Under the pieces are notes generated by a model, which worked only from the letters and a program-made list of their open reading frames with translations, did not search any database and was not told where the DNA came from. DNA of 64,000 nucleotides from a virus. Its lineage: Duplodnaviria > Caudoviricetes. A program made the translations under genes and the position numbers. Positions 1 through 64,000 of this stretch are shown here, in pieces; position 1 is the stretch's first letter, and each line of letters begins with the position of its first letter. Where the stretch lies: the IMG/VR virus record IMGVR_UViG_3300033075_001504, positions 12,001 to 76,000 of that record; one strand, given 5' to 3'.

Positions 1-999
1 GGGCACCACCACGGTGGACTCGGTGGAGGACACCCCGTCGAGCATGAAGACGTGCTGGGCGCCCACCAGCGCGCCCTGGCTGGCCTGGCTGTCGCTGCCG
101 GTGGCGGTGAGGATGGTGGTGGCCACGTAGGAGGGGGTCGAGCCCGAGCGCGAGGGGACCAGGTAGGAGTCGGTCGTCCCGGTACGCAGCACGAAGCCCT
201 TGCCCTGCCCGCCGTCCAGGCCGCCCTGCCACACGCTGGTGGAGTCGGTCCCGCTCACCGCGACGTGCCCAGCAGAGGTGACGCTGGATCCTGAGGCGCC
301 GATGAGCTCGATGTCCTTGACCCCGGCCTCGGCGTCGCCCGTCCCCTGGGCCACCGCGAAGTAGGTCGAGTCCAGCCACACCGCATGGCGCACCACGCCC
401 GAGCGCGCGTAGCCGGTGAAGGGGTTGACCGTGCCTCCCGCGCTCAGAGCCGTCCCGCTGATCTGGAGGGTCTGGTAGAAGCCGGTGTTGACGCTGGCCC
501 CGTCGGTGAGGTTGTCGCCCCAGAGCAGGACGTGGGTCGGGCTGGCGGCCAGCACGGCGTACTGGATGGTGTTCCACGGGCTCGCGGTGAAGTTGGCCGC
601 GTCGTAGGTCCACGGCGTCCCGATCACCGGCGTGGAGGGGTTGGACCAGTCCACCAGCCAGACCCGGGTGAACGGGCCGTAGGTGCCGCTCATGACGTGG
701 GGCACGGAGTAGAAGACGGCGAAGACCCCGTTGGACACCGGGCGGAGCCGGAACTGGTGGTCGCCCGAGACCTGGGAGGCCGCGCCGTAGCCCGACCAGG
801 CCAGCGAGCCCACCTTGGAGCCGGTCTCGGTGTAGAGCGAGAGGCGGTGGGTGAAGGCCTTGGCGTCCCAGGTGCACACCACGAAGGTCGAGGTGGCGCA
901 GGCCACGACCGTGTCCACCGGTCGGTCGCAGTAGTGGGCGTCCACGTCGGTGGGGATCGCGTCCCGGTGCACCAGGGGGAGGCCGAGGATCGCGCTCAT
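1..999 (-). CDS. Minor tail/virion protein, beta-rich (3'-partial, runs off window edge)
   Basis: Not in ORF track. Manual translation from ATG at 999 (ATGA overlap with upstream stop at 996): MSAILGLPLVHRDAIPTDVDAHYCDRPVDTVV..., open for 333 codons to base 1, Ser/Thr/Gly/aromatic-rich. Confidence 0.7.
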   Translation of the reverse strand, partial: MSAILGLPLVHRDAIPTDVDAHYCDRPVDTVVACATSTFVVCTWDAKAFTHRLSLYTETGSKVGSLAWSGYGAASQVSGDHQFRLRPVSNGVFAVFYSVPHVMSGTYGPFTRVWLVDWSNPSTPVIGTPWTYDAANFTASPWNTIQYAVLAASPTHVLLWGDNLTDGASVNTGFYQTLQISGTALSAGGTVNPFTGYARSGVVRHAVWLDSTYFAVAQGTGDAEAGVKDIELIGASGSSVTSAGHVAVSGTDSTSVWQGGLDGGQGKGFVLRTGTTDSYLVPSRSGSTPSYVATTILTATGSDSQASQGALVGAQHVFMLDGVSSTESTVVVP

Positions 1000-1751
1000 A
1001 GGTACACGTTCCCACCTTGGACCAGCCTGGGCGGGGACTGGCGCTGGAGGCTGGAGGGCGCGTTGCCGATGCCTGTGTGCCCGCCCAGGCGGGCCGTGCC
1101 GACCTTGCCCAGGTCGTCGTCGCGCTGGAACAGCCGCAGCGGCGGGGCGACCCCCTCGATGTAGACCGTCAGGCGCAGCGCCCACTGGTAGTAGTACGGT
1201 CCGCCCGGGTTGAAGAGCAGCTCGAGCGGCGTGACGCCCAGGCTGGCATCGACGTGCTGGTTGTAGTGGACGTCGACGGACTCGTTGAGCTGCGCCTCGG
1301 TGGGCATCACCGTCGGGGTGTTGAGCACCATGTAGTAGCGGTAGGGGTAGTTGGCCCCGCCGACGTTGACCATCTCGTGGAAGTCCGGGTCGCCGGAGTA
1401 GGCGATCGCGGAGGTGAAGACCATCGGATCGGGCTGGAAGACAGCATTCAGGTTGTCGAAGAGATGGTTGTAGACAGGCCCGCCGGGGCTGGAGTAGTTC
1501 ACCACGACCTGGGTGGAGATCAGGCTCATGCCCTCGACCCACGACGTGAAGTTCCCCTCGTCGGTGGTGTAGTGGTTGATGTAGAGGACCTCGATCTTCA
1601 GCGCATGTGCGACCTTGCCCGCCCAGTACGGGATCATCGCCGCCTTGAGCCGGAAGTCGGTGATGAAGTTGCCCGCGTCGTCGAAGGCCGTGGTCCCGGC
1701 GTCGTAGTCGTTGATGACGACCGGGGTGTAGAGGCCGGGGTTGAACGTCAC
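996..1751 (-). CDS. Putative minor tail protein (251 aa)
   Basis: C-terminal part of track ORF 996..3833. GTG at 1751 overlaps the stop of 1748..3880 (GTGA); protein-like from TFNPGLYTPVVIND on. Confidence 0.7.
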   Translation of the reverse strand: MTFNPGLYTPVVINDYDAGTTAFDDAGNFITDFRLKAAMIPYWAGKVAHALKIEVLYINHYTTDEGNFTSWVEGMSLISTQVVVNYSSPGGPVYNHLFDNLNAVFQPDPMVFTSAIAYSGDPDFHEMVNVGGANYPYRYYMVLNTPTVMPTEAQLNESVDVHYNQHVDASLGVTPLELLFNPGGPYYYQWALRLTVYIEGVAPPLRLFQRDDDLGKVGTARLGGHTGIGNAPSSLQRQSPPRLVQGGNVYL

Positions 1752-3880
1752 GTCCCGGGCTCCTGGCGGTAGAACCGGCCGAGGAAGTAGACGTTGTCCG
1801 GGTAGTCGGTGTAGACGGCCGCGTAGACGGTGATGGCGCTGACCGGCAGCTTCTGCCCCGGCTTGGCGTTCTTGTTGAAGTTGGGGTTGTTGATGTTGTC
1901 GAAGGACCAGGACGCCTCGTCCACCAGCGAGCCGGTCAGCGGGTTGCTCGCGGAGAAGGAGCCGGGGCTGTAGCCCGCGGGCTGGTCGTTGTTGCCCCAG
2001 CCGATGATGATGCTGGGGTCGGGCGCGAGGAAGTTGCCCGCGGGCCAGGGCTGCCCGTTGGGCTGGGTGGACTCGAAGGCGCCGGGGAAGAACGGGCTGT
2101 GCTGCCCGCCCGACATGGGCATCGCCGAGACGGTGATGTTGGTGTAGTAGAGGCTCAGGTGGAAGCGGGCGGCCAGCGGGGTGCCGTGGATGTCGTAGGC
2201 GTGCATCTCCAGCCTGCGTACGGTGCCCTTCTGGCTGGTGAGCACCGGGAAGATCGCCCACCGCCCGTTGGGCTGGGGAGCCTGGCCCTTCACCCGGACG
2301 TAGTACTGCGGGTAATGCTTGGGCGGGTAGGCCTTGGTGAGGCTGGCCCACGGGTAGGTGTGGCTCACCGCGTTGTGCCGGAACAGCGCCACGCTGGCCT
2401 TGGGCATGAAGCCCGAGCCCGCGGTGTAGTCCCAGGGCGCGATGATGTCCTCGACCAGCACCTGGCGGCGGTTGACCTGGAGCTGCTTGCTCGGGGTGAG
2501 CGGGTCGCGGGTGCGGGCGACGACCTCCTCCAGGGTGAGCAGGTCGCGGTACTTGGTGTCCACCTTGCAGGTGACGCTGCCGTCCTCGGGGTTGCACACC
2601 ACCTCGGCGATGTGGAACGGGATGCCCTGCTCCCCGCTGCCCGCGAAGCCCTTGACCAGGACGGTCATGCCCGCGCTGATCTGCCAGCGGCTCAGGGTGT
2701 CGCTCGGGTCGATCTTGATGACCATGGTGCCCACCCAGCCGGGGTCCAGATCGCGGGCGAGCTGCTTGCGGCTGGTGTTGATCGCCGCGCTCTGGTCGAA
2801 GCCCGAGCCGAAGCGCTGGTAGGTCTCGTAGACCATCCGGCCCTTGTCGAAGGCCACGTTGTCGGTGGCCGGGTAGACGGTGGGCGACCAGGCCAGCGGG
2901 GCGTAGTCGGTGTTGGACCCGTCGTCGCTGATGACCGCGTTGCGCCAGTTCGTGCCGTCCAGGCTCACGCCCTCGCCGTAGTAGACGTTGGCCTTCTGGG
3001 TGGAGTCGTGGGTGAGCTGGGGGAACAGCACGCCGACCTGGCCGTACCAGACCGAGAAGTCCGGCACCCGGAAGCGGTCGCGCACCTCGAGCACGGGCTG
3101 GCGGGCGGGCTCCTTGCGCACGGTCCACTGGTTGCCCGGGGTGACGCCCGAGTCCTCCTGGGTGAACATCACGGCGAGCAGGGACTGGATGAAGCCGGTC
3201 AGGCTGCGGTCCCAGGTGCCGGTGTCGCGGCTGGAGTAGCCGGTGATCTTGGCCCCCACGCTGGCTCCGAGCGGGGTGAACAGGTTGGGCGTGCCCGCGG
3301 GCATGGTCTTGTTCCAGCCCGCCGGGAAGCGCACGATCAGCGGCTTGGTGCGCAGGTTGGGACGGCGCTTGGGGTCGAACTCCTTGACCATCATCGACTC
3401 GTAGGTCAGCGGCCGCGGCGGGAAGGCGGGCTTGGCCAGGTAGCGGTCGAGCTGGAGCAGCGCGCCCTGGCACTGCACCACCAGGCTGCTGCCGTCCTTG
3501 GTCCCCTCCACGTCGTAGGAGGCCACGATGCCCTCCCAGACTGAGACGGGCGTGCCGTAGGCCCGGCTCAGAGCCCCGGTGATGGGGTCCACGATCTCGC
3601 TGCCCGCGACCGCAGGCACCCAGTAGATGTCGACGTTGGCCTCGTCGGACAGCCAGGAGCCCACGTCCGGGCCGGACAGGTCGTCGTAGCCGGTGATCTG
3701 GGGGAAGGTGAGCTGGCACAGCGAGTCGCCGAACGGGTCGGTGAAGGAGTAGTTGTCGATCCTGGTCGGCATCCCCCGGAAGTCGGTCACGTCGGTGGGC
3801 GCTCCCCCGGGCGCGGTCAGCACGATGCGCCACCGGCCCGCGACGGCGGTGGTGTAGTCGAACGACCAGGGCTGGGGCAT
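1748..3880 (-). CDS. Minor tail protein (tail tip/hub-like, 710 aa)
   Basis: Tail-protein composition (VWEGIVASY.., VVQCQGALLQLDRY, DVTDFRG), typical size, position in minor tail cluster. Confidence 0.75.
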   Translation of the reverse strand: MPQPWSFDYTTAVAGRWRIVLTAPGGAPTDVTDFRGMPTRIDNYSFTDPFGDSLCQLTFPQITGYDDLSGPDVGSWLSDEANVDIYWVPAVAGSEIVDPITGALSRAYGTPVSVWEGIVASYDVEGTKDGSSLVVQCQGALLQLDRYLAKPAFPPRPLTYESMMVKEFDPKRRPNLRTKPLIVRFPAGWNKTMPAGTPNLFTPLGASVGAKITGYSSRDTGTWDRSLTGFIQSLLAVMFTQEDSGVTPGNQWTVRKEPARQPVLEVRDRFRVPDFSVWYGQVGVLFPQLTHDSTQKANVYYGEGVSLDGTNWRNAVISDDGSNTDYAPLAWSPTVYPATDNVAFDKGRMVYETYQRFGSGFDQSAAINTSRKQLARDLDPGWVGTMVIKIDPSDTLSRWQISAGMTVLVKGFAGSGEQGIPFHIAEVVCNPEDGSVTCKVDTKYRDLLTLEEVVARTRDPLTPSKQLQVNRRQVLVEDIIAPWDYTAGSGFMPKASVALFRHNAVSHTYPWASLTKAYPPKHYPQYYVRVKGQAPQPNGRWAIFPVLTSQKGTVRRLEMHAYDIHGTPLAARFHLSLYYTNITVSAMPMSGGQHSPFFPGAFESTQPNGQPWPAGNFLAPDPSIIIGWGNNDQPAGYSPGSFSASNPLTGSLVDEASWSFDNINNPNFNKNAKPGQKLPVSAITVYAAVYTDYPDNVYFLGRFYRQEPGT

Positions 3881-3887
3881 CCGTCCC

Positions 3888-5171
3888 TCACATGTGGTAC
3901 TTGTTGAACTTCCAGGTGGCGGCGAGCTGGTTGAAGGTGGCGTTGAGCGCCACCGTCCCCAGGGCCTGGGTGTAGAAGCGCACCTCGAAGACGGTCATGT
4001 GCGCCCCGAGGTTGTCGCTGACGTGGTTCTGGCGGCGGCCCATGAGGAAGTAGCGATGGGTGTGGTTGTCCACCGTCCCGCGCTTGATGTGCCGGTTGCG
4101 CAGGTCCCAGGCCCCGATGTAGCTCGCCGAGCCGTTGAAGATCCCGAAGAACATCTTGGGCCGGGGTGCGAAGTCGCTGCGGGCCAGGACGTGGTTGCCG
4201 TTCTTGACCGCGTCCTTGCCGGTGTGGGTGGCCAGGATGGCGGTCTTGTACTGGTAGAGCATGAGGCTGCGGTAGGACATGCCCTCGCTGATGGTGTGGT
4301 CCAAGCCGTCGGCCAACCCGCCCGGAGTGGGCTTGCCCGCGTCGAGCAGGTAGTGACCGTACGTGCGCGTCGGGTAGTAGTGGATGATCGCGGTGATCAC
4401 CACGGTGAAGGGCTGGGCCAGGTTGCTCCCGTAGTCCATCCACATGTGCTGGACCTCGGTGGCGTCGAAGTGCACGCCCGCCGAGTAGGTGTGGTACTGG
4501 TCGTTGGCCCCGTAGAGCACGGTCTTGATGACCCGCGGGGCGTACTCGGTGGTGGACTTCCACTGCGGCCCGGTCCCGCCGTGCGGCTTCCACAGGCCCA
4601 GGTGGTAGGAGCTGGAGCGCGGCGGGGTGAGGTCCTTGACCGTCCACACGTAGGCGGGCGTCACACCCCCGGGGTAGGGGTTGACCGGGTTCACCACCGG
4701 GTCGGGGTCGGGGATCATCTCGATCCCGCCCGGCCCCACGCTCAGCGCGATGTTGGAGTCAGGTCGCACCCAGTAGTCGGGGACCAGCGGCTTGCCCGCG
4801 ATGATGGCGGGCGTGGTGAAGGTGGGCCGCACGCTCTGGCTCATCCGGATGCCCTCACCGGCGTAGACCGGCATCGGGGAGGGGACGACCTTCAGGCTCC
4901 CGGTGGCCCGCACCCGGAACAGGCCACCGCGCTCGGTGGTGACCTCGCCCGAGCTCTGCCCGGTACCCATCCCGACGGTGCGCTGCGGACCGAGGGTCTG
5001 GGAGAAGTCCAGGTAGACGTAGAACGGGGCGACGAACTCGACGTAGCGGACCCGCTGGGTCGTCAGCGATCCCGTGAAGGTCAGCGTCCCGCTCTTGGAG
5101 GTGCTGACCGAGCGCAGGAGGGATCCTGCGAAGCTCAGGGCGCCGCTGAGGGCCTGGTTGAAGACGGTCAT
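3888..5171 (-). CDS. Minor tail protein with C-terminal lectin/LamG-like domain (427 aa)
   Basis: N-terminus carries two copies of the ALSF[AT]GS repeat of the 47-52 kb fibre; C-terminal beta-sandwich-like segment (FTVVITA..FFGIFNG..VFEVRFYTQAL). Confidence 0.65.
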   Translation of the reverse strand: MTVFNQALSGALSFAGSLLRSVSTSKSGTLTFTGSLTTQRVRYVEFVAPFYVYLDFSQTLGPQRTVGMGTGQSSGEVTTERGGLFRVRATGSLKVVPSPMPVYAGEGIRMSQSVRPTFTTPAIIAGKPLVPDYWVRPDSNIALSVGPGGIEMIPDPDPVVNPVNPYPGGVTPAYVWTVKDLTPPRSSSYHLGLWKPHGGTGPQWKSTTEYAPRVIKTVLYGANDQYHTYSAGVHFDATEVQHMWMDYGSNLAQPFTVVITAIIHYYPTRTYGHYLLDAGKPTPGGLADGLDHTISEGMSYRSLMLYQYKTAILATHTGKDAVKNGNHVLARSDFAPRPKMFFGIFNGSASYIGAWDLRNRHIKRGTVDNHTHRYFLMGRRQNHVSDNLGAHMTVFEVRFYTQALGTVALNATFNQLAATWKFNKYHM

Positions 5172-5173
5172 GG

Positions 5174-5566
5174 CTAGAAGGAGAAGCCGATGATGAGGTC
5201 GTTGGCGGCGAACAGGTAGGCGTCTCCCGCCGCCAGGGTGACCGCGGTGTCGAGGATGCAGTAGGCCAGCAGCGTTCCGCCGACCTCGGTGTCGAACAGC
5301 CCCCAGGCTGTGACTGTGGCGGCCGGGGCGCTGGCGATCCCCCCGGACACGGTGAGCAGGCCCGAGCTCGTCCCTGCTGTGGTGGTGATGGTCCAGGTGT
5401 CCAGGTTGCCGCGGCTGTAGCCGACGGCCTCGGTCCCGCCGCCCGCGCTGGTGGGGTTGGCGGTGAACAGCGCCATCCAGGCCCCGGTGCCGAACGCGTC
5501 GTTGATGCCCAGGAAGTTCTCCAGCATCCGCTGGGCCCCGGCATCGGTGAGGGCGAGGAAGGACAT
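5174..5566 (-). CDS. Small tail structural protein (130 aa), paralogous to next gene
   Basis: ATG at 5566 (TGATG overlap); motif MALFTANPTSAGGGTEAVGYSR..TAWGLFDTEVGGTLLAY typical of actinophage tail-fibre/baseplate proteins. Confidence 0.7.
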   Translation of the reverse strand: MSFLALTDAGAQRMLENFLGINDAFGTGAWMALFTANPTSAGGGTEAVGYSRGNLDTWTITTTAGTSSGLLTVSGGIASAPAATVTAWGLFDTEVGGTLLAYCILDTAVTLAAGDAYLFAANDLIIGFSF

Positions 5567-6006
5567 CAGAGCACCATCGCTTCCGCAGGCCCGGACACGC
5601 CCAGGGCGATGTAGCCGGTGGGCATGGTCGCTGTGTCCCCGGTGGTGACCAGCACCTCGGCGGACAGCTCGCCCCAGCAGATGAGGTTGCCGCTGGTGGG
5701 GTCGTCGCACAGGGCGTAGTGGTTGAGGATCCCCCAGTCCGCGCTGGCCTGGGCCCAGGTCAGGTCGATCGCGGTGGAGGAGGTGCCGTTGGCCCCCTGG
5801 GTCCAGCGCACCGTGCTCATGTCCAGGCTGACCCGCGCGTAGCCCGCGGAGGTGGGCGGCTCGATGGTCTGGAGCACCGTGCCGTCGTAGCCCGCGTCGG
5901 GCTGCTGGACGCACAGCGCCACGTAGACCGTGGTCGGCCTGCTCGCCCACCCGGTGAGGATGTCCACGAACAGGTTGGCCCCGTAGTCGCTGACCCCGGC
6001 CGCCAT
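5566..6006 (-). CDS. Small tail structural protein (146 aa)
   Basis: YVALC..P..GYARV..WG..NHYALCDDPTSGNLICWGEL, same family as 5174..5566. Confidence 0.7.
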   Translation of the reverse strand: MAAGVSDYGANLFVDILTGWASRPTTVYVALCVQQPDAGYDGTVLQTIEPPTSAGYARVSLDMSTVRWTQGANGTSSTAIDLTWAQASADWGILNHYALCDDPTSGNLICWGELSAEVLVTTGDTATMPTGYIALGVSGPAEAMVL

Positions 6007-6449
6007 CAGAACTCCCCAGCGATCGCCAGCGGGCTGCGCGGGACGCTGAGCACCAGCTTGATCTGGTTGGCCGCCACGCGTCCGGTGTTGATCTCGTAGG
6101 CCCAGTCCGCGCGCTGGCAGCGCCAGGTGTGGGTGTGTCCCGCGATGGTCATGGTCATCGTGTACGAGGCCTGCTTGAAAGCGGCCAGGGCGGCCCCGAA
6201 GTTGGCCATGACCGCGGCGTAGTTGGCTCCCGTCACCTCCAGGCCGATGGTCTCGGTGATGTTGGACAGCCTCGCGTTGATCTCGATCTCCCCGTCCATG
6301 TAGGCCGAGGAGTCCAGGTTGCGCGTCCAGCGCCCCTCGCCGCCCAGCACCGGCACGCTGATGGCGTAGTTGATGTGGTCGTTGAGGTCCAGGTCGGGCA
6401 GCGCCAGGCTGGTCCGGGTGACGCTGGCTGCCAGGGTGAAGTCAGGCAT
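6006..6449 (-). CDS. Minor tail protein (distal-tail-like, 147 aa)
   Basis: First gene of the minor tail cluster; beta-rich, size typical of Dit-like proteins. Confidence 0.55.
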   Translation of the reverse strand: MPDFTLAASVTRTSLALPDLDLNDHINYAISVPVLGGEGRWTRNLDSSAYMDGEIEINARLSNITETIGLEVTGANYAAVMANFGAALAAFKQASYTMTMTIAGHTHTWRCQRADWAYEINTGRVAANQIKLVLSVPRSPLAIAGEF

Positions 6450-6564
6450 CGTCGTCCACCGGCTTCCCGCCGCACCAGCTCATGTGCGCCATGACGGTCT
6501 CGGCGCTGTCCTGGCCCAGGGTGTAGCGCTGCCCGCACTTCCCGCACACGATGTCGGTGCTCAT
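6442..6564 (-). CDS. Small Cys-containing protein (40 aa)
   Basis: MSTDIVCGKCGQRY..HMSWC; ATGA overlap at 6561-6564. Confidence 0.55.
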   Translation of the reverse strand: MSTDIVCGKCGQRYTLGQDSAETVMAHMSWCGGKPVDDDA

Positions 6565-6683
6565 CCCACGTCCTCCCTGAAGCAGGAGAGCCAGCCCATG
6601 TGCCCGACCGGCTGGCCGCAGGTGCACTTCCCGGCCCGACGACACCCGTCGGTCCAGAAGGCCCAGGCCGTGTAGACGCTCAC
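6561..6683 (-). CDS. Small Cys-rich protein (40 aa)
   Basis: GTG overlapping upstream stop (GTGA 6680-6683): SVYTAWAFWTDGCRRAGKCTCGQPVGHMGWLSC. Confidence 0.5.
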   Translation of the reverse strand: MSVYTAWAFWTDGCRRAGKCTCGQPVGHMGWLSCFREDVG

Positions 6684-7132
6684 GACGCCCTGCCCTCGAC
6701 GTGGGACTGGAAGGTCTTGGCGAAGTCCTCGGGCCGCACGATGACGGTGTTGTTGGTGACCCGCTCGCTGCGGTCCTCGAAGCCCCAGAGCTTGGCCATC
6801 TGGACGATGATGCGCAGCGCGGTGTCGATCGCCTTGAGGTCGCCCTCCTCGACGTGCGCCCAGGCCTTCTGGAGCAGCACCTCGAGCCGGTACATGGTCA
6901 GGTTGAGCGCCTCGACCCGGTGCGCCTCGTCCACGGCCATCGCGGCCCGCTGGATGTAGGCGGTGACGCTGACCCGCGCCTCCACCTCGTCGGTGAAGCC
7001 CTCCTGGGTGGCGATCTCGGCCCACGGCATCCCCTGGGCGCGCAGCAGCGAGGCGCGGTAGGAGCGGTCGTCGCTCTGGATGAACGGGACGAGCTGGCCG
7101 TCCTCGCGCGGCTCGGCCTTCTTCCTGGGCAT
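6680..7132 (-). CDS. Terminase small subunit-like HTH protein (150 aa)
   Basis: N-terminal HTH (LLRAQGMPWAEIATQEG) and GDLKAIDTALRIIVQMAKLWG, characteristic of actinophage TerS-type proteins. Confidence 0.65.
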   Translation of the reverse strand: MPRKKAEPREDGQLVPFIQSDDRSYRASLLRAQGMPWAEIATQEGFTDEVEARVSVTAYIQRAAMAVDEAHRVEALNLTMYRLEVLLQKAWAHVEEGDLKAIDTALRIIVQMAKLWGFEDRSERVTNNTVIVRPEDFAKTFQSHVEGRAS

Positions 7133-7600
7133 CTAGATCACGTCCTTGAGTCCCGCGGCCAGGCTGTCCTGGAAGTTCTTGAAGGCATGGGCGTTGCCCT
7201 CCTCGATGATGTCGATCACCGTCTCCACCGTCATCAGGCCCGCCTGGATGAGATCTCGCGCGCGCTCGCGCATCTTGGTCGTGGTCCCCGCCCAGACCCC
7301 ATAGTCCTCGGGCTCGGTGAGCGCGTGCAAGGCGCAGATCCGGATGACCGGGCACTCGTAGCAGATCTGCTGTGCGCGCTGCTGGCGGTCCTGGTTCATG
7401 CTCGCACGGGTCTCCTCGTTCTCCCCGAAGAAGACCTCGTCAGCGCCCTCCACGCCCCGGCAGGCGGCCTCTGCGTGCCACGCGGGCATGTACTTCGACC
7501 AGGACGGGGTAATCACATCCTCGTCACTGTCCGGTCGAGGATTCTCAACGATCTCGGTCCGCAGCGCCTCGTTGGCTGAGCGCCAGGACCGGGCGGTCAT
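7133..7600 (-). CDS. whiB: WhiB-family Fe-S transcription factor (155 aa)
   Basis: AACRG..FF..ICYECPVIRIC..GVWAG: four Cys plus G(V/I)WxG; ATG at 7600 (ATGA overlap). Confidence 0.92.
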   Translation of the reverse strand: MTARSWRSANEALRTEIVENPRPDSDEDVITPSWSKYMPAWHAEAACRGVEGADEVFFGENEETRASMNQDRQQRAQQICYECPVIRICALHALTEPEDYGVWAGTTTKMRERARDLIQAGLMTVETVIDIIEEGNAHAFKNFQDSLAAGLKDVI

Positions 7601-8070
7601 TCCTGGTCCGCCAGGACCTCGGCACGGTCCATCACCAGCCTGCCGTAGAGGGCGATGCAGGCGGCGTCGATGAGGTTCTGGTTCTCCTTGCACGCGACGT
7701 GCATGTCCAGGCGGTGGGTGAACAGCCAGTCCTTGACCTCGTCCTTGGTGGCGTTGCCCTTGCCCACCACGTCCTTCTTCCAGGACATGACGTTGACCGT
7801 CCGGCCCCCGACAGCCGACAGGAGAGCCCCCAGCGTCTGGTTGAGCTCTCCGAAGGTTCCGATGTTGCGCGGCCCGGCCATCGGCGGGGCCTCGATGAAG
7901 ACGTCGTCCTCGGGGGCGATGAACTCCTTGGCCTGGGCCACGATGCGATCCAGCTCCAGGGAGCGGACCACCTTGCCCGGGCTCTCGATCTTCTCCGCGT
8001 AGGCGATCTCGTCGCCGTCCAGGCAGACGAGGTAGGCGGAGCGGACGCCGATGTCGATCCCCCAGATCAA
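7597..8070 (-). CDS. ruvC: RuvC-like Holliday junction resolvase
   Basis: GIDIG (D), VFIEAP (E), WKKDVVGKGNATKDEV, NLIDAACIA; TTG start with GGAGG RBS. Confidence 0.88.
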   Translation of the reverse strand: MIWGIDIGVRSAYLVCLDGDEIAYAEKIESPGKVVRSLELDRIVAQAKEFIAPEDDVFIEAPPMAGPRNIGTFGELNQTLGALLSAVGGRTVNVMSWKKDVVGKGNATKDEVKDWLFTHRLDMHVACKENQNLIDAACIALYGRLVMDRAEVLADQE

Positions 8071-8154
8071 GGCGACCCTCCTGGACTCGAAGTCAACAGG
8101 AGGGTAGCGCCTTGATCGTTATGAAGGGGTGGCGGAGCGTTCGGGCGTGTCGTG

Positions 8155-8490
8155 TCAGAGGCTGACGGCCGCGACCTTGACGTTGGTGACTGCCGAGTAG
8201 GTGATGTTCGCGACACCCGGGCTGGTGCCCGGCTGGAGGAAGGTCGAGTCGATCGGGCCGACGAAGGCGTAGGCACCGGCAGCCACAGTGACCGCGAGGT
8301 CGGGCTTGGCCACGCCGTACTCGGTGTTGCCCGGGACGTCGACGGTGACCGTCTTGCTCGAGGCGTCGCCGTTGCGGATGTAGAGGAAGATGCGGTCGCC
8401 CACGCGGATGGTGTCCCCGCCACCGGAGGCCGTGCCCTCGACGAGGGTGAGGCCAGCCTTGGTGATCGACTGGGTGGTCAGAAGCGCCAT
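8155..8490 (-). CDS. Small beta-sandwich virion-type protein (111 aa)
   Basis: Thr/Val/Gly/Ala-rich, LYIRNGDASSKTVTV..ITYSAVTNVKVAA; strong GGAGG RBS. Confidence 0.65.
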   Translation of the reverse strand: MALLTTQSITKAGLTLVEGTASGGGDTIRVGDRIFLYIRNGDASSKTVTVDVPGNTEYGVAKPDLAVTVAAGAYAFVGPIDSTFLQPGTSPGVANITYSAVTNVKVAAVSL

Positions 8491-8555
8491 GGGAATGTCC
8501 TCCTGTGATGTCCTGAGTCCAGGCTAGGTACCTGCGCCACCTTCGTCGCGCCGGG

Positions 8556-8729
8556 CTAGCCCACCCTGGCCGATCCCCAGCGGTAGTGCTCCCGCGGGCC
8601 CTGGTAGTCCTTCTTCCAGTAGTACTCGTTCTCGGGGTACTTCTCCCGGTTGGACTTGGTCTGGGCGTCCTGGGACCGGTCGTAGACCCGATCCGCGATG
8701 GTCTCGATGCGGATGGTGTCGTCAGCCAT
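8556..8729 (-). CDS. Hypothetical protein (57 aa)
   Basis: ATG at 8729 coupled (TGATG) to stop of the gene at 8729..8950. Confidence 0.6.
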   Translation of the reverse strand: MADDTIRIETIADRVYDRSQDAQTKSNREKYPENEYYWKKDYQGPREHYRWGSARVG

Positions 8730-8950
8730 CAGGTGTCCGTGTCGCAGGCGATGGCGGCGTTGGCCCACATCAGCGCCTCCTGAAGCGCCGTGAGCGCGAG
8801 GGCCTAGTGCCGCCCCGCCGGGAGCCGGTCGGCCCAGGCGTGGGCCAGGGCGAGCGCCTCGGCCCGGTTGGCCTCGAACAGCGGCTTGGTGGTCTCGGTG
8901 ACCGGGTGGTAGGACAACCGTCGGTCGATCTCGTCATGGACGGCGTTCAC
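8729..8950 (-). pseudogene. Acb2/Tad1-like helical-hairpin protein interrupted by in-frame TAG at 8804-8806
   Basis: Manual translation MNAVHDEIDRRLSYHPVTETTKPLFEANRAEALALAHAWADRLPAGRH*ALALTALQEALMWANAAIACDTDT; GTGA overlap at start, TGATG overlap at end. Confidence 0.75.
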
Positions 8951-9294
8951 GACTGCGCCACCTCGGGCACGGAGCCATCGAGCAGGTAGGCCTCGATCAG
9001 CGAGGCCTCCTTGAGCACCTGCTCGACCGGCTTGGTGTTGTAGTCCGCACGAGCGATGGTGACTGCGAAGGACATCGCGTTCATCCGGACCGCCTCGGCC
9101 GAATAGTCCTCGTGCTTGTAGACCGTGCGGTCCACCACCACCTCGTTGACCGAGGTGCGGTCCACCACCACCTCGTTGACCGAGTGCAGGTGGGCCTCGC
9201 TGATGAGGAGCTTGCTCGCCTCCCCGGGCGCTGCCTTGTCGATCGCCTCCTGCACGCGCTCGGCGGACAGGTTCAGGTGGGTCTCGTGGGTCAT
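8947..9294 (-). CDS. Hypothetical protein (115 aa) with internal duplication
   Basis: Track ORF; SVNEVVVDRT present twice. Confidence 0.7.
   Translation of the reverse strand: MTHETHLNLSAERVQEAIDKAAPGEASKLLISEAHLHSVNEVVVDRTSVNEVVVDRTVYKHEDYSAEAVRMNAMSFAVTIARADYNTKPVEQVLKEASLIEAYLLDGSVPEVAQS
9125..9184. repeat. Perfect 2x30-bp tandem duplication
   Basis: gtgcggtccaccaccacctcgttgaccgag at 9125-9154 and 9155-9184. Confidence 0.95.
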
Positions 9295-9295
9295 G

Positions 9296-9697
9296 TCATT
9301 CCTCTCGCATCTGGAACATGAGCTGCTCCTGGGTGAGGCGTCGCGAGCCGAGCTCGGCCGCGCGCTTGGACAGGTCGAGGAACGATCGCAGCTCCCCGGT
9401 CCTGAACTTGTAGAGCGGGCTGCCCCGCATCACCACGCCCTCGCGCTCGGCGGCGTGGATGAGCATGTCGATCTCCTGGGCGCGGCAGTAGTAGGCCGTG
9501 GCGATCTCCGCGAGCGCGAGGTAGGCGGGGAACTCCACCGGGGCGGGCTCGCGGCCCAGGATCACGTCCACGTACTCCTGGAGCTCGGCCCACAGGTCGT
9601 CCACCTCGGGCAGGCCCTGCGCGGTCGGGGTGGCGATCGCCGCCTGGCCGAACTGGACGTGGGCGCGGTCAGGCCGTCGGATCGTCAGCGGACTCAT
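9296..9697 (-). CDS. Hypothetical protein (133 aa)
   Basis: Track ORF with protein-like composition, in operon. Confidence 0.75.
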   Translation of the reverse strand: MSPLTIRRPDRAHVQFGQAAIATPTAQGLPEVDDLWAELQEYVDVILGREPAPVEFPAYLALAEIATAYYCRAQEIDMLIHAAEREGVVMRGSPLYKFRTGELRSFLDLSKRAAELGSRRLTQEQLMFQMREE

Positions 9698-9887
9698 GCC
9701 GGTACCACCTCACCATCACGTCGAAGGAGCCCTGGACCTCGGCATGGACCTGCTCGCAGAACCACTTGATCCGGTCCTGGATCCAGTCGGTCTCCTGCGA
9801 AGTCCTGTCCTCGTAGGCGACGATGGCGATGCTCGGCTCGGCCCAGTCGTAGAACACCATGGTGTCCCGGCCGAGGATGAGCATCTC
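9669..9887 (-). CDS. Hypothetical protein (start uncertain)
   Basis: Part of track ORF 9669..9911. Confidence 0.55.
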   Translation of the reverse strand, partial: EMLILGRDTMVFYDWAEPSIAIVAYEDRTSQETDWIQDRIKWFCEQVHAEVQGSFDVMVRWYRHESADDPTA

Positions 9888-9891
9888 CTGC

Positions 9892-10188
9892 CTAGGCCTG
9901 GACGGGCTCAAGGCGCTTCAGCCCCTTCGCGACCCCGATGATGAGCTTGTCCCACTGGTCCCGACCCTCCTTGTCGAAGATCTGGACGATGCCCGAGTCC
10001 GGGTCGTAGCCCGCCTCGCGGATCGAGCGGTAGAGCTTGGCCATGGTGGCCAGGTAGCCCGAGGTCCGCCACGAGTAGTCGGGGATCTCGTCGGAGACCT
10101 CCATCACGTCGGTCACCACCCAGGCCTCGGGGATGCCGAAGCCGTCCACCCAGGTGGGGGAGCCCTCGCTCCAGTGCACTGCGGTCAT
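9892..10188 (-). CDS. Hypothetical protein (98 aa)
   Basis: MTAVHWSEGSPTW..; ATGA overlap at 10185-10188. Confidence 0.65.
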   Translation of the reverse strand: MTAVHWSEGSPTWVDGFGIPEAWVVTDVMEVSDEIPDYSWRTSGYLATMAKLYRSIREAGYDPDSGIVQIFDKEGRDQWDKLIIGVAKGLKRLEPVQA

Positions 10189-10973
10189 GCTGCCAACTCC
10201 TTGTTCCGGCTCTGGGCCACGGCCTTCTTCCACGTCGTCATCAGCGGGCAGAGGTCGCGGAAGGGGCAGTTCTTCCACTCCGCGCCCTCCTGCGCCACGC
10301 ACTTGGGCTGCATCGGGGGCAGGCTCTTGGACTCCCACCCGCCGATCAGCGCATCGAGCTCGCGGTCCACGTCGGCCATCACGTCGGGGTCGAGGTGCAC
10401 GCGGAACTCCACCCAGTCCTGGGTGTTCTTGTTCTCGTAGGTGATCGACCCGACCACGATGACCGCAGCCTTGAATCCGTAGTGCATCTGCATGACGTGC
10501 TTGCTGTCGGGGCCGAAGGTCGTCACCCCGCCGAAACCGCGGTCGTTGATGCTCTTGTGCTCCCACGTCGAGCCATCCCACAGCAGCCCGTCCAGGGTGG
10601 TGCCGATGTGCAGGTCGGGGCGGTCGGCAGGGACCTCGGCGGCCGCCAGCCAGCCCTCGGTGAGCCCGGCCATCTGCCAGCGCAGGTGCACCGCGTTGCC
10701 CTCGTTGAAGATGTTCTGGAGCCGGGTGTCGTGGTGCACCCGCTCGCCCACCTGGAGGCGGGAGAACATCCGCTTGCGCAGGCACTGCCCGGCCCCCGAG
10801 GCGCGGAAGAGCGGCGTGCGCTTGCCCCGCTGGCCGCCCACGTTGCGGGTGTAGACGGCCACCGCGTGGTCGATCGCAGCCTGGGAGTAGACCGGGTCGC
10901 CCTGGGCCAACCAGCGCTCGTGGCGCGTGGTGATGGGCAGCGCGGCTGCCTTCATGATCTTGGCCAGGCTCAT
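10185..10973 (-). CDS. Cas4-family / PD-(D/E)XK exonuclease (262 aa)
   Basis: RASGAGQCLRK, GNAVH, TLDG..EHKS, QMHYG, C-terminal CxxxxxxxxxCPFRDLC Fe-S cysteines; ATG at 10973. Confidence 0.85.
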   Translation of the reverse strand: MSLAKIMKAAALPITTRHERWLAQGDPVYSQAAIDHAVAVYTRNVGGQRGKRTPLFRASGAGQCLRKRMFSRLQVGERVHHDTRLQNIFNEGNAVHLRWQMAGLTEGWLAAAEVPADRPDLHIGTTLDGLLWDGSTWEHKSINDRGFGGVTTFGPDSKHVMQMHYGFKAAVIVVGSITYENKNTQDWVEFRVHLDPDVMADVDRELDALIGGWESKSLPPMQPKCVAQEGAEWKNCPFRDLCPLMTTWKKAVAQSRNKELAA

Positions 10974-11362
10974 GAGCGCTCCGGGTAGGCGAGGGAGAGG
11001 AACTCGTCGGGGCCCCGGTAGACCGGGTAGCCGCTGGGCGCGGTGTAGACCTCGCCCGGGATGATCAGACCGCCCGCCACCGACTGCGCGACCGACGAGT
11101 GCGCCTGGCGGTGGTGGCGGTGGCACAGCGCGATGAGGTGGTAAATCTCGCCCCACTGGTCCAGCAGGCTCCCGCCGCGACGCCGCAGCAGCGCGTGGTG
11201 GACCTCCACCCCGGTGTCGAAGCACCGGGTCCAGATGTCCTGGTACTGGATGATCTGCCCCATCTCGATGGGGTTGCCCGGGATCTGCACCAGCGCCTCG
11301 CAGCGCCCGTGACTGCGCTCGTAGACGCGCCTGCGCTGGTCGTCGGTGGGGTAGTCGCTCAT
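10970..11362 (-). CDS. HNH endonuclease-like protein (130 aa)
   Basis: VYERSHGRCE..EVHHALLRRRGG..LIALCHRHHRQAH. Confidence 0.75.
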   Translation of the reverse strand: MSDYPTDDQRRRVYERSHGRCEALVQIPGNPIEMGQIIQYQDIWTRCFDTGVEVHHALLRRRGGSLLDQWGEIYHLIALCHRHHRQAHSSVAQSVAGGLIIPGEVYTAPSGYPVYRGPDEFLSLAYPERS

Positions 11363-11712
11363 CGGCTGGTGTAGGAGGACGTGTTGGCGGCGAAGGAGGA
11401 CAGCCAGCCCCACTGGTTGCGCACCAGGGTGGCGAACTCGGCCTGGGTCAGCTCGATGGTGTCGCTCTGCGCCCACTCCAGCATGTCGATGGCGCGGTCG
11501 TAGTCCTCGGTGTGCTCCTCGGGGATCGGCAGCGTGAGGCTGCGCCGGATCACACCCGCTCGGGCATCGGCGAGCATCCGCTCGATCTCCACGATGCACC
11601 GCTCCTTGTAGACCGACACGGCCTCGAGGTACTCGGCATGGTGCGCGTCGCGATTGCTCTTGAGCCGCCGGATGAGGTCGTCCTTGTTCACGGTGATCTT
11701 GTTCAGGTCCAT
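11359..11712 (-). CDS. Hypothetical protein (117 aa)
   Basis: Track ORF, GGAG RBS, helical. Confidence 0.8.
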   Translation of the reverse strand: MDLNKITVNKDDLIRRLKSNRDAHHAEYLEAVSVYKERCIVEIERMLADARAGVIRRSLTLPIPEEHTEDYDRAIDMLEWAQSDTIELTQAEFATLVRNQWGWLSSFAANTSSYTSR

Positions 11713-11720
11713 GTCTGCTC

Positions 11721-11948
11721 CTACCTCGTGATCCGTGCCTGGATGACGACCTGGTCGCCGTTGTCCTTGTCCTGGTCGATGAAGGTCTTGAGCGTGAAGG
11801 CACCGGCGGGGATGGTCATGTCCTCCTGGGAGAGCCGCACCTCGCCCCCAGCCTGCTCGACCAGCAGCGCCACGACGCGCTGGTACTCGGTGAGGCGGCG
11901 CTCCACCTCCTTGTTGACCATCCGCTCGATGTCCTGGCCGATGTTCAT
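11721..11948 (-). CDS. Hypothetical protein (75 aa)
   Basis: Track ORF, ATGA overlap with dnaE stop. Confidence 0.7.
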   Translation of the reverse strand: MNIGQDIERMVNKEVERRLTEYQRVVALLVEQAGGEVRLSQEDMTIPAGAFTLKTFIDQDKDNGDQVVIQARITR

Positions 11949-14647
11949 GCTGCTCCTTCGATGAGGGTGTCCATGGCCCCGGAGTCCAGCAGGATGCCCA
12001 GGTGCCCGATGGTCTTGTCGCCGGTCTGGAGGTAGGGCTTGATCCCGGTGATCTTGCCGCTGGTCTCGTAGCAGCGCCGGGCGAAGTCGTCCAGGTCGGC
12101 GAAGGGCCGGTCCCCGCGCGCCTTGATCAGCTCGGTGGAGACCACCGCACCGATCTTGGGGATGGACAGCAGCCCCTTGCGCACACCGCGCTTGTCCACG
12201 GTGTAGGTCGCGCCCGAGAGGTTGATGTCCGGGGACAGGATGCGCACCCGCCGCTTGCGCGCGGCGCGCAGGTAGGTCTGCTCCTTGGTCCGCCCGGTCT
12301 TCTTGTTCTTGTTGCTCTCCCCGGCCGCCACCGCCAGCAGCGCCGCGTAGTACTCGACGGTGTGGTGGGCGATGAGGTAGGCGCAGGTGTAGGCCATCAC
12401 GCCGTAGGCCGTGGCGTGGCTGATGTTGAAGCCGTAGTTGCCGAAGCCCTCGACCGCGTGCCAGAACCAGGTCCAGTCCTCGTCGGTGAAGCCGATCTCG
12501 CGGGCGGTGGTCTCGATCATCGGCTGGTACTTCTCGATGATCCCGCGCGCCCAGGTGATGTTGTCGTTGGAGGACTTCACCGCCTTGAGGAACAGGGTGA
12601 GGTCGTCGGGCCCGAGGCCGAGCTCGCGCAGCACCGAGATGACCTGGTCCTGGAACAGGATGATGCCCTGGGTCTTCTCGGTGTGGCGCATGAGCAGGTC
12701 GTGGCGCTGGGGCAGCCGCTCCTGGCCGTGCTTGCGCTTGATGTAGGACTCGGTGTTGCCCGACTCCATCGTGGCCGGGCGGAACAGCGCCATGGCCGCG
12801 ATGACCTCGTTGATGGTGGTCGGCTTGAGGCTCTCGCAGCCCCTGCGTGCGGCCCAGCCGTCGAGCTGGAACACCCCGTCAGTCAGGCCGTTGCCGATCG
12901 CGGTGTAGGTCTTGGAGTCGCTCCACGGGATCCACGAGCGGTCCAGCCAGTCCTCGTAGCCCTTGCCGATGAACTCGAAGCAGTGCCGGATCACCGTGAG
13001 GGTCTTGAGGCCCAGGGCGTCGAGCTTGACCAGCCCGAGGTTCTCGACCTCCTTCATGTCGTACTGGGTCACCATCGTCTTGCTGGAGGCCACCTGCATG
13101 AGCGGCACGAGGTCGCGCAGCTCCTCCTCGGTGGTGGTGAGCACGAGACCGGCCGGGTGCACGCCGTAGGACTTGCACACCTTGCGGTCGTGCAGCGCCT
13201 TGAGGTCGCGCTGGTCGGAGGACGGCATGTCCTTCCACTCCAGCTTGGGCAGGTCCTGCCGGTTGCGCACGGTGTTGTACGCGACCAGCAGCGACCCGGC
13301 CTCCGAGCCGTCGTCGTCCTCGTCCGCGTCGATCTTGTAGCGGGTCCAGGTGCCGATCTGGTGGACGGCGAAGCGGCCGCGCAGCCAGGCGATGAAGTCC
13401 TTGCGCCGGTCGTGCTCCACGTCCAGGTCGATGTCCGGGGGCTTGGTGCGGTCCCGGCTCAGGAAGCGGTCGAAGGGCAGGCCCCACTTGATCGGGTCGA
13501 GCTGGGTGATGCCCAGCAGCCAGCAGAGGATGGAGCCCGAGGCCGAGCCGCGGGTGGAGAACAGGATCCTGTTGTCCCTCAGCCACTCGCAGCACTCCTT
13601 GACCAGCAGCAGGTAGCCCGCCATGCCGGTCGCGGTGATGACCTCGAGCTCCTCCTCGATGCGCGCCTCGTAGCGCGGACCCAGACGCTGGCCCGACAGG
13701 CGCATCGCCTCCAGCGCCGTGTAGACGTCCCGACGCAGGTCCCCGTCGGGGTCCGCGACAGTGAGCGGGATGTTGTAGGCGTAGTGGTCGAGCGCCGGGA
13801 TGCTCAGGTCATGCGCGGCGAGAAGGTCCCTGAGCCCTTCACGACCGGCACGAAGACGCTCGCCAGCGTGGTGACGAAGGAACCAGGACGTGCTTGCGAG
13901 GTGGAATCCGTCTCCGGGGAAGACGGCGTCGTCGGGGTCGTCACCGTAGGCGACGAGTCGCTTGAAGTTGTCGTGGTCATCCTTGTCCTCCGGCATCACG
14001 TAGTGGGCATCCTGCGTGAGCACGCAGGGCAGACCCATCTCCTGTGCTATCCCCAGCATCGCATCGGCTACCAGGCTGTCGTCCCAGCCGTCGCCGTGGT
14101 CGATGCCGTGGTTCTGGAGCTCGACGTAGAAGCGGTCGAAGGCACGGGCCATCTGCCCGAGGATCGCCCGGGTGCCCGCCTCCTCTCCCGCTGCGAGCAT
14201 CTGGATGGGCAGGCCGAAGTAGCACCCGGAGGTGGCGGCCACGCCCTTGAGCAGCCCGGCCTCGGACCACTCGGTGATGTCACCGAGGTCGATGAGGGGC
14301 TTGTGGTAGAAGTTCTGGTGCGTGAGCGTGGACAGCCGCACCAGGTTGCGGTAGCCCTCGGTGGTGTAGGCCAGCACGCACATGTGGTGGCGCTTGGCCT
14401 TCTTGTCCGCGCGGTCGCGCACGACGTAGATCTCGCTGCCGGGGAAGGGCTTGATCCCGGCCTTGGCAGCCGCGCGGTAGAGCTGGGTGGCCGCGGCCAT
14501 GTTGCCGTGGTCGGTGATCCCCAGCGCGGGCTGGCGCATCTCCGCGACGCGGTCCACCATCGACTGCACCGAGGGCATGCCGTCCTGGTAGGAGTAGCGC
14601 GAGTGGCTGTGCAGGTTCCAGATGTCGGGGTCGGCAGCGATCCTCAT
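11945..14647 (-). CDS. dnaE: DNA polymerase III alpha subunit (PHP plus polymerase core, 900 aa)
   Basis: LHSHSRYSYQDG, LGITDHGNM, TQDAHY, RGSASGS, PPDIDLD, HPAGLVL, KLDALGLKT, YGFNISHATAY, PDINLS. Confidence 0.97.
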   Translation of the reverse strand: MRIAADPDIWNLHSHSRYSYQDGMPSVQSMVDRVAEMRQPALGITDHGNMAAATQLYRAAAKAGIKPFPGSEIYVVRDRADKKAKRHHMCVLAYTTEGYRNLVRLSTLTHQNFYHKPLIDLGDITEWSEAGLLKGVAATSGCYFGLPIQMLAAGEEAGTRAILGQMARAFDRFYVELQNHGIDHGDGWDDSLVADAMLGIAQEMGLPCVLTQDAHYVMPEDKDDHDNFKRLVAYGDDPDDAVFPGDGFHLASTSWFLRHHAGERLRAGREGLRDLLAAHDLSIPALDHYAYNIPLTVADPDGDLRRDVYTALEAMRLSGQRLGPRYEARIEEELEVITATGMAGYLLLVKECCEWLRDNRILFSTRGSASGSILCWLLGITQLDPIKWGLPFDRFLSRDRTKPPDIDLDVEHDRRKDFIAWLRGRFAVHQIGTWTRYKIDADEDDDGSEAGSLLVAYNTVRNRQDLPKLEWKDMPSSDQRDLKALHDRKVCKSYGVHPAGLVLTTTEEELRDLVPLMQVASSKTMVTQYDMKEVENLGLVKLDALGLKTLTVIRHCFEFIGKGYEDWLDRSWIPWSDSKTYTAIGNGLTDGVFQLDGWAARRGCESLKPTTINEVIAAMALFRPATMESGNTESYIKRKHGQERLPQRHDLLMRHTEKTQGIILFQDQVISVLRELGLGPDDLTLFLKAVKSSNDNITWARGIIEKYQPMIETTAREIGFTDEDWTWFWHAVEGFGNYGFNISHATAYGVMAYTCAYLIAHHTVEYYAALLAVAAGESNKNKKTGRTKEQTYLRAARKRRVRILSPDINLSGATYTVDKRGVRKGLLSIPKIGAVVSTELIKARGDRPFADLDDFARRCYETSGKITGIKPYLQTGDKTIGHLGILLDSGAMDTLIEGAA

Positions 14648-14817
14648 GATGCCCTCCGACGACGGCCCTCGGCGGTGAGCCTGGCCTGGAACACACCCGG
14701 GCGCTCTACGACGTACTGAGCATGGATCAGACCGGCCGCCCAGTAGGCGAGCACGACGGCAGGCTCAGCCCGCAGCGTCGCCCATCCGCGCAGCGGAAGG
14801 GACTCCAGGAGACTCAT
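14644..14817 (-). CDS. Hypothetical protein (57 aa)
   Basis: ATGA overlaps at both ends. Confidence 0.55.
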   Translation of the reverse strand: MSLLESLPLRGWATLRAEPAVVLAYWAAGLIHAQYVVERPGVFQARLTAEGRRRRAS

Positions 14818-15047
14818 TCCATCTCCAGCCTGAACACCGGGCCCTTGGTGCGGGCGAGCAGGCTGGTCCACCACTCCTGGTTCTCCACCGTGTTCTCGTC
14901 GGTGGGCATGCGCACGATGGCGGTGAAGTAGAGCCCGGCCAGCGGCGTGACGCTGTAGGCGAGCGGGGTGGCCTTGCCGACCATCCCGAGGCGGGCGATC
15001 ACGGCACGGGCGACGCGGGTGTCGTTGGCGACGACGGCGACCTTCAC
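14814..15047 (-). CDS. Hypothetical protein (77 aa)
   Basis: GTGA overlap at 15044-15047. Confidence 0.55.
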   Translation of the reverse strand: MKVAVVANDTRVARAVIARLGMVGKATPLAYSVTPLAGLYFTAIVRMPTDENTVENQEWWTSLLARTKGPVFRLEME

Positions 15048-15373
15048 GACGCCAGCCTCTTGTAGACCTCGCGCCCCTTGGGCGTGATGCGGCAGACGAT
15101 GCGCTCCACACCAGCCTCTCCCGTCGAGGTCTGTCCGGTGTCCTCGATCAGGCCATCCTGGCGCAGTTCGCCGCACCGCTTCCAGTAGCAGGTCCGGGTG
15201 AGGCTGGCGTAGATCGCCGCCTCCTCGTCGTTGAGCCCCTCGGGCCACGCGTAGTAGACGCTGAGCAGGATGTGCTTCTGGCTGCCCGCGCGGTAGGTGA
15301 CGGACTCGGCCCCTGCGATGGAGGTCTCGTAGTCGTCGGCGCGGACCATGCCCTTGCGGATCTTGATCGTCAT
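15044..15373 (-). CDS. Winged-helix DNA-binding protein (109 aa)
   Basis: GLNDEEAA..YWKRCGELRQDGLIEDTG..RITPKG. Confidence 0.7.
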   Translation of the reverse strand: MTIKIRKGMVRADDYETSIAGAESVTYRAGSQKHILLSVYYAWPEGLNDEEAAIYASLTRTCYWKRCGELRQDGLIEDTGQTSTGEAGVERIVCRITPKGREVYKRLAS

Positions 15374-15408
15374 GGGCGTTCCTTGCATGAGGGGGAGCCG
15401 ATGGCTCC

Positions 15409-15467
15409 GTGCGTGCGCTGGTGGGAATCGAACCCACTCCGTCCGGACGGATCACCTTGCAGCGCGC
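15409..15467 (-). ncRNA. Truncated tRNA-like element (acceptor stem plus T-arm, no normal D/anticodon arms)
   Basis: Minus strand GCGCGCTG-CAAGGTGA-TCCGT(CCGG)ACGGA-GTGGG(TTCGATT)CCCAC-CAGCGCAC-GCAC; canonical T-arm; intergenic. Confidence 0.5.
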
Positions 15468-15510
15468 CCCAAGCACCTCAACGGCGCTTGGATCTCCCAG
15501 GGAGGGAGTC

Positions 15511-16308
15511 CTAGTAGGGGATCTTCTCCGCGGCGTTGACGATCGCGTCGATGATCTCCGCCTTCTCCTCGAGCTTGGAGGTGTCGATCCCCTCCTTCTC
15601 GGCGAGCGCGAGCAGCTCGGACAGCTTCATGGAGTGGAGCTGCTCCTCGGTCAGCACCACGTCCTCGTCCGTGCCGGTCTCGCCCTCGCTGCTCTTGACC
15701 TTGCCCTCCTCCTTCCACCGCTCGATCTGGTCGTCGACCGTCTCGCGGCGGCGGGGCTTGCGCACCTCCGTGTCCTTGGCCTTGGGCGCAGCGGAGGCGA
15801 ACTCCTCAGCCGAGCCCGGGCCCCAGACGTCCTCGAACATCGAGAGCAGGATGTCCTGGATGTCGGGCAGGTCGTACTGGGAGGTGTCGATCTTGTACTT
15901 CTCCTCCTGCTCCACGTCGTACTCGGTGTTGAGGGACTGACCCTCCTTCACCAGGGTGAAGTCGCGGGAGGTGATGCTGCCGTCGTTGCGGGCGGCCCGG
16001 CTCTCGCACTTCTTCTTGATGGTGGTGGGGAGCTTGAGCGGGACCACCTCGCCGGTGTCCACCTTGAGCACCACCGTGCCCCAGCGACGGGTCGCCTTCT
16101 GGACGCTCTCGTCCTCGTGGGTGCAGCCCGGGCAGGTCATCCGGTCGCCCGTGCAGGGGAACGCCTGCTTGTTGGTGTAGTGCTCGTAGTAGCCGATCCA
16201 CTCCGGGATCTCCTGGAGGAAGCGGACCTTGGTGTCGCCGGACTTCAGCGGGCGCAGGTACTCGCCCGAGGTGTCGCTGGTCTCGCTGGCAGGGGTGCCG
16301 AATCGCAT
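15511..16308 (-). CDS. Single-stranded DNA-binding protein (Zn-containing, gp32-like) with C-terminal Rho-N/HeH-like domain
   Basis: KVRFL..EHY..FPC....CPGC, RDFTLVKEGQSLNTEYDV, acidic linker, LHSMKLSELLALAEKEGI..KAEIIDAI. Confidence 0.7.
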   Translation of the reverse strand: MRFGTPASETSDTSGEYLRPLKSGDTKVRFLQEIPEWIGYYEHYTNKQAFPCTGDRMTCPGCTHEDESVQKATRRWGTVVLKVDTGEVVPLKLPTTIKKKCESRAARNDGSITSRDFTLVKEGQSLNTEYDVEQEEKYKIDTSQYDLPDIQDILLSMFEDVWGPGSAEEFASAAPKAKDTEVRKPRRRETVDDQIERWKEEGKVKSSEGETGTDEDVVLTEEQLHSMKLSELLALAEKEGIDTSKLEEKAEIIDAIVNAAEKIPY

Positions 16309-16353
16309 GCTGTCTCCTGTGTGTGCGGTGCCCCGGCGGGGCGTGCAGGTCAG

Positions 16354-16398
16354 TTCTATCGCCTGGATCTGACAGTGGGCAATAGTCAGTTGTGACTA
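16354..16398 (-). promoter_or_regulatory. ssb promoter (TTGCCC-N18-TAGAAC) with abutting palindrome TAGTCAGTTGTGACTA (16383-16398)
   Basis: Read directly; near-identical palindrome at 22005-22020 in the same geometry. Confidence 0.6.
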
Positions 16399-16574
16399 GT
16401 CCTCTTGCGCCGCGCCTTGCGCTCGGTGTGGTCATCGATCGCGGCCTGCCCGGTCAGGACGGTGGTCTCGGGCATGGGCCGCTGGTAGAACTCGCCGGTG
16501 CGCACCTTGGCCGTCCTGGGCTCGCGCTGCTTGGAACCGTGCGGGTCGAACGGGATCTTCTTCCACATGCCCAT
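16386..16574 (-). CDS. Hypothetical basic protein (62 aa)
   Basis: Track ORF with GGAG RBS. Confidence 0.6.
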   Translation of the reverse strand: MGMWKKIPFDPHGSKQREPRTAKVRTGEFYQRPMPETTVLTGQAAIDDHTERKARRKRTSHN

Positions 16575-16577
16575 GTG

Positions 16578-16868
16578 CTACTCCTTGGCCTCGGCAGCGA
16601 TCTCCTGGCCCGCGGCGACGATGAGGTTGGCCACGGCGCGCACCACGACGGCGTTGGCCGCGTCGATGGCGTCCTCGGAGTCCTCGTAGCCCGCACTCTC
16701 CCAGGCGATCTTGGTGTCCACGAACACCTGGCCCAGCCAGCCGTCCTGGGTCTGCACGGCCTTGGTGGCGACCAGTGCCTTGGGGGCCTTCTCCGGGCGC
16801 GAGCCCTGCGAGGGGAGGATGGTCCAGGTCGTCCCGGACGTGGTGATGTTGGTGCTGTAGTCGGCCAT
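16578..16868 (-). CDS. Hypothetical protein (96 aa)
   Basis: MADYSTNITT.., GGAG RBS. Confidence 0.65.
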   Translation of the reverse strand: MADYSTNITTSGTTWTILPSQGSRPEKAPKALVATKAVQTQDGWLGQVFVDTKIAWESAGYEDSEDAIDAANAVVVRAVANLIVAAGQEIAAEAKE

Positions 16869-16876
16869 GACTGCTC

Positions 16877-17080
16877 CTACTCGTTGTCCATGATGCGCTG
16901 CACGGTGGCGTCCACGACCGTGTTGAGCGCCTTCTCCAGCTCGGCCTGCGTGCGGGCCAGGTGGTCGTCGAAGGCCTCGCCCTCGACCGCCTCGATGGTG
17001 ACCTCGGCCTTGGGCCAGGCCTTGGCTCGGTGCTTGCCCACGGTGATCTCGTGGGTGCACCCCAGGGTGATGCTGTTCAT
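16877..17080 (-). CDS. Hypothetical protein (67 aa)
   Basis: Track ORF, ATGA overlap. Confidence 0.65.
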   Translation of the reverse strand: MNSITLGCTHEITVGKHRAKAWPKAEVTIEAVEGEAFDDHLARTQAELEKALNTVVDATVQRIMDNE

Positions 17081-17634
17081 GCGGGGAAGTCCTTTCGCTT
17101 GATCTTGGCCATCCGGCCGTCGCGGTGGTGGAAGACGATGCCCTCATAGGTCCAGTCCGGCCCGGTGAGCAGCGCTCGAAGGGCCTCGTAGGAGCGGTCG
17201 GGGATGTCGATGATCTGCGCGGAGGCGTGCCAGACCAGGGTGTGCGCCTCGTACCCCTCGGGGTTGCCGTTGATCTTCGGCCCGCACAGCTCGTAGGTCC
17301 CCTCGGGCCAGTTGTCGTCCGCGCTGTCGACGTAGGCCTGGAGGAAGTACTTGTGGAACGACGAGCCCTCGATCGGCTCCCATCCGATGGTCTTGCCGGT
17401 GGTGGTGTCGTGCTGGACGGCTACGAACCCCGCAGGGCTCTCCTTGCCCGCCTTGACCTCGCGGCGGGCGAACCAGGCCCCGCTGAGCGAGTGGGTCACG
17501 CAGGTCCCGTCGTACTTGCGGGTGGCCGTGCCCTCGCCCTCGAACACCCACAGGCAGGAGGGCTCCGGGGTGCTGGTCACCCACTTGCCGTCCACGGACC
17601 AGTCCCGGACGAAGATCGTGGGGATCTTCCTCAT
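17077..17634 (-). CDS. ATP-dependent RNA ligase-like nucleotidyltransferase (DUF5565-like, 185 aa)
   Basis: Motif I TRKYDGT, YELCGPKINGNP, EGIVF, MAKIK. Confidence 0.75.
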   Translation of the reverse strand: MRKIPTIFVRDWSVDGKWVTSTPEPSCLWVFEGEGTATRKYDGTCVTHSLSGAWFARREVKAGKESPAGFVAVQHDTTTGKTIGWEPIEGSSFHKYFLQAYVDSADDNWPEGTYELCGPKINGNPEGYEAHTLVWHASAQIIDIPDRSYEALRALLTGPDWTYEGIVFHHRDGRMAKIKRKDFPA

Positions 17635-18110
17635 GGCTTCTCCGTCCTCTTGAGCTCGGCGTTGATCTCGCGCAGCTTGCGCTTGGCGGCGTTGATCGCC
17701 ACCTCGTGCTCCTTGGGCCCCTCGCGGGTGAGCTTGTCGATGCGGTTGCGGTAGTACCAGGCCCGGGCGGAGAGCTTGGTGCGGGCGGCGCGCTCCTCGG
17801 GGGAGTAGCGGGCCGGACGCCCCGGCAGCACCATCGCGAACGGGGTGGGTGCCGACCGCTTGGCCAGCACCCCGCGGACCCGCTCGATGTCGTCGGGGGA
17901 GTAGAGGTAGATCATCATCTTGCCGAAGGGGATGTACTGGCGCGGTGCGCCGTCCGGGTCGCCGCCCTCGGTGGCGTCCTTGATCAGCGCCCGCAGCGTG
18001 CTCTCGGGCACGCCCAGCATCTCGGCCGCCTCGGACAGCTTGTAGTACTCGCCCTCCAGCGAGCGGACCAGGCGGGTGGCGGGGTCCATCGGCTTGGCGG
18101 TCTTGGTCAC
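17631..18110 (-). CDS. HTH DNA-binding protein (MerR/excisionase-like N-terminus, 159 aa)
   Basis: YKLSEAAEMLGVPESTLRAL..LYSPDDIERV; GTGA overlap. Confidence 0.75.
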   Translation of the reverse strand: MTKTAKPMDPATRLVRSLEGEYYKLSEAAEMLGVPESTLRALIKDATEGGDPDGAPRQYIPFGKMMIYLYSPDDIERVRGVLAKRSAPTPFAMVLPGRPARYSPEERAARTKLSARAWYYRNRIDKLTREGPKEHEVAINAAKRKLREINAELKRTEKP

Positions 18111-18556
18111 AGCGTCTCGACCTCCACCTGGAAGCCGTAGCCGTAGTAGAAGGGATTGCCGCACGACCAGGCCACCTTCATCTCCAGCACGTCGCCCGCG
18201 TCGGCGTAGAAGTGCCAGGTGGTGTAGAGGTCGGTGGTGCCCACCCCGGTGATGATGTGGTCGATCTTGTCCGCGTGCAGGAGGAACTCCTCGACCTGGG
18301 TGTAGGCGCAGCAGTCCTCGATCCCCTTGACCCGTGCACGGGTCCCGTCGTCCAGGGTGATGACCAGGCCGGGGCTCCATCGTGCACCGTCCTGCTCCAC
18401 CGCGACGATGCGGTGCCCGACCACCGCTTCGGCGACGCGCTCCAGGCTCGCGGGCATGGTCCCGTCGTCCTCGGCCGTGGTGGTCGTGTAGGTGTAGCCG
18501 TTGCGGGACGTGACGGTCGTCTTGATGTTGAGCTCCTCCGCGGGGTACTCAGGCAT
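18107..18556 (-). CDS. Hypothetical protein (149 aa)
   Basis: Track ORF; EDCCAYT motif. Confidence 0.75.
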   Translation of the reverse strand: MPEYPAEELNIKTTVTSRNGYTYTTTTAEDDGTMPASLERVAEAVVGHRIVAVEQDGARWSPGLVITLDDGTRARVKGIEDCCAYTQVEEFLLHADKIDHIITGVGTTDLYTTWHFYADAGDVLEMKVAWSCGNPFYYGYGFQVEVETL

Positions 18557-18950
18557 CGGGGTCCTCCTTCACGGTGGAGAGGCTGATGGTGGGGCGCTTG
18601 GTCTTCACCTCGAGGTACTGCCCGGCGACCAGCGGGTCCACCTCGCCGTTCTCGATGGCGGCCTTGAGCAGCGGCTGGGAGAGCTTGGTCACGCTGACCT
18701 TGCGCCAGACCTTGGCTCCCAGCGCCTTCTTGAGCCCGCGCTCGTCCACATTGGCGATGTAGTCGCTCTGACTGCGGGTGACGCGCAGCTTGCGGTCCCC
18801 GTAGTCCACGGTGAATGACTTGAAGCCTGCCAGCTCCAGCAGGGTGGCCACGCGGTCCTGGGCGTCCTCGCGGCGCTCGGTGGCTGCGGCCTCGGCGGCC
18901 TTGGCGGACTCGTACTCCAGGACGGCCTCGGCGAGTTCTCGATCTGTCAT
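18549..18950 (-). CDS. Hypothetical phage protein (133 aa)
   Basis: Track ORF, coiled-coil N-terminus. Confidence 0.75.
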   Translation of the reverse strand: MTDRELAEAVLEYESAKAAEAAATERREDAQDRVATLLELAGFKSFTVDYGDRKLRVTRSQSDYIANVDERGLKKALGAKVWRKVSVTKLSQPLLKAAIENGEVDPLVAGQYLEVKTKRPTISLSTVKEDPDA

Positions 18951-18960
18951 GGACTCGACC

Positions 18961-19824
18961 CTACTCGATAGTGGGGAAGTGTGTAAGAGCCCGGGAGAGG
19001 ATGGTGACGCGGTCCTCGGCCTTGAGGTCGCCGAGGTCCTTGCCCGCGGGCAGGTTGGCGCTCTCGGCGAACACCCCGAGCAGGTCCAGCTCGTGCAGGG
19101 CGGCCCGCTGGCCCTTGCGTCCCCACTCGTCGCCGTTGAACGCGACGATGACGTGCTGGGGCTCCAGGCGCATCAGCAGGACGATCTGCTGGGGGTGCAG
19201 CACCTTGCCGTAGCAGCCCAGGGTGAGGACGGGAGCGAACACACGGGCGCACTCGTCTAGGTCGTCCTCGACCTCGGTGACCGCGACGTTGTCGGGCATC
19301 CCCTCGACCAGGATCACCGTGCCCGGCCAGCGCTCGTGGCGGCGGTGGTAGCCCGACAGGTGCTGGGAGGCGTCCACGCCCGAGGGGTAGCGGTACTTGG
19401 GCTTCTCCCCCGGCAGGCCGCGCTCGACCACGCCGAACACCTCGCCGTCGTCCCCGCGGAAGGGGTAGACGGCCCGGTTCTTGAGGTAGTCCCAGCCGAG
19501 CCGGTGCTTGCGGCAGGCCTCCTCGGTGAAGCGGGACAGCCAGTAGTCCCCGGGGCCGGAGCCGTCGAACTGGTCGAGCCAGGACTCGGCGTAGTAGTGC
19601 CTGCCCTCCAGGCGGTCCAGGCCGTCGATGGCGGCGTCGAGCAGCAGGTCGGGGTCGGGCTGGTAGTTCTGCGCCAGGCCCTTGGCCCCGCAGGACATGC
19701 AGACCCACTTGCCGGTCTCGACGTTTACCCGGGCCGAGGGGTTGGTGTCCTGGTGGACCGGGCAGGAGAAGGTGCGCCAGGTCCCGCGACCGGTGGCGAG
19801 CGCCTCCTCGATGGTGATCATCAT
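18961..19824 (-). CDS. DNA primase (Zn finger plus TOPRIM, 287 aa)
   Basis: CPVHQDTNPS..WVCMSC; PKYRYP; VILVEGMPD; AFNGDEWG; GKDLGD. Confidence 0.9.
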   Translation of the reverse strand: MMITIEEALATGRGTWRTFSCPVHQDTNPSARVNVETGKWVCMSCGAKGLAQNYQPDPDLLLDAAIDGLDRLEGRHYYAESWLDQFDGSGPGDYWLSRFTEEACRKHRLGWDYLKNRAVYPFRGDDGEVFGVVERGLPGEKPKYRYPSGVDASQHLSGYHRRHERWPGTVILVEGMPDNVAVTEVEDDLDECARVFAPVLTLGCYGKVLHPQQIVLLMRLEPQHVIVAFNGDEWGRKGQRAALHELDLLGVFAESANLPAGKDLGDLKAEDRVTILSRALTHFPTIE

Positions 19825-20060
19825 CGTCGGCCTCCTCTGGGGCAGGTGCCGTGCCGAGGGCAGTACGTCTTGCTCTCCTCATCCTTCTCCACGCAGGGGA
19901 TGCAGGTGGAACCGTGCCCCTCCGGCTTGACGGTGGCCTTGGCCGGGTCGGGCTCAATCCCGCAGAAGGTGATGGGCTTGTGGATCTCGCAGCAGGCGAT
20001 GTGGACCTTGGGGCCCAGTGCCGCTCGCTCGTCGAGCTGCTCCTCGGTCTTGGTGCTCAC
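19821..20060 (-). CDS. Cys-rich hypothetical protein (79 aa)
   Basis: HIACC..TFCG..CIPC..CPRHGTC; GTGA overlap. Confidence 0.6.
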   Translation of the reverse strand: MSTKTEEQLDERAALGPKVHIACCEIHKPITFCGIEPDPAKATVKPEGHGSTCIPCVEKDEESKTYCPRHGTCPRGGRR

Positions 20061-20311
20061 GACTGCCCCCTGGCGATGCGGGCGGCGTCCTGGCGTATGC
20101 GCGCTGGGGTGAGGGTGACCCTGTCCCCATAGAGGGCTAGGGGCAGCGCCTCGATGTCGGCGGCGATGCGCTCGCGGACCTCGGCCTCGATGATTGGGCG
20201 GGCAGCGGCGACGGCGGCGCGCGCCTCGACGACTTCCCACGGTGCCTTCGCATCGAACTCGGCGTGACGGATCGCCTCGGCGGCTGCCGTGACGGCGGGG
20301 TCGGTGGTCAT
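20057..20311 (-). CDS. Hypothetical protein (84 aa)
   Basis: ATGA overlap. Confidence 0.6.
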   Translation of the reverse strand: MTTDPAVTAAAEAIRHAEFDAKAPWEVVEARAAVAAARPIIEAEVRERIAADIEALPLALYGDRVTLTPARIRQDAARIARGQS

Positions 20312-20565
20312 TCGCCCATCCCCTCCAGGCACTCAGGGCAGACCATCTTCAGGTCGCTGCCCTCGTTAACCCCGCACACCGCGCACGGGATGGTGATCCT
20401 CTGCTGGAGGATGGACAGGTCGCGCTGGAGCTCGTTGAGCCGGACCTCCAGGGCGAAGTTCTTGCGCCACTCCCCGCGCAGCGCCTCGATGAGGTTCTCC
20501 AGGCGCTCCACGGACATCCCGCGGAGGCCCTCCTGCTCGTAGCGGATCAGATCTGCGTGCTTCAT
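20308..20565 (-). CDS. Coiled-coil plus Zn-finger protein (85 aa)
   Basis: CAVC..VCPEC. Confidence 0.65.
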   Translation of the reverse strand: MKHADLIRYEQEGLRGMSVERLENLIEALRGEWRKNFALEVRLNELQRDLSILQQRITIPCAVCGVNEGSDLKMVCPECLEGMGE

Positions 20566-20705
20566 CGGTACACCTCCAGCATGAGGACCTCGCGCGCCCT
20601 GACGTGCGGGTCGTAGCCGTGCTCGCGGCAGTAGTCCAGCCAGTCGGCGAGGTCGTCGGCGGTGAGCTTGAGGTGGAACACCACTCCGGCGTCGTCAGTC
20701 GTCAT
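20562..20705 (-). CDS. Small ribbon-helix-helix-like protein (47 aa)
   Basis: VVFHLKLTADDLADWLDYCREHG. Confidence 0.45.
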   Translation of the reverse strand: MTTDDAGVVFHLKLTADDLADWLDYCREHGYDPHVRAREVLMLEVYR

Positions 20706-21939
20706 AGTCCTCGTTGTCCTTGATGTGCTCGGCCATCTCACGGGTGATCTCGGCGAAGTTGGCGGTGTCGACGTTGAAGTGGGACCAGAACAGCCGGTCA
20801 CTGGGGCCGTCGCGGTTCTTGTCGAGCAGGTAGACCATCGTGGAGTTGGAGAACCGGCGCATCGTCACCACCACGTCGGAGTCCTGCCCGATCGCGTCGG
20901 ACTGCGAGAGGAACTTCGCCCGCGGCGGCCGCCAGGTCCCCGTGTCGCCCTCCCGGTTGATCTGGGACAGCGCCACCACGCGGGTCTTCTTGGCCAGTGC
21001 GATCTCCTTGAGCTCGTTGGAGATCACCGCCATGTTCCTCCAGTCGTCCACCGCCCTTCCCCCGGCACTGCCGCGCATGAGGCCCAGGTGGTCCACGATG
21101 TGCAGGTCCGCGGCGTCGGCGTGACCGGCGATGGCGGCCGGGGTGATCGTCAGGTCGGAGGAGTCCAGGACGAACAGGTTGCCCATCACGTTGTCGCGGA
21201 TGGAGGCCAGCAGATCGCGGTACTCCCGCTTGGAGTAGGTGCCGCCCTTGAGCTCGTTGAAGGTGACCCCGAAGTTGAGGCACGGCGCGAGCAGCGCGTG
21301 CATCCGCTGGTGCACCTGCTTGCGTGGCATCTCCATGCTCCAGAACACCACCCGCCTCCCGGCCAGGATGGCGTCGCGGGCGATCACCAGCGCGGTCCAG
21401 GACTTCCCCATCCCCATCCGGGCGGCGAAGGTCCAGAACTGCCCGGGACCGATCCCGCCCGTGCAGGCCTGGAGGGTGTCCCAGGGGACCGGCACGGAGT
21501 CCACGAACTCCCCGTGGTGCTCGAGGAAGCCGTCGTCGGCCAGCGAGTCCACCAGTGACTTGGTGCCGGTCACGGGCGCGAAGGAGTTCCACTCCAGCAT
21601 CGCCGCGTCCAGGTCGCCGAAGCGCAGTTGCTCGACGGTGGAGCGCACCGCCTTGGCCAGCTCGCGGCGGTTGTACTCGTCGCGGACGTCGTCGGCGGAG
21701 AACCGGACGTCCTCGTTGGGGGTGTAGGAGAAGGACGGGAAGCGCTGGACCAGCACCTCGGGGGAGGGGCACTCCCCGTAGGTCTGCTGGTAGGACATGA
21801 GGAACCGGTACTCGGCCTGGTAGCCCGCGAACATCTCGGGGGTGATCCCCAGCCGCTGGGCGGCATGGGCATCGCGGAGCGAGACGAGCGCGGAGATGAG
21901 GTACGCCTCCGAGGAGTGACGACGCACACTATCCCCCAC
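20695..21939 (-). CDS. dnaB: Replicative DnaB-like helicase (414 aa)
   Basis: Walker A AARMGMGKS, FWSMEM, IVDHLGLM, LSQINR, SDAIGQDSD, DKNRDG. Confidence 0.95.
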   Translation of the reverse strand: MGDSVRRHSSEAYLISALVSLRDAHAAQRLGITPEMFAGYQAEYRFLMSYQQTYGECPSPEVLVQRFPSFSYTPNEDVRFSADDVRDEYNRRELAKAVRSTVEQLRFGDLDAAMLEWNSFAPVTGTKSLVDSLADDGFLEHHGEFVDSVPVPWDTLQACTGGIGPGQFWTFAARMGMGKSWTALVIARDAILAGRRVVFWSMEMPRKQVHQRMHALLAPCLNFGVTFNELKGGTYSKREYRDLLASIRDNVMGNLFVLDSSDLTITPAAIAGHADAADLHIVDHLGLMRGSAGGRAVDDWRNMAVISNELKEIALAKKTRVVALSQINREGDTGTWRPPRAKFLSQSDAIGQDSDVVVTMRRFSNSTMVYLLDKNRDGPSDRLFWSHFNVDTANFAEITREMAEHIKDNEDYDD

Positions 21940-21974
21940 TCTCTAGTTAGTTTGCTTCTAGCGGTCGGAGCCCG

Positions 21975-22020
21975 AACGTATCGCGCCCTGGATGCGAAGG
22001 TCGATAGTCAGTTCTGACTA
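21975..22020 (-). promoter_or_regulatory. Replication-operon promoter (TCGACC-N18-TACGTT) with abutting perfect palindrome TAGTCAGTTCTGACTA (22005-22020)
   Basis: Read directly from sequence. Confidence 0.6.
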
Positions 22021-22095
22021 TGCCCGTGGTGCGGACCTCCACGGTCGTCCGCGGCCGTCGGCGGACACAACCTCGGGAAAGCAGCAGGCCCGCCC

Positions 22096-22124
22096 TTGAC
22101 CGGAGTCGAGAGCGGGCCTACCGT
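22096..22124 (+). promoter_or_regulatory. SigA-type promoter TTGACC-N17-TACCGT
   Basis: Consensus spacing; flanked by inverted repeat AGGCCCGC/GCGGGCCT. Confidence 0.55.
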
Positions 22125-22374
22125 GCGTTTCGTCCAAGAAGCCGCGGATGGAGCGTATCAACTCCTCTGCGGCGAGATCCAGACCCGCAGGAGTCGAGTT
22201 GCCGCCATAGCCGCCGCATCGCGGCGTAGGTCCCCGCGCGCGAAGTAGGGACCAGCGGTTGACCAGTATGCCGGAGGAAGCACTGGCCCCGCCTCGTGTC
22301 CCACGCGGGCGCAGGTAGGGCAGCTATGCCTCGGACCGGTGGTTGGAAGCCGCTCTGAAGGGCAGTGCCCCACC

Positions 22375-22581
22375 ATGTCCACCTTCCCCAATCACCTTCT
22401 AATCCTCATCAAGACCCTCTATCCTGAGTCCGTGGTCGAGATGGAGGACTTCGCCGAGTGCAGCAGGTGCGAGTGCCTGCTGTTCCCTGGCGACCTCGCT
22501 CTCCCCGTCACCGAGGACACCATCCTCTGTGAGAAGTGCGGCCATACCCTTGCGTCCCGCAGGGTGGTCGTATACACTTAG
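22375..22581 (+). CDS. Small Zn-finger protein (68 aa)
   Basis: CSRCEC..CEKC. Confidence 0.5.
   Translation: MSTFPNHLLILIKTLYPESVVEMEDFAECSRCECLLFPGDLALPVTEDTILCEKCGHTLASRRVVVYT
22550..22578 (+). promoter_or_regulatory. SigA-type promoter TTGCGT-N17-TACACT
   Basis: Consensus spacing, upstream of hairpin leader and first accessory gene. Confidence 0.65.
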
Positions 22582-22620
22582 ATCAGAACGTCGCGGACAG
22601 TCATGCCCGCGATGAAGCCA

Positions 22621-22659
22621 CGAAGGCCCCCGCAGAAGCACACGCTGCGGGGGTCTTCG
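22621..22659 (+). terminator. 15-bp leader hairpin (terminator/attenuator-like)
   Basis: cgaaggcccccgcag / ctgcgggggtcttcg. Confidence 0.6.
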
Positions 22660-22678
22660 TCGTATCGGGAGGTTCGAC

Positions 22679-23077
22679 ATGAGTGACACGAAGGTTCTGC
22701 ACTTCGGGATCTACCCGCTCGACCGGGAGGACGAGGCTTGCTTCAGCGGCTTCAAGGACTCCACAACCGCCAAGGACTACTGGTTCAAGACGCTGGTAGG
22801 TCCGGTGACCGTCCAGATCGAGGGCTCCTGGAAGTGCTGGGGGACCGCCGACCAGGACACCGACGGGGACAACAGCCTGCACCTGTGGATGTACGTCTCC
22901 CCGCGGGTGCAGCCCAACATCCTCGGGATCGTGTGGAACGAGATCGACCGCATCGCGCGGGAGAGCGGCAACGCCGCGCTCGACTTCGCGATCCTCACCA
23001 CCGAGGACTGGTCCGAAGTGGAGTCCGTCCTGACCTTCCGGGGCGGGTGCTTCCAGTACGCCGTGAAGGAGGCGTGA
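22679..23077 (+). CDS. Hypothetical protein (132 aa)
   Basis: Track ORF, GGAGG RBS. Confidence 0.8.
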   Translation: MSDTKVLHFGIYPLDREDEACFSGFKDSTTAKDYWFKTLVGPVTVQIEGSWKCWGTADQDTDGDNSLHLWMYVSPRVQPNILGIVWNEIDRIARESGNAALDFAILTTEDWSEVESVLTFRGGCFQYAVKEA

Positions 23078-23514
23078 TGTTCATCAGCATGTACTTCGAC
23101 CGGCAGGGACGGCCCATCACCCAGGATGAGTGGACCCACCTGTTCTCCGACGTGGCCTACAAGCGCGTGGCGGCCGACACCATCTGGTGGAAGGAGCGGT
23201 ACTCCCGCTTCCGCGTCCTCGACGTGCTCATCACGGTCTGGCGGGTGCTGTGGAACAAGCCCGTCCGCAAGTACGAGGTCTGGGTCTCCACCGTCTGGAT
23301 GGGTCTGGACCACGGATACCGGGCCACCGTCCCGATCATCTTCGAGACGATGGTCTTCGCCGAGGACGTGCCGCTCTGGGACGACTTCCAGGAGCGGTAC
23401 TCCACCGAGGAGGAGGCACGCCAGGCGCACGAGTCCATCGTGGCCTGCATCCGCGCGGGCGGCTCGCCCGAGCGCTGGTGGAAGGACAACCCGTACCGAG
23501 AGGACGCCATCTGA
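23077..23514 (+). CDS. Hypothetical phage protein (145 aa)
   Basis: VSTVWMGLDH..IFETMVF..RYSTEEEA; TGATG overlap. Confidence 0.8.
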   Translation: MFISMYFDRQGRPITQDEWTHLFSDVAYKRVAADTIWWKERYSRFRVLDVLITVWRVLWNKPVRKYEVWVSTVWMGLDHGYRATVPIIFETMVFAEDVPLWDDFQERYSTEEEARQAHESIVACIRAGGSPERWWKDNPYREDAI

Positions 23515-23615
23515 TGCTCGACATGTGGCCCTGGCTGGCAGTCTGCGCAGCCGTCTCCGCAGCGATCGTCTACGCCTACAAACTCGGCGTGGAGGTCGGG
23601 AAGGACAAGCGATGA
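23514..23615 (+). CDS. Small membrane protein (33 aa)
   Basis: One TM segment; overlaps at both ends. Confidence 0.55.
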   Translation: MLDMWPWLAVCAAVSAAIVYAYKLGVEVGKDKR

Positions 23616-24055
23616 GGTTCGACAGCAGCATGGTCCCGACGAGCTACCTGCGGGACTACTGCCCGCCCGGCAAGCTCCCCGAGGGTCTCGAGGTCGAGGT
23701 CCTGCTCAAGGGGAAGATCAACAGCCGCGGCAACTTCGTGGCCGTTCTTCCCGACGATTCCGACGTGATGAGCGGGTACGGGCCCGAACAGAGGTTCGCC
23801 AGTATCTCCATCACCTGGCGGTCGCTGTTCGCGCTTCCGCGCGAGCAGGTCGCCGTCAAGGACGAGGGCCCTCCCCCGGGCTCGGTCCGGGTGGACCGTG
23901 CCGGGCTGCTCTGGATGCGGGTGGGCGATGCGTGGACCCGGCTCTCCACCACCGGCCATGCGTACGCCGTCCAGACCCGCCTGCTGTGGCCGGAGCTCCA
24001 GCGCGAGCGCGGGCCGATGAAGCCGATCCCCGAGGAGATCGGAGGAGCTCGGTGA
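23612..24055 (+). CDS. Hypothetical protein (147 aa)
   Basis: ATGA overlap. Confidence 0.7.
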   Translation: MRFDSSMVPTSYLRDYCPPGKLPEGLEVEVLLKGKINSRGNFVAVLPDDSDVMSGYGPEQRFASISITWRSLFALPREQVAVKDEGPPPGSVRVDRAGLLWMRVGDAWTRLSTTGHAYAVQTRLLWPELQRERGPMKPIPEEIGGAR

Positions 24056-24204
24056 TCCCGGTCGTCGTGGCCGGGATCGTGATCGGGCTGGTGTTGCTGG
24101 CGATCCTGCTGATCAACACCGCGCCCGCCCAGGAGGACCTCGGGTTCACCGACCCTCCTTCCCTGCTCGACGACCTGGACACCGACGAAGGGACACCGTG
24201 GTAA
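24052..24204 (+). CDS. Small membrane protein (50 aa)
   Basis: IPVVVAGIVIGLVLLAILLI. Confidence 0.6.
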   Translation: MIPVVVAGIVIGLVLLAILLINTAPAQEDLGFTDPPSLLDDLDTDEGTPW

Positions 24205-24389
24205 CCCACCGCCGCAAGGCGAACAAGCTCCATCGCTGCGGTTCGTGCGACGCCGCAATCAGACCTGGGGAGGCCTACCTGATCCACACGGCCTTCCCGA
24301 GCGACCTTCTGTGGTCTGGGGCGAAGCCGCAGCAGATCAAGGAGTGCGCTACGTGCGCCACGAGGTACGGGCGAGGAGGCCTGTTGTGA
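24198..24389 (+). CDS. Small Zn-finger protein (63 aa)
   Basis: HRCGSC..ECATC. Confidence 0.65.
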   Translation: MVTHRRKANKLHRCGSCDAAIRPGEAYLIHTAFPSDLLWSGAKPQQIKECATCATRYGRGGLL

Positions 24390-24721
24390 TCGACCCCTAT
24401 GCGGACCTGATGACCGAGCGGTACCAGGGGGTGCTCCCCGGCTGGAACGAGGAGCGCCTGGTCTGGACGGTCAAGGAGACCGACCGCTTCTACGTCGAGG
24501 TGATGCCGCTGCTGTTCACGGCGGCCATCGTCCTCACCGACAAGATGCACCCCGAGACCTACACCGACCGGTGGTGCTACGGCTCGCCGCAGGCGGCCTG
24601 GACCGCAGCGCTCGCCTGGGACCCCGACACGGTGATGGAGCCCGACGGGTGGCACCGCCACCCCAGCACCGGCCGCCGTCGCCCCGACGGTGATTGGAGG
24701 AAGGAGTACGTCAACCCGTGA
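24386..24721 (+). CDS. Hypothetical phage protein (111 aa)
   Basis: DRWCY..EPDGWHRHPSTGRRRPDGD; GTGA overlap. Confidence 0.75.
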   Translation: MIDPYADLMTERYQGVLPGWNEERLVWTVKETDRFYVEVMPLLFTAAIVLTDKMHPETYTDRWCYGSPQAAWTAALAWDPDTVMEPDGWHRHPSTGRRRPDGDWRKEYVNP

Positions 24722-25245
24722 ATCGCACCTACAACAAGTACGACTGGGCCCAGCACGTCGCCAAGAAGATCCACGACTTCTACGAGGACGCCTGGGACCA
24801 CCTGGAGGCGGAGTACGGGGACGACATCTGGGAGATGTGCGCGGACGGCTGGGCCAGCCGGACCATGATGATGGTCGAGCTGCACTGCTTCGCCCTGCGC
24901 AGGCTGGAGGAGTACCGCGGCACGCACACCGGCCAGGCCCACCTCTCGCTGAGCGAGTTCATCACCTTCAACCCGTCCGCCGAGGAGTTCGCTGAGGACT
25001 TCTGGGAGAACCGCACAGTGGTGGACAGCAACAACGCGCAGCGGCTGGTCTACGCGGCCGACGACGGGGAGGGCATCCTCACCCAGCCGACCGTGGCGGC
25101 CGACATGCTCGCGCACTACGGGTCCAGTTGGGCCGACCTCTCCGACGCCGAGTTCGAGGACGTCTGGAGGGCCCACTCCCTGGAGGTCCGGCACCGGGCC
25201 ATCAACCATCAGATCGAGGCCTCGGCAGATGCCTTGACGTTTTGA
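24718..25245 (+). CDS. Acidic hypothetical protein (175 aa)
   Basis: GTGA overlap. Confidence 0.75.
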   Translation: MNRTYNKYDWAQHVAKKIHDFYEDAWDHLEAEYGDDIWEMCADGWASRTMMMVELHCFALRRLEEYRGTHTGQAHLSLSEFITFNPSAEEFAEDFWENRTVVDSNNAQRLVYAADDGEGILTQPTVAADMLAHYGSSWADLSDAEFEDVWRAHSLEVRHRAINHQIEASADALTF

Positions 25246-25262
25246 TGGGAAGGTGCCATACT
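25234..25262 (+). promoter_or_regulatory. SigA-type promoter TTGACG-N17-CATACT
   Basis: Consensus spacing, intergenic. Confidence 0.7.
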
Positions 25263-25381
25263 GTGACGTGTTCAGCCGCATCAGGTCGCCTGCTCTGCGC
25301 AGAACACAGCACGTAGCACGACCGCTCTACCCAGCCTCGGCCCATCCGGTCCGGGGCTTTCGTCATGTCTGGAGGTTCCGA

Positions 25382-25606
25382 ATGAGCAGTGACAAGGAAG
25401 TGCGCCTGGACGCCATGAAGGTCGGCTTCCTGGCGGGCTACAACCAGGCGATCATCGAGCTGATGGAGATGCTCGGCGACCGCAACGCGCCGCATCTCTC
25501 GGAGGACGACCTCATCGCCTTCGCCGAGGCCTCGATCAAGGGCGCGGACCAGGAGTCCTGGGACAAGCTCAAGACCGAGGTCATCGACCGCCTGTTCGGG
25601 CCATGA
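25382..25606 (+). CDS. Hypothetical protein (74 aa)
   Basis: GGAGG RBS then MSSDKEVRL. Confidence 0.7.
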   Translation: MSSDKEVRLDAMKVGFLAGYNQAIIELMEMLGDRNAPHLSEDDLIAFAEASIKGADQESWDKLKTEVIDRLFGP

Positions 25607-25779
25607 GCTTCCTCCAGGGCCTGGGCGTCCTGTTCTACGCACTCATCATCGCCTCGTCCTACTGGGGCGTGGTAGTCCTCGGTCTGCTGTTCCCGCTGAT
25701 CCTTCCGTGGGTGCTGCTGGCCATGCTCGCGCTGGTCCCGTTCGCGGTGGTCTGGCGCCTGGTGAAGGGAACGGAATGA
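25603..25779 (+). CDS. Two-TM membrane protein (58 aa), absent from track
   Basis: MSFLQGLGVLFYALIIASSYWGVVVLGLLFPLILPWVLLAMLALVPFAVVWRLVKGTE; ATGA overlaps at both ends. Confidence 0.7.
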   Translation: MSFLQGLGVLFYALIIASSYWGVVVLGLLFPLILPWVLLAMLALVPFAVVWRLVKGTE

Positions 25780-26000
25780 AGAAGGGTGTCTGGGCGCTCC
25801 GGGTGCTGATCCTCGTGATCTGCATCGTGTTCTTCGGGGTCGCCGTCATGCGCCAGAACTGGCTGGCCTGCTCCGGGTGGCTCTTCGCCTGGATCTACGC
25901 CTACCTGTGGTCGCGCGCCGAGGACCGGTGCGAGGACCTCATCGAGAAGACGAACAACGTCATCAACATCAACGAGCGTCTGCGCAGGGGCCAGTTGTGA
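25776..26000 (+). CDS. Membrane protein (74 aa)
   Basis: Two hydrophobic segments. Confidence 0.7.
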   Translation: MKKGVWALRVLILVICIVFFGVAVMRQNWLACSGWLFAWIYAYLWSRAEDRCEDLIEKTNNVININERLRRGQL

Positions 26001-26197
26001 TCTGGCTGCTCCTGCTCGGCGTCACGATCGACATCCTGCTCGCGACCTATGGATGGAAGGAACGGAACGTCATGAAGGACTTCTTCATCGAGCACCGCGG
26101 CGAGGCCGTCGCGGTGGCGGCAGGAGTGGTGCTCGCCATCCTCCTGCTCATCGTGGTCATGGTCTACGGGGCCCTGGACTGGGGGTCGGGACTGTGA
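25997..26197 (+). CDS. Membrane protein (66 aa)
   Basis: GTGA overlap; hydrophobic. Confidence 0.6.
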   Translation: MIWLLLLGVTIDILLATYGWKERNVMKDFFIEHRGEAVAVAAGVVLAILLLIVVMVYGALDWGSGL

Positions 26198-26481
26198 GCA
26201 CCGAGACGACGAGCGCGGTGGAGACCCTGCTCACCGTGAAGGGCTTCATCCACATGCTCCTGGCGGGACTGGAGGACGGGTCCTGGACCGAGGACCAGAA
26301 GATGCTGTTCTCCGCGGACCCCGAGGGCAACCGCTACATCGGGTTCACCAACGAGATCGGCTACGCCCCCACCAAGGTCGTGGACGGGAGGTTCGCCCCC
26401 GAGACCGTGATCGTGTCGAACGCCGAGGAGTTCAACGCCACCATCATCTTCCCGACCTACGAGATCGACCCGGAGGTCTGA
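26194..26481 (+). CDS. Hypothetical protein (95 aa)
   Basis: GTGA overlap. Confidence 0.7.
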   Translation: MSTETTSAVETLLTVKGFIHMLLAGLEDGSWTEDQKMLFSADPEGNRYIGFTNEIGYAPTKVVDGRFAPETVIVSNAEEFNATIIFPTYEIDPEV

Positions 26482-26672
26482 TGGGGGACGAGGAGGACAG
26501 CATCATCGCCGTCCGACTCCTCATCGACCGCTCCGAGGAGGACGACATCATCCGCCGGGCCCTGCGCTTCGCGTTCAACGACGCGAAGAGGCAGGGCCTC
26601 ACCAACTTCACCATCGCCGAGAAGCTCGGCGTCGAGGTGGAGACCATCACCCGCATCTGCAAGGAGGACTGA
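26481..26672 (+). CDS. Small HTH protein (63 aa)
   Basis: GLTNFTIAEKLGVEVETITRI. Confidence 0.7.
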   Translation: MGDEEDSIIAVRLLIDRSEEDDIIRRALRFAFNDAKRQGLTNFTIAEKLGVEVETITRICKED

Positions 26673-26673
26673 C

Positions 26674-27372
26674 ATGGGACTGGACGTGTACGTGCACGAC
26701 CGCGCGAAGGCCGTCGCCGTCGAGGACGACGGAGACACCTACCACGAGTGGAAGGACCGCTACGACGAGGTGGACCTGCGCTCGTCCTACAACGACAGCG
26801 GGTTCAACCACATCGTGGAGAGCCTGGTCGGGAAGTACGGCTTCTACTACATCTTCGAGCCGCTCAAGGGCGAGGATGAGGAGTACGAGTTCCCCGTGCG
26901 CGGCCGCGAGGATGTCCTGCGGCAGTGCCGGGAGCGGGCGGTCGAGATCAAGACGCTGCTGGAGACGGCGGCCGAGGCCGACGAGTTCTTCTCCTGCTTC
27001 GACATCGACATGCCGCGGAACAAGGACCTCGTCGCCCTGGACGAGAAGACGGCGTTGGGGTTCTTCCGCGACCAGAAGGCCCGGCACAAGGACGGGACCG
27101 GCTTCAGTACCTACACCACCGGCACCGGGTTCTTCTCGATGACCGGCATCGAGGTCTTCGCCATCATGCCCGGCCTCAAGCAGGACATCTTCGCCAAGAT
27201 CAACGGCAACGCCGACGGCCTGGTGCCGACGACCTACGTGGTCGTCAAGCACTCCAAGGACAGCGCGGGCTACTACATCGACCAGGCCGACCGCGCGGTC
27301 AAGATGTGCGACCTGCTCCTGGAGATGCTCCAGGACCCCGAGACCGACCCGGTCATCATCTGGTCGGCGTGA
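26674..27372 (+). CDS. Hypothetical protein (232 aa)
   Basis: Track ORF, MGLDVY.. start. Confidence 0.8.
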   Translation: MGLDVYVHDRAKAVAVEDDGDTYHEWKDRYDEVDLRSSYNDSGFNHIVESLVGKYGFYYIFEPLKGEDEEYEFPVRGREDVLRQCRERAVEIKTLLETAAEADEFFSCFDIDMPRNKDLVALDEKTALGFFRDQKARHKDGTGFSTYTTGTGFFSMTGIEVFAIMPGLKQDIFAKINGNADGLVPTTYVVVKHSKDSAGYYIDQADRAVKMCDLLLEMLQDPETDPVIIWSA

Positions 27373-27381
27373 GGAGGAGAC

Positions 27382-27597
27382 ATGCAGCACTTCGCTGACG
27401 AGAAGCACGCCTGGGTGTCCGGCCTGCTGGTCGGCCACCTGCTCAAGAACGGCCTCGAGGTCTCGGTGCACACCGACGACGAGGGCAACTGGACGCCCAC
27501 GCTCGACGTGCTCATCCCCGAGCTCGAGGAGTTCGTGACGCTCCGGGTGTGCATCCCCGACACCGAGGAGGCCGCGCACGAGCCGGAGGGGACATGA
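27382..27597 (+). CDS. Hypothetical protein (71 aa)
   Basis: GGAGG RBS. Confidence 0.7.
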   Translation: MQHFADEKHAWVSGLLVGHLLKNGLEVSVHTDDEGNWTPTLDVLIPELEEFVTLRVCIPDTEEAAHEPEGT

Positions 27598-27830
27598 CCC
27601 ATCCGCGCTGCGCCAAGTGCCGCAAGACCGCCACCGAGGTGGTCGACAAGGTCTACCTCGAGGAGGGGGAGACGCCCGACCACTTCATCCGGGTGAACGA
27701 GGGGACCTTCTACCCGCCCACGGAGAGGTTCCTCTGCGACGCCTGCTACATCGCGGTCGGGATGCCGTCCTCCCCCACGGGGTGGAAGGCCAGCCCGGCC
27801 AACCTACGAGCACTAGGGATCGAATCGTGA
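27594..27830 (+). CDS. Zn-finger hypothetical protein (78 aa)
   Basis: CAKC..EGTFYP..FLCDACYIAVGMPS. Confidence 0.7.
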   Translation: MTHPRCAKCRKTATEVVDKVYLEEGETPDHFIRVNEGTFYPPTERFLCDACYIAVGMPSSPTGWKASPANLRALGIES

Positions 27831-28819
27831 AGGGACAGTCCGATCTGCCGCCGATCACCAGCAACGAGGACCTCATCAAGAGGATCCCGCTGCTGACCGG
27901 CTACCGCCCGTACGGGGAGATCATCCTCCTGCTGGCGGGCACCCACATCACCTGGTCGAGCGTGGTGGACCCGGACTACCTCCGGGAGCTGCCGCAGATC
28001 ACCACCGGGATCCGCAACGCGCTGGACCCGCTGCGCGAGCAGAAGCTCTACCTGATCTACACCCTGCCGCTCAAGAAGGGCGTCCCGCTGGCGAGCACCA
28101 CCCGGCGCAGCGCCCTGCGCCAGACGATGGCCATGGCCCAGGACGGGGGCATGGTCTACCACGCACCGGAGCACTGCCCCGACCTCGACCTGTCCATCAT
28201 GGTGGGCTGGGACATGGGGTCCTTCCTCACCTCCGCGTGCACCGACGACAACCCCGACGACGACTGCCTGCCGGGGGAGGGGCACCCGATCACCGGGGAC
28301 CTCTACACGCTTCCGGGCGTGACCGTCTACGCGGACCGGGAGTCCTGGGAGCGGGCCTTCGAGGTGGGCCGGGAGGACATCGTCCCGACCCCCGACGTGC
28401 TGGCCCGGATGGAGGTCGTCATGACCAACCTGGGCAACCACCCCCGCGAGATGCTCGCCGAGCTGGCGACCGACCCGCGGGGCCTGGACGACGCCGGGGC
28501 GCTGGCCCTGACCCGCTACATCAAGGGGACCAACGCCGACGACGTGGCGCGGTCCTGGCTGGCCAACGGCTGGAGCATCGACAACCTGATGCGCCTGGTC
28601 CGGTGCACGTCCTCGGTCCCCGCGCGCAGTGCGGTGGCCACCACGCTGGCCTGCGACGGCTACCTGGCCTACGCCCGGTCGGTGGGCCGCACCATCCCCT
28701 CCGGGATGGGCTCGGACCTCGTGGAGATGATCCGCGGGGGCGAGGCCAACCCGATGGAGTTCATGCAGGCCCGGGAGGAGGTGGTCAAGGATCTCGACAC
28801 CTACCGGCTGTGGTCTTGA
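27827..28819 (+). CDS. DUF4192-like protein (330 aa)
   Basis: N-terminal EDLIKRIPLLTGYRPYGEIILL and helical C-terminus resemble actinobacterial DUF4192. Confidence 0.6.
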   Translation: MKGQSDLPPITSNEDLIKRIPLLTGYRPYGEIILLLAGTHITWSSVVDPDYLRELPQITTGIRNALDPLREQKLYLIYTLPLKKGVPLASTTRRSALRQTMAMAQDGGMVYHAPEHCPDLDLSIMVGWDMGSFLTSACTDDNPDDDCLPGEGHPITGDLYTLPGVTVYADRESWERAFEVGREDIVPTPDVLARMEVVMTNLGNHPREMLAELATDPRGLDDAGALALTRYIKGTNADDVARSWLANGWSIDNLMRLVRCTSSVPARSAVATTLACDGYLAYARSVGRTIPSGMGSDLVEMIRGGEANPMEFMQAREEVVKDLDTYRLWS

Positions 28820-28845
28820 CGTTAGAAGGGAGAGTCAGATAGACT
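28816..28845 (+). promoter_or_regulatory. SigA-type promoter TTGACG-N18-TAGACT
   Basis: Near-consensus hexamers. Confidence 0.75.
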
Positions 28846-28896
28846 GCCAGGGCAGCTGGGGGCGAGTAATCCCCCCGCCCGTCCCTGGTTGCACCG

Positions 28897-28939
28897 GAAG
28901 GCCCGTCATGCTCCCTCCCCCGGAGCGTGACGGGCCTTC
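28897..28939 (+). terminator. 18-bp leader hairpin (terminator/attenuator-like)
   Basis: gaaggcccgtcatgctcc / ggagcgtgacgggccttc. Confidence 0.65.
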
Positions 28940-28965
28940 TTCGTATCCGAGAAGGAAGGACTGTC

Positions 28966-29460
28966 ATGCGCAAGCTCCGCGACGCGGTGAAGGCCAAGGC
29001 CTCCGCCGTCGTCTCCAAGACCCGGGAGGTCGTCCGCACGGCCGCCTCCTGGCTGAGCAAGAACCGCGTCACCGCGCCGGTGGTCAAGGCCGCCCGCGTG
29101 GTCGTCAACGCCGTGACCGCAGCCGTGGTCGTGGTCGTGTCCCTGGTCGTCGGTCTCGTGGTGCTCGTCCTGGCCGCGGTGCTGATCGTCCTGGACGCCG
29201 TCGTCACGCTGATCCACAAGATCGTGACGCTGGTCTACATCACCGCGTCCGCCCTGCTCGGGCTGGTCCGCGACCGCAAGCACTTCCGCGACGAGCTCGC
29301 CCACGCCCGCGTGGTCCTCACGCACTGGTCGGTGGGCTCCTACCTGGAGGCCAACGAGATCCTGCTGGCGGACAAGCCGCCGGTGGTCCACGCCGTCAGG
29401 GTCAAGCGCAAGAACAAGCGCCTCATCATCGACGGTGGCCCCGAAGCGCTCCCGGCATGA
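28966..29460 (+). CDS. Membrane protein (164 aa)
   Basis: Long Val-rich hydrophobic stretch. Confidence 0.75.
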   Translation: MRKLRDAVKAKASAVVSKTREVVRTAASWLSKNRVTAPVVKAARVVVNAVTAAVVVVVSLVVGLVVLVLAAVLIVLDAVVTLIHKIVTLVYITASALLGLVRDRKHFRDELAHARVVLTHWSVGSYLEANEILLADKPPVVHAVRVKRKNKRLIIDGGPEALPA

Positions 29461-29663
29461 GCGAGGTCACCCTCGAGGACGCCCTCGACGTCATCGAGTG
29501 GCTGGTGCGCCAGCACTGCTACTCGGTGGGCGACGAGTACGACACCGAGGCGCTGTCCACCAACCGCGACGCCTTCGAGCTCCTGGTCCAGGCCGGGCGC
29601 GCGGAGTACGTCGGGGAGCAGTACGGCCGTCGCGCGTTCATCAGGTTCAAGGAGGGGACATGA
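29457..29663 (+). CDS. Hypothetical protein (68 aa)
   Basis: ATGA overlaps. Confidence 0.7.
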   Translation: MSEVTLEDALDVIEWLVRQHCYSVGDEYDTEALSTNRDAFELLVQAGRAEYVGEQYGRRAFIRFKEGT

Positions 29664-30052
29664 TCATCGAGATCGCGTCGCACGACGTGGAGTGGATCAA
29701 CGAGTCCAACGCGTGGCGCAAGGAGTTCGGGATGCTCAACACCCCGGAGTACTTCGTCTCCGACCGGGTGATGGGCAACGGGGTGGCCGTCTGGACCCTC
29801 ATCCACCCCGACCCGGGCACGCCCGACACCCGGATCCTGGTCGCCCAGGATCTCAACGACGCCCTGACCGGCAAGGTCGGCCTGGGCTACGGTCTGGCCA
29901 GCCAGTTCTCGCTGGCCAACTACTACGACCTCTTCAACGACGACATCTCCGAGATCAAGGACTGGCTGTCCGACCTCGGGTGCTCGGAGGAGGAGATGGC
30001 GTGGTTCAGCCGGACCGACACGACCCGGATGGCACCACCGAACAGGAGATGA
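29660..30052 (+). CDS. Hypothetical protein (130 aa)
   Basis: ATGA overlap, GGAGG RBS. Confidence 0.7.
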   Translation: MIIEIASHDVEWINESNAWRKEFGMLNTPEYFVSDRVMGNGVAVWTLIHPDPGTPDTRILVAQDLNDALTGKVGLGYGLASQFSLANYYDLFNDDISEIKDWLSDLGCSEEEMAWFSRTDTTRMAPPNRR

Positions 30053-30056
30053 AGGA

Positions 30057-30353
30057 ATGGAAGACATCAGCGAGCAGCTCGACGCGATGATCCAGGACCT
30101 CGACGAGGACGACCTCACCGACGCCCTGTCCCTGCTCGAGCGGATCGAGAGCTCCTCCGAGATGGAGGTGCAGGACGGCAACCTCGCCCGACTGCTGCTG
30201 CGCGCCTACGTGGCGGGCCGGGCCACCGCGCCCGACCGCAGCAACGACACGGACCTGCTGGTGGGCATCACCCCCGAGGACGCCGCGACCCTGGTCGCCG
30301 GTCTGCTCGGCGACGGGGCGACGCTCACCTTGTCCGTCGTCCGCCATGGTTAG
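30057..30353 (+). CDS. Hypothetical protein (98 aa)
   Basis: Track ORF. Confidence 0.7.
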   Translation: MEDISEQLDAMIQDLDEDDLTDALSLLERIESSSEMEVQDGNLARLLLRAYVAGRATAPDRSNDTDLLVGITPEDAATLVAGLLGDGATLTLSVVRHG

Positions 30354-30555
30354 GCGGCGGCACCCGCTTCCGCCAGTGCGGCGCAAGCATCCGCTGCGAC
30401 GCAGGGACGACGCCCGGCGGCGCAACGCCGGGCTCAGCGTCCTGGTGGCTCAGACCTGGGACGAGATCGCCAGGATCCGGGCTGCTCAGGGCGACCAGGA
30501 AGGAGCCGAGCGCGCTCGCGTCTCGGCACGAGCAACGTCGCCACGGCGACGATGA
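30346..30555 (+). CDS. Arg-rich hypothetical protein (start uncertain)
   Basis: Fills operon gap, ATGA overlap downstream. Confidence 0.4.
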   Translation: MVRRRHPLPPVRRKHPLRRRDDARRRNAGLSVLVAQTWDEIARIRAAQGDQEGAERARVSARATSPRRR

Positions 30556-30848
30556 GAGGAGTGAACATGCTGCGCGGCGCGCTGAAGTGGCTGGCCACGG
30601 TGATCGAGAAGGTCACCGAGGCGCTGGCCGAGTACCTGGACACCCCCGAGCGTGCTCCGCAGATGCTGCCCTTCGCGGAGTTCCCGGTGGAGAAGAAGAT
30701 GGACGTGGCGGCCCGCAAGACCGTCGCGTTCGTCCTCTATGTGGTGGGCACGGCCATCGTGCTGGTCCCCTCGTTCTCCCCGAAGCTCACCCTGCCCATC
30801 GGCGACCTCATGCACCGCCTGGCCTCCCTCCTGGTGGCCGGGCTGTGA
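30552..30848 (+). CDS. Putative membrane protein (98 aa)
   Basis: TM segment VAFVLYVVGTAIVLV. Confidence 0.65.
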   Translation: MRGVNMLRGALKWLATVIEKVTEALAEYLDTPERAPQMLPFAEFPVEKKMDVAARKTVAFVLYVVGTAIVLVPSFSPKLTLPIGDLMHRLASLLVAGL

Positions 30849-31417
30849 TGGAGGAGGTCGGGGACGGCATCTTCTCGTTCACCACGTTCGAGGAGATGGC
30901 CGAGCACATGGAGCGGGCGACCCAGGCGGCCATCGCCGCCATGACCCCGCACCAGCGGGGCCTGCTCGACGGGCAGGCCTTCACCTGGTTCCGCTACTAC
31001 CCGGAGATGGAGCCCGGCTTCACCATCTGGGGCCAGCGCAAGTCCCTGGCCGACCTCGCCGCGGAGTACGAGGCCAAGGCGAAGGAGTGCGAGACCAGGG
31101 ACGACCCCGAGGGGGCCGAGGAGTGGCGGGACGAGATCGAGCGGGACAAGGAGAACCTCGCTCGCGGCTACGTCTCCGGTACCGCCTACTCCACCGTCGA
31201 GCCCGGCGGCGAGTACGGCGACACCCACGCAGCGAGCATCATCGGCGTCCCGGCCGAGTGGTTCCTGCTGGCCAAGATGCACCACTGGTCGCTGGGGGAG
31301 ATGCTCCACGGCTCCGAGGAGAGCAGGCACGCCGCCGAGCTCATCATCGAGGCCTGGAACCTCAACCTCGCAGCACAGATCTCCCGCGAGATGGAAGACA
31401 AGGAGGAAGGAATGTGA
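30848..31417 (+). CDS. Hypothetical protein (189 aa)
   Basis: TGATG overlap. Confidence 0.75.
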   Translation: MEEVGDGIFSFTTFEEMAEHMERATQAAIAAMTPHQRGLLDGQAFTWFRYYPEMEPGFTIWGQRKSLADLAAEYEAKAKECETRDDPEGAEEWRDEIERDKENLARGYVSGTAYSTVEPGGEYGDTHAASIIGVPAEWFLLAKMHHWSLGEMLHGSEESRHAAELIIEAWNLNLAAQISREMEDKEEGM

Positions 31418-31635
31418 GCATTCGGTTCACACGGGTCTGGGACGCCAACTCGTCGTTCCAGGCCCATGTGTCCGAAGACGTCACCTACGTGATCCTGCCC
31501 GTCATCGACGGCCCCCAGGTCCTGGGTTTCAGGATCTACGACCTGGTCACCGGCGAGCTGGAAGAGGAGGACTACGAGCGTCTGCACGAGGCCAAGGCCG
31601 CCGTGGAGGCGCTCGTCTCACGTAGGGGGACGTAA
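31414..31635 (+). CDS. Hypothetical protein (73 aa)
   Basis: GTGA overlap. Confidence 0.65.
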   Translation: MSIRFTRVWDANSSFQAHVSEDVTYVILPVIDGPQVLGFRIYDLVTGELEEEDYERLHEAKAAVEALVSRRGT

Positions 31636-31865
31636 TGCGGACATACGCGTGGGGCTTCGATGAGGGACCTCGGTTCACCGTCGAAGTGCCCGACGACTCG
31701 GAGCTGGTGACCGCCAGCACCACGTACGAGGACCTGCTGCACCCCTCGGGCCAGCGGATCCACCAGAAGATCCTCACCGTCAAGCTCTACTTCCTCGATG
31801 CGGAGGACATCGAGGACTCGGAGGAGTCCAAGGCCGTGCTTACCGTGATTGGAGAGAACGCATGA
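31635..31865 (+). CDS. Hypothetical protein (76 aa)
   Basis: Track ORF, TAATG overlap. Confidence 0.65.
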   Translation: MRTYAWGFDEGPRFTVEVPDDSELVTASTTYEDLLHPSGQRIHQKILTVKLYFLDAEDIEDSEESKAVLTVIGENA

Positions 31866-32341
31866 GGGCGAACGTCATCACGATCCCCTTCCCCTCGACC
31901 GAGCGGCAGTACCGCGACCTGTGCGAGCGGATCAAGGTCCACTGGCAGGAGCGGGTCAGCCCCACCGGAAGCGGTGGTGGCAAGGACGGGATGAAGCTCT
32001 ACGTCGGCGTCGGCGACGTCGTGATGGACACCTGGGAGGAGGTGGAGCAGCGGATGAGCCCGGAGGGATTCTTCTTCCGGATCTACTTCAACTGGCCCAC
32101 CACCGACATCCAGGACCGGATCGTGCGGGACCTGCTGATCCAGAACCTCGAGGTCAGCATCATCCCGCTGGTCTACTTCGACGAGATCGAGCTGGACGTC
32201 TCCAGCCACGACTGCTCGGGCGGGCCGGGCAACGCCCGCAACTGCGGTGTCTGCCGCTACTCCGAGGACCTCGACGTCATCGAGGCCTACCCCACTCGGA
32301 GCGCGAACGAGTCGATCCGGGAGTACGTCAGCCACCAGTAA
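31862..32341 (+). CDS. Hypothetical protein (159 aa)
   Basis: Track ORF, C-terminal Cys cluster. Confidence 0.75.
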   Translation: MRANVITIPFPSTERQYRDLCERIKVHWQERVSPTGSGGGKDGMKLYVGVGDVVMDTWEEVEQRMSPEGFFFRIYFNWPTTDIQDRIVRDLLIQNLEVSIIPLVYFDEIELDVSSHDCSGGPGNARNCGVCRYSEDLDVIEAYPTRSANESIREYVSHQ

Positions 32342-32396
32342 GACCGACCGCATGAGGCATGGAACCCACCAGAGAGAACCAGGAGAAGGATCAGTA

Positions 32397-33881
32397 ATGG
32401 ACAAGTTCAGCATCGACAAGGCCGCGCACTTCGCCCAGATCGTGGACGACCTGACCAAGCTCGGGAAGGCCGGGAACGCCGGTGGCTACACCGAGCCGGT
32501 GATCTACACCCCGGGCGTGCAGATCGGCATCCCGGAGGGCATGAGCGACGCGGTCGCGATCGACACCCTGACCCAGTACGTCGCGGACAAGCGGACGATG
32601 ACGACGGTGGTCAAGGAGGACTACGGCTACAAGCCCTGGGACGTCGCGGCCGCCACGGCGCGCGTGCTGGCCAGCCAGTTCGGCATCACCACCCAGCGGG
32701 GCCGCGGCTCCCAGATCGAGGTCCAGTGCGACATCGACAAGGTGATGTACGTCCCGTGGGGCGAGGTGCAGGTGCCGCAGATCAAGGCCACCATCACCAT
32801 CGACTCCACCGACCTGGGCGACGGCATGGGCAGCGTGGGCCGCACCACGATCGAGCTGCCCAAGCTGTTCGAGGACGCCGCCCGCGGTGTGCACCAGCTC
32901 GTCGCCGCCGAGCTGGCCCAGCACTCCATCTACCGCGGCAAGGCGATCACGTCGGACGAGAAGCCCCGCTTCCTCAACCCCTACGTGACCGACCGCAACA
33001 ACATCGTGTGGTCGCACTCGACCCGCGCGGCCCTCATGGGCTCGGTCATCAACGTCATCCGGCACTCCGACCGGGCCAAGGAGCGGGGCATCGACCTCAA
33101 CCGCCCCGTGCTCTGGTACGGCGAGCCGGGCAACGGCAAGACCGAGACGATGAACATCGTCGCGCAGGAGGCCCTGGAGCACGGGTGGTCGTTCATCCAG
33201 TGCAACGGCACGCTGCGGGACCTCGTGTCCACGCTGCGCTACGCCCGCCGCCAGGGCCGCCACGTCGTCGCCGTCGAGGACTTCGAGCGCCTCATCAACG
33301 ACGCCACGCAGCAGGACCGAACGGACCTGCTCGAGGAGCTCGACGGCGCGACCAGCAAGGGCAGCGAGGTGCTGCTCGTGGCGACGACGAACTTCCTGGA
33401 GGACCTCAACGTCCACCAGGCGGCGCGTCGGCGCTTCTTCAAGGAGATCCACTTCGGTCCCCTCGACAGCCAGGGCGTGGAGAACCTGCTGCGCATCACG
33501 CTGGCGGGCACGGCCGCGGCCGACGCCGGGGAGTCCATCCCGGTCGAGGAGCACAAGCGGACCATCCACGAGGACGCGGACTACACCACGATGAACTACG
33601 CGAAGGTGACCCGCGCCCTGGACGGCTGGGGCAACTCCTACATCCGCAAGGTTCAGGAGTTCGCGCAGAGCATCGCGCTGGCCCACGCCGAGCCGCACCT
33701 CACCACTGCCGACCTGCTCGACGCGATCGAGGCCTACACCCCGGACTGGCAGGCCTACCTGGCCTCCCAGGGCCGCGCGGAGGAGCGGACCTTCGAGTCC
33801 GAGTTCCGCAAGGTCGTCCGCGAGGAGGCCAAGGCGGGCAAGGTCAAGAAGGCCGAGGAGAACGCCCCCACGATGTCCTAG
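32397..33881 (+). CDS. AAA+ ATPase (494 aa)
   Basis: Walker A GEPGNGKT, Walker B-like VVAVEDFE, LLEELDG, VATTN, Arg finger AARRRF. Confidence 0.9.
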   Translation: MDKFSIDKAAHFAQIVDDLTKLGKAGNAGGYTEPVIYTPGVQIGIPEGMSDAVAIDTLTQYVADKRTMTTVVKEDYGYKPWDVAAATARVLASQFGITTQRGRGSQIEVQCDIDKVMYVPWGEVQVPQIKATITIDSTDLGDGMGSVGRTTIELPKLFEDAARGVHQLVAAELAQHSIYRGKAITSDEKPRFLNPYVTDRNNIVWSHSTRAALMGSVINVIRHSDRAKERGIDLNRPVLWYGEPGNGKTETMNIVAQEALEHGWSFIQCNGTLRDLVSTLRYARRQGRHVVAVEDFERLINDATQQDRTDLLEELDGATSKGSEVLLVATTNFLEDLNVHQAARRRFFKEIHFGPLDSQGVENLLRITLAGTAAADAGESIPVEEHKRTIHEDADYTTMNYAKVTRALDGWGNSYIRKVQEFAQSIALAHAEPHLTTADLLDAIEAYTPDWQAYLASQGRAEERTFESEFRKVVREEAKAGKVKKAEENAPTMS

Positions 33882-33885
33882 ACCC

Positions 33886-34005
33886 GGTCAGGCTCGGTGG
33901 GGTCAGGCTTGGTGCGGCCCGGCGTGGAGCGGCTAGGCGTGACACGGCATGACAAGGCATGGCGTGCCATGGCAGGGCCTGGACCGGACTGGCAGGGCAC
34001 GGCAC
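33886..34005 (+). repeat. GGY-NN pentamer array 1 (24 units)
   Basis: In-register 5-nt units ggtca ggctc ggtgg ggtca ggctt ... ggcac ggcac; all start with G, 18/24 GGY. Confidence 0.9.
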
Positions 34006-34008
34006 GGG

Positions 34009-34038
34009 GGGGCGGGATCTTCGGGTCCCGCCCCTCTT
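34009..34038 (+). terminator. Hairpin closing array 1 (11 bp, C(UUCG)G loop, short U tract)
   Basis: ggggcgggatc-ttcg-ggtcccgcccc-tctt. Confidence 0.7.
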
Positions 34039-34059
34039 CCCATCTACGAACGGAGAGAC

Positions 34060-34593
34060 ATGAAGAAGTTGATCATCCCGCTGCTGGTGGCCGCCGCGCT
34101 GCTGGCCGGGTGCGCGGACTCGTCCCAGCGCAAGGACGCCCAGGTGGCCAACGACCAGCTCGGGCAGTACCTCCAGGCGCAGCCGGTGCCGGTGTTCAAG
34201 TGGTCCCAGGAGCGGGCCACGATGGTCGCCATCATCAACGCCCGGGCGACTACGACGGCGACCACGACGTTCTTCTTCAACCAGGGCGTCAAGGACCCGA
34301 TCATGTCCTGCCCGTCGATCGGCTACCCGATCGCATCCTCGACCCAGCTCACCAACCCCGACACCGAGGTGGGCGGGCAGGGCGCGGTCGTGGCGCAGAT
34401 CGACCCGCCCGGCGTCTACACAGGGGACTCGACGGGCACCTACGTGCTCTGCACGGCCTCCTCGGGCACCCGCTACCCCTTCTACTGGGAGGGTTTCGTC
34501 GCTACGGTCGGCGGGGACGCTGTCTGGGACAGCGCGAAGGGCGAGGCCGTCATGCAGGGCGAGCCGACCGTGAAGGTGGAGACCAAGAAGTGA
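34060..34593 (+). CDS. Lipoprotein (177 aa)
   Basis: MKK plus hydrophobic stretch plus lipobox LAG|C. Confidence 0.85.
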   Translation: MKKLIIPLLVAAALLAGCADSSQRKDAQVANDQLGQYLQAQPVPVFKWSQERATMVAIINARATTTATTTFFFNQGVKDPIMSCPSIGYPIASSTQLTNPDTEVGGQGAVVAQIDPPGVYTGDSTGTYVLCTASSGTRYPFYWEGFVATVGGDAVWDSAKGEAVMQGEPTVKVETKK

Positions 34594-34925
34594 GCGGCTA
34601 CGACAACTACGGCGACCGGCCGTCCAAGGACATGGCCCGCATCGTGATGTGGACCCTGTTCGCAGTGGTGCTGGTCGCGGCCGTCACGCTGCTGTGGGTC
34701 TACGTGGTGAGCCCGCTGCTGATCTCCCGCAACGCGGAGAACCTCCAGCGGACCTACGGGGCCCAGTCGGCGAAGATCGACGCGGCCCGCGAGGCGATCA
34801 CTGCGGCGACCGTAGCCACCAACCCGGCGAGCAAGAAGGCGCTGACCATCCAGGCGTGCCATCTCATCGCCGACGTGAACGACCCTCCCGGAGACCTCGC
34901 CTCCTTCGAGGCGACCGACTGCTGA
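34590..34925 (+). CDS. Single-pass membrane protein (111 aa)
   Basis: GTGA overlap; TM IVMWTLFAVVLVAAVTLLWVYVV. Confidence 0.8.
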   Translation: MSGYDNYGDRPSKDMARIVMWTLFAVVLVAAVTLLWVYVVSPLLISRNAENLQRTYGAQSAKIDAAREAITAATVATNPASKKALTIQACHLIADVNDPPGDLASFEATDC

Positions 34926-35151
34926 GCCACGGCGTGGCACGGCGTGGCCGGATAGGGCGGGGCAGGTCCAGCCCAGGTCTGGCAAGGCATGACTCGGCAG
35001 GGCATGGCACGGCATGGCCGGACCAGGACAGGCATGGAGGGGCTGGGCAAGGCAAGGCTAGGACTGGCCCGGCGAGGCGCGGTTTCGGCCCGGCAAGGCT
35101 AGGCAAGCCCCGGCAGGGCCGGGCTTGGCAAGGCACGGCAGGACGTGGTCA
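34926..35151 (+). repeat. GGY-NN pentamer array 2 (45 units; one extra C at 35086)
   Basis: 32 units 34926-35085 plus 13 units 35087-35151; 34/45 GGY. Confidence 0.9.
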
Positions 35152-35171
35152 TCACAACTCTGGAGGTCCCG

Positions 35172-35696
35172 ATGAAGTACACCTGGTTCCCTGACGCTTC
35201 GCGGTTCATCGAGGAGTGGGGGCTGTCGCACGCCGACGTCGAGGACGTCGCCGATCACCCGACGACCGTCGCGGTCAACGCGCTCTCGGTGAGCAAGGGC
35301 TACCCGGTCGAGGACCGGCGGCGCGGTGACGTGACCGTCGTGGTCGGTCTCCGCGAGGAGCAGCCGTCCATCCTCTACGTCCGGGTGCACCTCCCGATCC
35401 ACACCACCAGCGGCCTGGGCTCGCAGCAGCCGAGTGGATCGGGCTCCGAGCTTCCCCGCACGATGCGGGGGCTCCGATCCAAGATCGTGGCCGAGGGCTA
35501 CCGGATCGAGGCCGGTGGCAAGCACGACCGGGTGCTCACCCCGGACGGCGACTTCCTCTGCGCGATCTCCGTGACGCCATCGGAGTACCGATCGATCGCC
35601 AACGACTGGCTGGCGTTCCGGCGAGCGGCGGACAAGCACGCAGTCAAGAGCCGCGCGCTGCGCGGTTCCCTCTACCTCGAGGAGACCGCCCCCTGA
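35172..35696 (+). CDS. Two-domain protein: DUF4258/BrnT-like N-terminus plus HicA-like RNase C-terminus (174 aa)
   Basis: GLSHADVEDVADHP..RRRGDVTVVVG; C-terminal GYRIEAGGKHDRV..ISVTPSEYRSIAN resembles the HicA G-x-H/TPSD pattern. Confidence 0.55.
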   Translation: MKYTWFPDASRFIEEWGLSHADVEDVADHPTTVAVNALSVSKGYPVEDRRRGDVTVVVGLREEQPSILYVRVHLPIHTTSGLGSQQPSGSGSELPRTMRGLRSKIVAEGYRIEAGGKHDRVLTPDGDFLCAISVTPSEYRSIANDWLAFRRAADKHAVKSRALRGSLYLEETAP

Positions 35697-35701
35697 CCTA
35701 C

Positions 35702-35881
35702 GGCGCGGCTGGGTGAGGCACGGCCAGCCTCGGCGAGGCGTGGCTGGACAGGACAAGGCCAGGACGGGTTAGGCAAGGCAAGGCCAGGACAGGCGTGGCA
35801 GGTCTCGGCTTGGCAAGGCAGGACCAGCCTTGGTCGGGCTAGGCATGCACGGGTTCGGCGAGGCGCGGCGTGGCACGGCTG
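35702..35881 (+). repeat. GGY-NN pentamer array 3a (36 units)
   Basis: Perfect 5-nt register, 27/36 GGY. Confidence 0.9.
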
Positions 35882-35882
35882 C

Positions 35883-35913
35883 GGGCCCCATCACCGCGGT
35901 GGTGGGGCCCTTT
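35883..35913 (+). terminator. Intrinsic terminator-like hairpin between arrays 3a and 3b
   Basis: gggccccatcac-cgcg-gtggtggggccc-ttt (12 bp). Confidence 0.75.
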
Positions 35914-35918
35914 GCTGT

Positions 35919-36149
35919 GCCAAGGCGAGCCGGGACATGGCGTGGCTTGGTAAGGCGTGACACGGCGTGGCACGGCTGGATCTGGCCTGGCAAGGCGCGG
36001 CTGGGCAAGACCGGGCAAGTCTGGGCCCGGCAAGGCGGGCCAAGGCGCGCCGAGCCGTGGCGACGGCGAGGCACGGCAAGCCCGGGCGTGGCGAGGCAGG
36101 GCGCGACACGGCAAGCCCGGTCTCGGCGTGGCACGGCAAGGCAAGGAAC
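35919..36149 (+). repeat. GGY-NN pentamer array 3b (46 units; one extra C at 36064)
   Basis: 29 units 35919-36063 plus 17 units 36065-36149; 31/46 GGY; ends 32 nt before the RAMP ATG. Confidence 0.9.
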
Positions 36150-36181
36150 CATCCATCGAACAGGAAGGCAAGGACAGAACC

Positions 36182-36847
36182 ATGGCACGTACGAGCACGA
36201 TGAATCAGGAGCCCGTCGCCCTCGGTGGTGACGTGAGCAACGCAGGGGAGAGCGCGATCCTCACGGGGGCGCCCTACATGGCGACGGTGACCATCAAGGG
36301 CACCGCGCCGATCCTGTTCCACCGCTGGCAGACCGACGCGGTGGAGGCCAAGGCGAAGGCGGCCAAGAACTCCACGGCCAAGAAGACCGACGACGTGGAG
36401 TCCTACGTCTACCGCGACGAGCAGGGCGTCATCTGCCTGCCCGGCGTCTACCTGCTCGGGTCGATCACCGACCCGCGCAATGGCGCGGCCAAGTACCGGC
36501 AGGACCCGCGGTCCCCGCGCAAGAGCGCGCTGGACCTCTACAAGGCCGGGGTCATCGCGATGACCGACCTCGCGCCGATCACCCGTGCCGACGGCGAGCT
36601 CGCCACGGCGTGGGACTACACCGACCGCCGCCGGGTCACCGTGCAGCGGGCGGGCATCACCCGCGAGCGCCCGGCGTTCGCGGCGGGCTGGTCGGCCACG
36701 GTCGACTTCATGGTCACCACGCCCGAGTACATCAAGCCCGCCGACCTGCTCGACGTCCTCACCAAGGGCGGCCTGCTGGTCGGCGTCGCGGACTACCGGC
36801 CCACCTTCGGCCGGTTCCAGGTGGTCAACTTCGCGGAGATCCCGTGA
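36182..36847 (+). CDS. Stand-alone Cas7/RAMP-like protein (Vipr-like, 221 aa)
   Basis: N-terminal RRM strand ATVTIKGTAPILFH, central thumb-like YTDRRRVTVQRAGITRERP, C-terminal Gly-loop GGLLVGVADYRPTFGRFQV; ATG at 36182 after GGAAGG. Confidence 0.75.
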   Translation: MARTSTMNQEPVALGGDVSNAGESAILTGAPYMATVTIKGTAPILFHRWQTDAVEAKAKAAKNSTAKKTDDVESYVYRDEQGVICLPGVYLLGSITDPRNGAAKYRQDPRSPRKSALDLYKAGVIAMTDLAPITRADGELATAWDYTDRRRVTVQRAGITRERPAFAAGWSATVDFMVTTPEYIKPADLLDVLTKGGLLVGVADYRPTFGRFQVVNFAEIP

Positions 36848-37293
36848 GCATCCACCTGCGCAACGGGCTGTACACCGCCTGCGGGCGGCAGGTCTCCGGC
36901 ACCATCCGGGCCACCCAGGACACCTCGGCGGTGGACTGCTACCAGTGCCGTTCCACCAACGCGTACGGCGATCGTCTCCGCGCAGACCGGAACCTGACCG
37001 CCCCGCTCCTGAACAGCAACCTCACCGCCGACCAGCACGCCATCAAGGTGGTGCTGGACCAGGTGTTCGAGTCGGCCTACCGGGAGGCGGACGACCAGGG
37101 ATACTGCGACGTCTTCGACGACATCGTGGGCGACATCACGATCCCGTCCTGGTACACCCTGCCTCCGCGCAAGAAGAAGTGGCGGATCTCGGCCCGCTAC
37201 GACTCGACGGTCGACGCGGCCACCGAGGAGGAGGCCCTTCAGGTGATCGCCGAGAACCCCGGCGACTACCTCAGCGTCTACAAGGACTCCTGA
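36844..37293 (+). CDS. Hypothetical protein with N-terminal Zn finger (149 aa)
   Basis: HLR..TACG..VDCYQC; GTGA overlap with RAMP gene. Confidence 0.7.
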
Positions 37294-37339
37294 CGTTCGA
37301 CACCGGCTCTATCGTGAGGGACAACCTCGAGGAGGACGC

Positions 37340-37888
37340 ATGATCAAGGCCCTGGCCACGCTCGGTGTGGCCGCCCTGCTGACGCTCGGCACCGCCGGGA
37401 CGGCCAGCGCGCACGAGCACCACCCCAAGCCGTCCTGCTCGCCGTCGGCATCCCCGACCCCGACCAAGACGCCCACCCCGACGCCGACTCCCACCGAGTC
37501 GACGCCGACCCCGACTCCCACCACGGAGTCGCCGACCCCCACGCCGACGACGCAGTCCCCGACTCCGACGCCGACGACGGAGTCACCCACCCCCACCCCC
37601 ACGGAGCCCACCGAGTCGCCCTCGGAGTCTCCGTCCGAGTCGGACTCGCCCAGCGCGACACCGAGCGAGTCCACCGCAACGCCCACGCCGAGCGAGTCGA
37701 GCCCGTCCGCGACGGGGACCCCGACTCCCTCGGTCGACCCGTCCACGACCCCGTCCCCGAGCGTCACGCCTCGGGAGCTGGCGCACACCGGTGACGAGCC
37801 GGGGGTCGTGCTGGGGCTGGGCCTGCTCGCCCTGGGGATCGGCATCGTCTCTCTGCTCGTCACGAGGCGGAGCGGCAGCCACTCCTAG
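37340..37888 (+). CDS. Secreted Pro/Thr/Ser-rich protein with LAxTG sortase anchor (182 aa)
   Basis: Signal peptide (ASA|H), (PT)n stalk, LAHTG plus TM plus RR. Confidence 0.85.
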
Positions 37889-38015
37889 GCACGTCGCACG
37901 GACGTCAAGGCCACTGCGGTCCTGTCTCGCTTGCTCTCAACGGGACCGGGAACCATGGTGGGAGAGTGCGCTTGGAACCTTCCGCACGTAGACACCACCA
38001 GCGTCCTGAGACGAC

Positions 38016-38051
38016 AGAGCCCCCCGGCCCCTTCGGGGGCCGGGGGGCTTT
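38016..38051. terminator. Strong hairpin at convergence of accessory and structural operons
   Basis: agagccccccggcccc-ttcg-ggggccggggggcttt. Confidence 0.85.
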
Positions 38052-38064
38052 GCCATGTCCGGAC

Positions 38065-38352
38065 TCAGCCGATGAGGACGTCCAGGACCGGAGAACCGGC
38101 CGAGGAGACCACGAAGGTGTTGCCCAGGCCCTCGACCTCGGTCAGGGTGATGACCGCTCCCGGCTTGAGCCGGTAGCCGGTGGGGGCCGCGGCCGCCGAG
38201 TACCCGATGAGGATGTCGTTGGTCGCGTCGTTGTTGCGCAGGATGACGTTGCCGCCCCCGCGCGGGACGTACTGGAGGATGTCGGTGACGCCCAGCCCGC
38301 TCAGCAGGCTGGCGGGCGTGGTGGTCACGGTGACCTGCTTGCCGAGTGCCAT
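38065..38352 (-). CDS. Small beta-sandwich virion protein (95 aa)
   Basis: MALGKQVTVTTTPASLL..VILRN..GYRLKPG; last gene after the tape measure. Confidence 0.7.
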   Translation of the reverse strand: MALGKQVTVTTTPASLLSGLGVTDILQYVPRGGGNVILRNNDATNDILIGYSAAAAPTGYRLKPGAVITLTEVEGLGNTFVVSSAGSPVLDVLIG

Positions 38353-38360
38353 GGGTGCTC

Positions 38361-41300
38361 CTAGATGGTCGACCCGCGCAGCTTGTTGGCGCGGGAGATT
38401 GCGGCGATCTTGGCGGCCATCTTCTCGGGGTCGTTGGTCTGGACCGCGATGGTGGCGCCGGTGATGTTGTAGTTGGTGGTCGAGACCGTCCGGCTGTTCA
38501 CCGTGCGGTTGTTGGTGGTGCGGGTGCTCACCGACGCCGGGGCGTTGCGGTAGCCCGAGTGCTCGCCCTGCGTCCCCGAGGAGTTGCTGGTCGCGTCCAT
38601 CGAGGTGAAGAACTCCGGGAAGGCCGCCTTGATCGTGTTGAGCTCGTTCATGGTGATCTGGCCGGTCTTGCCCAGGTTGTTCTTCACCAGCGTCTGGGCC
38701 TTGTTGAACATCGTGGTGAAGTCCCCGACGTACTCCTTGCTCATCAGGTCCAGGTCCTCCTTGGCCCGGGCCTGCTGGGTCTTGCGCGCGGCGGCCATCC
38801 GGGCCATGCCCTTGTTGAACTCCTCGATGCCGCGGCTCATCGCGGTCTGGAAGTCCTTGGCCGAGCGGGTGTAGGACTGGTTGAGGTCGGAGGTCACCAG
38901 CGAGCTCGTCGCGCTCTGGCGGGACTTGGCCAGCGCGTTGAACTGGTTGATGTCGTTCTTGGTCATCTCCTGGGCGAGCTCCTCGACCTGCTGGGCGTTC
39001 GCCGGGTTGGCGAGGTCGAGCATGTCGATGACCTGCTGGCTCAGGCCGAGCTTCTTGAGCCTGCGCAGGTTGGCCACCTGCTGCTTGATCCGGCGGGTCT
39101 GGTCGGCCAGGTTCTGCTTGATCGTCCCGACGTCGGCGGTGTAGGTGGAGTAGACCCGCTGGAACGGGTTGTAGATCGTCTTGGCGGCGTCCTCCTGCAT
39201 CCGCTTGACGCTCTTGTGGTAGTCCTCGTAGGAGTGCCGGGACTGGGTCTGGAAGTCCTCCTGGGCGTAGCCGCGCTGGCGGTAGTAGTCCTCGTCGCTG
39301 CGCTTCATCGACCGGGCGAAGTCCTCCTGGGCCTTCACCATGTTCTGGAGGTACTGGTAGTAGGACGCCTTCTGGCCCTCGTAGGCCTGCTTGGCCTCGA
39401 TCTGGCGCTGCACGGTCTCGGTGGTGGGCGCCTCGTTCATCACCGACTGGTAGCGGGTCTGGGCCCCACGCAGCCGCCCCACCCGGCCCTGGTAGACGTC
39501 GGCGAACTGCTGGTCCACCCCGGCCAGCCCCTGGGCCTGCTTGGCGAGGTTGTAGAGCGCACCGTACTTGGCGTCCGGGGTGGACGCGCCCTCCTCGGCC
39601 AGGATGCCCTGGAGGATCGAGGGGATCTTGTTCACGTCGCCCTTGGCCTGCGCCTTGGCCTTGGCGTAGAGCTGGAGGGCGGCGTTGGCCAGCGTGGAGG
39701 AGTCCCCGCTGGTGAGCGCCTGGTTGAGCACCCCCGAGGTGATGTCGAACCCCTTGCCCTTGAGGCCCTTCACCGTGGGGTCCTCGCTGGACACCATGAG
39801 CTTGGGGAGGTTGCCCGCCGCGGCCTTGGCCGAGCCGAAGACGACGCCCTGGCCCTCCCAGGACTGCCGGTACTTCCCGAAGTCGGAGTCCGAGCCCTGG
39901 GCGGCGAGGAACTCGGCGGCCGAGCGGTACTCGCCCTTGCGCTGCATCATCGACGCGGCGGTGTAGTTGAAGTTGAAGCCGTACTGCTTCTCGATCTGCG
40001 CGATGGCCTCGGTGCGGTTGGCGGCCGCCGTCGGGCTGCGGTCGTCGGGGTTGGAGAAGACCTTGTCCAGCAGCGCGTAGAGCCCGGCGACCTTGGCCTG
40101 GTTGGCGGCCTTGTCGCCGTAGAGCGAGGCGTTGGCGGTGTACTGGCCGACCGCCCCGAGCCCCAGCTTCGTGCGCGCCTGGGCGTCGTCGCTGGCGTCG
40201 CGGCCGAAGAAGCTCCAGAACCCGCTGGAGGCCGACTGGTCGATCCCGCTGCCCATCGCGTTCGAGATGTCGTCGATCCCGAACTTGCCGCCGTTCATGT
40301 AGAGGTCGATCGCCTTGTTGCCCTCGCCGAAGGGAAGCGCGCGGCGGACGTCCTGCATCGCGGACTTGATGACGTTGGGATCGTTGGTGTTCAGCGTGCG
40401 CAGGTAGGCGGCACCCTGCTCGGCGGTGTTGATGCCCGAGGTGTTGGGGTTGGTGGTCTTGTTCCCCATGTCGGTCTTGGCCGCCCGGGCGGCCTGGGAC
40501 AGGCTGGTCACCTCGGAGGAGGCCTGGAAGGCCGCGCTGGCCAGGTTGGCGATGTTGGTGGTCGCCTGCCCGAGAGCCGAGGTGTAGGGGGTGTTCTGGT
40601 TGTAGTCGGCCATCGTCATGCCCGCGATGCGCTGCTTGCGCTCGTCGTTGGCATTGAGCAGGTAGGACACGCCCATCGCCCCGGCCAGGCCCATCCCGAT
40701 CGGGCCGCCCAGGAAGTTCAGCGCCGCGCCACCGGCCGAGCGGAGCAGCCCGCCGCCCATCTGGGCGAGGCCGCGGACGCCGCCGGTGGCCTGCGCCGCC
40801 ACGAAGGCTCCGGTGGCCTTGGTGGCGGCGAACATGGACCGGGTGAAGCCGTCCGTGCTCATCACGGCACCCTTGAGCGCCGCCCCGAGGCTGATGCTGC
40901 TGCTGCCGCGTGCCCAGCCCTCGACCGGGGACTCGCGGTAGAACCGGGCCATGTCGTTGACGCCGACCGTCCACAGCCGCGGCACCATCCCGAGCGCGCG
41001 GTCCCGCATGCCGCTCACGCCGCCCCCGGAGGGGGAGAGGAAGCCGAGGTTGGACCCCAGCCGGTAGCCCAGGGACTCCAGGCGGCCCTGGGTGCCCGCC
41101 TGGTAGCGGTTGAAGTACTCCCCGGAGGGGGCGCCGCCAGCCCGGGCGCTGCCGAAGGCCTCGCCGAAGGCGCCCCGCGCCCTGGAGTTGCGCAGCCAGT
41201 TCAGCGCCGCCACCGGGGCCAGGAAGGAGCCGAGCTGGGCCATGATGCCCGCCCCGCCCATCGCGAGGCCGCCGACCCCGGCCATTGCCCCGCCCGCGGA

Positions 41301-42485
41301 GAAGACCCCGGTGAGCTTGGCCGCCTGGCCGAGCATGGTGTTGACGACGTCGAGGCTCTTGGTCAGCGGGGTGAGCCAGAACTGGCCGATCGAGGTGCCG
41401 ATGTCCTGGGTGATGTTGCGGAGCTCCTCGAAGGCGTCGGTGAGCCCCTTGGTCGCCCCGTAGCCGGTGTCCGTGCTGCCGTCGCCGTAGCCGCCCATGG
41501 CAGTCTGGACGAGCTTCTCGATGCCACCGGCCTGGGCGGCCATCGTCTGCATCGCCTTGGCCGCGCGGGCGCCGTCGATGCCCATCCGGTCCAGGATCTG
41601 GATGGACTGCGGGCCGCCCTTGGCGATGGCGTTGAAGACCTCGAGCACGCCCTTGGTCGAGCCCAGCCGCTTGAACTGGTCGACGGTCACCCCGACGATG
41701 GAGGCGTACTTGGCCAGCCCCGGACCGCCCGACTGGGTCTGGCGGACGATGTCGGACAGCATCGAGTTGAAGGTGTTGGCGGCCACGTAGCCGTCGTTGC
41801 CCGCCTGGACGAAGGCGGCCGACAGGCCCAGGACCGCCTTCTCGTTCATCCCCGCCACGCGCGCGATGGGCGCGATGGAGTTGGAGAACTCCGCGACGCT
41901 CTGAGCCGAGACCCCTGCGGTGGCCGAGACCTTGAGCAGCGAGTCGGTGAACTTCTGCATCTGGGTCGCGCCGCCGTCCAGCGTGCCCATCTGGCGGCCC
42001 AGTGTGATCATCGCGTTGGCGATGCTGGTGGCGCTCTCCCCCGCCGCCTTGCCGGTCTTGAGGAAGACCTCGGTCATCCCGCCGATCTGGCTCTGGGCCG
42101 AGAGGCCCATCTTGGAGATGGCGGTGGCGGTCGCGGTGATCTCGCCGCGCGAGACGCCCATCTCGCGGGTGAGCTGGCGCAGCTCGGTGCTGACCCCGGA
42201 CACCGAGCGCCCGGTGATGGCCGCCTGCGCGGACAGCGTGGAGAGCTGCTTCTCGTAGTTCGCGCTCATCGCGACCATCGAGCCGAGCATCGCCAGGTCG
42301 GCGGCCGCGAACAGCGTCATCTTCTTGCCGACGCGGCGCTGGAGCCCGTCGAGCTTGGTGGCCAGGGTGTCGACGGCGTGGGCCAGCGTGTTGGTGTCCT
42401 GGGTGGCCCCCTGGACCCCGGTGCGGTAGTCGCTGACGTCGGCCTTGATGTTGACGTTGGCGTCGCGGGACGCGTCCTGGCTCAT
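38361..42485 (-). CDS. Tape measure protein (1374 aa)
   Basis: NVNIKADVSDY start, Ala/Gly-rich amphipathic helices, position after chaperones. Confidence 0.93.
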   Translation of the reverse strand: MSQDASRDANVNIKADVSDYRTGVQGATQDTNTLAHAVDTLATKLDGLQRRVGKKMTLFAAADLAMLGSMVAMSANYEKQLSTLSAQAAITGRSVSGVSTELRQLTREMGVSRGEITATATAISKMGLSAQSQIGGMTEVFLKTGKAAGESATSIANAMITLGRQMGTLDGGATQMQKFTDSLLKVSATAGVSAQSVAEFSNSIAPIARVAGMNEKAVLGLSAAFVQAGNDGYVAANTFNSMLSDIVRQTQSGGPGLAKYASIVGVTVDQFKRLGSTKGVLEVFNAIAKGGPQSIQILDRMGIDGARAAKAMQTMAAQAGGIEKLVQTAMGGYGDGSTDTGYGATKGLTDAFEELRNITQDIGTSIGQFWLTPLTKSLDVVNTMLGQAAKLTGVFSAGGAMAGVGGLAMGGAGIMAQLGSFLAPVAALNWLRNSRARGAFGEAFGSARAGGAPSGEYFNRYQAGTQGRLESLGYRLGSNLGFLSPSGGGVSGMRDRALGMVPRLWTVGVNDMARFYRESPVEGWARGSSSISLGAALKGAVMSTDGFTRSMFAATKATGAFVAAQATGGVRGLAQMGGGLLRSAGGAALNFLGGPIGMGLAGAMGVSYLLNANDERKQRIAGMTMADYNQNTPYTSALGQATTNIANLASAAFQASSEVTSLSQAARAAKTDMGNKTTNPNTSGINTAEQGAAYLRTLNTNDPNVIKSAMQDVRRALPFGEGNKAIDLYMNGGKFGIDDISNAMGSGIDQSASSGFWSFFGRDASDDAQARTKLGLGAVGQYTANASLYGDKAANQAKVAGLYALLDKVFSNPDDRSPTAAANRTEAIAQIEKQYGFNFNYTAASMMQRKGEYRSAAEFLAAQGSDSDFGKYRQSWEGQGVVFGSAKAAAGNLPKLMVSSEDPTVKGLKGKGFDITSGVLNQALTSGDSSTLANAALQLYAKAKAQAKGDVNKIPSILQGILAEEGASTPDAKYGALYNLAKQAQGLAGVDQQFADVYQGRVGRLRGAQTRYQSVMNEAPTTETVQRQIEAKQAYEGQKASYYQYLQNMVKAQEDFARSMKRSDEDYYRQRGYAQEDFQTQSRHSYEDYHKSVKRMQEDAAKTIYNPFQRVYSTYTADVGTIKQNLADQTRRIKQQVANLRRLKKLGLSQQVIDMLDLANPANAQQVEELAQEMTKNDINQFNALAKSRQSATSSLVTSDLNQSYTRSAKDFQTAMSRGIEEFNKGMARMAAARKTQQARAKEDLDLMSKEYVGDFTTMFNKAQTLVKNNLGKTGQITMNELNTIKAAFPEFFTSMDATSNSSGTQGEHSGYRNAPASVSTRTTNNRTVNSRTVSTTNYNITGATIAVQTNDPEKMAAKIAAISRANKLRGSTI

Positions 42486-43299
42486 GTCACCTCCTGGCGC
42501 GCGCGGCGGGCCTCGAGCATCTGGCGCTGGTGCTCGCGGTGGGCCGCCTCCATGGCGAGCTGGCGCTGGGCCGCGGCACGGGTGTTGGTGGGCTCCAGCA
42601 CGACGTAGGTACCGGGCTGGTCGGTGCCCTGGTCATGCTTCACGTAGCACCCCTGACACAGCTTCTCCACCGGCTCGTAGGCATGGCGGGAACCACCCTG
42701 GAGCGGGTCCCACTCCCAGTCTGACGTGCCGCACAAGGAACACCGGTCGTTCTTGTGCCCGAAGAAGGCGATGGCCTTCGCCTGGTCCTCCGGGGACCAA
42801 CCGAGGAACTCCGAGTGGGGGATGCCGTGCTCGGAGCAGATCGTCAGCTCGACCTCGAGCTGGCGGTCTCGCCTCAGTCGGTCCCGGTAGTAGGGACCAG
42901 CTCGAAGCCGCTCTGGCACAGGCCCATCGCGGTGACCAGCAGGCCGCCGAGCTCGCCGGAGGACCAGTCCGGGGACTTCCAGAGCTCGCGCCAGTCCTCC
43001 TCGGCGATCTTGGGCTCCACGACCACCCGGCTCAGCAGCGCGGGGGCGAGCTTGTCCTGGTCGTAGACGTCGCCCTTGGCGATGCCCTGCTTGGTCGGCG
43101 GGCACTCGTCGATGAGGGCGTCGAACTCCCGGCGGCTGATCGCCCGGAACAGGAAGGAGACCGGCTCGTCGGAGCCGGGGATGGTGACGGTGACCTCGCG
43201 CTCCGCACGCTTCTTGCCCTTGAGCATGTCCAGCGTGGCGCGCTTGGCGGCCTTGGACTGCTCGGTGCGGGCGGCGACGACCTCGGTCTCGGTGGGCAT
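42482..43299 (-). CDS. Tail assembly chaperone, -1 frameshifted long form (shift near 42891-42898)
   Basis: Downstream frame PYYRDRLRRDRQLEVELTICSEHGIPHSEFLGW has no good start and overlaps the chaperone end at GGTCCCTA. Confidence 0.75.
42874..43299 (-). CDS. Tail assembly chaperone (141 aa)
   Basis: FRAISRREFDALIDECPP..YDQDKLAPALL; between tail tube and tape measure. Confidence 0.85.
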   Translation of the reverse strand: MPTETEVVAARTEQSKAAKRATLDMLKGKKRAEREVTVTIPGSDEPVSFLFRAISRREFDALIDECPPTKQGIAKGDVYDQDKLAPALLSRVVVEPKIAEEDWRELWKSPDWSSGELGGLLVTAMGLCQSGFELVPTTGTD

Positions 43300-43641
43300 G
43301 GCGCTCCTTCGGTGGGGTTAGACCTCGACCGAAGGCTAGTTGGCAGAGACGGAGACTGTCTCCCGGCGCGCCGCGCGGCCTGCGGCCTGGCGAGCACGGA
43401 AGGAGGGGCCGCGACGACGCTTGCGGGCAGGCTGGAGCGGAACGCCCACGATCAGGGGGACCGGGGTGAACAGGATGCCGTGGCAGGCCAGCACCTCGTT
43501 GCGGCGCTCCGAGCGCAGCAGGACGTCCAGCTCGAGCAGCGTGATCATCTGCGCGGTCTGGGAGATGGGGGAGTGCAGGGCGAGGGTGTCGCCCGGCGTC
43601 AGATGGATCGCACCAGGGGAAGGCATGGCCCGGACCCTACA

Positions 43642-43672
43642 ACACGAACGGCCCCCGAAGGGGCCGTTGTGT
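43642..43672 (-). terminator. Terminator hairpin closing the ncRNA
   Basis: aacggcccc-ttcg-ggggccgtt on minus strand, extended by acac/gtgt. Confidence 0.8.
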
Positions 43673-43932
43673 GGAAGCCGGGGTTCCTGTCTACCCGGAC
43701 CGGGGGATAGGTGCTACAGCCAGTAGTTCCCTCGGACGACGACCTACCTGCCAGCAGAGGACTTTGGGCTTGCAAGGCCCCGAGCTTCCCAGCCCAGGGG
43801 CTGAGTCTTGTTCCCGGCCCTCAGCAGGTTGCCCTCGGGCCTGGCGTCGAATGTCCTCGGTCGTCTGCGTTACAGCCGCACCTGTAGGTGCTGTTGTTCC
43901 GCCACTTCCTATCCCGGGCGCCCCTGGGAATG
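43645..43932 (-). ncRNA. Putative ~290-nt structured non-coding RNA
   Basis: Promoter upstream, terminator downstream, four nested helices read from the sequence (see finding). Confidence 0.65.
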
Positions 43933-43938
43933 GAGCAG

Positions 43939-43967
43939 AGCCTGCCGGAGAGTCGCCAAGGTGTCAA
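43939..43967 (-). promoter_or_regulatory. Promoter TTGACA-N17-CAGGCT
   Basis: Perfect -35, just downstream of the tail-tube terminator. Confidence 0.7.
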
Positions 43968-43973
43968 GCAGCA

Positions 43974-44020
43974 CGCAGGGGCGGCGCAGCGTCTTCCCCA
44001 GCCGCCGTACCGCCCCTGCG
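43974..44020 (-). terminator. Hairpin after tail tube gene
   Basis: cgcaggggcgg / ccgcccctgcg 11-bp inverted repeat. Confidence 0.65.
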
Positions 44021-44040
44021 ATCGCTCCCCACCAGGGAGA

Positions 44041-44523
44041 TCAGGTGACGACCGCCGCCTCGTTGGGCTCCTTGTAGATCGCGCAGGTGACCTGGAAGGT
44101 CTGGAGCGTGTTGTTGGCCATGCCCGCCATCGAGCGCGAGACCACGATGACCGGCCACACCTCGACGGTGTCGCCCGTGATCGGCTTGTGCAGGGCGCCC
44201 AGGCCGCCGAAGCGGCTGATGATGAAGAAGCCCTTGGTCTTGCGCGGCAGGGTGGTCCAGGCGGTGTCGGCCGTGTCGTCGCGGTAGAAGTCCGCGCTGA
44301 ACTGTGCCGAGCTGGTGCCGACCGTCGAGGTCTCGAACAGGGTGTCGAAGCTCGGCGTGGGGAGCACGTTGCCCTGGGTGCTGGCCGTGATGCTCATGGT
44401 GAACGGGGTCAGGTTCACCGCCGCCGTCACCTCGGCCGCAGTGGGCACGAGAGCGGCAGAGGCGATGCCGCCCGAGCTCGCGAACGCGATGTAGCTCGCG
44501 TCGTTCGGGATGATGCGGGCCAT
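44041..44523 (-). CDS. Major tail (tube) protein (160 aa)
   Basis: PTAAEVTAAVNLT, ADFYRDD, GDTVEVWPV, EPNEAAVV; position. Confidence 0.9.
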   Translation of the reverse strand: MARIIPNDASYIAFASSGGIASAALVPTAAEVTAAVNLTPFTMSITASTQGNVLPTPSFDTLFETSTVGTSSAQFSADFYRDDTADTAWTTLPRKTKGFFIISRFGGLGALHKPITGDTVEVWPVIVVSRSMAGMANNTLQTFQVTCAIYKEPNEAAVVT

Positions 44524-44526
44524 GGA

Positions 44527-44844
44527 TCAGTCCTCCTGCGGTGTTCCGCTGTCCTGATTCGATGATCCGGGGTCTGTCGAGTCTGCCGACTCCGGAGTTT
44601 CGATCGAAACCTCGGGCGCGGCCGGGACGACCTGGATGCCCAGGTCACCGACGGGCGCCACCTGCCCGGTCTGGATCGCGCGCTGCTCGAGCTCCCACTC
44701 GCTGAACCGACCGTCGTCCTGCACCGGAGGGCCCTCCGGCTTGTGCTCCCAGCCCAGCTCGGCCCAGGACTCCAGCGAGGTCCCGGAGACCTCGGACCAG
44801 CGGTCCAGCCCGGCGTGGTACACCCAGGTCTGCTCCTCGCTCAC
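44527..44844 (-). CDS. Acidic hypothetical protein (105 aa)
   Basis: GTGA overlap. Confidence 0.6.
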   Translation of the reverse strand: MSEEQTWVYHAGLDRWSEVSGTSLESWAELGWEHKPEGPPVQDDGRFSEWELEQRAIQTGQVAPVGDLGIQVVPAAPEVSIETPESADSTDPGSSNQDSGTPQED

Positions 44845-45311
44845 GACAACTCCCTGCTGACCCACACCTCGGCGGCGTCGGTCTGGATGTAGAAGGGCGG
44901 GTCGCTCTGATCCACCCTGACCACCCCGCCGATCGACGGGAAGGCCACCTTGATGATCTTGTAGTCCGGCCCCGAGGCGATCGGGACCACACTCCCCACG
45001 ATCCCAGCGATGGCAACCCTGACGAGGTCGGCGAAGTCCTCGATCTGGGTGTTCTGGATCGCGTAGTAGTTCAGCCCGTAGGGCAGGTGCCAGTCGTCCT
45101 GGCCGTAGTCCAGCGCCCCGGTGGAGAAGCTCGCGGTCTGCGGCGTGATGACGGTGTAGGGGGTGAAGATGCTGTCCGGTCCCGCCGGGGCGCCGTCGCG
45201 CCAGCCGCCCTCCTTGGGCAGCAGCGAGACCTCGGCGGGGAAGTCCGTGGAGCGGGCGGCGGCCAGGACCGCCTTGGTGATCGGTCCGCGCTGGAGCGGG
45301 GCGTGGCTCAT
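44841..45311 (-). CDS. Tail terminator (156 aa)
   Basis: PYTVI.. pattern; position after gp10-like gene. Confidence 0.75.
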   Translation of the reverse strand: MSHAPLQRGPITKAVLAAARSTDFPAEVSLLPKEGGWRDGAPAGPDSIFTPYTVITPQTASFSTGALDYGQDDWHLPYGLNYYAIQNTQIEDFADLVRVAIAGIVGSVVPIASGPDYKIIKVAFPSIGGVVRVDQSDPPFYIQTDAAEVWVSRELS

Positions 45312-45787
45312 CCGTTCGGACCCTTCGTGATCAGCAGTGCGCCCGCCTCGGCGAGCCGGTCGGCCACCCCGGCCAGCTCGACCTCGACCGCGCGGCGCAT
45401 GTAGCGCTTGGGCTTCACCCCGGGGTGCTTGACCTCCTGGGTGACCACCCGCCTGCCGTCCTTGGCGATGAAGGACAGCGCGGCGGCGTTCCGGGGCCGG
45501 ATGACGTAGTACGGCCCGGGCCACTCGCCCCGCGTCGCGGTACCGAACTCCTGGTAGGGGCCGTAGGGCACGGTGGGGCCGATGGTCGCCTGGGCGGGGC
45601 CGGTGAAGGTGACGTGGATCGAGTCGCGCAGCTTTCCGGTCTTGACCGGGGCGAACTGGCGCGCGGAGTTGGCGATGCCGGTGGCGGTCGCCCGGATCAC
45701 CTCGGCCGCGGCGCGTTCGATCCCCTGCCCCGAGGCGGCGGCCAGGTCGGCGGCCAGCGAGGTCAGGTCAGCGCTCGCGGCGGGCAT
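45308..45787 (-). CDS. HK97 gp10-like tail component (159 aa)
   Basis: APVKTGKLRDSI, YGPYQEFGT, HPGVKPKRYMRRA. Confidence 0.9.
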   Translation of the reverse strand: MPAASADLTSLAADLAAASGQGIERAAAEVIRATATGIANSARQFAPVKTGKLRDSIHVTFTGPAQATIGPTVPYGPYQEFGTATRGEWPGPYYVIRPRNAAALSFIAKDGRRVVTQEVKHPGVKPKRYMRRAVEVELAGVADRLAEAGALLITKGPNG

Positions 45788-45902
45788 CGAGCCACCTCGC
45801 GATCTGGTCGTAGGCGATGACGACGACGATCGCGACGCCGAACACCAGCGCGAAGGCGTAGGAGAAGGACTTGGTCCCCAGCCACAGCAGCTCGCCGATC
45901 AC
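45768..45902 (-). CDS. Small single-TM protein (44 aa), absent from track
   Basis: MIGELLWLGTKSFSYAFALVFGVAIVVVIAYDQIARWLDARRER; GTGA overlap. Confidence 0.5.
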   Translation of the reverse strand: MIGELLWLGTKSFSYAFALVFGVAIVVVIAYDQIARWLDARRER

Positions 45903-46348
45903 TCCCGGCCCTCCTGCTCCCAGTTGTTGGAGTCGCCCCAGGTCGTGCAGTAGAGCGCCCGGGTGCCCCGGATCGGGTTGCCGCCGTCCACCGAGACGAC
46001 CTGGAACACCCGGCCCACCAGGGACGGGTCGTGCTCGCAGGAGGTCACGGTGACGACGTCGTCCACCCGCGGGACCAGCGTGGTCCAGGCCGGGGTCTCG
46101 GCCGGGATGGAGATGGTCGTGGTGCGCAGCGGGATGCCCGCGTCGCCGATCACGGTGTCGCCCTGGCCGCCCAGGGAGTGGATGAACGCCTTGCCGGTGT
46201 AGACCGGCAGCGCGGTGCGCCCGGTGACCAGCAGCGTGGTGGAGTCGTAGCGCGGCGGGGAGTCCATCCGGGTGATGGTCACGGTGGTGTCCATGTCCAT
46301 CGTCGCGCGGCGCCGGGCCATCGCGCGCGCGTGCGCCACCCGGCTCAC
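45899..46348 (-). CDS. Head-to-tail stopper (DUF6093-like, 149 aa)
   Basis: TVTITR..VYTGKA..DDVVTVT..DPSLVGRVFQV. Confidence 0.75.
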   Translation of the reverse strand: MSRVAHARAMARRRATMDMDTTVTITRMDSPPRYDSTTLLVTGRTALPVYTGKAFIHSLGGQGDTVIGDAGIPLRTTTISIPAETPAWTTLVPRVDDVVTVTSCEHDPSLVGRVFQVVSVDGGNPIRGTRALYCTTWGDSNNWEQEGRE

Positions 46349-47154
46349 CACCAGCCTCCGGGATCGCCGTAGAGCGGGCTGACCGGGTCGGGGATGTCCG
46401 TGCCGCCGTAGTCCTGCCGCCCGGCGTAGCGGTTGTCGTGCATGCCCTTGTCGAAGGACAGCGGCTTGATCGACGGGTCGGGCTGCTCGTAGAGGTCGAT
46501 GTCGCCCGCGTCCGGGCCGCCGATGTCCTTGCGGGCCTGCATCGCGCGCAGCCGCATGGCGGCCGCCGCCCACTTCTCCTGGAGCTGCTCGAGCGCGACG
46601 ATGACCGCGTCGGAGGAGACGGTGACCTCGCCCGCGTAGCGCACCGAGAGGATCTCGGCGGCGGTGGCGGCGACCAGGATGTAGGAGGCGGTCACCGAGT
46701 ACCAGTCCGCGATGAGGAAGTCGAGCTCGGCGTCGCTCATCTGCGGGTCGTCGGGGTCGGTGTCCTGGAGGTAGTAGCGGACCTGGTCGCGCGGGCTGGA
46801 GGACGGGTTGCCCGAGTAGGTCCAGGTGCCCTGCGCCACCGAGGAGATCTGGAGCACCAGGTACCCGGTGTTGGGCACGGTGAGGACCAGCCCGGACGGG
46901 TAGGTGACCTCGTACCAGGCGGCGTAGAAGCCCGCGGAGACGGCGGCGTCCGAGGCCGTCCAGGCGTAGTCCACCACGCCGCCGGTGGCGTCCACGATGG
47001 TGCAGTCGCCGTTGATGACGATCCCGCTGGCGCCCTGGGCCTTGAACTTCACCCCCGTCGCGGTGGCGAGGTTGACCGGCACGCCGTCGAGCTCGAGGGT
47101 GCGGCGCTGGACCGGCATGCGGTCTCCGGCGCGCATCAGCAGGTCAGGTGCCAT
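46345..47154 (-). CDS. BppU-N-like domain fused to head-to-tail adaptor (269 aa)
   Basis: N: PVNLATAT..GVVDYAWTASD..YAAWYEVTYPSG..TVP; C: WTYSGNP..DQVRYYLQDTD..MSDAEL. Confidence 0.7.
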   Translation of the reverse strand: MAPDLLMRAGDRMPVQRRTLELDGVPVNLATATGVKFKAQGASGIVINGDCTIVDATGGVVDYAWTASDAAVSAGFYAAWYEVTYPSGLVLTVPNTGYLVLQISSVAQGTWTYSGNPSSSPRDQVRYYLQDTDPDDPQMSDAELDFLIADWYSVTASYILVAATAAEILSVRYAGEVTVSSDAVIVALEQLQEKWAAAAMRLRAMQARKDIGGPDAGDIDLYEQPDPSIKPLSFDKGMHDNRYAGRQDYGGTDIPDPVSPLYGDPGGWW

Positions 47155-47175
47155 GCCTTCATCGTCCCCTTCTCA

Positions 47176-50100
47176 TCAAGGCTTGCGGGCCCGGCTGCGC
47201 CCCTGCGGACCGCGCGCGGAGGTGGTGGGCAGGTCCTCGCGGGCCGCCGTGGTCTCGCCCTTGCCCGAGGCCCGGGACCGGCCGCCGCCCAGCGCGGTGG
47301 TGATCCGTCCGGCGAAGGCGACGAAGGTCGCCAGCGTGCGGGTGGCCACCGACCCGGCGAAGGACAGGCTCGACGCCAGGAGGACCGGGAAGCGGCGCCC
47401 GAAGGTCCCGGTGAAGCTCAGGGCGGCCGAGAGCTGGTAGGGGAACCGGCGGGCGAAGCTCCCGGCGAACAACAGGGCCGCAGAGAGCGCCTTCCCGGTC
47501 CGGCGGGTGATCGTCCCGGCGAGGCCCAGCGAGGCGCTCAGCGCCCGGCTGGTGGCCTTGGTGGTGGCCCCGGTGAAGGTCAGGGTGGCACTCAGCGCGC
47601 GGGCGGGCAGACGGCGGGCGATCGACCCCGCGAAGGACAGCGCGGCCGCCAGGGCGACGGGGAAGCGCCGGGCCAGGTTCCCCGTGAAACCGACCGCAGC
47701 GGACAGCCCCTTGCCCGTGCGCCGGGTCTGGGCGCCGGTGAAGGACAGCGCGGCGGTGAAGGCGCGGGGGAAGGCCCGCAGGAAGGAGCCGGTGAAGGAC
47801 AGCGCTCCGGCCAGTGCCTTGGACGTGCGGCGGGCCTGGGTGCCGGTGAAGGTGAGGGCGGCGCTCAGCACGAACGCGGTCCGGCGCAGCGCGAAGGCCC
47901 CGGCCAGCCCCAGGCTTGCAGCCAGCCGGGTCCTCACCGCCCGGGTCTGGGAGCCGGTGAAGGTGAGGGCGCCCGACAGGCTGCGGAAGAAGGTCTTGAC
48001 CGCGGTGAAGGTGCCGGTGCTGGTCAGCGTCGCGGTGAAGGCGCGAGCGGTGCGCCGCGCGGTCGAGCCGGTGAACGTCAGGGTCGCGGCCAGCGTGGCC
48101 GGGATGCGGCGGGCGATGCTGCCGGTGAAGGACAGCGCGGCGGTCATGGTCTTGCTGGTGCGCCGAACCTGCGACCCGGTGAACGACAGCGACGCGGTGA
48201 AGGCGCGCTGGAGGGCCTGTGCCCCCTGGTTGATCGTCCCGATGAACGAGAGCACTGCGGCCATCGCCTTGCCCACCGAGCGCGTCTGGGACCCGGTGAA
48301 GGAGAGCGCGGCGGCGAGGCCCTTGCCGGTCTGCTTGGCCGCCACCGACCCGGCGAAGGAGAGCGCCCCGGCCACCGATCGGGCGACCCGGCGGACCTGG
48401 GAGCCGGTGAAGGACAGGGCGGCGGTCATCGTCCTGCCGACCGAGCGGACCTGCGACCCGGTGAAGGTCAGCGCGCCCGCCACGCCCTTGCCGGTGCGCA
48501 GCGCAGCGGAGCCCGCGAAGGAGAGCGCCCCGCTGGCCGTCTTGCCGGTGCGACGCACCTGGCTGCCGGTGAAGGAGAGCGCGCCGCTCAGGGCCCGGGT
48601 CAGGGCCAGCCCGGAGAGCAGGTTTCCGGTGAAGGAGAGCGCCCCGCTCAGGCTGCGCGCGACCCGGCGCACCACCGACCCCGTGAAGGAGAGCGCGCCG
48701 GTGAGCAGCTTGGCGACGTTCCGCGTCACCGATCCGGTGAAGGACAGCGCGGCGGTCATGGCCTTGGCGGCGCTGCGCGCCAGGGCACCCGTGGAGGACA
48801 GTGCGCCCGACACCGCCTTGGCCGTGCGGCGCACGACGGAGCCGGTGAACGACAGCGCCCCGGCCAGCGGTCGGGTGGTCTGCTTGACCTGACTGCCGGT
48901 GAAGGAGAGCGCAGCGGTCAGCGTCTGGCTGAACGCGTGGCTGCCCGAGATGAAGCTCGTAGCCACTGCCCCGGCGAAGGAAAGCGCGGCGGCGAAGACG
49001 CGCGAGGACTGCTTGGCCACCACTCCGGCGAACGAGAGGACGGCGGTGGTCGTCTTGGCAGTGCGCCGGGCCTGGCTGCCTGTGAAGGTCAGCGTCGCCG
49101 CCACGCTCTTCCCGGTCCGGCGTGCCTGGGCTCCAGTGAACGACAGCGCGGCGCTCAGCGCCTTGGGGAAGGCGCGCAGCACCGCCCCGGTGAAGGTGAG
49201 GGTGGCCGCGAGCGCCCGAGCGGTCCGCTTGGCCACCGCCCCGGTGAAGGACAGCGCGCCTGCGACCGCCTTGGAGACCGAGCGGGCGACGGCACCGGCG
49301 AAGGAGAGTGCGGCGCTCGTGCGCTTCTGCGTCTGACGGACCAGGGGCGTGCCGCCACTGAGCCCCGAGGTCCCCGCGGCGTAGAGGTTGGCGATCTCGG
49401 TCGAGGACAGCGCCCGGTCCCACAGCGCCCACCCAGCCTGGGTGCCATCGGTCGTCGCCGAGGTGTCCCACTGGTGGTTGAGGTAGATGGTGGACTGGGT
49501 CCAGGCGCTGGCGGGGGTGGCGCCGACCGTGCCCTCGGACGCCCCCTGGACGTAGAGGGTGACGAACGAGGAGACGCCGGTGAGGTTGTTGATCGTCCCC
49601 GCCACGAAGTAGGTCTGCCCGGTCGTGATCGTCGTGGTCCCCGTCGCCACGCGCCAGGCGCCCCCGTCGAACATGCCTGCGGTGAAGACCGAGCTCCCGC
49701 CGCCGCTCGCGTGACCGACCCAGAGCGGGATGCTCGACCCCGACGCCCACCCCAGACCGCAGAGGAACGGGTCGGCGGCGTTGTCGGTGCACTTCCACCA
49801 GCCCGCGAACGTCAGCGCGGTCCAGGACGCAGGCGCGGACGTGGCCACGGTGGCGTAGGTACCGCTGCTCGACGGGAACCGGACCGCGCCGCCCCCGCCG
49901 CTGTAGATCGCCGCCTGCCCCAGGGTGGGACCGCTCTGGTAGGTGCCGTTCGTGCCCAGGGACCCCGAGTCCGTCATGGTCGTGCCGGACGGCTCGTCCA
50001 TCTTGTAGAAGAACTTCGGGGCCAGCGCCAGCACCGCAGCGTTGTAGGCGATGGAGTTGAAGGACAGGGCGCCGCTCAGGGACCGGGAGAAGAAGCGGCT

Positions 50101-51702
50101 CGAGGCGAACGAGCCGGTGAAGGAGAGAACTCCTGCGACGGTCTTGGCCGTCCGACGGGCCTGGGCCCCGGTGAAGGAGAGCACTCCCGCCACGGCCTTC
50201 CCGGCACGGCGGGTCTGGCTGCCGGTGAAGGACAGCGCACCGGCCAGGGCGCGACCGGGCAGGCGCAGGAAGGCACCGACGAAGGCCAGCGAGGCCGCCA
50301 GGGCGCGGGCGGTCCGCTTGGCCGTCGATCCCGTGAAGGACAGGGCGGCGGCCGCCAGCGTCTTGGCCGTGCGGAAGGCGTCGCTGCCCGTGAAGGAGAG
50401 CGCGGCGGTCTGCTTCTTGGAGACCTGGGTCTCGAGCAGTCGGCGCATCGAGACGTTGTCCACCCAGGTGAGCTCGCCCCCGGTGGTCGCGTCGGCGTTG
50501 ATGAAGCCCAGGAAGGCTCCGCCGCCGGTGAAGCCCAGGCCGCCGGTAGGGGTGATGTAGCAGCCGATGGTCTCCCAGGTGTTGGCCGTGCCGCTCGTGG
50601 TGGCCGACAGCCCCGGCGCGGCGGAGATGAACAGCGCACCGAACAGGTCGGCGAGCTGGACGCGCTTGGTGGTGTTGCTCCGGACCCGGGCGGTGACCAG
50701 GTAGACGCCGTTGTCCAGGATGTCGGGCGGGATGTTGGTGATCACGGCCGCGCCGGAGTTCCCGGCGGACGCGGCGGGCCAGGTGAGCTGGTAGGAGTAG
50801 GTCCCGGTGTCCACCTGGGCGGTGGACTGGTCGAACGCGGTGAGCGCGGTCAGCCCGATGATGGCCCCGGTCCAGCCCACACCGCCCTCGTGGGCCAGGT
50901 CGTACTCGGCGGTGCGGTCCTTGGTGCGGATGGCCTGGTTGAACTCCAGGATCGAGGACAGCGCCTGGTTGTAGTTGTTGGCGGTCGCGGCCGGGAGGAT
51001 GGCCACGCCGATGGCCGCGTGCTCGTCGGAGGCGGCCCAGGACCACGACAGGTTCTGGTCGGTGTAGCGCCACGAGCAGACGTAGGACATGTTGCTCGAC
51101 GTGCCGCAGATGTAGCTCGCCAGGTCGAGCTGGGTGACGGCCCGGGTCGCTCCGGTGGTGGACCGGGCGGACTCGATGCCCAGGAACAGCGCACCGGGGA
51201 CCAGCGTGGGGGTCAGGGTGTCCGACGTGCCGGTGGTTGCCGCGTTCTTGATCGCGGTGGCCAGCGGGGTGGTCGCGCTGGCCTTGTAGAAGGAGACCGC
51301 GGTGGCGGCGGTCGGGATCACGCCCGAGTTGGTGACCACCACGTTGCCGGTGGCGGCAGTGGGGCTGGTCAGGTACCAGACCTCAGCCCGGCGGTTCGAC
51401 GCGTTGGCCGAGGAGAGAACGGTGTCCCACTTCGTCAGCGCCGTCCCGTTCCAGGTGACGCCCGTGGTGGTCTGCGCGCCGTTGGGTCCGGTCGCCACCT
51501 CTACCACGACGAGGTTTGCCCCGGTCGGGACGGTCAGCGACCAGCTCGCGGAGTTGGTCGAGACCCCGGAGGGGTAGGAGGAGAACGAGGCGATCTCGAC
51601 GGTCTCGTGCAGGAAGCCAGTCCCGTAGTAGGCCTCCGGGACGGAGAGCGGGTACCAGCCCGCGTACTTGAGGGTCGGCTCGAAGACCTCGCGGAGGGCC
51701 AC
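47176..51702 (-). CDS. Long repeat-rich fibre protein with lectin-like inserts (1508 aa)
   Basis: ~44 copies of [AG]ALSF[TA]G[SA] at ~18-aa period; LamG-like insert (FYKMDEPSG..TFAGWWK..YFVAGT..TLYVQG..WDRALSSTEIANLY). Confidence 0.85.
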   Translation of the reverse strand: MALREVFEPTLKYAGWYPLSVPEAYYGTGFLHETVEIASFSSYPSGVSTNSASWSLTVPTGANLVVVEVATGPNGAQTTTGVTWNGTALTKWDTVLSSANASNRRAEVWYLTSPTAATGNVVVTNSGVIPTAATAVSFYKASATTPLATAIKNAATTGTSDTLTPTLVPGALFLGIESARSTTGATRAVTQLDLASYICGTSSNMSYVCSWRYTDQNLSWSWAASDEHAAIGVAILPAATANNYNQALSSILEFNQAIRTKDRTAEYDLAHEGGVGWTGAIIGLTALTAFDQSTAQVDTGTYSYQLTWPAASAGNSGAAVITNIPPDILDNGVYLVTARVRSNTTKRVQLADLFGALFISAAPGLSATTSGTANTWETIGCYITPTGGLGFTGGGAFLGFINADATTGGELTWVDNVSMRRLLETQVSKKQTAALSFTGSDAFRTAKTLAAAALSFTGSTAKRTARALAASLAFVGAFLRLPGRALAGALSFTGSQTRRAGKAVAGVLSFTGAQARRTAKTVAGVLSFTGSFASSRFFSRSLSGALSFNSIAYNAAVLALAPKFFYKMDEPSGTTMTDSGSLGTNGTYQSGPTLGQAAIYSGGGGAVRFPSSSGTYATVATSAPASWTALTFAGWWKCTDNAADPFLCGLGWASGSSIPLWVGHASGGGSSVFTAGMFDGGAWRVATGTTTITTGQTYFVAGTINNLTGVSSFVTLYVQGASEGTVGATPASAWTQSTIYLNHQWDTSATTDGTQAGWALWDRALSSTEIANLYAAGTSGLSGGTPLVRQTQKRTSAALSFAGAVARSVSKAVAGALSFTGAVAKRTARALAATLTFTGAVLRAFPKALSAALSFTGAQARRTGKSVAATLTFTGSQARRTAKTTTAVLSFAGVVAKQSSRVFAAALSFAGAVATSFISGSHAFSQTLTAALSFTGSQVKQTTRPLAGALSFTGSVVRRTAKAVSGALSSTGALARSAAKAMTAALSFTGSVTRNVAKLLTGALSFTGSVVRRVARSLSGALSFTGNLLSGLALTRALSGALSFTGSQVRRTGKTASGALSFAGSAALRTGKGVAGALTFTGSQVRSVGRTMTAALSFTGSQVRRVARSVAGALSFAGSVAAKQTGKGLAAALSFTGSQTRSVGKAMAAVLSFIGTINQGAQALQRAFTASLSFTGSQVRRTSKTMTAALSFTGSIARRIPATLAATLTFTGSTARRTARAFTATLTSTGTFTAVKTFFRSLSGALTFTGSQTRAVRTRLAASLGLAGAFALRRTAFVLSAALTFTGTQARRTSKALAGALSFTGSFLRAFPRAFTAALSFTGAQTRRTGKGLSAAVGFTGNLARRFPVALAAALSFAGSIARRLPARALSATLTFTGATTKATSRALSASLGLAGTITRRTGKALSAALLFAGSFARRFPYQLSAALSFTGTFGRRFPVLLASSLSFAGSVATRTLATFVAFAGRITTALGGGRSRASGKGETTAAREDLPTTSARGPQGRSRARKP

Positions 51703-51715
51703 CGCCTACCCTCCC

Positions 51716-53050
51716 TCAGTACGTGTAGACGATGCAGTACCCCGCGCCGCCTGTGCCACCAGCCCCGCCGAGACCGGGGTTCATCCCGGCCCCACCGCCG
51801 CCGCCACCACCGCCGCCCACGCCACCGGCACCACCTGCACCGCCAGAGGTCGAGGCCGTGACGGTCGTTCCGCCACCACCGCCGCCGGAGCCGCCACGGG
51901 CCGACGTTGCGCCAGCACCGGCAGCACCCGCGGTCGGGGATGCACCATCGGTGCCGACAGAGCCGCCACCGCCAGCCGCGTAGGTGCCGCCGGAGTTGCC
52001 GCCCGCGCCGCCCGCGACGTTGGACGGGGTTGCGGAGTGCGAACCGCCTGCCCCGCCACCGCCACCGCCACGGAGCGAGGAACCACCGAGGGACGACGCC
52101 ACCGGGGTAGCCGCGATGCCCGCGCCGCCTGCGCCACCACCTTCAGCGTTGGCGGTGGTGGACACAGCAGCAGTTCCGGTGACCCCGGCGCCACCCGTTC
52201 CGTTGGTCGCGGCAGTGGGCAGACCGCCCGTACCACCAGCGGTCGTGCCCGTGCCGCCGGGACCTCCTACACCGCCACCACCGCCGCCGCCGGTCACAGC
52301 AGCGGAGATCGCGCCACCGGCGCCACCTCCGCCGCCGTAGGCGGTGAGGAATGAGCCGAACGTCGTGTTGCCCCCGACACCGCCGCTTCCGCCCGCGGCA
52401 CCAGCCGCGCCGGGTGCTCCTGCGGTACCCCCTGTGCCCACGGTCACCGTGACGGTCGCGCCGAGATCGGACGCGGCGAACACGCCGCGGCGCCATGCAC
52501 CGCCACCGCCACCGCCGCCGCCCTTGGCGACGACTGCCGTCGCCAGCGAGGCACCCGCACCGCCACCGCCGCCTGCGCCGATCGCCTCCACGATGACGAC
52601 CTGGGCGCCCGCGGGCTTGGTCCAGGTGCCGCCCGTTCCGGAGAACACCTGGACGTTGGCGATGCCCGCGTCGCCGGGCGCCACCGGGAGCCCCGCGGCG
52701 TTGAACCGGGCGAAGCCGGTGGCTTCGTGGTAGTGGATCGCCTCGCCCGCGGCCAGGGTGGTCTTGTAGACGTCCTGCGCGTTGGTGCCATCGGTGTGGG
52801 TGACGGTGATGTCGTTGGCCACCGAGGCGTGGACGTTGCGGATCAGCAGTGTCTGGACGGTTCGGTAGGTCGAGGCAGCCGGGGAGCCCACCACCGTCGT
52901 GGTGGTCGCCGTGGTGATGGCGGCCGTGTTCGTCCGGCCCGGAGTGATCGCCCCCGCGGCGTTGTCCACCCAGGACGCGTGCACGTCGACATCGCCCGCC
53001 GCCGACGTGGTGACGCGGAGCAGGTCCGAGGTCGAACCCAGGATGAGCAT
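51716..53050 (-). CDS. Glycine-rich virion fibre protein (444 aa)
   Basis: TWTKPAGA..VEAIGAGGGGG..TAYGG, GAGYCIVYTY end. Confidence 0.8.
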   Translation of the reverse strand: MLILGSTSDLLRVTTSAAGDVDVHASWVDNAAGAITPGRTNTAAITTATTTTVVGSPAASTYRTVQTLLIRNVHASVANDITVTHTDGTNAQDVYKTTLAAGEAIHYHEATGFARFNAAGLPVAPGDAGIANVQVFSGTGGTWTKPAGAQVVIVEAIGAGGGGGAGASLATAVVAKGGGGGGGGAWRRGVFAASDLGATVTVTVGTGGTAGAPGAAGAAGGSGGVGGNTTFGSFLTAYGGGGGAGGAISAAVTGGGGGGGVGGPGGTGTTAGGTGGLPTAATNGTGGAGVTGTAAVSTTANAEGGGAGGAGIAATPVASSLGGSSLRGGGGGGAGGSHSATPSNVAGGAGGNSGGTYAAGGGGSVGTDGASPTAGAAGAGATSARGGSGGGGGGTTVTASTSGGAGGAGGVGGGGGGGGGAGMNPGLGGAGGTGGAGYCIVYTY

Positions 53051-53078
53051 GTGGCTCCTCCCCGGAGCGGGAGGAGGA

Positions 53079-53966
53079 TCAGCCGCCCGAGTTGATGGCG
53101 AGGGTGTAGGTGAACTGGATCGAGTCGCCGTTGTTGACGTTGATCGCCGCGAACTGCTTGCGGTCCCAGAGCACCGGCTTGAGCGTGAAGGCCTCGGTGC
53201 CGCCCGGGGTGGTGGCCGCCGTGCCGTCCGCCTTCTTGTACCAGGCCGGGATAGTCATCACCGAGGTGGTGTTGGACAGCACCAGGCCGTAGGCGTCCGT
53301 GGTGCCCGAGGCGACGATGAGGGACTGCGGGGTGCCCTTGACCGTCGTGCTCGACGCCGTGTACGGCGTGCCCGTCGCGGTGGCCGAGGTGGCGGTGGTG
53401 GCGGTGAACGGCGTGCCCGTGGTGGCCGAGAGGGTGGCCGCGTTGTGCAGGCCCCACTCGGTGATGGCCAGGGTGCTGGTGTAGTTGACCGTCGCGATGT
53501 TGCGGTAGGACTGCGAGTTGGCCGCCGAGACCAGGCTCTGCGCGCCGGTGACGGCGGTGGTCGTGGTCGGCGCGGCCAGGGTCTGGAGCACCACGTCGGT
53601 GGCTGCCGCGGCATTGGTGCCGGTGCCGGTCGCGTGGAAGTTGGCCAGCGCGAGAGTGGCCTGCGGAGCGGCGGAGACACCGGCCCAGGCGAAGTCGTTG
53701 GCCATCGACAGGACGCCGACGTTGGTCACCGCACCCGAGCCGAGGTCGTACTCGTGGATGAGCTTGCCGTCGCCGTCGAAGTGCCGGGCGGTGGTGTTGG
53801 TCGAGAACCACTCCTTGGAGAACAGGGTGGACTCGCCCTTGTCCTTCGTGAAGTAGATGCGACCGAACGGCGTGCGGATGCCGCGCGCCTTGTGGAGCTT
53901 CGGCGAGCGCAGGACATCGGCGACCAGGTCGCCCGACATCCCGACCGTGGCGTCGATGCCGCTCAT
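53079..53966 (-). CDS. Virion structural protein (295 aa)
   Basis: FHATGTG..AITEWGL..LWDRKQFAAINVNNGDSIQFTYTL. Confidence 0.75.
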   Translation of the reverse strand: MSGIDATVGMSGDLVADVLRSPKLHKARGIRTPFGRIYFTKDKGESTLFSKEWFSTNTTARHFDGDGKLIHEYDLGSGAVTNVGVLSMANDFAWAGVSAAPQATLALANFHATGTGTNAAAATDVVLQTLAAPTTTTAVTGAQSLVSAANSQSYRNIATVNYTSTLAITEWGLHNAATLSATTGTPFTATTATSATATGTPYTASSTTVKGTPQSLIVASGTTDAYGLVLSNTTSVMTIPAWYKKADGTAATTPGGTEAFTLKPVLWDRKQFAAINVNNGDSIQFTYTLAINSGG

Positions 53967-54018
53967 GTGCTTTCTCCTTCGTGAGGCTCTGTCTCGATCG
54001 TAGGTAGCCCGGCAACCC

Positions 54019-54408
54019 TCACCGGTAGCGGTACTTGGGGTCCTTCTTGACGTGCTCGAGATGGGCACCCGCAGCAACCCCGCCGCCTGCGGAGGCACCG
54101 GCCCCGGCCAGGGTGGACGCGGTCCAGCCGCGCAGCGTCCCGCCGGAGATGTGGTGACCGGCGACCTTGATCCCCTCCTTGAGGGGCTTGAGCTTGCGCC
54201 CGGCCAGTCCGGCGGCGGCCAGACCCACGGCACCGCCTGCGGCACCGGCGCCGATGCGGGCGGCGAGGTTTCCCCCGGCCGCGCGGTACTTGTGCCGCTC
54301 GGAGCGGTCGTAGGCCTTCACCGTCGACCCAGGGAGGATCGGCGTGAGGTAGTCGGGCACCGTCTTGCGCTTGGCGATGACGTGCTCGACCCCGAAGGCG
54401 TTTGCCAT
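54019..54408 (-). CDS. Basic putative internal head protein (129 aa)
   Basis: MANAFGVEHVIAKR; Gly/Ala hydrophobic zippers. Confidence 0.7.
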   Translation of the reverse strand: MANAFGVEHVIAKRKTVPDYLTPILPGSTVKAYDRSERHKYRAAGGNLAARIGAGAAGGAVGLAAAGLAGRKLKPLKEGIKVAGHHISGGTLRGWTASTLAGAGASAGGGVAAGAHLEHVKKDPKYRYR

Positions 54409-54410
54409 GG

Positions 54411-54686
54411 TCAGTCCATGTCGCCGGTCTGGGCGCGCTTGATGCGGTCCTTCCAGCCCTGGCCCATCCGGTTGCCCGCCTGTCCGCTGTTGGCGACCCG
54501 GCGCCGCAGGGTCTCGGGGTCGTCCACCCAGCGGACCCCGCCGGAGGCCTTGGCCTCGGGCTTGAGGTCGGTGTTGTTCCGGAGTCCCTTGCGGCCCGCC
54601 TTGGCGTTGGCCTGGATGAGCTTGAGGCCCTGCTTGGCGCCCTTGGCCTTGGAGATGCCCGAGTGCTCGACACCGAAGGGGTTCAT
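54411..54686 (-). CDS. Basic putative internal head protein (91 aa)
   Basis: MNPFGVEHSGISKA. Confidence 0.7.
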   Translation of the reverse strand: MNPFGVEHSGISKAKGAKQGLKLIQANAKAGRKGLRNNTDLKPEAKASGGVRWVDDPETLRRRVANSGQAGNRMGQGWKDRIKRAQTGDMD

Positions 54687-54943
54687 GACGCCGCTGCCTT
54701 CTTCGCGGGGGCGGGGGTGGTCTTCTTCGCGACCGTCTTCTTGGCCGCGGTCTTCGCGGGGGCCTGCGCCTTGGGCTTGAACTCGTCGGGGACGATCTTG
54801 TCCCGCGGGCCGTCGCCGACCCAGACCACCTTGCCCGAACGGATGATCGACTCCGGGCGGGGGAGCAGGGACATGTCGACCTCCTCGCCGATTCCGACCT
54901 TCTGGCCGTGGACGGTGAGGGGGCGGCGGGCGACGTAGGGCAT
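54683..54943 (-). CDS. Small protein with Lys/Ala/Pro tail (86 aa)
   Basis: PAKTAAKKTVAKKTTPAPAKKAAAS. Confidence 0.7.
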   Translation of the reverse strand: MPYVARRPLTVHGQKVGIGEEVDMSLLPRPESIIRSGKVVWVGDGPRDKIVPDEFKPKAQAPAKTAAKKTVAKKTTPAPAKKAAAS

Positions 54944-55002
54944 GGGTGCTCCTAGATGACGAGGGGACCGAAGACGTGTGTCCCCGGTCCCCTCATCCTG
55001 GC

Positions 55003-55305
55003 TCAGACCGAACGGTAGATCTTGTAGGACCAGGTCTTGGCCGTGCCGGTCACGGTGCCCGCGGTGGGGTTGTACCAGTTGATCTTGGCACCGCCGTTGG
55101 TGGCCGTGACGCCGCGCGGGACGATGCCCGCCTCCAGCGTGTCCGGGGGCTCCAGCACGACGATGTCGGTGCTCTTGGCACCGGCGATGGTGATCGTGCT
55201 GGTGGTGATCAGACCAGTCGTGAGCGACGGCGGCGTGATCGAGATCGTGCCGCGCAGGATGTGCGGCCCACGAGCCGGACCCTTGCGGTAGCCGAGCGAA
55301 GGCAT
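55003..55305 (-). CDS. Small beta-sandwich capsid decoration-like protein (100 aa)
   Basis: Immediately after MCP; TITIAGAKSTDIVVL..NPTAGTV. Confidence 0.7.
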   Translation of the reverse strand: MPSLGYRKGPARGPHILRGTISITPPSLTTGLITTSTITIAGAKSTDIVVLEPPDTLEAGIVPRGVTATNGGAKINWYNPTAGTVTGTAKTWSYKIYRSV

Positions 55306-55366
55306 CTGTCCTCCTCCTAGAGGTCAGGGTGGGGAGGCGGGCCCGGAGGCCCGCCCCCGCCATCCG

Positions 55367-56371
55367 TCAGGCGACCGCCGAAGCGACGTAGACGCCCATG
55401 TCGGCCGCGACCTGCTTCATCGAGTAGGCCATGCCGCCCTCGATGGTGTCGGACTCGATGTCCTCCTCGCGGTAGCGCTTGATGCGCATGCCCTGGTCGT
55501 TCCCGGCGTAGCCCTTCCAGGTGAAGGTGTAGCCCGCCGTGGGCTCCATGAGCGAGGGGGTCTCGGTGACGTAGCCGAAGAAGCAGCTCTTGCCCGCCGA
55601 GTCCGCGATGAAGGAGTAGGTCGCCGCGGCGTCCTGGTCCTCCGGGTCGTTGATCTGCGCACCCGAGGCCTGGGTCGCGTACATCGTGAAGATGCGCGGG
55701 ATGTCCAGGAGGGAGGCGAGCAGGTCGTCGGTGAGCACACCGCGCTGGGTGTACTTGATGCGGTCGATGATGTCCGGGTGGTTCTTCAGCGCGAGCCGGA
55801 CGCGCGGGCCGAGGACCAGCGTGTTGGCGTCGAAGCCGTTGAGCTCCCGGAAGTTCAGCTTCCAGGTGGCGATGTCGTTGAGCGGGTCGCTCGCGGCGTC
55901 GTTCCACTGGAGGAACTGGTTGGTCGACGGGCCGCTCGCCACGCCGGTCTGGGTGACGGCCCAGCCCGAGGAGGACGAGAGGAAGGTCGACACGAAGTCG
56001 AGCTCACGGCGGAGCAGGAGCTGGTTGGTGACGAACTCCGTGGCCTCCTTCTCGAGCTTGAAGTTCGAGTCGGCGTTGGCCCGCGTCTGGTCGTCGATGG
56101 GCTTGGCGACCGAGTACACCTGCGCGTAGTAGGTGTCGGCCAGGGTCTTGTAGTAGCTCCGCACAGCGCGGGTACCGGGCGCGCGCTTCTGCGCGTCCGT
56201 ACGACGCCAGTCGGACTTGGTGTACTTGTGGTACAGGTCCGACTGCTTCATGACGGGGACCACCGGGAAGACCTGGGTGGCGATGTAGTCCGTCTTCTTC
56301 GGGATGTAGGCGACGCTGACGTTGGTCAGCGGAGCGTTGACGTGAAGATCGGACTGCGTGGGGTTCGGCAT
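55367..56371 (-). CDS. Major capsid protein (334 aa)
   Basis: LHVNAPLTNVSVAY, WNDAASDPL, ANTLVLG, IIDRIKYT; position after scaffold and cement genes. Confidence 0.92.
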   Translation of the reverse strand: MPNPTQSDLHVNAPLTNVSVAYIPKKTDYIATQVFPVVPVMKQSDLYHKYTKSDWRRTDAQKRAPGTRAVRSYYKTLADTYYAQVYSVAKPIDDQTRANADSNFKLEKEATEFVTNQLLLRRELDFVSTFLSSSSGWAVTQTGVASGPSTNQFLQWNDAASDPLNDIATWKLNFRELNGFDANTLVLGPRVRLALKNHPDIIDRIKYTQRGVLTDDLLASLLDIPRIFTMYATQASGAQINDPEDQDAAATYSFIADSAGKSCFFGYVTETPSLMEPTAGYTFTWKGYAGNDQGMRIKRYREEDIESDTIEGGMAYSMKQVAADMGVYVASAVA

Positions 56372-56386
56372 GGCTTACTCTCCCTC

Positions 56387-56815
56387 TCAGCCCTTGACCC
56401 GGAGCAGGACGGTTGCGATGTTGTCGGCCGTCGAGGCGCCGACCAGGCAGACACCCACCACGAGGGCGGCGTCGGCCGGGAGGGTCGCCACGATGCCGCG
56501 GCCGGAGGCGTCGACCTTGACCGCGTTGCCCGCGGCCAGACCGCCGGAGCCGACGCGGACCTGCGAGACGCCGCTCGTGGCGACGGTGCAGGCGTTGCCG
56601 GTGTACTGCGGCTTGTTCTGGAGGACGCCCACCACGACCTCGTTCGCGGCGGCCGTGGCCAGCCCGCAGGTGCGGGTGCCGGTGACCTTCACGAACTCGT
56701 ACTGGTGGCCGCCGTGGTCGGCCGGGGAGCCGGGGAGACCCGACACGCCGGTGTAGACCGCGAGCGAGGCGTCCGCGTCCAGGGTGATGGACCGGATGCT
56801 GTCGTCGAATGCCAT
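56387..56815 (-). CDS. Capsid cement/decoration protein (DUF2190-like, 142 aa)
   Basis: VVVGVLQNKP..VATSGVSQV..AGNAVKVDASGR. Confidence 0.8.
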   Translation of the reverse strand: MAFDDSIRSITLDADASLAVYTGVSGLPGSPADHGGHQYEFVKVTGTRTCGLATAAANEVVVGVLQNKPQYTGNACTVATSGVSQVRVGSGGLAAGNAVKVDASGRGIVATLPADAALVVGVCLVGASTADNIATVLLRVKG

Positions 56816-56827
56816 GACCTACCCTCC

Positions 56828-57598
56828 TCAGCCCTGCGCCTGGGCGGCCAGGTACTCGTCGTAGGCGTCGGGGTTCTGCTCGAAGAACTCCGCCACCGCC
56901 ATGCTCCGGTCGACCTTGCCGCCGCTCTTGGAGATGGCCGCGTCGATCGCCGCGTCGACCTGGGACATGACGTCCACGTTGTCGCCGCCGCCGATGAAGC
57001 CGACCTCCTGGAACAGGGCGTTGCCTGCGCCGGAGAGCGCCTTGTGGATGACCGCGCAGTCCGCGTCGCTCATCGTCTCGGCCATGCGCATGAGCACCGG
57101 GCCGAGGGTGTTCGGGTCGGTCGGGATGTTGTAGCCCTTGGCGACCTCGACGTACTCGCGGGTGAGGCGGATGTTCTGCTCGGCCTTGGCGATCTCGGTC
57201 GCCGCCGCGAGCTGCTCCTCGAGCTCGGCCACGCGGCCGAACGCCTTGGAGATGACCTCGTCGCGCTCGATGTCGGTGATGCTCTTGGAGAGCTCGGAGC
57301 GGAAGGCGTCGAGGTCGAACGACTTGCCGATCAGCTCGGGCTCGCGCTCCTCCACCGCCTCCGTCTCGTCGTCGGCGACGACCTCGAAGGCCTCGCCGTT
57401 CGCGTCGTAGACGGTCATGCCGAGCTCGAGGGTCTCCGGGTCGACCGGGTTGCCCTGCTCGTCGTAGATCTCGGGCACGTTGTCCTCCTCGGGGGCCCGC
57501 TTGGCGATCGCGACCCTGGCACCAGGAGCAGCAGGCACATCGACCAGGGAGATCTCGTCGATCTCCATGTCCACGACCTTGGCGCCCCTGCGAGCCAT
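56828..57598 (-). CDS. Scaffolding protein with N-terminal protease-like strand (256 aa)
   Basis: ATG at 57598 after AAGGAGG; EIDEISLVDVPA then acidic coiled coil. Confidence 0.8.
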   Translation of the reverse strand: MARRGAKVVDMEIDEISLVDVPAAPGARVAIAKRAPEEDNVPEIYDEQGNPVDPETLELGMTVYDANGEAFEVVADDETEAVEEREPELIGKSFDLDAFRSELSKSITDIERDEVISKAFGRVAELEEQLAAATEIAKAEQNIRLTREYVEVAKGYNIPTDPNTLGPVLMRMAETMSDADCAVIHKALSGAGNALFQEVGFIGGGDNVDVMSQVDAAIDAAISKSGGKVDRSMAVAEFFEQNPDAYDEYLAAQAQG

Positions 57599-57659
57599 GA
57601 CGACCGCCTCCTTCATGACCATCGTGGGGGCACCCGCAACGGCCATTTAGATGCGAACG

Positions 57660-59459
57660 TCAGTAGCGGTGCTCCCACCAGCCGTTGTAGGACGCTCCAC
57701 CGCGGCGGCGGTGCCGCTCGACGGCGTAGGAGCCAGCACCCAGGGCGGCCGATGCGCCGAGCGCGACGGCGGCCTTCTTGCCCGAGCCCTTGGCCTGGGC
57801 GAGGCGGATCTTCTTGTTGGCCAGGTGCCCGCGGGCGACCTTGACCTCGCTCTTGGCGCCCTCGCGCCAGTTGTAGGCCTGGACCCGGGCCCCGCGGGCG
57901 CGGGCGGCCGAGCCGGACTTCTTGGCCTTGGTCTCGCGCGCGGCGTCGGCGAGGTGCTTGTCACTCTGCGCCTTGCTCTCCCAGGCCCCGCCGGTGGCCA
58001 GGCGCGCCTGGTTGCCCTCGCTGCGGGCCTGCACGAGCCGGTAGCCGCCCATCGTGGCGTGCGCGCCCGCGGCACCCGCAGCACCGCCCGAGGCGACCGC
58101 CAGGCCGCTGGCGTAGGCCTTCTGCCGGTTCTGCCGGTTGCGCTCGGGGTCGTAGGCCCGCTTGACCAGGGTCACCTTCTTCGGCTGCTTGGGCATCTCG
58201 CGCTTCCTCGCTTCCTCGCTCTGGATCCGGGCGAAGTTGAAGCCGCCCACCCCGCCGATGCCAGCACCGACGATGCCGGTGTTGACCGATGCCGCACGCA
58301 GCTTGTGCGCGACGGCCTTGCCCTTGCGCCCGGCCACCACGCTCGCGCCGAGCAGCCCCAGCGAGGTCAGGCCCGCGGTGGAGCCCGCCTGGGAGATGTG
58401 CGCCTGGATCCGCTTGCGGCGGGAGAGCTGCTGGTCGGTCAGCGGGGTCTTGCGCTTGGCCAGCCGGTACTTCTCCGGGTTGAACATGGTGAGCTGCTCC
58501 GGCTCGGGCCTGGCCTCCTTGGGCACCCGCTGACCACCGCGGGAGACCACGTAGCCGCCGTCGAGGTGGATCTGCTTGGTGACGGGGTCGTACTTGACCA
58601 CCCGGCGGTTCTTGCCCGCATGGTAGATCGAGCGGGGCAGCGACTTGCTCACCGGCTTGGCGATCCACTCGCGCTGGCGCACCCGCTTGTTGGCGCCCGA
58701 GATGTTGACCGCCTTGGCCGAGCCGGGCTTGAGCCGGACCGTCTGGTGCTCGCCGTGCACCGAGGCGTGGTCCAGGCCCTGCGAGGTCAGGTACTTCGAG
58801 CGCAGCTTCTTGGGCACCCCGACGCCCTTGAGCTGCATCTCGACCAGCCGGGCGTTGGCCTCCTTGGACTCGCCGAAGCGCCGCGCGAAGGACTCCTCGG
58901 TGGTGAACGAGGTCGGAGAGCCGTCGAACTTCTTCCCCTTCACCTGGCCGCGGTAGAGGGTCTGCTTGTTCTTGGGGGCCTGGTCCACCGCGCGGTCCAG
59001 GATGCGCCGGTGGATGCGGTCCTCGACCTTGCGCGGGCGCAGCACGACCTCGTGCGGACGCACCTTCTTGCCGGGCTGAGCGCTCTTGATCTCCTTGGCC
59101 CCGCGGAAGGTGTTGGCCCACCGGTCGGCCGTCGGGTTCATCCGCCGGACGTCCTTGTTCGCCTTCACCGCGCGCTGGTAGGCGCGCTGCTGCGCACCCA
59201 CCTGGGCGAAGGCGCCCTTGGCGTCCCCGAAGTGCATCCCGGGCTCGGCGCCCTGGTGGTGCTCGAGGGTCTCCACCAGGCCCTTCATCCGACCGGGCTT
59301 GCCCAGCACCCGGGCGTTGTTCGCCGCGCGCGCGACGCGGTAGTACGGCCTGCCTGCGACGCCCACGGCGAGGGCCCCGGCGGCGGTGGCCTCCGGGTGC
59401 TCCTTGATCGTCTGGCCCGCCTTCTTGGCGCGGAGGCGGAACCCGCGGGCGTCGGACAT
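57660..59459 (-). CDS. Basic modular internal head protein with ADP-ribosyltransferase-like module (599 aa)
   Basis: TLYRG..PTSFT..QREWI; modules bounded by VSKS, LAKR, LVKR. Confidence 0.7.
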   Translation of the reverse strand: MSDARGFRLRAKKAGQTIKEHPEATAAGALAVGVAGRPYYRVARAANNARVLGKPGRMKGLVETLEHHQGAEPGMHFGDAKGAFAQVGAQQRAYQRAVKANKDVRRMNPTADRWANTFRGAKEIKSAQPGKKVRPHEVVLRPRKVEDRIHRRILDRAVDQAPKNKQTLYRGQVKGKKFDGSPTSFTTEESFARRFGESKEANARLVEMQLKGVGVPKKLRSKYLTSQGLDHASVHGEHQTVRLKPGSAKAVNISGANKRVRQREWIAKPVSKSLPRSIYHAGKNRRVVKYDPVTKQIHLDGGYVVSRGGQRVPKEARPEPEQLTMFNPEKYRLAKRKTPLTDQQLSRRKRIQAHISQAGSTAGLTSLGLLGASVVAGRKGKAVAHKLRAASVNTGIVGAGIGGVGGFNFARIQSEEARKREMPKQPKKVTLVKRAYDPERNRQNRQKAYASGLAVASGGAAGAAGAHATMGGYRLVQARSEGNQARLATGGAWESKAQSDKHLADAARETKAKKSGSAARARGARVQAYNWREGAKSEVKVARGHLANKKIRLAQAKGSGKKAAVALGASAALGAGSYAVERHRRRGGASYNGWWEHRY

Positions 59460-60802
59460 CAGCGCTCGGGCTTGTAGTGACCCATGCGCTGCGCGCGCTG
59501 GGTGCCCTTCACGCCGCCGTAGATGGACGACCCGGCCGAGATGGCCGCACCACCGGCCAGCGCCGCGATGCCCGCAGGCTTGGTCGCGTGCGCCATGCCA
59601 GCGGTGGTCAGCGGAGCGGCCGCGATGCCGCCCGCCATGCTGCCCACCACGCGACCGCCGATCTCGTTACCCATCGCGCGCAGCTTGTGGCCCTTCTTGC
59701 CCGCCGCGGCGCCGTGGTAGCCGGGGAGCAGCGTGCCGAGCGCCTGACGGCCTGCCGAGGCGGGCTTCTGCTTGGTGGTGGCTGCCTTGGAGATGGAGTC
59801 GCCGTGCTCGACCCCGAATGCGGACTTGGCCATGATCTCCTTCTTCCGGGCGTGGTTCGCACGACGGCGCTCGTTGATCTTCTTCTGGTGGTAGGAGTTA
59901 CGGGCCCCAGCCGCGCCGTAGGCGGTCGCCTGGGTCGCGAGACCGCCACCGATCAGCCCGGCGACGACCTTGGCGCGCCCCGACCCCTTGCCGGTGACCG
60001 AGGCCTTGACCGCCTTGCCCGCGGCGCGCGGGAGATGCTTGCTGCTGCGGTTGAACATCCGCTCGAGCTTGTAGGTGGACTGAGCGCGGTCGATACCGCG
60101 GGCCACCGAGCGCTGCGCCTCCGGGCTCGCCGCGAGGTAGGTGCCACCAGCGAGGGAGGCCAGCGACCCGGCCGCACCCACCTGGGCGGCGTGCTTGCGG
60201 TTGCGCCGCTGGGCGGTCTCGCGCTGGTCGATGGTCTTCCAGTCCCCGGCCTTGGAGACCTTGCCCTTGCGGGGCTTGATCTGCCCGGAGAAGAAGCCGA
60301 CCTTCTCGTTCTTCTTCGCCCGGCGGATGTGGCCCTTGGCCTCCGCGCGCTTGAGCGCCTTCTTCTGCGCCCGGTTGGCGACCACGGTGGTACCGGTGGC
60401 ACCCCCGACGTAGGAGCCGATGTTCGCCCCGACACCCGCGCCCGCGCCGGTGCCGATGATCGCCCCGGTCTTGCCGCCCCGAGCCGCCCCGTACGCAGCC
60501 CCTCCGACCGCACCGGCCGCCGTGCCCGCCGCCGTGCCCAGTCCGGTGTGGCGCAGGTAGGTCCCCCAGTTCTCCTTGCGGTTGACCCCGCGCGGGGAGA
60601 AGAAGGCTGACTCGCGCCGGTAGTCCTGGGCGTAGGCCTTCTTGCCCTCCTTGGAGGTGTATCCCAGCGGGCCCTTCTTCTCGCGGTCCTCGCGGAACTG
60701 CTTGGCGTCGCGCTGGCTCTCGTTGAGCTCGCGGATCGTCTTCCCGGTGGCGGACTTGGCGATCTGGTCGCCGTGGTCGACACCGAAGGCGTTGGCGGTC
60801 AT
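59459..60802 (-). CDS. Basic modular internal head protein (447 aa)
   Basis: MTANAFGVDHGDQIAKS; internal VSKA and MAKSAFGVEHGDSISKA; Gly zippers; ATGA overlap. Confidence 0.75.
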   Translation of the reverse strand: MTANAFGVDHGDQIAKSATGKTIRELNESQRDAKQFREDREKKGPLGYTSKEGKKAYAQDYRRESAFFSPRGVNRKENWGTYLRHTGLGTAAGTAAGAVGGAAYGAARGGKTGAIIGTGAGAGVGANIGSYVGGATGTTVVANRAQKKALKRAEAKGHIRRAKKNEKVGFFSGQIKPRKGKVSKAGDWKTIDQRETAQRRNRKHAAQVGAAGSLASLAGGTYLAASPEAQRSVARGIDRAQSTYKLERMFNRSSKHLPRAAGKAVKASVTGKGSGRAKVVAGLIGGGLATQATAYGAAGARNSYHQKKINERRRANHARKKEIMAKSAFGVEHGDSISKAATTKQKPASAGRQALGTLLPGYHGAAAGKKGHKLRAMGNEIGGRVVGSMAGGIAAAPLTTAGMAHATKPAGIAALAGGAAISAGSSIYGGVKGTQRAQRMGHYKPER

Positions 60803-62262
60803 GCGGGCACCTCGACAGGGACTCGGACACCGGATCCGTGGATGGAGAACGCGGGACGCTTGCCCGCCTTGACGTCCGCCCACTGGGCGTCGTCGTTGAC
60901 CTTGAAGCCGACCCACCAGCCCAGCGGGAGCTGCTCCTCGGTGAGCCCCCAGGCGTCGAGCTTCTCCTTCGTCACCACGATGGACTCGACCAGGTCGGCG
61001 GTGTGCAGCGGCTCGTCCTTGACGCCGAAGGCGTGCTTGGTCACCCGGCGGTGCATGTCCCCGCCCTTGCGCGAGTGCAGCATGTAGCGGTACGCCGCGT
61101 CTTCGGTGGTCTCGATCGGGACGTAGTCGCCCTGGAGGTCGTAGACCTCCTGGCCGTTGACCTTGGAGATCGAGCACCAGCCGAACACCAGCCGCTTGTC
61201 GGTGTCGACCTTGGAGATGGTCGCGCGCCACTCGACGTCGTCGGCGGACTTGGCCACCTTGGACTGGCGGTGCAGCGCCCGCGCGGCGATGGCGTCCCCG
61301 GCGAGCTCGGCGGTGTGCAGGCCGCCCCAGGCCCCCGCCACCGCGAGCGCCGAGCGCGTGGGGTTGTCCACGATGGGCCGCAGGATCTTGGCCTTGCCCG
61401 CCACCCGCGCGAGCTTGCCCGGGGTCTTGACCGCCTCGTGCTTGCCGGTCTTGACCCCGCTCTTGGCGGTGTGCGCGATGTCCTTGCCGGTGAGGTAGAG
61501 CGCGTGCGCCCCTCCCGCGGTGGCCACGGCGTTGAGCACCTGGCCAGTGCGGACCTCCTTCTTGGAGCCGCCGGTGGCCGTGCCGCTCTTGACGACCGGG
61601 CCCTTCTGCTTCTTGGGCGCGACCTTCTGGGCCCCGACCACCGCCGCCGCACCGACGCCAGCACCAGCACCGGCTGAGAGCAGGTGGCCGGGGATCTTCT
61701 TGGGCTTGGGCACCACAGCGTCGACCTCGGCCTCGATGCCCTTGGACTTCTTGGGCTTGACCGGGATCTTCGCGCTACGCCCCGCTGCGGCGTGACCGGC
61801 GCGGGCGACGTTGACGGCTCCGGCGGTCTTGGCGTTCTCCACCGCCGCTGCACCCTCGCTGGAGTGGCGGCCCCACTGGCTGGCCACGCTGGCGACGTGC
61901 TCGTCCGAGGCGGCCTGGGCGTTCTGCATCGCCTTGCCCGCGGCGAAGAGCTTGTTGGCCGTGCGCAGGCCCTTCTCCAGCTCGCCCGCCATCTCCAGCG
62001 CCTGCTCGGTGGTGATGACGCCCATCCGGCGGTGGTTGATGATCTCGGTCAGCGCCTTGCCGATCCCGTCGGTGACCGACGGGATGGGCTTGACCTGGAG
62101 CGGGCGCTTCTTCTTGCCCTTGCCGACCTGGACCGGAGCGGGCGTGTGGACCTCGGAGACGTCGTTGGTCTTGGAGATCAGCTCGCGCGCGTCCACGCAG
62201 CCGAAGAACGCTGCGTCGATGGCGCCCAGGACGTCGGAGTTCACACTCCCATGGTGGCTCAT
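60799..62262 (-). CDS. Prohead protease (XkdF/S78-type C-terminal domain) with long basic N-terminal extension (487 aa)
   Basis: ISKVDTDKRLVFGW..DLQGD..EDAAYRY..GDMH..VESIV..WWVGFKVNDDAQWADVKAGKRPAFSIHGSG. Confidence 0.85.
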   Translation of the reverse strand: MSHHGSVNSDVLGAIDAAFFGCVDARELISKTNDVSEVHTPAPVQVGKGKKKRPLQVKPIPSVTDGIGKALTEIINHRRMGVITTEQALEMAGELEKGLRTANKLFAAGKAMQNAQAASDEHVASVASQWGRHSSEGAAAVENAKTAGAVNVARAGHAAAGRSAKIPVKPKKSKGIEAEVDAVVPKPKKIPGHLLSAGAGAGVGAAAVVGAQKVAPKKQKGPVVKSGTATGGSKKEVRTGQVLNAVATAGGAHALYLTGKDIAHTAKSGVKTGKHEAVKTPGKLARVAGKAKILRPIVDNPTRSALAVAGAWGGLHTAELAGDAIAARALHRQSKVAKSADDVEWRATISKVDTDKRLVFGWCSISKVNGQEVYDLQGDYVPIETTEDAAYRYMLHSRKGGDMHRRVTKHAFGVKDEPLHTADLVESIVVTKEKLDAWGLTEEQLPLGWWVGFKVNDDAQWADVKAGKRPAFSIHGSGVRVPVEVPA

Positions 62263-62265
62263 CTG

Positions 62266-63999
62266 TCATCCCTCGAAGATCGGGCCGCGGCGGGCGAAGT
62301 CCTCCGGGGTCTGCGGGACCCACGGCGGCAGGACGGGCTCGAGGTGGAAGACCCGGACCGACTTGAACTCGTCGTTGAGGGTGAGGTCGCGGTCGGAGAT
62401 CTCCTCGCGCAGGTGGGCGCGCTGGTTGGAGTCCAGGTTGTGGATCTCGACCTTGGTCACCTGGTACTGGCCCTCCAGGATCCCGGGCTGCGGGCCGAAG
62501 TGGCCGTGGAAGACGAACAGGTCCGGCTCGACCGCGGTGGCGACGTAGTCCATGAGCATCGAGGCGGCGAAGTACTGCGACTCGTGCCCGCTCATGACGT
62601 CGGTGAGGACCTCCTCCACGGCGTTGGACCAGCCCTTGGTCTCGCCGTAGGGCTTGAGCATCTCGGAGTCGAGCTCGTCGAAGATGTAGACCCTCTTGGT
62701 CTCCGGGGTGGCCGTGGACCAGTCCAGCGGGATGGTGGCTCCGCCCGCCCGTGCCACCATCGCCACCCGCTCGATGTCGTCGTTGCTCAGGAACTCCAGC
62801 GCCGGATCGTTGAACGCGTTGCGCGGCCCGGTGCCGTAGGCCGAGCGGTGGCTGCGCTCGGAGAGCAGCGAGGAAGCGCTCTCCGCGACGTACTCGTGGA
62901 GCTGGTCGAACTCGCCGTTGGCCATCTTGGAGTGCTGGTCGTTCTTGAAGGCGTTCCAGTTGGCCATCTCGCCGATCCAGGACAGCCCGCTCTGCCCCTC
63001 GTCGTCCACCTGGCCCTGGAGCGCGGGCGGGGCCCAGCCACCGTCCGGGGTGGCCGCGCCCAGCGCGGTGGCGTCGATGTCGACCACCGAGCCCACCTGG
63101 AGGTTGATCAGCGGGTGCTGCTCGGGGATGTCCCAGTTCATCGCGCCGAGCCGGTCACGGCCCTGCTGGGTGGCCAGATGGTTGACCACGGCCTGGAAGT
63201 ACTCCCCGCCGTTGAGCACCACGGTGTCCTCGAACTCCGCGGTCGGGGACTCGAAGGCGACGTCCTTCTCCTCCTCGACCTTGGTGGGACGGCCCTTCTC
63301 GTCGGGCAGCCAGTAGATCTCGGTGATCCGGCGCGTCTTGCTCTTGGCCCGGACCATCGCGCCGAACGGGGTGTCCTTGGTCATCGTCCGGCTCATCGGC
63401 GTGCGCGTCATGGTGGTCTCGCGCTGCATGGCAGGCGTGCGGGTCATCATGGTCTCGCGGGCCATGGTGGACTGCCGGGTCATCCCACTGCGGCGCATCG
63501 TCGTGCTCTCCCGCTGCATGGGGGCGTCGTAGCGCTCGGCTGCCTCGCGCAGCATCTCCGCGATCTGCGCAGCCTCGGCGGCCTGCGCCGGGTCGGCAGT
63601 ACGTACCCGCTGCTCGGTGCGGGAGAACTGGCCCTCGCGGTCGCGCTTGACCTTCGTCTCGTCCCAGGCCTTGCTCAGCACGGCGTAGGTGAGCTCGACC
63701 CGGCACCGGCAGTTGGGGTGCACGCCCGGGCAGACCAGCCGGTACTCGCCGGTCTCGAACATCGCGTCCAGCGGCACGACGACGTTGTGCAGCGGCCCGC
63801 AGACCGGGCAGACCAGCTCGTCGTCCGCGGTCACCCAGCGCTTCTGCGCGTCGGGCGGGATGAGCCCGGTGGCGGCCTGGTACTGCCAGGTCAGCGCCCG
63901 GCCGAGCTGGGAGACGTGGTAGGACTCGTTGCCCGCGATGGACTTGGCCCGCATGTTGAGCAGCTTGGCCAGCAGCATGGTCGAGGCGTCGGGTAGGTC
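62266..63999 (-). CDS. MuF (Phage_Mu_F) minor head protein with C-terminal extension (5'-partial)
   Basis: KRWVTADDELVCPVC..HPNCRC; frame open upstream of the listed ATG to the window edge (DLPDASTM). Confidence 0.85.
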   Translation of the reverse strand, partial: DLPDASTMLLAKLLNMRAKSIAGNESYHVSQLGRALTWQYQAATGLIPPDAQKRWVTADDELVCPVCGPLHNVVVPLDAMFETGEYRLVCPGVHPNCRCRVELTYAVLSKAWDETKVKRDREGQFSRTEQRVRTADPAQAAEAAQIAEMLREAAERYDAPMQRESTTMRRSGMTRQSTMARETMMTRTPAMQRETTMTRTPMSRTMTKDTPFGAMVRAKSKTRRITEIYWLPDEKGRPTKVEEEKDVAFESPTAEFEDTVVLNGGEYFQAVVNHLATQQGRDRLGAMNWDIPEQHPLINLQVGSVVDIDATALGAATPDGGWAPPALQGQVDDEGQSGLSWIGEMANWNAFKNDQHSKMANGEFDQLHEYVAESASSLLSERSHRSAYGTGPRNAFNDPALEFLSNDDIERVAMVARAGGATIPLDWSTATPETKRVYIFDELDSEMLKPYGETKGWSNAVEEVLTDVMSGHESQYFAASMLMDYVATAVEPDLFVFHGHFGPQPGILEGQYQVTKVEIHNLDSNQRAHLREEISDRDLTLNDEFKSVRVFHLEPVLPPWVPQTPEDFARRGPIFEG

Positions 64000-64000
64000 C

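What the first reader, a model, noticed from the sequence alone, without database searches (positions are those of the whole stretch)
33886..36847. Stand-alone Cas7/RAMP-like gene preceded by four GGY-NN pentamer arrays: candidate RNA-guided gapped-code (VIPR-type) system
Seen: 151 five-nucleotide units in strict register in four blocks (24, 45, 36, 46 units). Every unit starts with G, 110/151 start with GGC or GGT (the rest GAC, GCC, GTC, GGA, GAT, GCA), and the last two bases are free. Each block is non-coding, three start within 5 nt of a stop codon, two end in terminator-like hairpins, and the last ends 32 nt before a 221-aa gene with RAMP hallmarks (N-terminal strand TIKGTAPILFH, C-terminal Gly loop VGVADYRPTFGRFQV). 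No cas1/cas2/cas3/cas10 and no repeat-spacer CRISPR array occur in the window. Established: Cas7/RAMP proteins polymerise along guide RNA with fixed nucleotide periodicity. Inference: each protomer binds a GGY and displays the NN for pairing, making the arrays programmable guides. From memory (not verifiable here) this matches the reported VIPR architecture (Vipr plus GGY/NN RNAs, anti-phage), so the class may be known while this locus and its guides are not.
Basis: partly seen in the sequence, partly recalled or inferred. Interest (0 to 1): 0.97.

Follow-up and report, generated by a model that had tools for sequence, protein, structure and literature searches.

The report
Phage VIPR locus with four guide arrays
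This is a real example of VIPR, a CRISPR-like RNA-guided DNA-silencing system first described in 2026. A small Cas7-like protein gene sits after four long arrays of five-letter guide repeats in a 76-kb high-GC phage, and guides in sister strains spell out each other's genes, so it most likely serves competition between related phages.

Summary

**Arrays.** Four plus-strand GGY-NN pentamer arrays hold about 27, 45, 36 and 46 units. They are the only such tracts in the whole 76-kb virus record and lie far above chance.

**Protein.** The 221-aa protein matches the solved SUSP1 Vipr protein by sequence (E 7.6e-8) and keeps its GGY-contacting residues. It folds at pLDDT 93 into a Csm3/Cas7-like RAMP.

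**Relatives.** All 7 loci from phage records and metagenome contigs, and 11 of 13 from MAG contigs, carry same-strand arrays.

- Three sister strains of this phage have mosaic arrays. Cassettes of about 8-14 units (one of about 24) are gained, lost or replaced.
- Two sister-strain guides obey the published 1-nt-skip code. One matches a rival strain's 164-aa gene 20/20 in wobble frame but its own allele only 16/20. Another matches this window's 174-aa gene 16/16.
- Controls with other skip lengths and 857 shuffles do not reproduce these matches.

**Not found.** No target was found for this window's own guides, and no conserved accessory (vap) gene.

**Novelty.** The class is published in 2026 preprints, and this scan has flagged it on other DNA at least 144 times. 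This is a new member of a known kind. Its unusual features are long arrays interleaved with genes and no per-guide tail.

The parts
33881..34009 (+). vrRNA array 1, about 26-27 GGYNN units, starting on the stop codon of the AAA-ATPase gene
   Evidence: The 3' part is shared with sister strains L044 and L045; L044 has about 24 extra units at the 5' side.
34010..34033 (+). Hairpin closing array 1: 10-bp stem with a UUCG tetraloop and no U-tract
   Evidence: Read directly from the sequence. Conserved with small changes in L044-L046. It may be a terminator or a vrRNA 3' cap; that role is inferred.
34060..34593 (+). 177-aa lipoprotein-like accessory gene embedded between arrays
   Evidence: Lipobox signal (LPAM_1 E 0.015). 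Codon-position GC 0.58/0.49/0.96. Replaced by a 164-aa gene in L046.
34590..34925 (+). 111-aa single-pass membrane protein, overlapping the lipoprotein gene's stop codon
   Evidence: The match to an Rz-like spanin PHROG is weak (E 0.009).
34926..35155 (+). vrRNA array 2, 45 units, with a 6-nt unit GGTTTC at 35081-35086; it runs up to the RBS of the 174-aa gene
   Evidence: The RNA fold is no more stable than shuffles (z -0.12).
35172..35696 (+). 174-aa gene conserved in all four strains. Codons 11-18 (35202-35225) are matched 16/16 by a sister-strain (L046) guide under the 1-nt-skip rule.
   Evidence: The C-terminal domain shows a weak HicA-like fold (Z 4.6). A 51%-identical homologue occurs without VIPR.
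35702..35881 (+). vrRNA array 3, 36 units
35883..35910 (+). Intrinsic-terminator-like hairpin (12 pairs) followed by TTTGCTGTG, separating arrays 3 and 4
   Evidence: A related hairpin closes arrays in L044 and L045.
35919..36149 (+). vrRNA array 4, 46 units, with a 6-nt unit GGCGAC at 36059-36064. It forms the leader of vipr and is almost entirely unique to this strain.
36182..36847 (+). vipr: 221-aa Vipr (ancestral RAMP / Cas7-like) protein
36844..37293 (+). 149-aa Cys-containing gene overlapping the vipr stop codon (GTGA). It is a possible accessory gene but is not conserved beside vipr in more distant relatives.
   Evidence: Codon-position GC 0.61/0.45/0.95. No family hit. No homologue in relatives' loci. 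In L045 and L046 a 118-aa gene lies between it and vipr.

Best explanation
The locus is a VIPR (Viral Interference Programmable Repeat) system carried by a complete 76-kb high-GC siphovirus. No integrase was found, so the phage is probably lytic.

**Proposed mechanism.**
1. The four arrays are transcribed with the surrounding plus-strand accessory-gene operon.
2. Vipr protomers polymerise on the RNA, one per pentamer. They sequester G1, G2 and Y3 and display each NN.
3. The filament pairs with double-stranded DNA that reads NNx-NNx... (1-nt skip) and blocks transcription there.
4. Each long array is a head-to-tail string of guides, mostly about 8-14 units each, without a tail for each guide. 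Only arrays 1 and 3 end in a hairpin.
5. The guides are aimed at genes of co-infecting, closely related phages, in particular strain-specific alleles of the accessory genes that sit among the arrays. A phage's own alleles escape through mismatches.

**Shown here:** family membership of the protein, the arrays and their statistics, array turnover between strains, and code-conforming guide-target pairs between sister strains.

**Inferred:** transcription, processing into separate guides, filament formation, silencing, and the targets of this window's own guides.

The confidence given is for 'this is a VIPR system'. The inter-strain targeting role is less certain, at roughly 0.5-0.6.
For: **Protein**
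- phmmer hit to PDB 36pp_D 'SUSP1 Vipr protein', E 7.6e-8, nearly full length. H47, R163, D204, Y205 and R206 align with the SUSP1 RNA-contact residues (residues named).
- Matches phrog_4652 at E 1.4e-20.
- AF2 pLDDT 93.1, pTM 0.83. The top Foldseek hits are Csm3, type VII Cas7, Cmr4 and Cas7-11 at E about 1e-6, probability 1.0.
- The motif R161-x-R163-P164 ... G201-x-x-D204-x-R206-P207-x-x-G210-R211-F212 is invariant or at least 90% conserved in 63 homologues.

**Arrays**
- Only four tracts in 76 kb, all on the gene strand, far above shuffles.
- Same-strand arrays lie close to or directly beside vipr in L001-L007 and in 11 of 13 MAG loci.

**Evolution**
- Among aligned array positions of sister strains, substitutions by unit position are: position 1, 0/179; positions 2-3, 13-16%; positions 4-5, 23-24%.
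- Cassettes of about 8-14 units (one of about 24) are inserted, deleted or replaced while Vipr stays at least 90% identical.
- Arrays in a related phage with identical Vipr differ by 60- and 65-nt block indels.

**Code**
- The L046 guide matches the L045 164-aa gene 20/20 with x on the wobble base, and its own allele 16/20.
- Another L046 guide matches this window's 174-aa gene 16/16 at 35202-35225 in wobble frame, and its own allele 11/16.
- Skip 0 and skip 2 give no hits at 15/16 or better, against 7 for skip 1.
- In 857 unit-order shuffles a 16/16 hit appeared in 6, and no 10-unit window exceeded 18/20.
- The NN composition fits codon positions 1-2 of this genome's genes (-4.06 bits per unit) far better than the other two frames (-5.6 to -5.9).

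**Self-targeting and CRISPR parts**
- No self-target in the own genome (best 17/24, same as controls).
- No Cas1 and no CRISPR-like array.
Against: - **No target for this window's own roughly 13 guides.** Nothing was found in its genome, in sister strains, in relatives' loci, or in 8 viral and 2 metagenome exact-seed scans. Every hit was a chance match in a 25-56% GC contig with no extension into the flanks.
- **Only two solid guide-target pairs**, and both come from sister strains. The third, across the vipr start, is 15/16, is not in wobble frame and is near chance expectation.
- **No conserved 3' tail or ribozyme between guides** (Rfam empty). How a 230-nt array would yield separate vrRNAs is unknown.
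- **No conserved vap partner**.
- **No expression or binding data.**
Confidence: 0.9

Rival explanations
1. The arrays are a passive by-product: pentanucleotide microsatellites or recombination hot spots that shuffle accessory-gene cassettes. Their closeness to a RAMP-like gene would then be historical, not functional.
For: - Gene cassettes flanked by arrays are swapped between strains: the lipoprotein + membrane-protein pair, the 164-aa gene, or both.
- Array indels sit between similar sequences, which suggests repeat-mediated recombination.
- The array RNA has no special structure.
Against: - Microsatellite slippage would homogenise units. Here G1 is invariant while NN uses all 16 dinucleotides.
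- Arrays track vipr across phyla and across GC contents from 45% to 71%.
- Sister-strain guides match rival genes under exactly the published 1-nt-skip rule and under no other spacing.
- The recombination role could be an added side effect rather than an alternative.
Confidence: 0.04
2. The system is real, but it acts in cis as a regulator of the phage's own embedded genes (autoregulation of the accessory operon) rather than against rival phages.
For: - The arrays sit in the UTRs or leaders of the genes they flank.
- The two good targets are genes of the same hypervariable module.
- One weak match covers the vipr start region.
Against: - Guides match their own genome no better than controls do (17/24).
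- In both good pairs the guide fits the rival allele perfectly and its own allele worst (16/20 and 11/16).
- The paper also reports no self-targeting.
Confidence: 0.05
3. The guides are directed mainly at host or unrelated mobile-element genes, such as defence genes or prophages of the unknown actinobacterial host. The sister-strain matches would then be a minor side line.
For: - This window's own guides have no match in any sister strain or relative held here.
- Published VIPR clades target satellites and resident prophages.
- Earlier notes of this scan report guides spelling restriction-enzyme or CRISPR gene motifs in other genomes (unchecked).
Against: - No host genome is known.
- Seed scans of viral and metagenome collections found nothing, but only about half of the units were sampled and only exact seeds could be used.
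Confidence: 0.3

Closest known systems
Type II VIPR of Escherichia phage SUSP1 (Vipr + vap1 + four vrRNAs; bioRxiv 10.64898/2026.04.26.720920 and .720927; PDB 36pp)
   Same: - Homologous Vipr protein (E 7.6e-8) with the GGY-contact residues conserved.
- GGY-NN pentamer repeats on the gene strand, and a phage-borne system.
- The 1-nt-skip code is supported by sister-strain guide-target pairs in wobble frame.
- No self-targeting.
   Different: - SUSP1 vrRNAs are discrete transcripts of about 100 nt with 9-16 repeats, each ending in a conserved pseudoknot tail. Here the arrays hold 27-46 contiguous units with no tail per guide and only two terminal hairpins.
- The arrays here are interleaved with three protein genes.
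- No conserved vap was found.
- The genome is 69% GC, and the Y position is almost always C.
'Staggered' VIPR arrays with directly abutting vrRNAs (fig. S18 legend of 10.64898/2026.04.26.720920)
   Same: Continuous pentamer arrays in which one guide ends where the next begins. Cassette indels here of about 8-14 units are in line with guides of the published 9-16 repeat size.
   Different: - The figure and type tables are not held, so the match rests on the legend text alone.
- The published 1-nt overlap could correspond to the conserved 6-nt slip units here, but that was not tested.
- The VIPR type (I-VII) could not be assigned.
Class 1 CRISPR backbone RAMPs (Csm3 / Cas7 of types III and VII)
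   Same: RRM core, thumb hairpin and glycine-rich loop (Foldseek probability 1.0, TM about 0.5). The protein is expected to polymerise along a guide RNA with fixed periodicity.
   Different: - 10-16% sequence identity.
- No Cas1, no repeat-spacer array, and no Cas5, Cas6, Cas10 or small subunit seen in the locus.
- 5-nt rather than 6-nt periodicity.
- A gapped rather than contiguous guide.

Membership tests
VIPR system (Vipr + vrRNA) | Vipr protein: a minimal RAMP with RRM core, thumb and G-loop, homologous to published Vipr proteins | tested here: met
   PDB 36pp_D SUSP1 Vipr, E 7.6e-8, query residues 35-215 against chain 5-188 of 202. AF2 pLDDT 93 with a Csm3/Cas7-like fold.
VIPR system (Vipr + vrRNA) | Residues that read G1, G2 and Y3 in SUSP1 (H17, R138, D177, W178, R179) | tested here: met
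   They align to H47, R163, D204, Y205 (aromatic kept) and R206. R163, D204 and R206 are at least 90% conserved in 63 homologues. H47 is invariant in 26 close homologues.
VIPR system (Vipr + vrRNA) | Tandem YNNGG / GGYNN pentamer repeats in intergenic DNA beside vipr, with at least 4 units | tested here: met
   Four arrays with about 155 units, all on the + strand. The same holds in relatives.
VIPR system (Vipr + vrRNA) | GGY conserved while NN is hypervariable between related systems | tested here: met
   Substitutions per unit position between strains are 0%, 13%, 16%, 24% and 23%. Cassette turnover is shown.
VIPR system (Vipr + vrRNA) | Targets follow the 1-nt-skip (NNx) rule on dsDNA, with no self-targets | tested here: inconclusive
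   Met for sister-strain guides: 20/20 and 16/16 in wobble frame, skip 0 and 2 controls empty, 857 shuffles. For this window's own guides no self-target was found, but no target was found either.
VIPR system (Vipr + vrRNA) | Each vrRNA ends in a conserved structured 3' tail (type II) or is separated by ribozymes (some type I and V) | tested here: not met
   No repeated tail and no Rfam or hammerhead hit. Hairpins occur only after arrays 1 and 3. The paper allows other architectures, such as staggered arrays, so this bears on the type, not on family membership.
VIPR system (Vipr + vrRNA) | An adjacent vipr-accessory (vap) gene | tested here: inconclusive
   Neither the downstream 149-aa gene nor the upstream 174-aa gene is conserved beside vipr in more distant relatives. 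The paper calls the two-gene layout 'typical', not universal.
VIPR system (Vipr + vrRNA) | vrRNAs are expressed and co-purify with Vipr, and repression can be reprogrammed | not testable with these tools
   This needs small-RNA sequencing, pull-down and reporter assays.
CRISPR-Cas (class 1) | Repeat-spacer array plus an adaptation or effector cas gene set | tested here: not met
   No Cas1 (PF01867) in the 76-kb record. No CRISPR-like repeats. The only RAMP found in the locus is the lone Vipr.

The most novel reading that the evidence does not exclude
In this lytic actinophage-like lineage, VIPR works as an allele-specific weapon between strains.

- Guide cassettes are swapped in and out of long arrays that have no tail per guide and are embedded in operon UTRs.
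- The guides are aimed at rival strains' versions of the very accessory genes that sit among the arrays, including this phage's 174-aa gene with a weak HicA-like fold.
- Each strain's own alleles carry escape mismatches.
- The arrays double as recombination substrates that exchange those gene cassettes.

If so, guide turnover plus target-allele escape would be a CRISPR-like arms race fought entirely between sibling viruses, without any known acquisition machinery.
Probability: 0.3. Interest if true: 0.6.

Novelty: new member of a known kind. Interest (0 to 1): 0.42.

Why it matters
VIPR was described only in 2026 and has been characterised in two gamma-proteobacterial systems. This locus extends it to a very large, mostly metagenomic high-GC clade. 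That clade holds 4,917 protein clusters at 90% identity and 1,012 at 50% identity, with relatives in Acidimicrobiia and other MAGs.

Four natural strains of one phage give a rare view of the system evolving:
- guides are gained and lost as cassettes;
- two guide-target pairs independently confirm the 1-nt-skip, wobble-skipping code outside the published hosts;
- the targets are rival alleles of neighbouring accessory genes.

The locus also offers a ready experimental pair, a sister-strain guide against the window's 35202-35225 site. It raises the question of how long arrays without tails are cut into guides.

Tried and rejected
- **Targets of this window's guides.**
  - Searches used the NNx rule with 8-, 10- and 12-unit windows against the own genome, 20 relatives' loci and the sister strains (including 17 kb of the L044 contig). 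Nothing rose above the skip-0 and skip-2 controls.
  - Eight exact-seed scans of viral contigs and two of metagenome contigs (9-10 units each) gave 0-9 hits each. All were in 25-56% GC contigs with random flanks.
  - The 10-unit hit in L034 is not in wobble frame and was judged to be chance.
  - One metagenome seed later proved to straddle a cassette boundary.
- **Cross-targeting among more distant relatives' arrays.** 2,134 units were tested and none matched.
- **Boundary signals inside arrays.**
  - Degenerate units show no periodicity.
  - No handle motif is shared between phages.
  - The local 14-nt motif CGGCGTGGCACGGC occurs 5 times and is unexplained.
- **Reading the guides as peptides by eye.** No recognisable motif appeared.
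- **Vap candidates.**
  - The 149-aa protein has no family and no ESM Atlas lead (best score 0.77).
  - The 174-aa protein gave a low-confidence model whose HicA matches are all below Z 5.
  - Neither gene travels with vipr.
- **Host.** The genome search cannot draw relatives for a virus record, and a single-protein scan of GTDB genomes found nothing.
- **VIPR type.** The preprint's supplementary tables are not held, so the type (I-VII) could not be assigned.
Full report
**1. Observation**

The window is 68.6% GC. A period-5 scan for GGY found four tracts, all on the + strand: 33871-34015, 34921-35161, 35687-35896 and 35919-36149. In these, 126 positions reach at least 5 of 8 GGY in register, against 0-6 in each of 20 Markov shuffles. 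The full 76-kb record has no other tract above background.

Parsing gives about 27, 45, 36-37 and 46 units. GGC or GGT starts 109 of 155 units. Position 1 is G almost throughout, position 3 is nearly always C, and all 16 NN dinucleotides occur.

- Blocks 2 and 4 each contain one 6-nt unit (35081-35086 and 36059-36064).

The hairpins after blocks 1 and 3 are real. The first is at 34010-34033 with a UUCG loop. The second is at 35883-35910 and looks like a terminator.

**2. The protein**

The ORF at 36182-36847 has typical coding GC by codon position (0.64/0.50/0.96).
- It has no Pfam hit and matches phrog_4652, a family of unknown function, at E 1.4e-20.
- Against PDB sequences it hits one entry, 36pp_D 'SUSP1 Vipr protein', at E 7.6e-8 over nearly the full length.
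- The cryo-EM preprint names the residues that hold the GGY bases as H17, R138, D177, W178 and R179. In the alignment these fall on H47, R163, D204, Y205 and R206.
- R163, D204 and R206 are at least 90% conserved in a 63-sequence alignment, as is the surrounding G-loop motif.
- An AF2 model built on that alignment has pLDDT 93.1. It matches Csm3, type VII Cas7, Cmr4 and Cas7-11 with Foldseek probability 1.0 and TM about 0.5.

The family is large: 4,917 clusters at 90% identity and 1,012 at 50% identity. Nearly all members come from metagenomes.

**3. What is known**

Two 2026 bioRxiv preprints describe VIPR.
- Vipr is an ancestral RAMP that polymerises one protomer per YNNGG repeat.
- GGY is sequestered and NN pairs with dsDNA, skipping every third base.
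- The result is transcriptional silencing of rival phages.
- Seven types are defined, with variable array layouts including 'staggered' arrays.

This scan's own index holds 144 earlier VIPR-like findings in at least 122 genomes.

**4. Context**

The record is an IMG/VR virus contig that CheckV rates as complete. It is a siphovirus: the tape measure, tail tube and HK97-gp10-like genes lie on the minus strand and converge on the VIPR operon. No tyrosine or serine recombinase was found, so it is probably lytic.

The arrays fill every intergenic gap of a plus-strand module in this order:
1. AAA-ATPase gene
2. array 1 and hairpin
3. lipoprotein and membrane-protein genes
4. array 2
5. 174-aa gene
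6. array 3 and terminator
7. array 4
8. vipr
9. 149-aa gene
10. secreted PT-rich protein gene

Only vipr is shared with more distant relatives, so no conserved vap could be named.

**5. Relatives**

- Phage DSL-LC04 (52% identity; its Vipr gene is annotated as an HTH regulator) has a 293-nt array directly upstream.
- JGI phage contigs of 57-60 kb (69-72% identity) carry 5-10 plus-strand arrays of up to 600 nt, spread through their early region.
- Of 13 MAG contigs with Vipr at 47-67% identity, 11 have arrays beside the gene. The two exceptions have vipr at a contig end. The MAGs include Microthrixaceae, Acidimicrobiales, Mycobacterium sp., Oscillospiraceae, Acidobacteriota and Bathyarchaeia. 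One holds 139 in-register units.

**6. Strain comparison (new here)**

Three contigs carry the same phage with Vipr at least 90% identical: L044, L045 and L046. Their flanking genes are about 93-96% identical at the nucleotide level, but the arrays are mosaics:
- Stretches of about 8-14 units (one of about 24) are shared, deleted or replaced.
- Array 4 of this window is almost unique.
- In aligned parts, unit position 1 never changes (0/179), positions 2-3 change in 13-16% of cases, and NN in 23-24%.
- A second phage lineage with identical Vipr shows 60- and 65-nt block indels.

This points to head-to-tail guides, mostly about 8-14 units long, which would make roughly 13 guides in this window.

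**7. Targets**

This window's own guides matched nothing:
- own genome, best 17/24, equal to the skip-0 and skip-2 controls;
- relatives and sister strains;
- ten seed scans of public collections, which returned chance hits only.

Sister-strain guides do have targets:
- L046 3890-3939 matches the L045 164-aa gene 20/20. NN falls on codon positions 1-2 (peptide TGFMWGWAVN). The match to L046's own allele is only 16/20.
- A guide at the 3' end of L046's array 2, with a near-identical copy in L045, matches this window's 174-aa gene at 35202-35225 16/16 in wobble frame. It matches the L044 allele 14/16, the L045 allele 12/16 and L046's own allele 11/16.

Controls support these two pairs:
- Skip 1 gives 7 windows at 15/16 or better, while skip 0 and skip 2 give none.
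- In 857 unit-order shuffles, a 16/16 hit occurred in 6 and no 10-unit window exceeded 18/20.

A third match, an L045 guide across the vipr start of this strain at 15/16, is near chance and out of frame.

The NN composition of this window's arrays fits codon positions 1-2 of high-GC genes and not the other frames.

**8. Mechanism and open points**

The best-supported reading is a functional VIPR system used in competition between co-infecting sibling phages. Guides fit rival alleles and miss the phage's own alleles.

Still unexplained:
- how long arrays with no tail per guide are processed (no ribozyme; no excess structure);
- the two conserved 1-nt slips;
- the 14-nt motif CGGCGTGGCACGGC, repeated five times near block ends;
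- the targets of this strain's guides.

The 174-aa protein has a weakly HicA-like C-terminal domain (Z 4.6). That is a lead for an RNase or toxin role and nothing more.

**9. Verdict**

It is a new member of a recently published class, with an unusual array layout and informative variation between strains.

Noticed in passing
L047:1-1400 (JGI 3300008065 Ga0110935_1025392): A sister-strain contig carries vipr, a 118-aa gene and the first ~230 nt of the 149/152-aa gene. At about position 1290 it switches into a minus-strand Mce operon (four genes with MlaD + Mce4_CUP1). This is either an assembly chimera or a junction with an actinobacterial chromosome, and it is the only host clue found.
   Followed up: partly
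L001:6001-6618 (GenBank OR003939, Phage DSL-LC04): The Vipr homologue (WJZ48083.1, 52% identity) is annotated as a 'helix-turn-helix transcriptional regulator'. A 293-nt GGYNN array with two terminator-like hairpins lies directly upstream (L001 5697-5989).
   Followed up: partly
window 35172-35696: The C-terminal domain of the 174-aa protein (residues 95-163) is predicted as alpha-beta-beta-beta-alpha, with an invariant G-x-x-H. Its best, weak matches are to HicA toxins (Z 4.6-3.8). The N-terminal domain weakly resembles RelE/MqsR-type toxins. Only 7 homologues are known. The gene is the site matched by a sister-strain guide.
   Followed up: partly
window 34060-34925: A lipoprotein gene and a single-pass membrane-protein gene overlap and sit between arrays 1 and 2. 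L046 has an unrelated 164-aa gene in their place, and L045 has both. The zone between the AAA-ATPase gene and vipr is a cassette-swapping hot spot, with arrays at the cassette borders.
   Followed up: partly
L014:10606-11315 (Acidimicrobiales MAG JBIOZN010000056.1): A 710-nt array of 139 in-register units, almost all perfect GGY, lies immediately after the vipr homologue. It is the longest uninterrupted array seen here.
   Followed up: no
window 47176-51702 (-): A 1508-aa ORF contains several runs of 54-nt (18-aa) tandem repeats at 48238-48862 and 50113-50250.
   Followed up: no
window 37340-37888 (+): A 182-aa protein with a signal peptide has a Pro/Thr-rich region encoded by 27-nt tandem repeats (37478-37602). 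It is the last plus-strand gene before the convergent tail-gene operon.
   Followed up: no
window 34930-36137: The 14-nt motif CGGCGTGGCACGGC occurs five times: at the start of array 2, at the end of array 3, and at three places in array 4. The NN pair GT then AC is enriched 4-fold. It is not shared with other phages' arrays and its meaning is unknown.
   Followed up: partly

Follow-up and report, generated by a model that had tools for sequence, protein, structure and literature searches.

A predicted, GC-rich RNA of the manA lineage in an optional insert between tail genes of a wastewater phage

The manA motif has been catalogued as a putative 5'-UTR element of marine cyanophages and gamma-proteobacteria, with no known ligand or role (PMC2864571). 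A cryo-EM preprint (10.64898/2026.07.01.735769) describes manA RNAs that assemble in vitro, from RNA only, into a 60-mer cage and into decamers built of pentamers, and attributes the assembly to loop-loop contacts in peripheral helices. Here, we describe a distant relative of these RNAs, recognised by homology and predicted pairing, on the minus strand of a phage tail operon. The DNA analysed, referred to as the window, is 64 kb long and belongs to a 76-kb IMG/VR virus record, with a local GC content of ~68–70%. The phage that carries it is siphovirus-like, has a genome of ~76 kb with 68% GC, and comes from wastewater and activated sludge; DNA near-identical to the locus is present in wastewater, activated-sludge and bioreactor runs. 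All features described below lie on the minus strand.

The manA model of Rfam (RF01745) matched the window at 43668–43928 over its full length (model positions 1–192), with a score of 45.3 bits and an E-value of 2e-10. The gathering cut-off of Rfam for manA is 55.2 bits, and every copy of the window type scored below it: 45.3 bits for the window, 48.0 bits for its relative L028 and 54.4 bits for its relative L032, the last of which fell 0.8 bit short. A search of the whole window with Rfam at the gathering level returned zero matches at the RNA locus. Since the canonical RNAs of P-SSM4 and P-SSM2 reach 184 and 182 bits with the same model, the window copy has to be regarded as remote. Across the 76-kb genome, the match at 43668–43928 was the sole candidate (E 5.6e-12). 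We also used a covariance model, R2, that was built from 11 low-GC manA RNAs only. This model recovered the same window coordinates (37.2 bits, E 6e-9, model positions 1–200) and gave no second match over the 64-kb window; it also recovered L032, L028 and L311, a high-GC RNA described below. The reciprocal half-model R1, built from the window clade alone, recovered marine manA weakly, with E-values of 0.026–0.19 at targets that had been pre-selected by a shared motif.

The nucleotides that manA conserves outside its helices, namely the GGRAGUGRC-N-GAAYAA junction, the UAA-N-G string and the H8 loop GGUA-N-ACAG-N-AA-N-CC, are present in the window copy. The unpaired strings that it has in common with manA read GGAAGUGGC-N-GAACAA, UAA-N-G, CUGUAG and GGUA-N-ACAG-N-AA-N-CC, and the junction columns are invariant in nine of nine aligned sequences. 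Judged by this homology, the RNA at 43668–43928 is a divergent, GC-rich member of the manA lineage. It is a distant relative and not the new class that an earlier, sequence-only reading of this DNA had offered as one possibility, given the full-length match to RF01745.

The likeness to canonical manA covers the full-length model match, the plan of P1, closing stem, H2, H3, H7 and H8, and the conserved junction and loop nucleotides. Both RNAs are phage-borne, and both lie tens of nucleotides upstream of an ORF on the same strand. The differences are nevertheless considerable. The window copy has a GC content of 65% compared with ~45%, is ~260 nt long compared with ~190 nt, and has a variable domain of ~90 nt in the place of three inner hairpins, one of them a GNRA hairpin. 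It resides in a siphovirus-like wastewater phage, while the canonical RNAs reside in marine T4-like cyanophages or in Photobacterium, and within the tail operon it is bracketed by its own promoter-like sequence and terminator hairpin. Oligomers of manA are reported in vitro for marine RNAs; the peripheral domain of the window copy is a different one.

The unconstrained minimum free energy (MFE) structure and the centroid structure, computed for 43668–43932 and for the L032 copy, both have the manA layout, and RNAalifold on three copies leads to the same layout. The helix plan is thereby confirmed as a 5' hairpin followed by a closing stem that encloses H2, H3, H7 and H8, and the window copy forms 30 of the 32 pairs of the manA model. 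The 5' hairpin P1 (CCCAGG-GGCG-CCCGGG, 43913–43928, placed by the covariance model alignment) contains an A·C mismatch that is a G-C pair in both L028 and L032, and P1 is perfect in these relatives. The 5' strand of the closing stem, GGAAG (43905–43909), pairs with CUUCC (43673–43677) and is followed by the junction UGGCGGAACAA; in the fold that best explains the data, the conserved junction after the closing stem is GUGGCGGAACAA. Compared with the canonical stem GGGAG/CUCCC, the window has a G-C to A-U change, which is common to the true manA RNAs L304, L309 and L330. H2 (43866–43902) has a UACA apical loop and leads into a UAACG junction. The closing stem and H2 were each placed by the covariance model alignment, RNAalifold and the MFE structure. 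The 5' strand of H3, GACGACC, and its extension, GAGGAC, together span 43853–43865 and pair with 43738–43744 and 43757–43762, respectively. H3 covaries with L311, in which it reads GCGAGG/CCUCGU.

The variable inner domain (43763–43852, ~90 nt) stands in place of manA H4–H5. Where these helices are expected, the Rfam model opens an insertion of 58 nt and flags the H4 pairs of the window as non-standard; in L032 it skips H4–H6. The inner three-hairpin domain of manA, in which H4, H5 with its GNRA loop and H6 lie inside H3, is not recognisably kept, and a small H6-like hairpin in the window copy may be a remnant of it. The 3' core (43699–43762) comprises the 3' strands of H3, the H6-like hairpin (UGCU-GGCA-GGUA) and H7 (CCGAGGG...CCCCCGG, with an inner CUAC/GUAG). 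An A·C mismatch in H7 is replaced by U·G in L032, with both sides changed. The covariance model alignment places H8 (CCGGG-UAGACAGGAAC-CCCGG) and the 3' strand of the closing stem, CUUCC, at 43673–43698, and two pairs of H8 are compensatory both in comparison with L311 and in comparison with canonical manA.

The sequence-only reading had described this stretch as a set of nested helices enclosing a multiloop. All strings and complementarities that it quoted, namely the promoter hexamers, four helix pairs, the 9-nt pair CCCAGGGGC/GCCCCTGGG and the C(UUCG)G hairpin, do exist in the positions assigned to them. GACGACC/GGTCGTC and GAGGAC/GTCCTC belong to the homology-supported fold, as manA H3 and its extension. 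GGGATAGG/CCTATCCC and CTACAG/CTGTAG, on the other hand, compete with the conserved P1, closing stem, H2 and H7 and are not used in the MFE structure of the transcript; by our own estimate, ~0.7 matches of the 8-mer kind that forms the outer 8-bp helix are expected by chance in a GC-rich stretch of 300 nt. Three further elements, namely the internal GCCCCTGGG, the pair GCTGAG/CTCAGC and, of TGGGCT/AGCCCA, the TGGGCT arm, fall in a segment whose sequence is different in L032, in part through a deletion of 24 nt. A switch or pseudoknot had been suggested from the pairing of CCCAGGGGC with the internal GCCCCUGGG; in the manA fold, CCCAGGGGC is the 5' arm of P1 plus part of its loop, and its partner is deleted in L032. 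The 3' string that had been likened to the CR-V motif of RNase P is present, with one more C than was quoted (ACAGGAACCCCGGCTT), and it corresponds to the conserved terminal loop of manA H8. A folding energy no better than that of shuffled controls had been named as a refutation, and formally this is what the window copy showed (z −1.5 with leader bases, −0.39 for 43668–43932). At 65% GC, such a comparison has little power; for L032 it gave a z of −2.55.

The comparison between the window and L032 separates the core from its surroundings. The two halves of the core are 97.5% and 96.9% identical, compared with 55% in the variable inner domain, where L032 carries the 24-nt deletion. In the flanks, identity is 65% around the tube hairpin and 18% in the spacer that precedes ORF96; this spacer is longer in L032. 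With the core at 97%, the inner domain at 55% and the flanks at 18–65%, it follows that selection maintains the core of manA but not its inner domain. Covariation was counted in a model-fitted alignment, which favours pairing; in this alignment, 93.6% of the cells pair, compared with 74.4% in shuffles (0 of 500 were as high) and 33–50% when the partners were slid, and both sides have changed in 22 of 35 pairs. Double differences between the window copy and the cyanophage RNA of P-SSM4 were found in 17 pairs, and between the window copy and L311 in 8. As the window clade consists of only three distinct sequences that are ~90–98% identical, it offers little covariation of its own: 94 pairs contain 3 double changes, all outside the manA core.

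Some true manA RNAs have the closing stem of the window. Three of them, L304, L309 and L317, score 106–107 bits and a fourth, L330, scores 81 bits; they have the GGAAG/CUUCC closing stem and a near-identical junction, GGAAGUGGCAGAACAA, which the window junction matches except for one variable base. They differ from the window copy in their low GC content (~47–50%), their marine cyanophage-type contigs, their standard short inner domain and their scores above the Rfam cut-off. On sequence comparison, these GGAAG-type members are a bridge between the window copy and canonical manA. The other informative relative, L311 (L311:575–826, from IMGVR_UViG_3300006847_000005), is a manA-like RNA of high GC content that occupies a slot in the tRNA array of a phage, with spacers of 3–4 nt. 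Like the window copy, it is sub-threshold (34.5 bits with the Rfam model, 31.7 bits with R2), has ~59% GC, a length of ~250 nt and a GGAAG/CUUCC closing stem, and its inner domain is enlarged and shares the string CUGCUGAGG with the window copy; H3, H2 and H8 covary between the two RNAs. In contrast to the window copy, it is flanked by tRNA genes and not by a promoter and a terminator, its H8 loop lacks ACAG, and the 1.2 kb of sequence covering the locus shows no ORF96.

GC-rich copies were also sought in viral contigs with exact and degenerate motifs, and the searches returned either no match or chance matches of 16-mers. A motif scan of metagenome contigs gave 62 matches. The 15 loci with the highest GC content contained no manA by Rfam, and the remaining matches were canonical marine manA together with two divergent copies identified by R2. 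The same kind of scan in genome contigs gave 5 matches, which were judged to be chance.

The gene order on the minus strand is major tail protein, a gap of 414 nt, ORF96, a chaperone-like gene and the tape measure gene (38361–42485). The gene for the major tail (tube) protein (44041–44523; PF25595 Phage_TTP_16, 1.1e-18; phrog_2491 major tail protein, 2e-13) is the upstream neighbour of the RNA, as the sequence-only reading had stated. That reading had placed a tail chaperone gene directly downstream, but the next gene there is the orphan ORF96, and the chaperone-like gene lies at 42874–43299 (PF08890 Phage_TAC_5, 0.0018, below the cut-off; phrog_19248). The start of the chaperone-like gene and its ribosome-binding site, GAAGGAG, align with those of relatives. 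The stretch containing the RNA had been described as ORF-free, and it has no coding signature: its GC3 is 0.54–0.72 in every frame, compared with 0.86–0.98 in the neighbouring genes. A GC-rich hairpin 3' of the tube gene (43975–44018), read from the sequence as a backbone terminator or attenuator, has different arms in L032 with the complementarity retained, and a hairpin at the end of the tube gene is also kept in relatives that have no insert. Searches against 50,697 isolated phages, by blastn with the gap and by tblastn with the tube protein, gave zero matches, and the protein atlas held no host taxa for the tube protein. No tRNA genes were found in the phage.

Comparison with related phages indicates that the RNA and ORF96 are an optional insert of ~660 nt between the tube and chaperone genes of one sub-lineage. 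Relative to L005 and L006, the insert extends approximately from 43340 to 43999. Homology to relatives by blastn ends at ~44000–44040, that is, at the stop codon of the tube gene or at the hairpin, and resumes at ~43339. Tube and chaperone genes had been presumed to be normally adjacent, and this holds in 25 of the 25 relatives that were fetched with the tube protein, in all of which the insert is absent. The manA model gave zero matches at E ≤1 across the records of five relatives, two of which are complete genomes with terminal repeats. RNA-library contigs from the same samples as the insert-bearing form reveal a coexisting form that skips 43376–44024.

The protein gene that was co-inserted with the RNA, which the sequence-only reading did not mention, is ORF96 (43336–43626). 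It has 96 codons, and its product is a basic protein that is an orphan and has a tail rich in Arg. That ORF96 is a real gene follows from its composition and its changes: its GC3 is 0.86, its differences from L032 are distributed 7/6/20 over the three codon positions, and 15 of the changes are synonymous compared with 11 that are not; the other frames would have 3–4 synonymous changes compared with 22–24. Homologues of ORF96 form two clusters only, with an identical layout in both. The protein had no match in Pfam, PHROG or PADLOC, no relative in viral contigs and no usable match in the protein atlas, and its AlphaFold2 model had a mean pLDDT of 54 and gave no usable fold. The gene has no Shine-Dalgarno sequence.

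Morons, in the sense of Hendrix and Juhala, are optional phage units wedged between conserved genes. The insert resembles a moron in its optional nature, in its position, with a conserved late gene on either side, in being missing from close relatives, and in its promoter-like and terminator-like signals. It differs in that the bracketed product is an RNA, with the protein gene lying past the terminator, and in that no integrase was found in the phage, nor any recombinase.

The promoter-like site TTGACA-N17-CAGGCT occupies 43939–43967, with TTGACA at 43967–43962, CAGGCT at 43944–43939 and a predicted start near 43932. Both hexamers are invariant in L028–L032, with 2–3 changes in the spacer. 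A scan for E. coli-type promoters did not call the site, and CAGGCT is a weak −10 element by E. coli rules. At the other end of the RNA lies the terminator hairpin ACACAACGGCCCC-UUCG-GGGGCCGUUCGUGU (43642–43672), in which a C-G pair of the window is replaced by A-U in L032, a compensatory change. This hairpin is without a clean U-run. A distant GGGGCC copy was tried as an antiterminator and rejected, as it offers 6 bp only.

Taken together, the promoter-like hexamers and the compensated terminator argue that the locus is probably an independent RNA gene of the manA type, and this is the reading that we favour. It retains from the sequence-only reading the proposal that the minus strand encodes a structured phage RNA that is functional and has its own promoter-like hexamers and hairpin terminator, and adds to it the homology to manA. 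Transcription would start from TTGACA-N17-CAGGCT near 43932, and the UUCG hairpin at 43672–43642 would end the transcript, giving a folded RNA of ~265–295 nt. The RNA would probably act through its folded shape rather than as a metabolite sensor for ORF96. By analogy with the marine manA RNAs in vitro, it might also associate with itself.

RNA libraries bear on the transcription unit to a small extent. Two contigs, of 244 nt and 249 nt, from two bioreactor RNA libraries of one study, lie wholly within 43675–43918 and 43669–43917, respectively, and are a weak hint of an RNA unit of its own; contigs from RNA libraries show neither transcript ends nor transcript levels, and such libraries can contain DNA. 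The contig ends at 43669–43675 coincide with a branch in the sequence (loose end at 43668) and therefore do not mark RNA ends. In runs X17 and X18, the RNA core alone is covered, and the uncovered flanks carry no evidential weight. Contig depth in X6 and X9 is ~92 over the RNA and 66–81 over ORF96, values that are similar and do not rank the two by expression. In one RNA-library contig, a different GC-rich hairpin begins at exactly 43668, and the RNA core is unchanged.

The same arrangement could also be read as a cis-acting leader of ORF96, either riboswitch-like or an attenuator that responds to a protein or an RNA. The manA fold would then determine either translation or how often transcription passes the UUCG hairpin, and ORF96 would be the real payload of the insert. 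In both Rfam and Weinberg 2010 (PMC2864571), manA is listed among putative 5'-UTR elements, and the spacing is not unusual for canonical manA ahead of a gene: the 3' end of the RNA lies 41 nt from the start of ORF96, with a strong hairpin between them, and in 94 marine manA copies the median distance to the following ORF (≥40 aa) is 32 nt. The RNA is upstream of ORF96 on the same strand in six of six ORF96 loci. Moreover, ORF96 is under purifying selection, it lacks a Shine-Dalgarno sequence, so its expression may need help, and the terminator starts directly after the closing stem, at the usual site of an expression platform. However, neither RNAalifold nor the MFE structures of the window and L032 contain a conserved alternative (antiterminator) pairing, and the mutually exclusive pairing of the sequence-only reading is lost by deletion in L032. 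The spacer from the hairpin to the ATG shares only 18% identity with that of L032, which is longer, and the variant in which the whole hairpin is replaced while the core stays the same is hard to fit to an aptamer-coupled platform. L311, a related high-GC RNA, has tRNA genes on both sides and no ORF that it could control, and no manA RNA has a known ligand. We therefore consider the leader reading, with ORF96 as the payload, to be unlikely.

The remaining alternatives question the assignment to manA itself. The RNA could be structured and yet belong to an unrelated new family, with the sub-threshold match produced by convergence or by GC-driven chance. In line with this, the score is 45.3 bits when the cut-off is 55.2 bits and canonical copies reach 182–184 bits, the inner domain is a different one, no described manA has a similar habitat or base composition, and R1 recovered marine manA weakly even at motif-pre-selected loci. 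This reading is nonetheless very unlikely, as two models match over the full length and in register with E-values of 1e-9 to 1e-12, the conserved unpaired strings match those of manA, true manA RNAs at 81–107 bits share the GGAAG closing stem and the junction save one variable base, and the 17 pairs that differ from P-SSM4 at both bases still pair. Extremely unlikely are the functions that the sequence-only reading had raised, namely a 6S/Ms1-like decoy of RNA polymerase, a self-cleaving ribozyme or an RNA related to RNase P in which the 5' segment and an internal segment form a conformational switch. What speaks for them is the listed complementarities, which exist, and the MFE structure of the window with extra 5' leader bases, which uses GGGAUAGG/CCUAUCCC. 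Yet 6S, Ms1, RNase P and ribozyme families had no Rfam match over 43500–44150 even at E 10, and no such family appeared at the gathering level in the window. The CR-V string is accounted for by the H8 loop and the switch partner is deleted in L032, while L311 lacks CUGUAG and has no alignable counterparts of GGGAUAGG/CCUAUCCC.

With the locus read as a divergent manA-type RNA gene, these results suggest that the manA family is wider than the Rfam cut-off captures, and that selection in manA maintains the conserved core rather than the inner domain. Some manA members, at least, may be RNA genes in their own right instead of leaders, a question on which both the window copy and L311 bear. A broader scenario, which we hold to be quite unlikely, is that manA-type RNA has become a mobile "RNA moron" whose range extends beyond marine cyanophages to GC-rich phages of wastewater, that it forms RNA-only multimers in infected cells, and that the Arg-rich ORF96 protein is a possible partner in a small phage ribonucleoprotein. 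The GC-rich sequences would let the curators of Rfam widen the manA model. For structural biologists, the natural divergence of the window RNA makes it suitable for testing whether self-assembly is a conserved property with a use in biology.

Loop-loop complementarity was looked for in the window copy as a possible basis of self-assembly. The loop CUUGCAA contains the self-complementary UUGCAA, which alone is suggestive and is not fully conserved; L028 has CCUGCAA.

One subgroup of the true manA RNAs (Rfam RF01745) is represented at L304:7372-7574, L309:3701-3902, L317:808-1009 and L330:4746-4959, with scores of 81-107 bits. These RNAs have in common a closing stem, GGAAG/CUUCC, and the junction GGAAGUGGCAGAACAA. 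The GGAAG/CUUCC subgroup is intermediate between the canonical cyanophage copies (~180 bits) and the clade of the window RNA. In the cyanophage P-SSM4 (AY940168), the canonical manA RNA (164829-165014) is overlapped by an annotated hypothetical CDS, PSSM4_169.1 (164884-165057), which is likely a spurious gene call.

Two additional divergent manA-like matches were obtained on the minus strand of metagenome contigs with R2, a covariance model built from 11 low-GC manA RNAs: L191:1264-1484 (46.5 bits; 55% GC) and L176:74-241 (29.7 bits; 51% GC). A further manA-like RNA of 252 nt lies at L311:575-826 (minus strand; IMGVR_UViG_3300006847_000005; ~59% GC), scoring 34.5 bits with the Rfam model and 31.7 bits with R2. 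At least eight tRNA genes make up the array that encloses it, with 3-4 nt separating it from its neighbours; a free form of this RNA would result from tRNA processing. A gap of ~263 nt in another dense tRNA array, at L165:109-371 and also present in L186 and L221, carries the string CTGTAG...GGGGTATACAGAAATCCC and gave no manA match with Rfam at E 0.01 or with R2 at E 0.1. This gap may hold a further structured RNA.

In a sister form assembled in wastewater RNA-library contigs from the same samples, window positions 43376-44024 are replaced by 54 other nucleotides; therefore, phages with and without the insert coexist. The hairpin 3' of the tube gene (43975-44018, minus strand) is rewritten in sequence in the sister copy L032 while its hairpin form is kept, and relatives without the insert likewise have a hairpin here. 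This hairpin is probably an attenuator governing how much of the downstream tail proteins is made relative to the tube protein. The orphan gene ORF96 (43336-43626, minus strand) ends in an Arg-rich stretch, RKRRRGPSFRARQAAGRAARRE, and could encode an RNA-binding peptide. Within this stretch, the codon changes relative to the sister copy L028 are synonymous in 8/8 cases.
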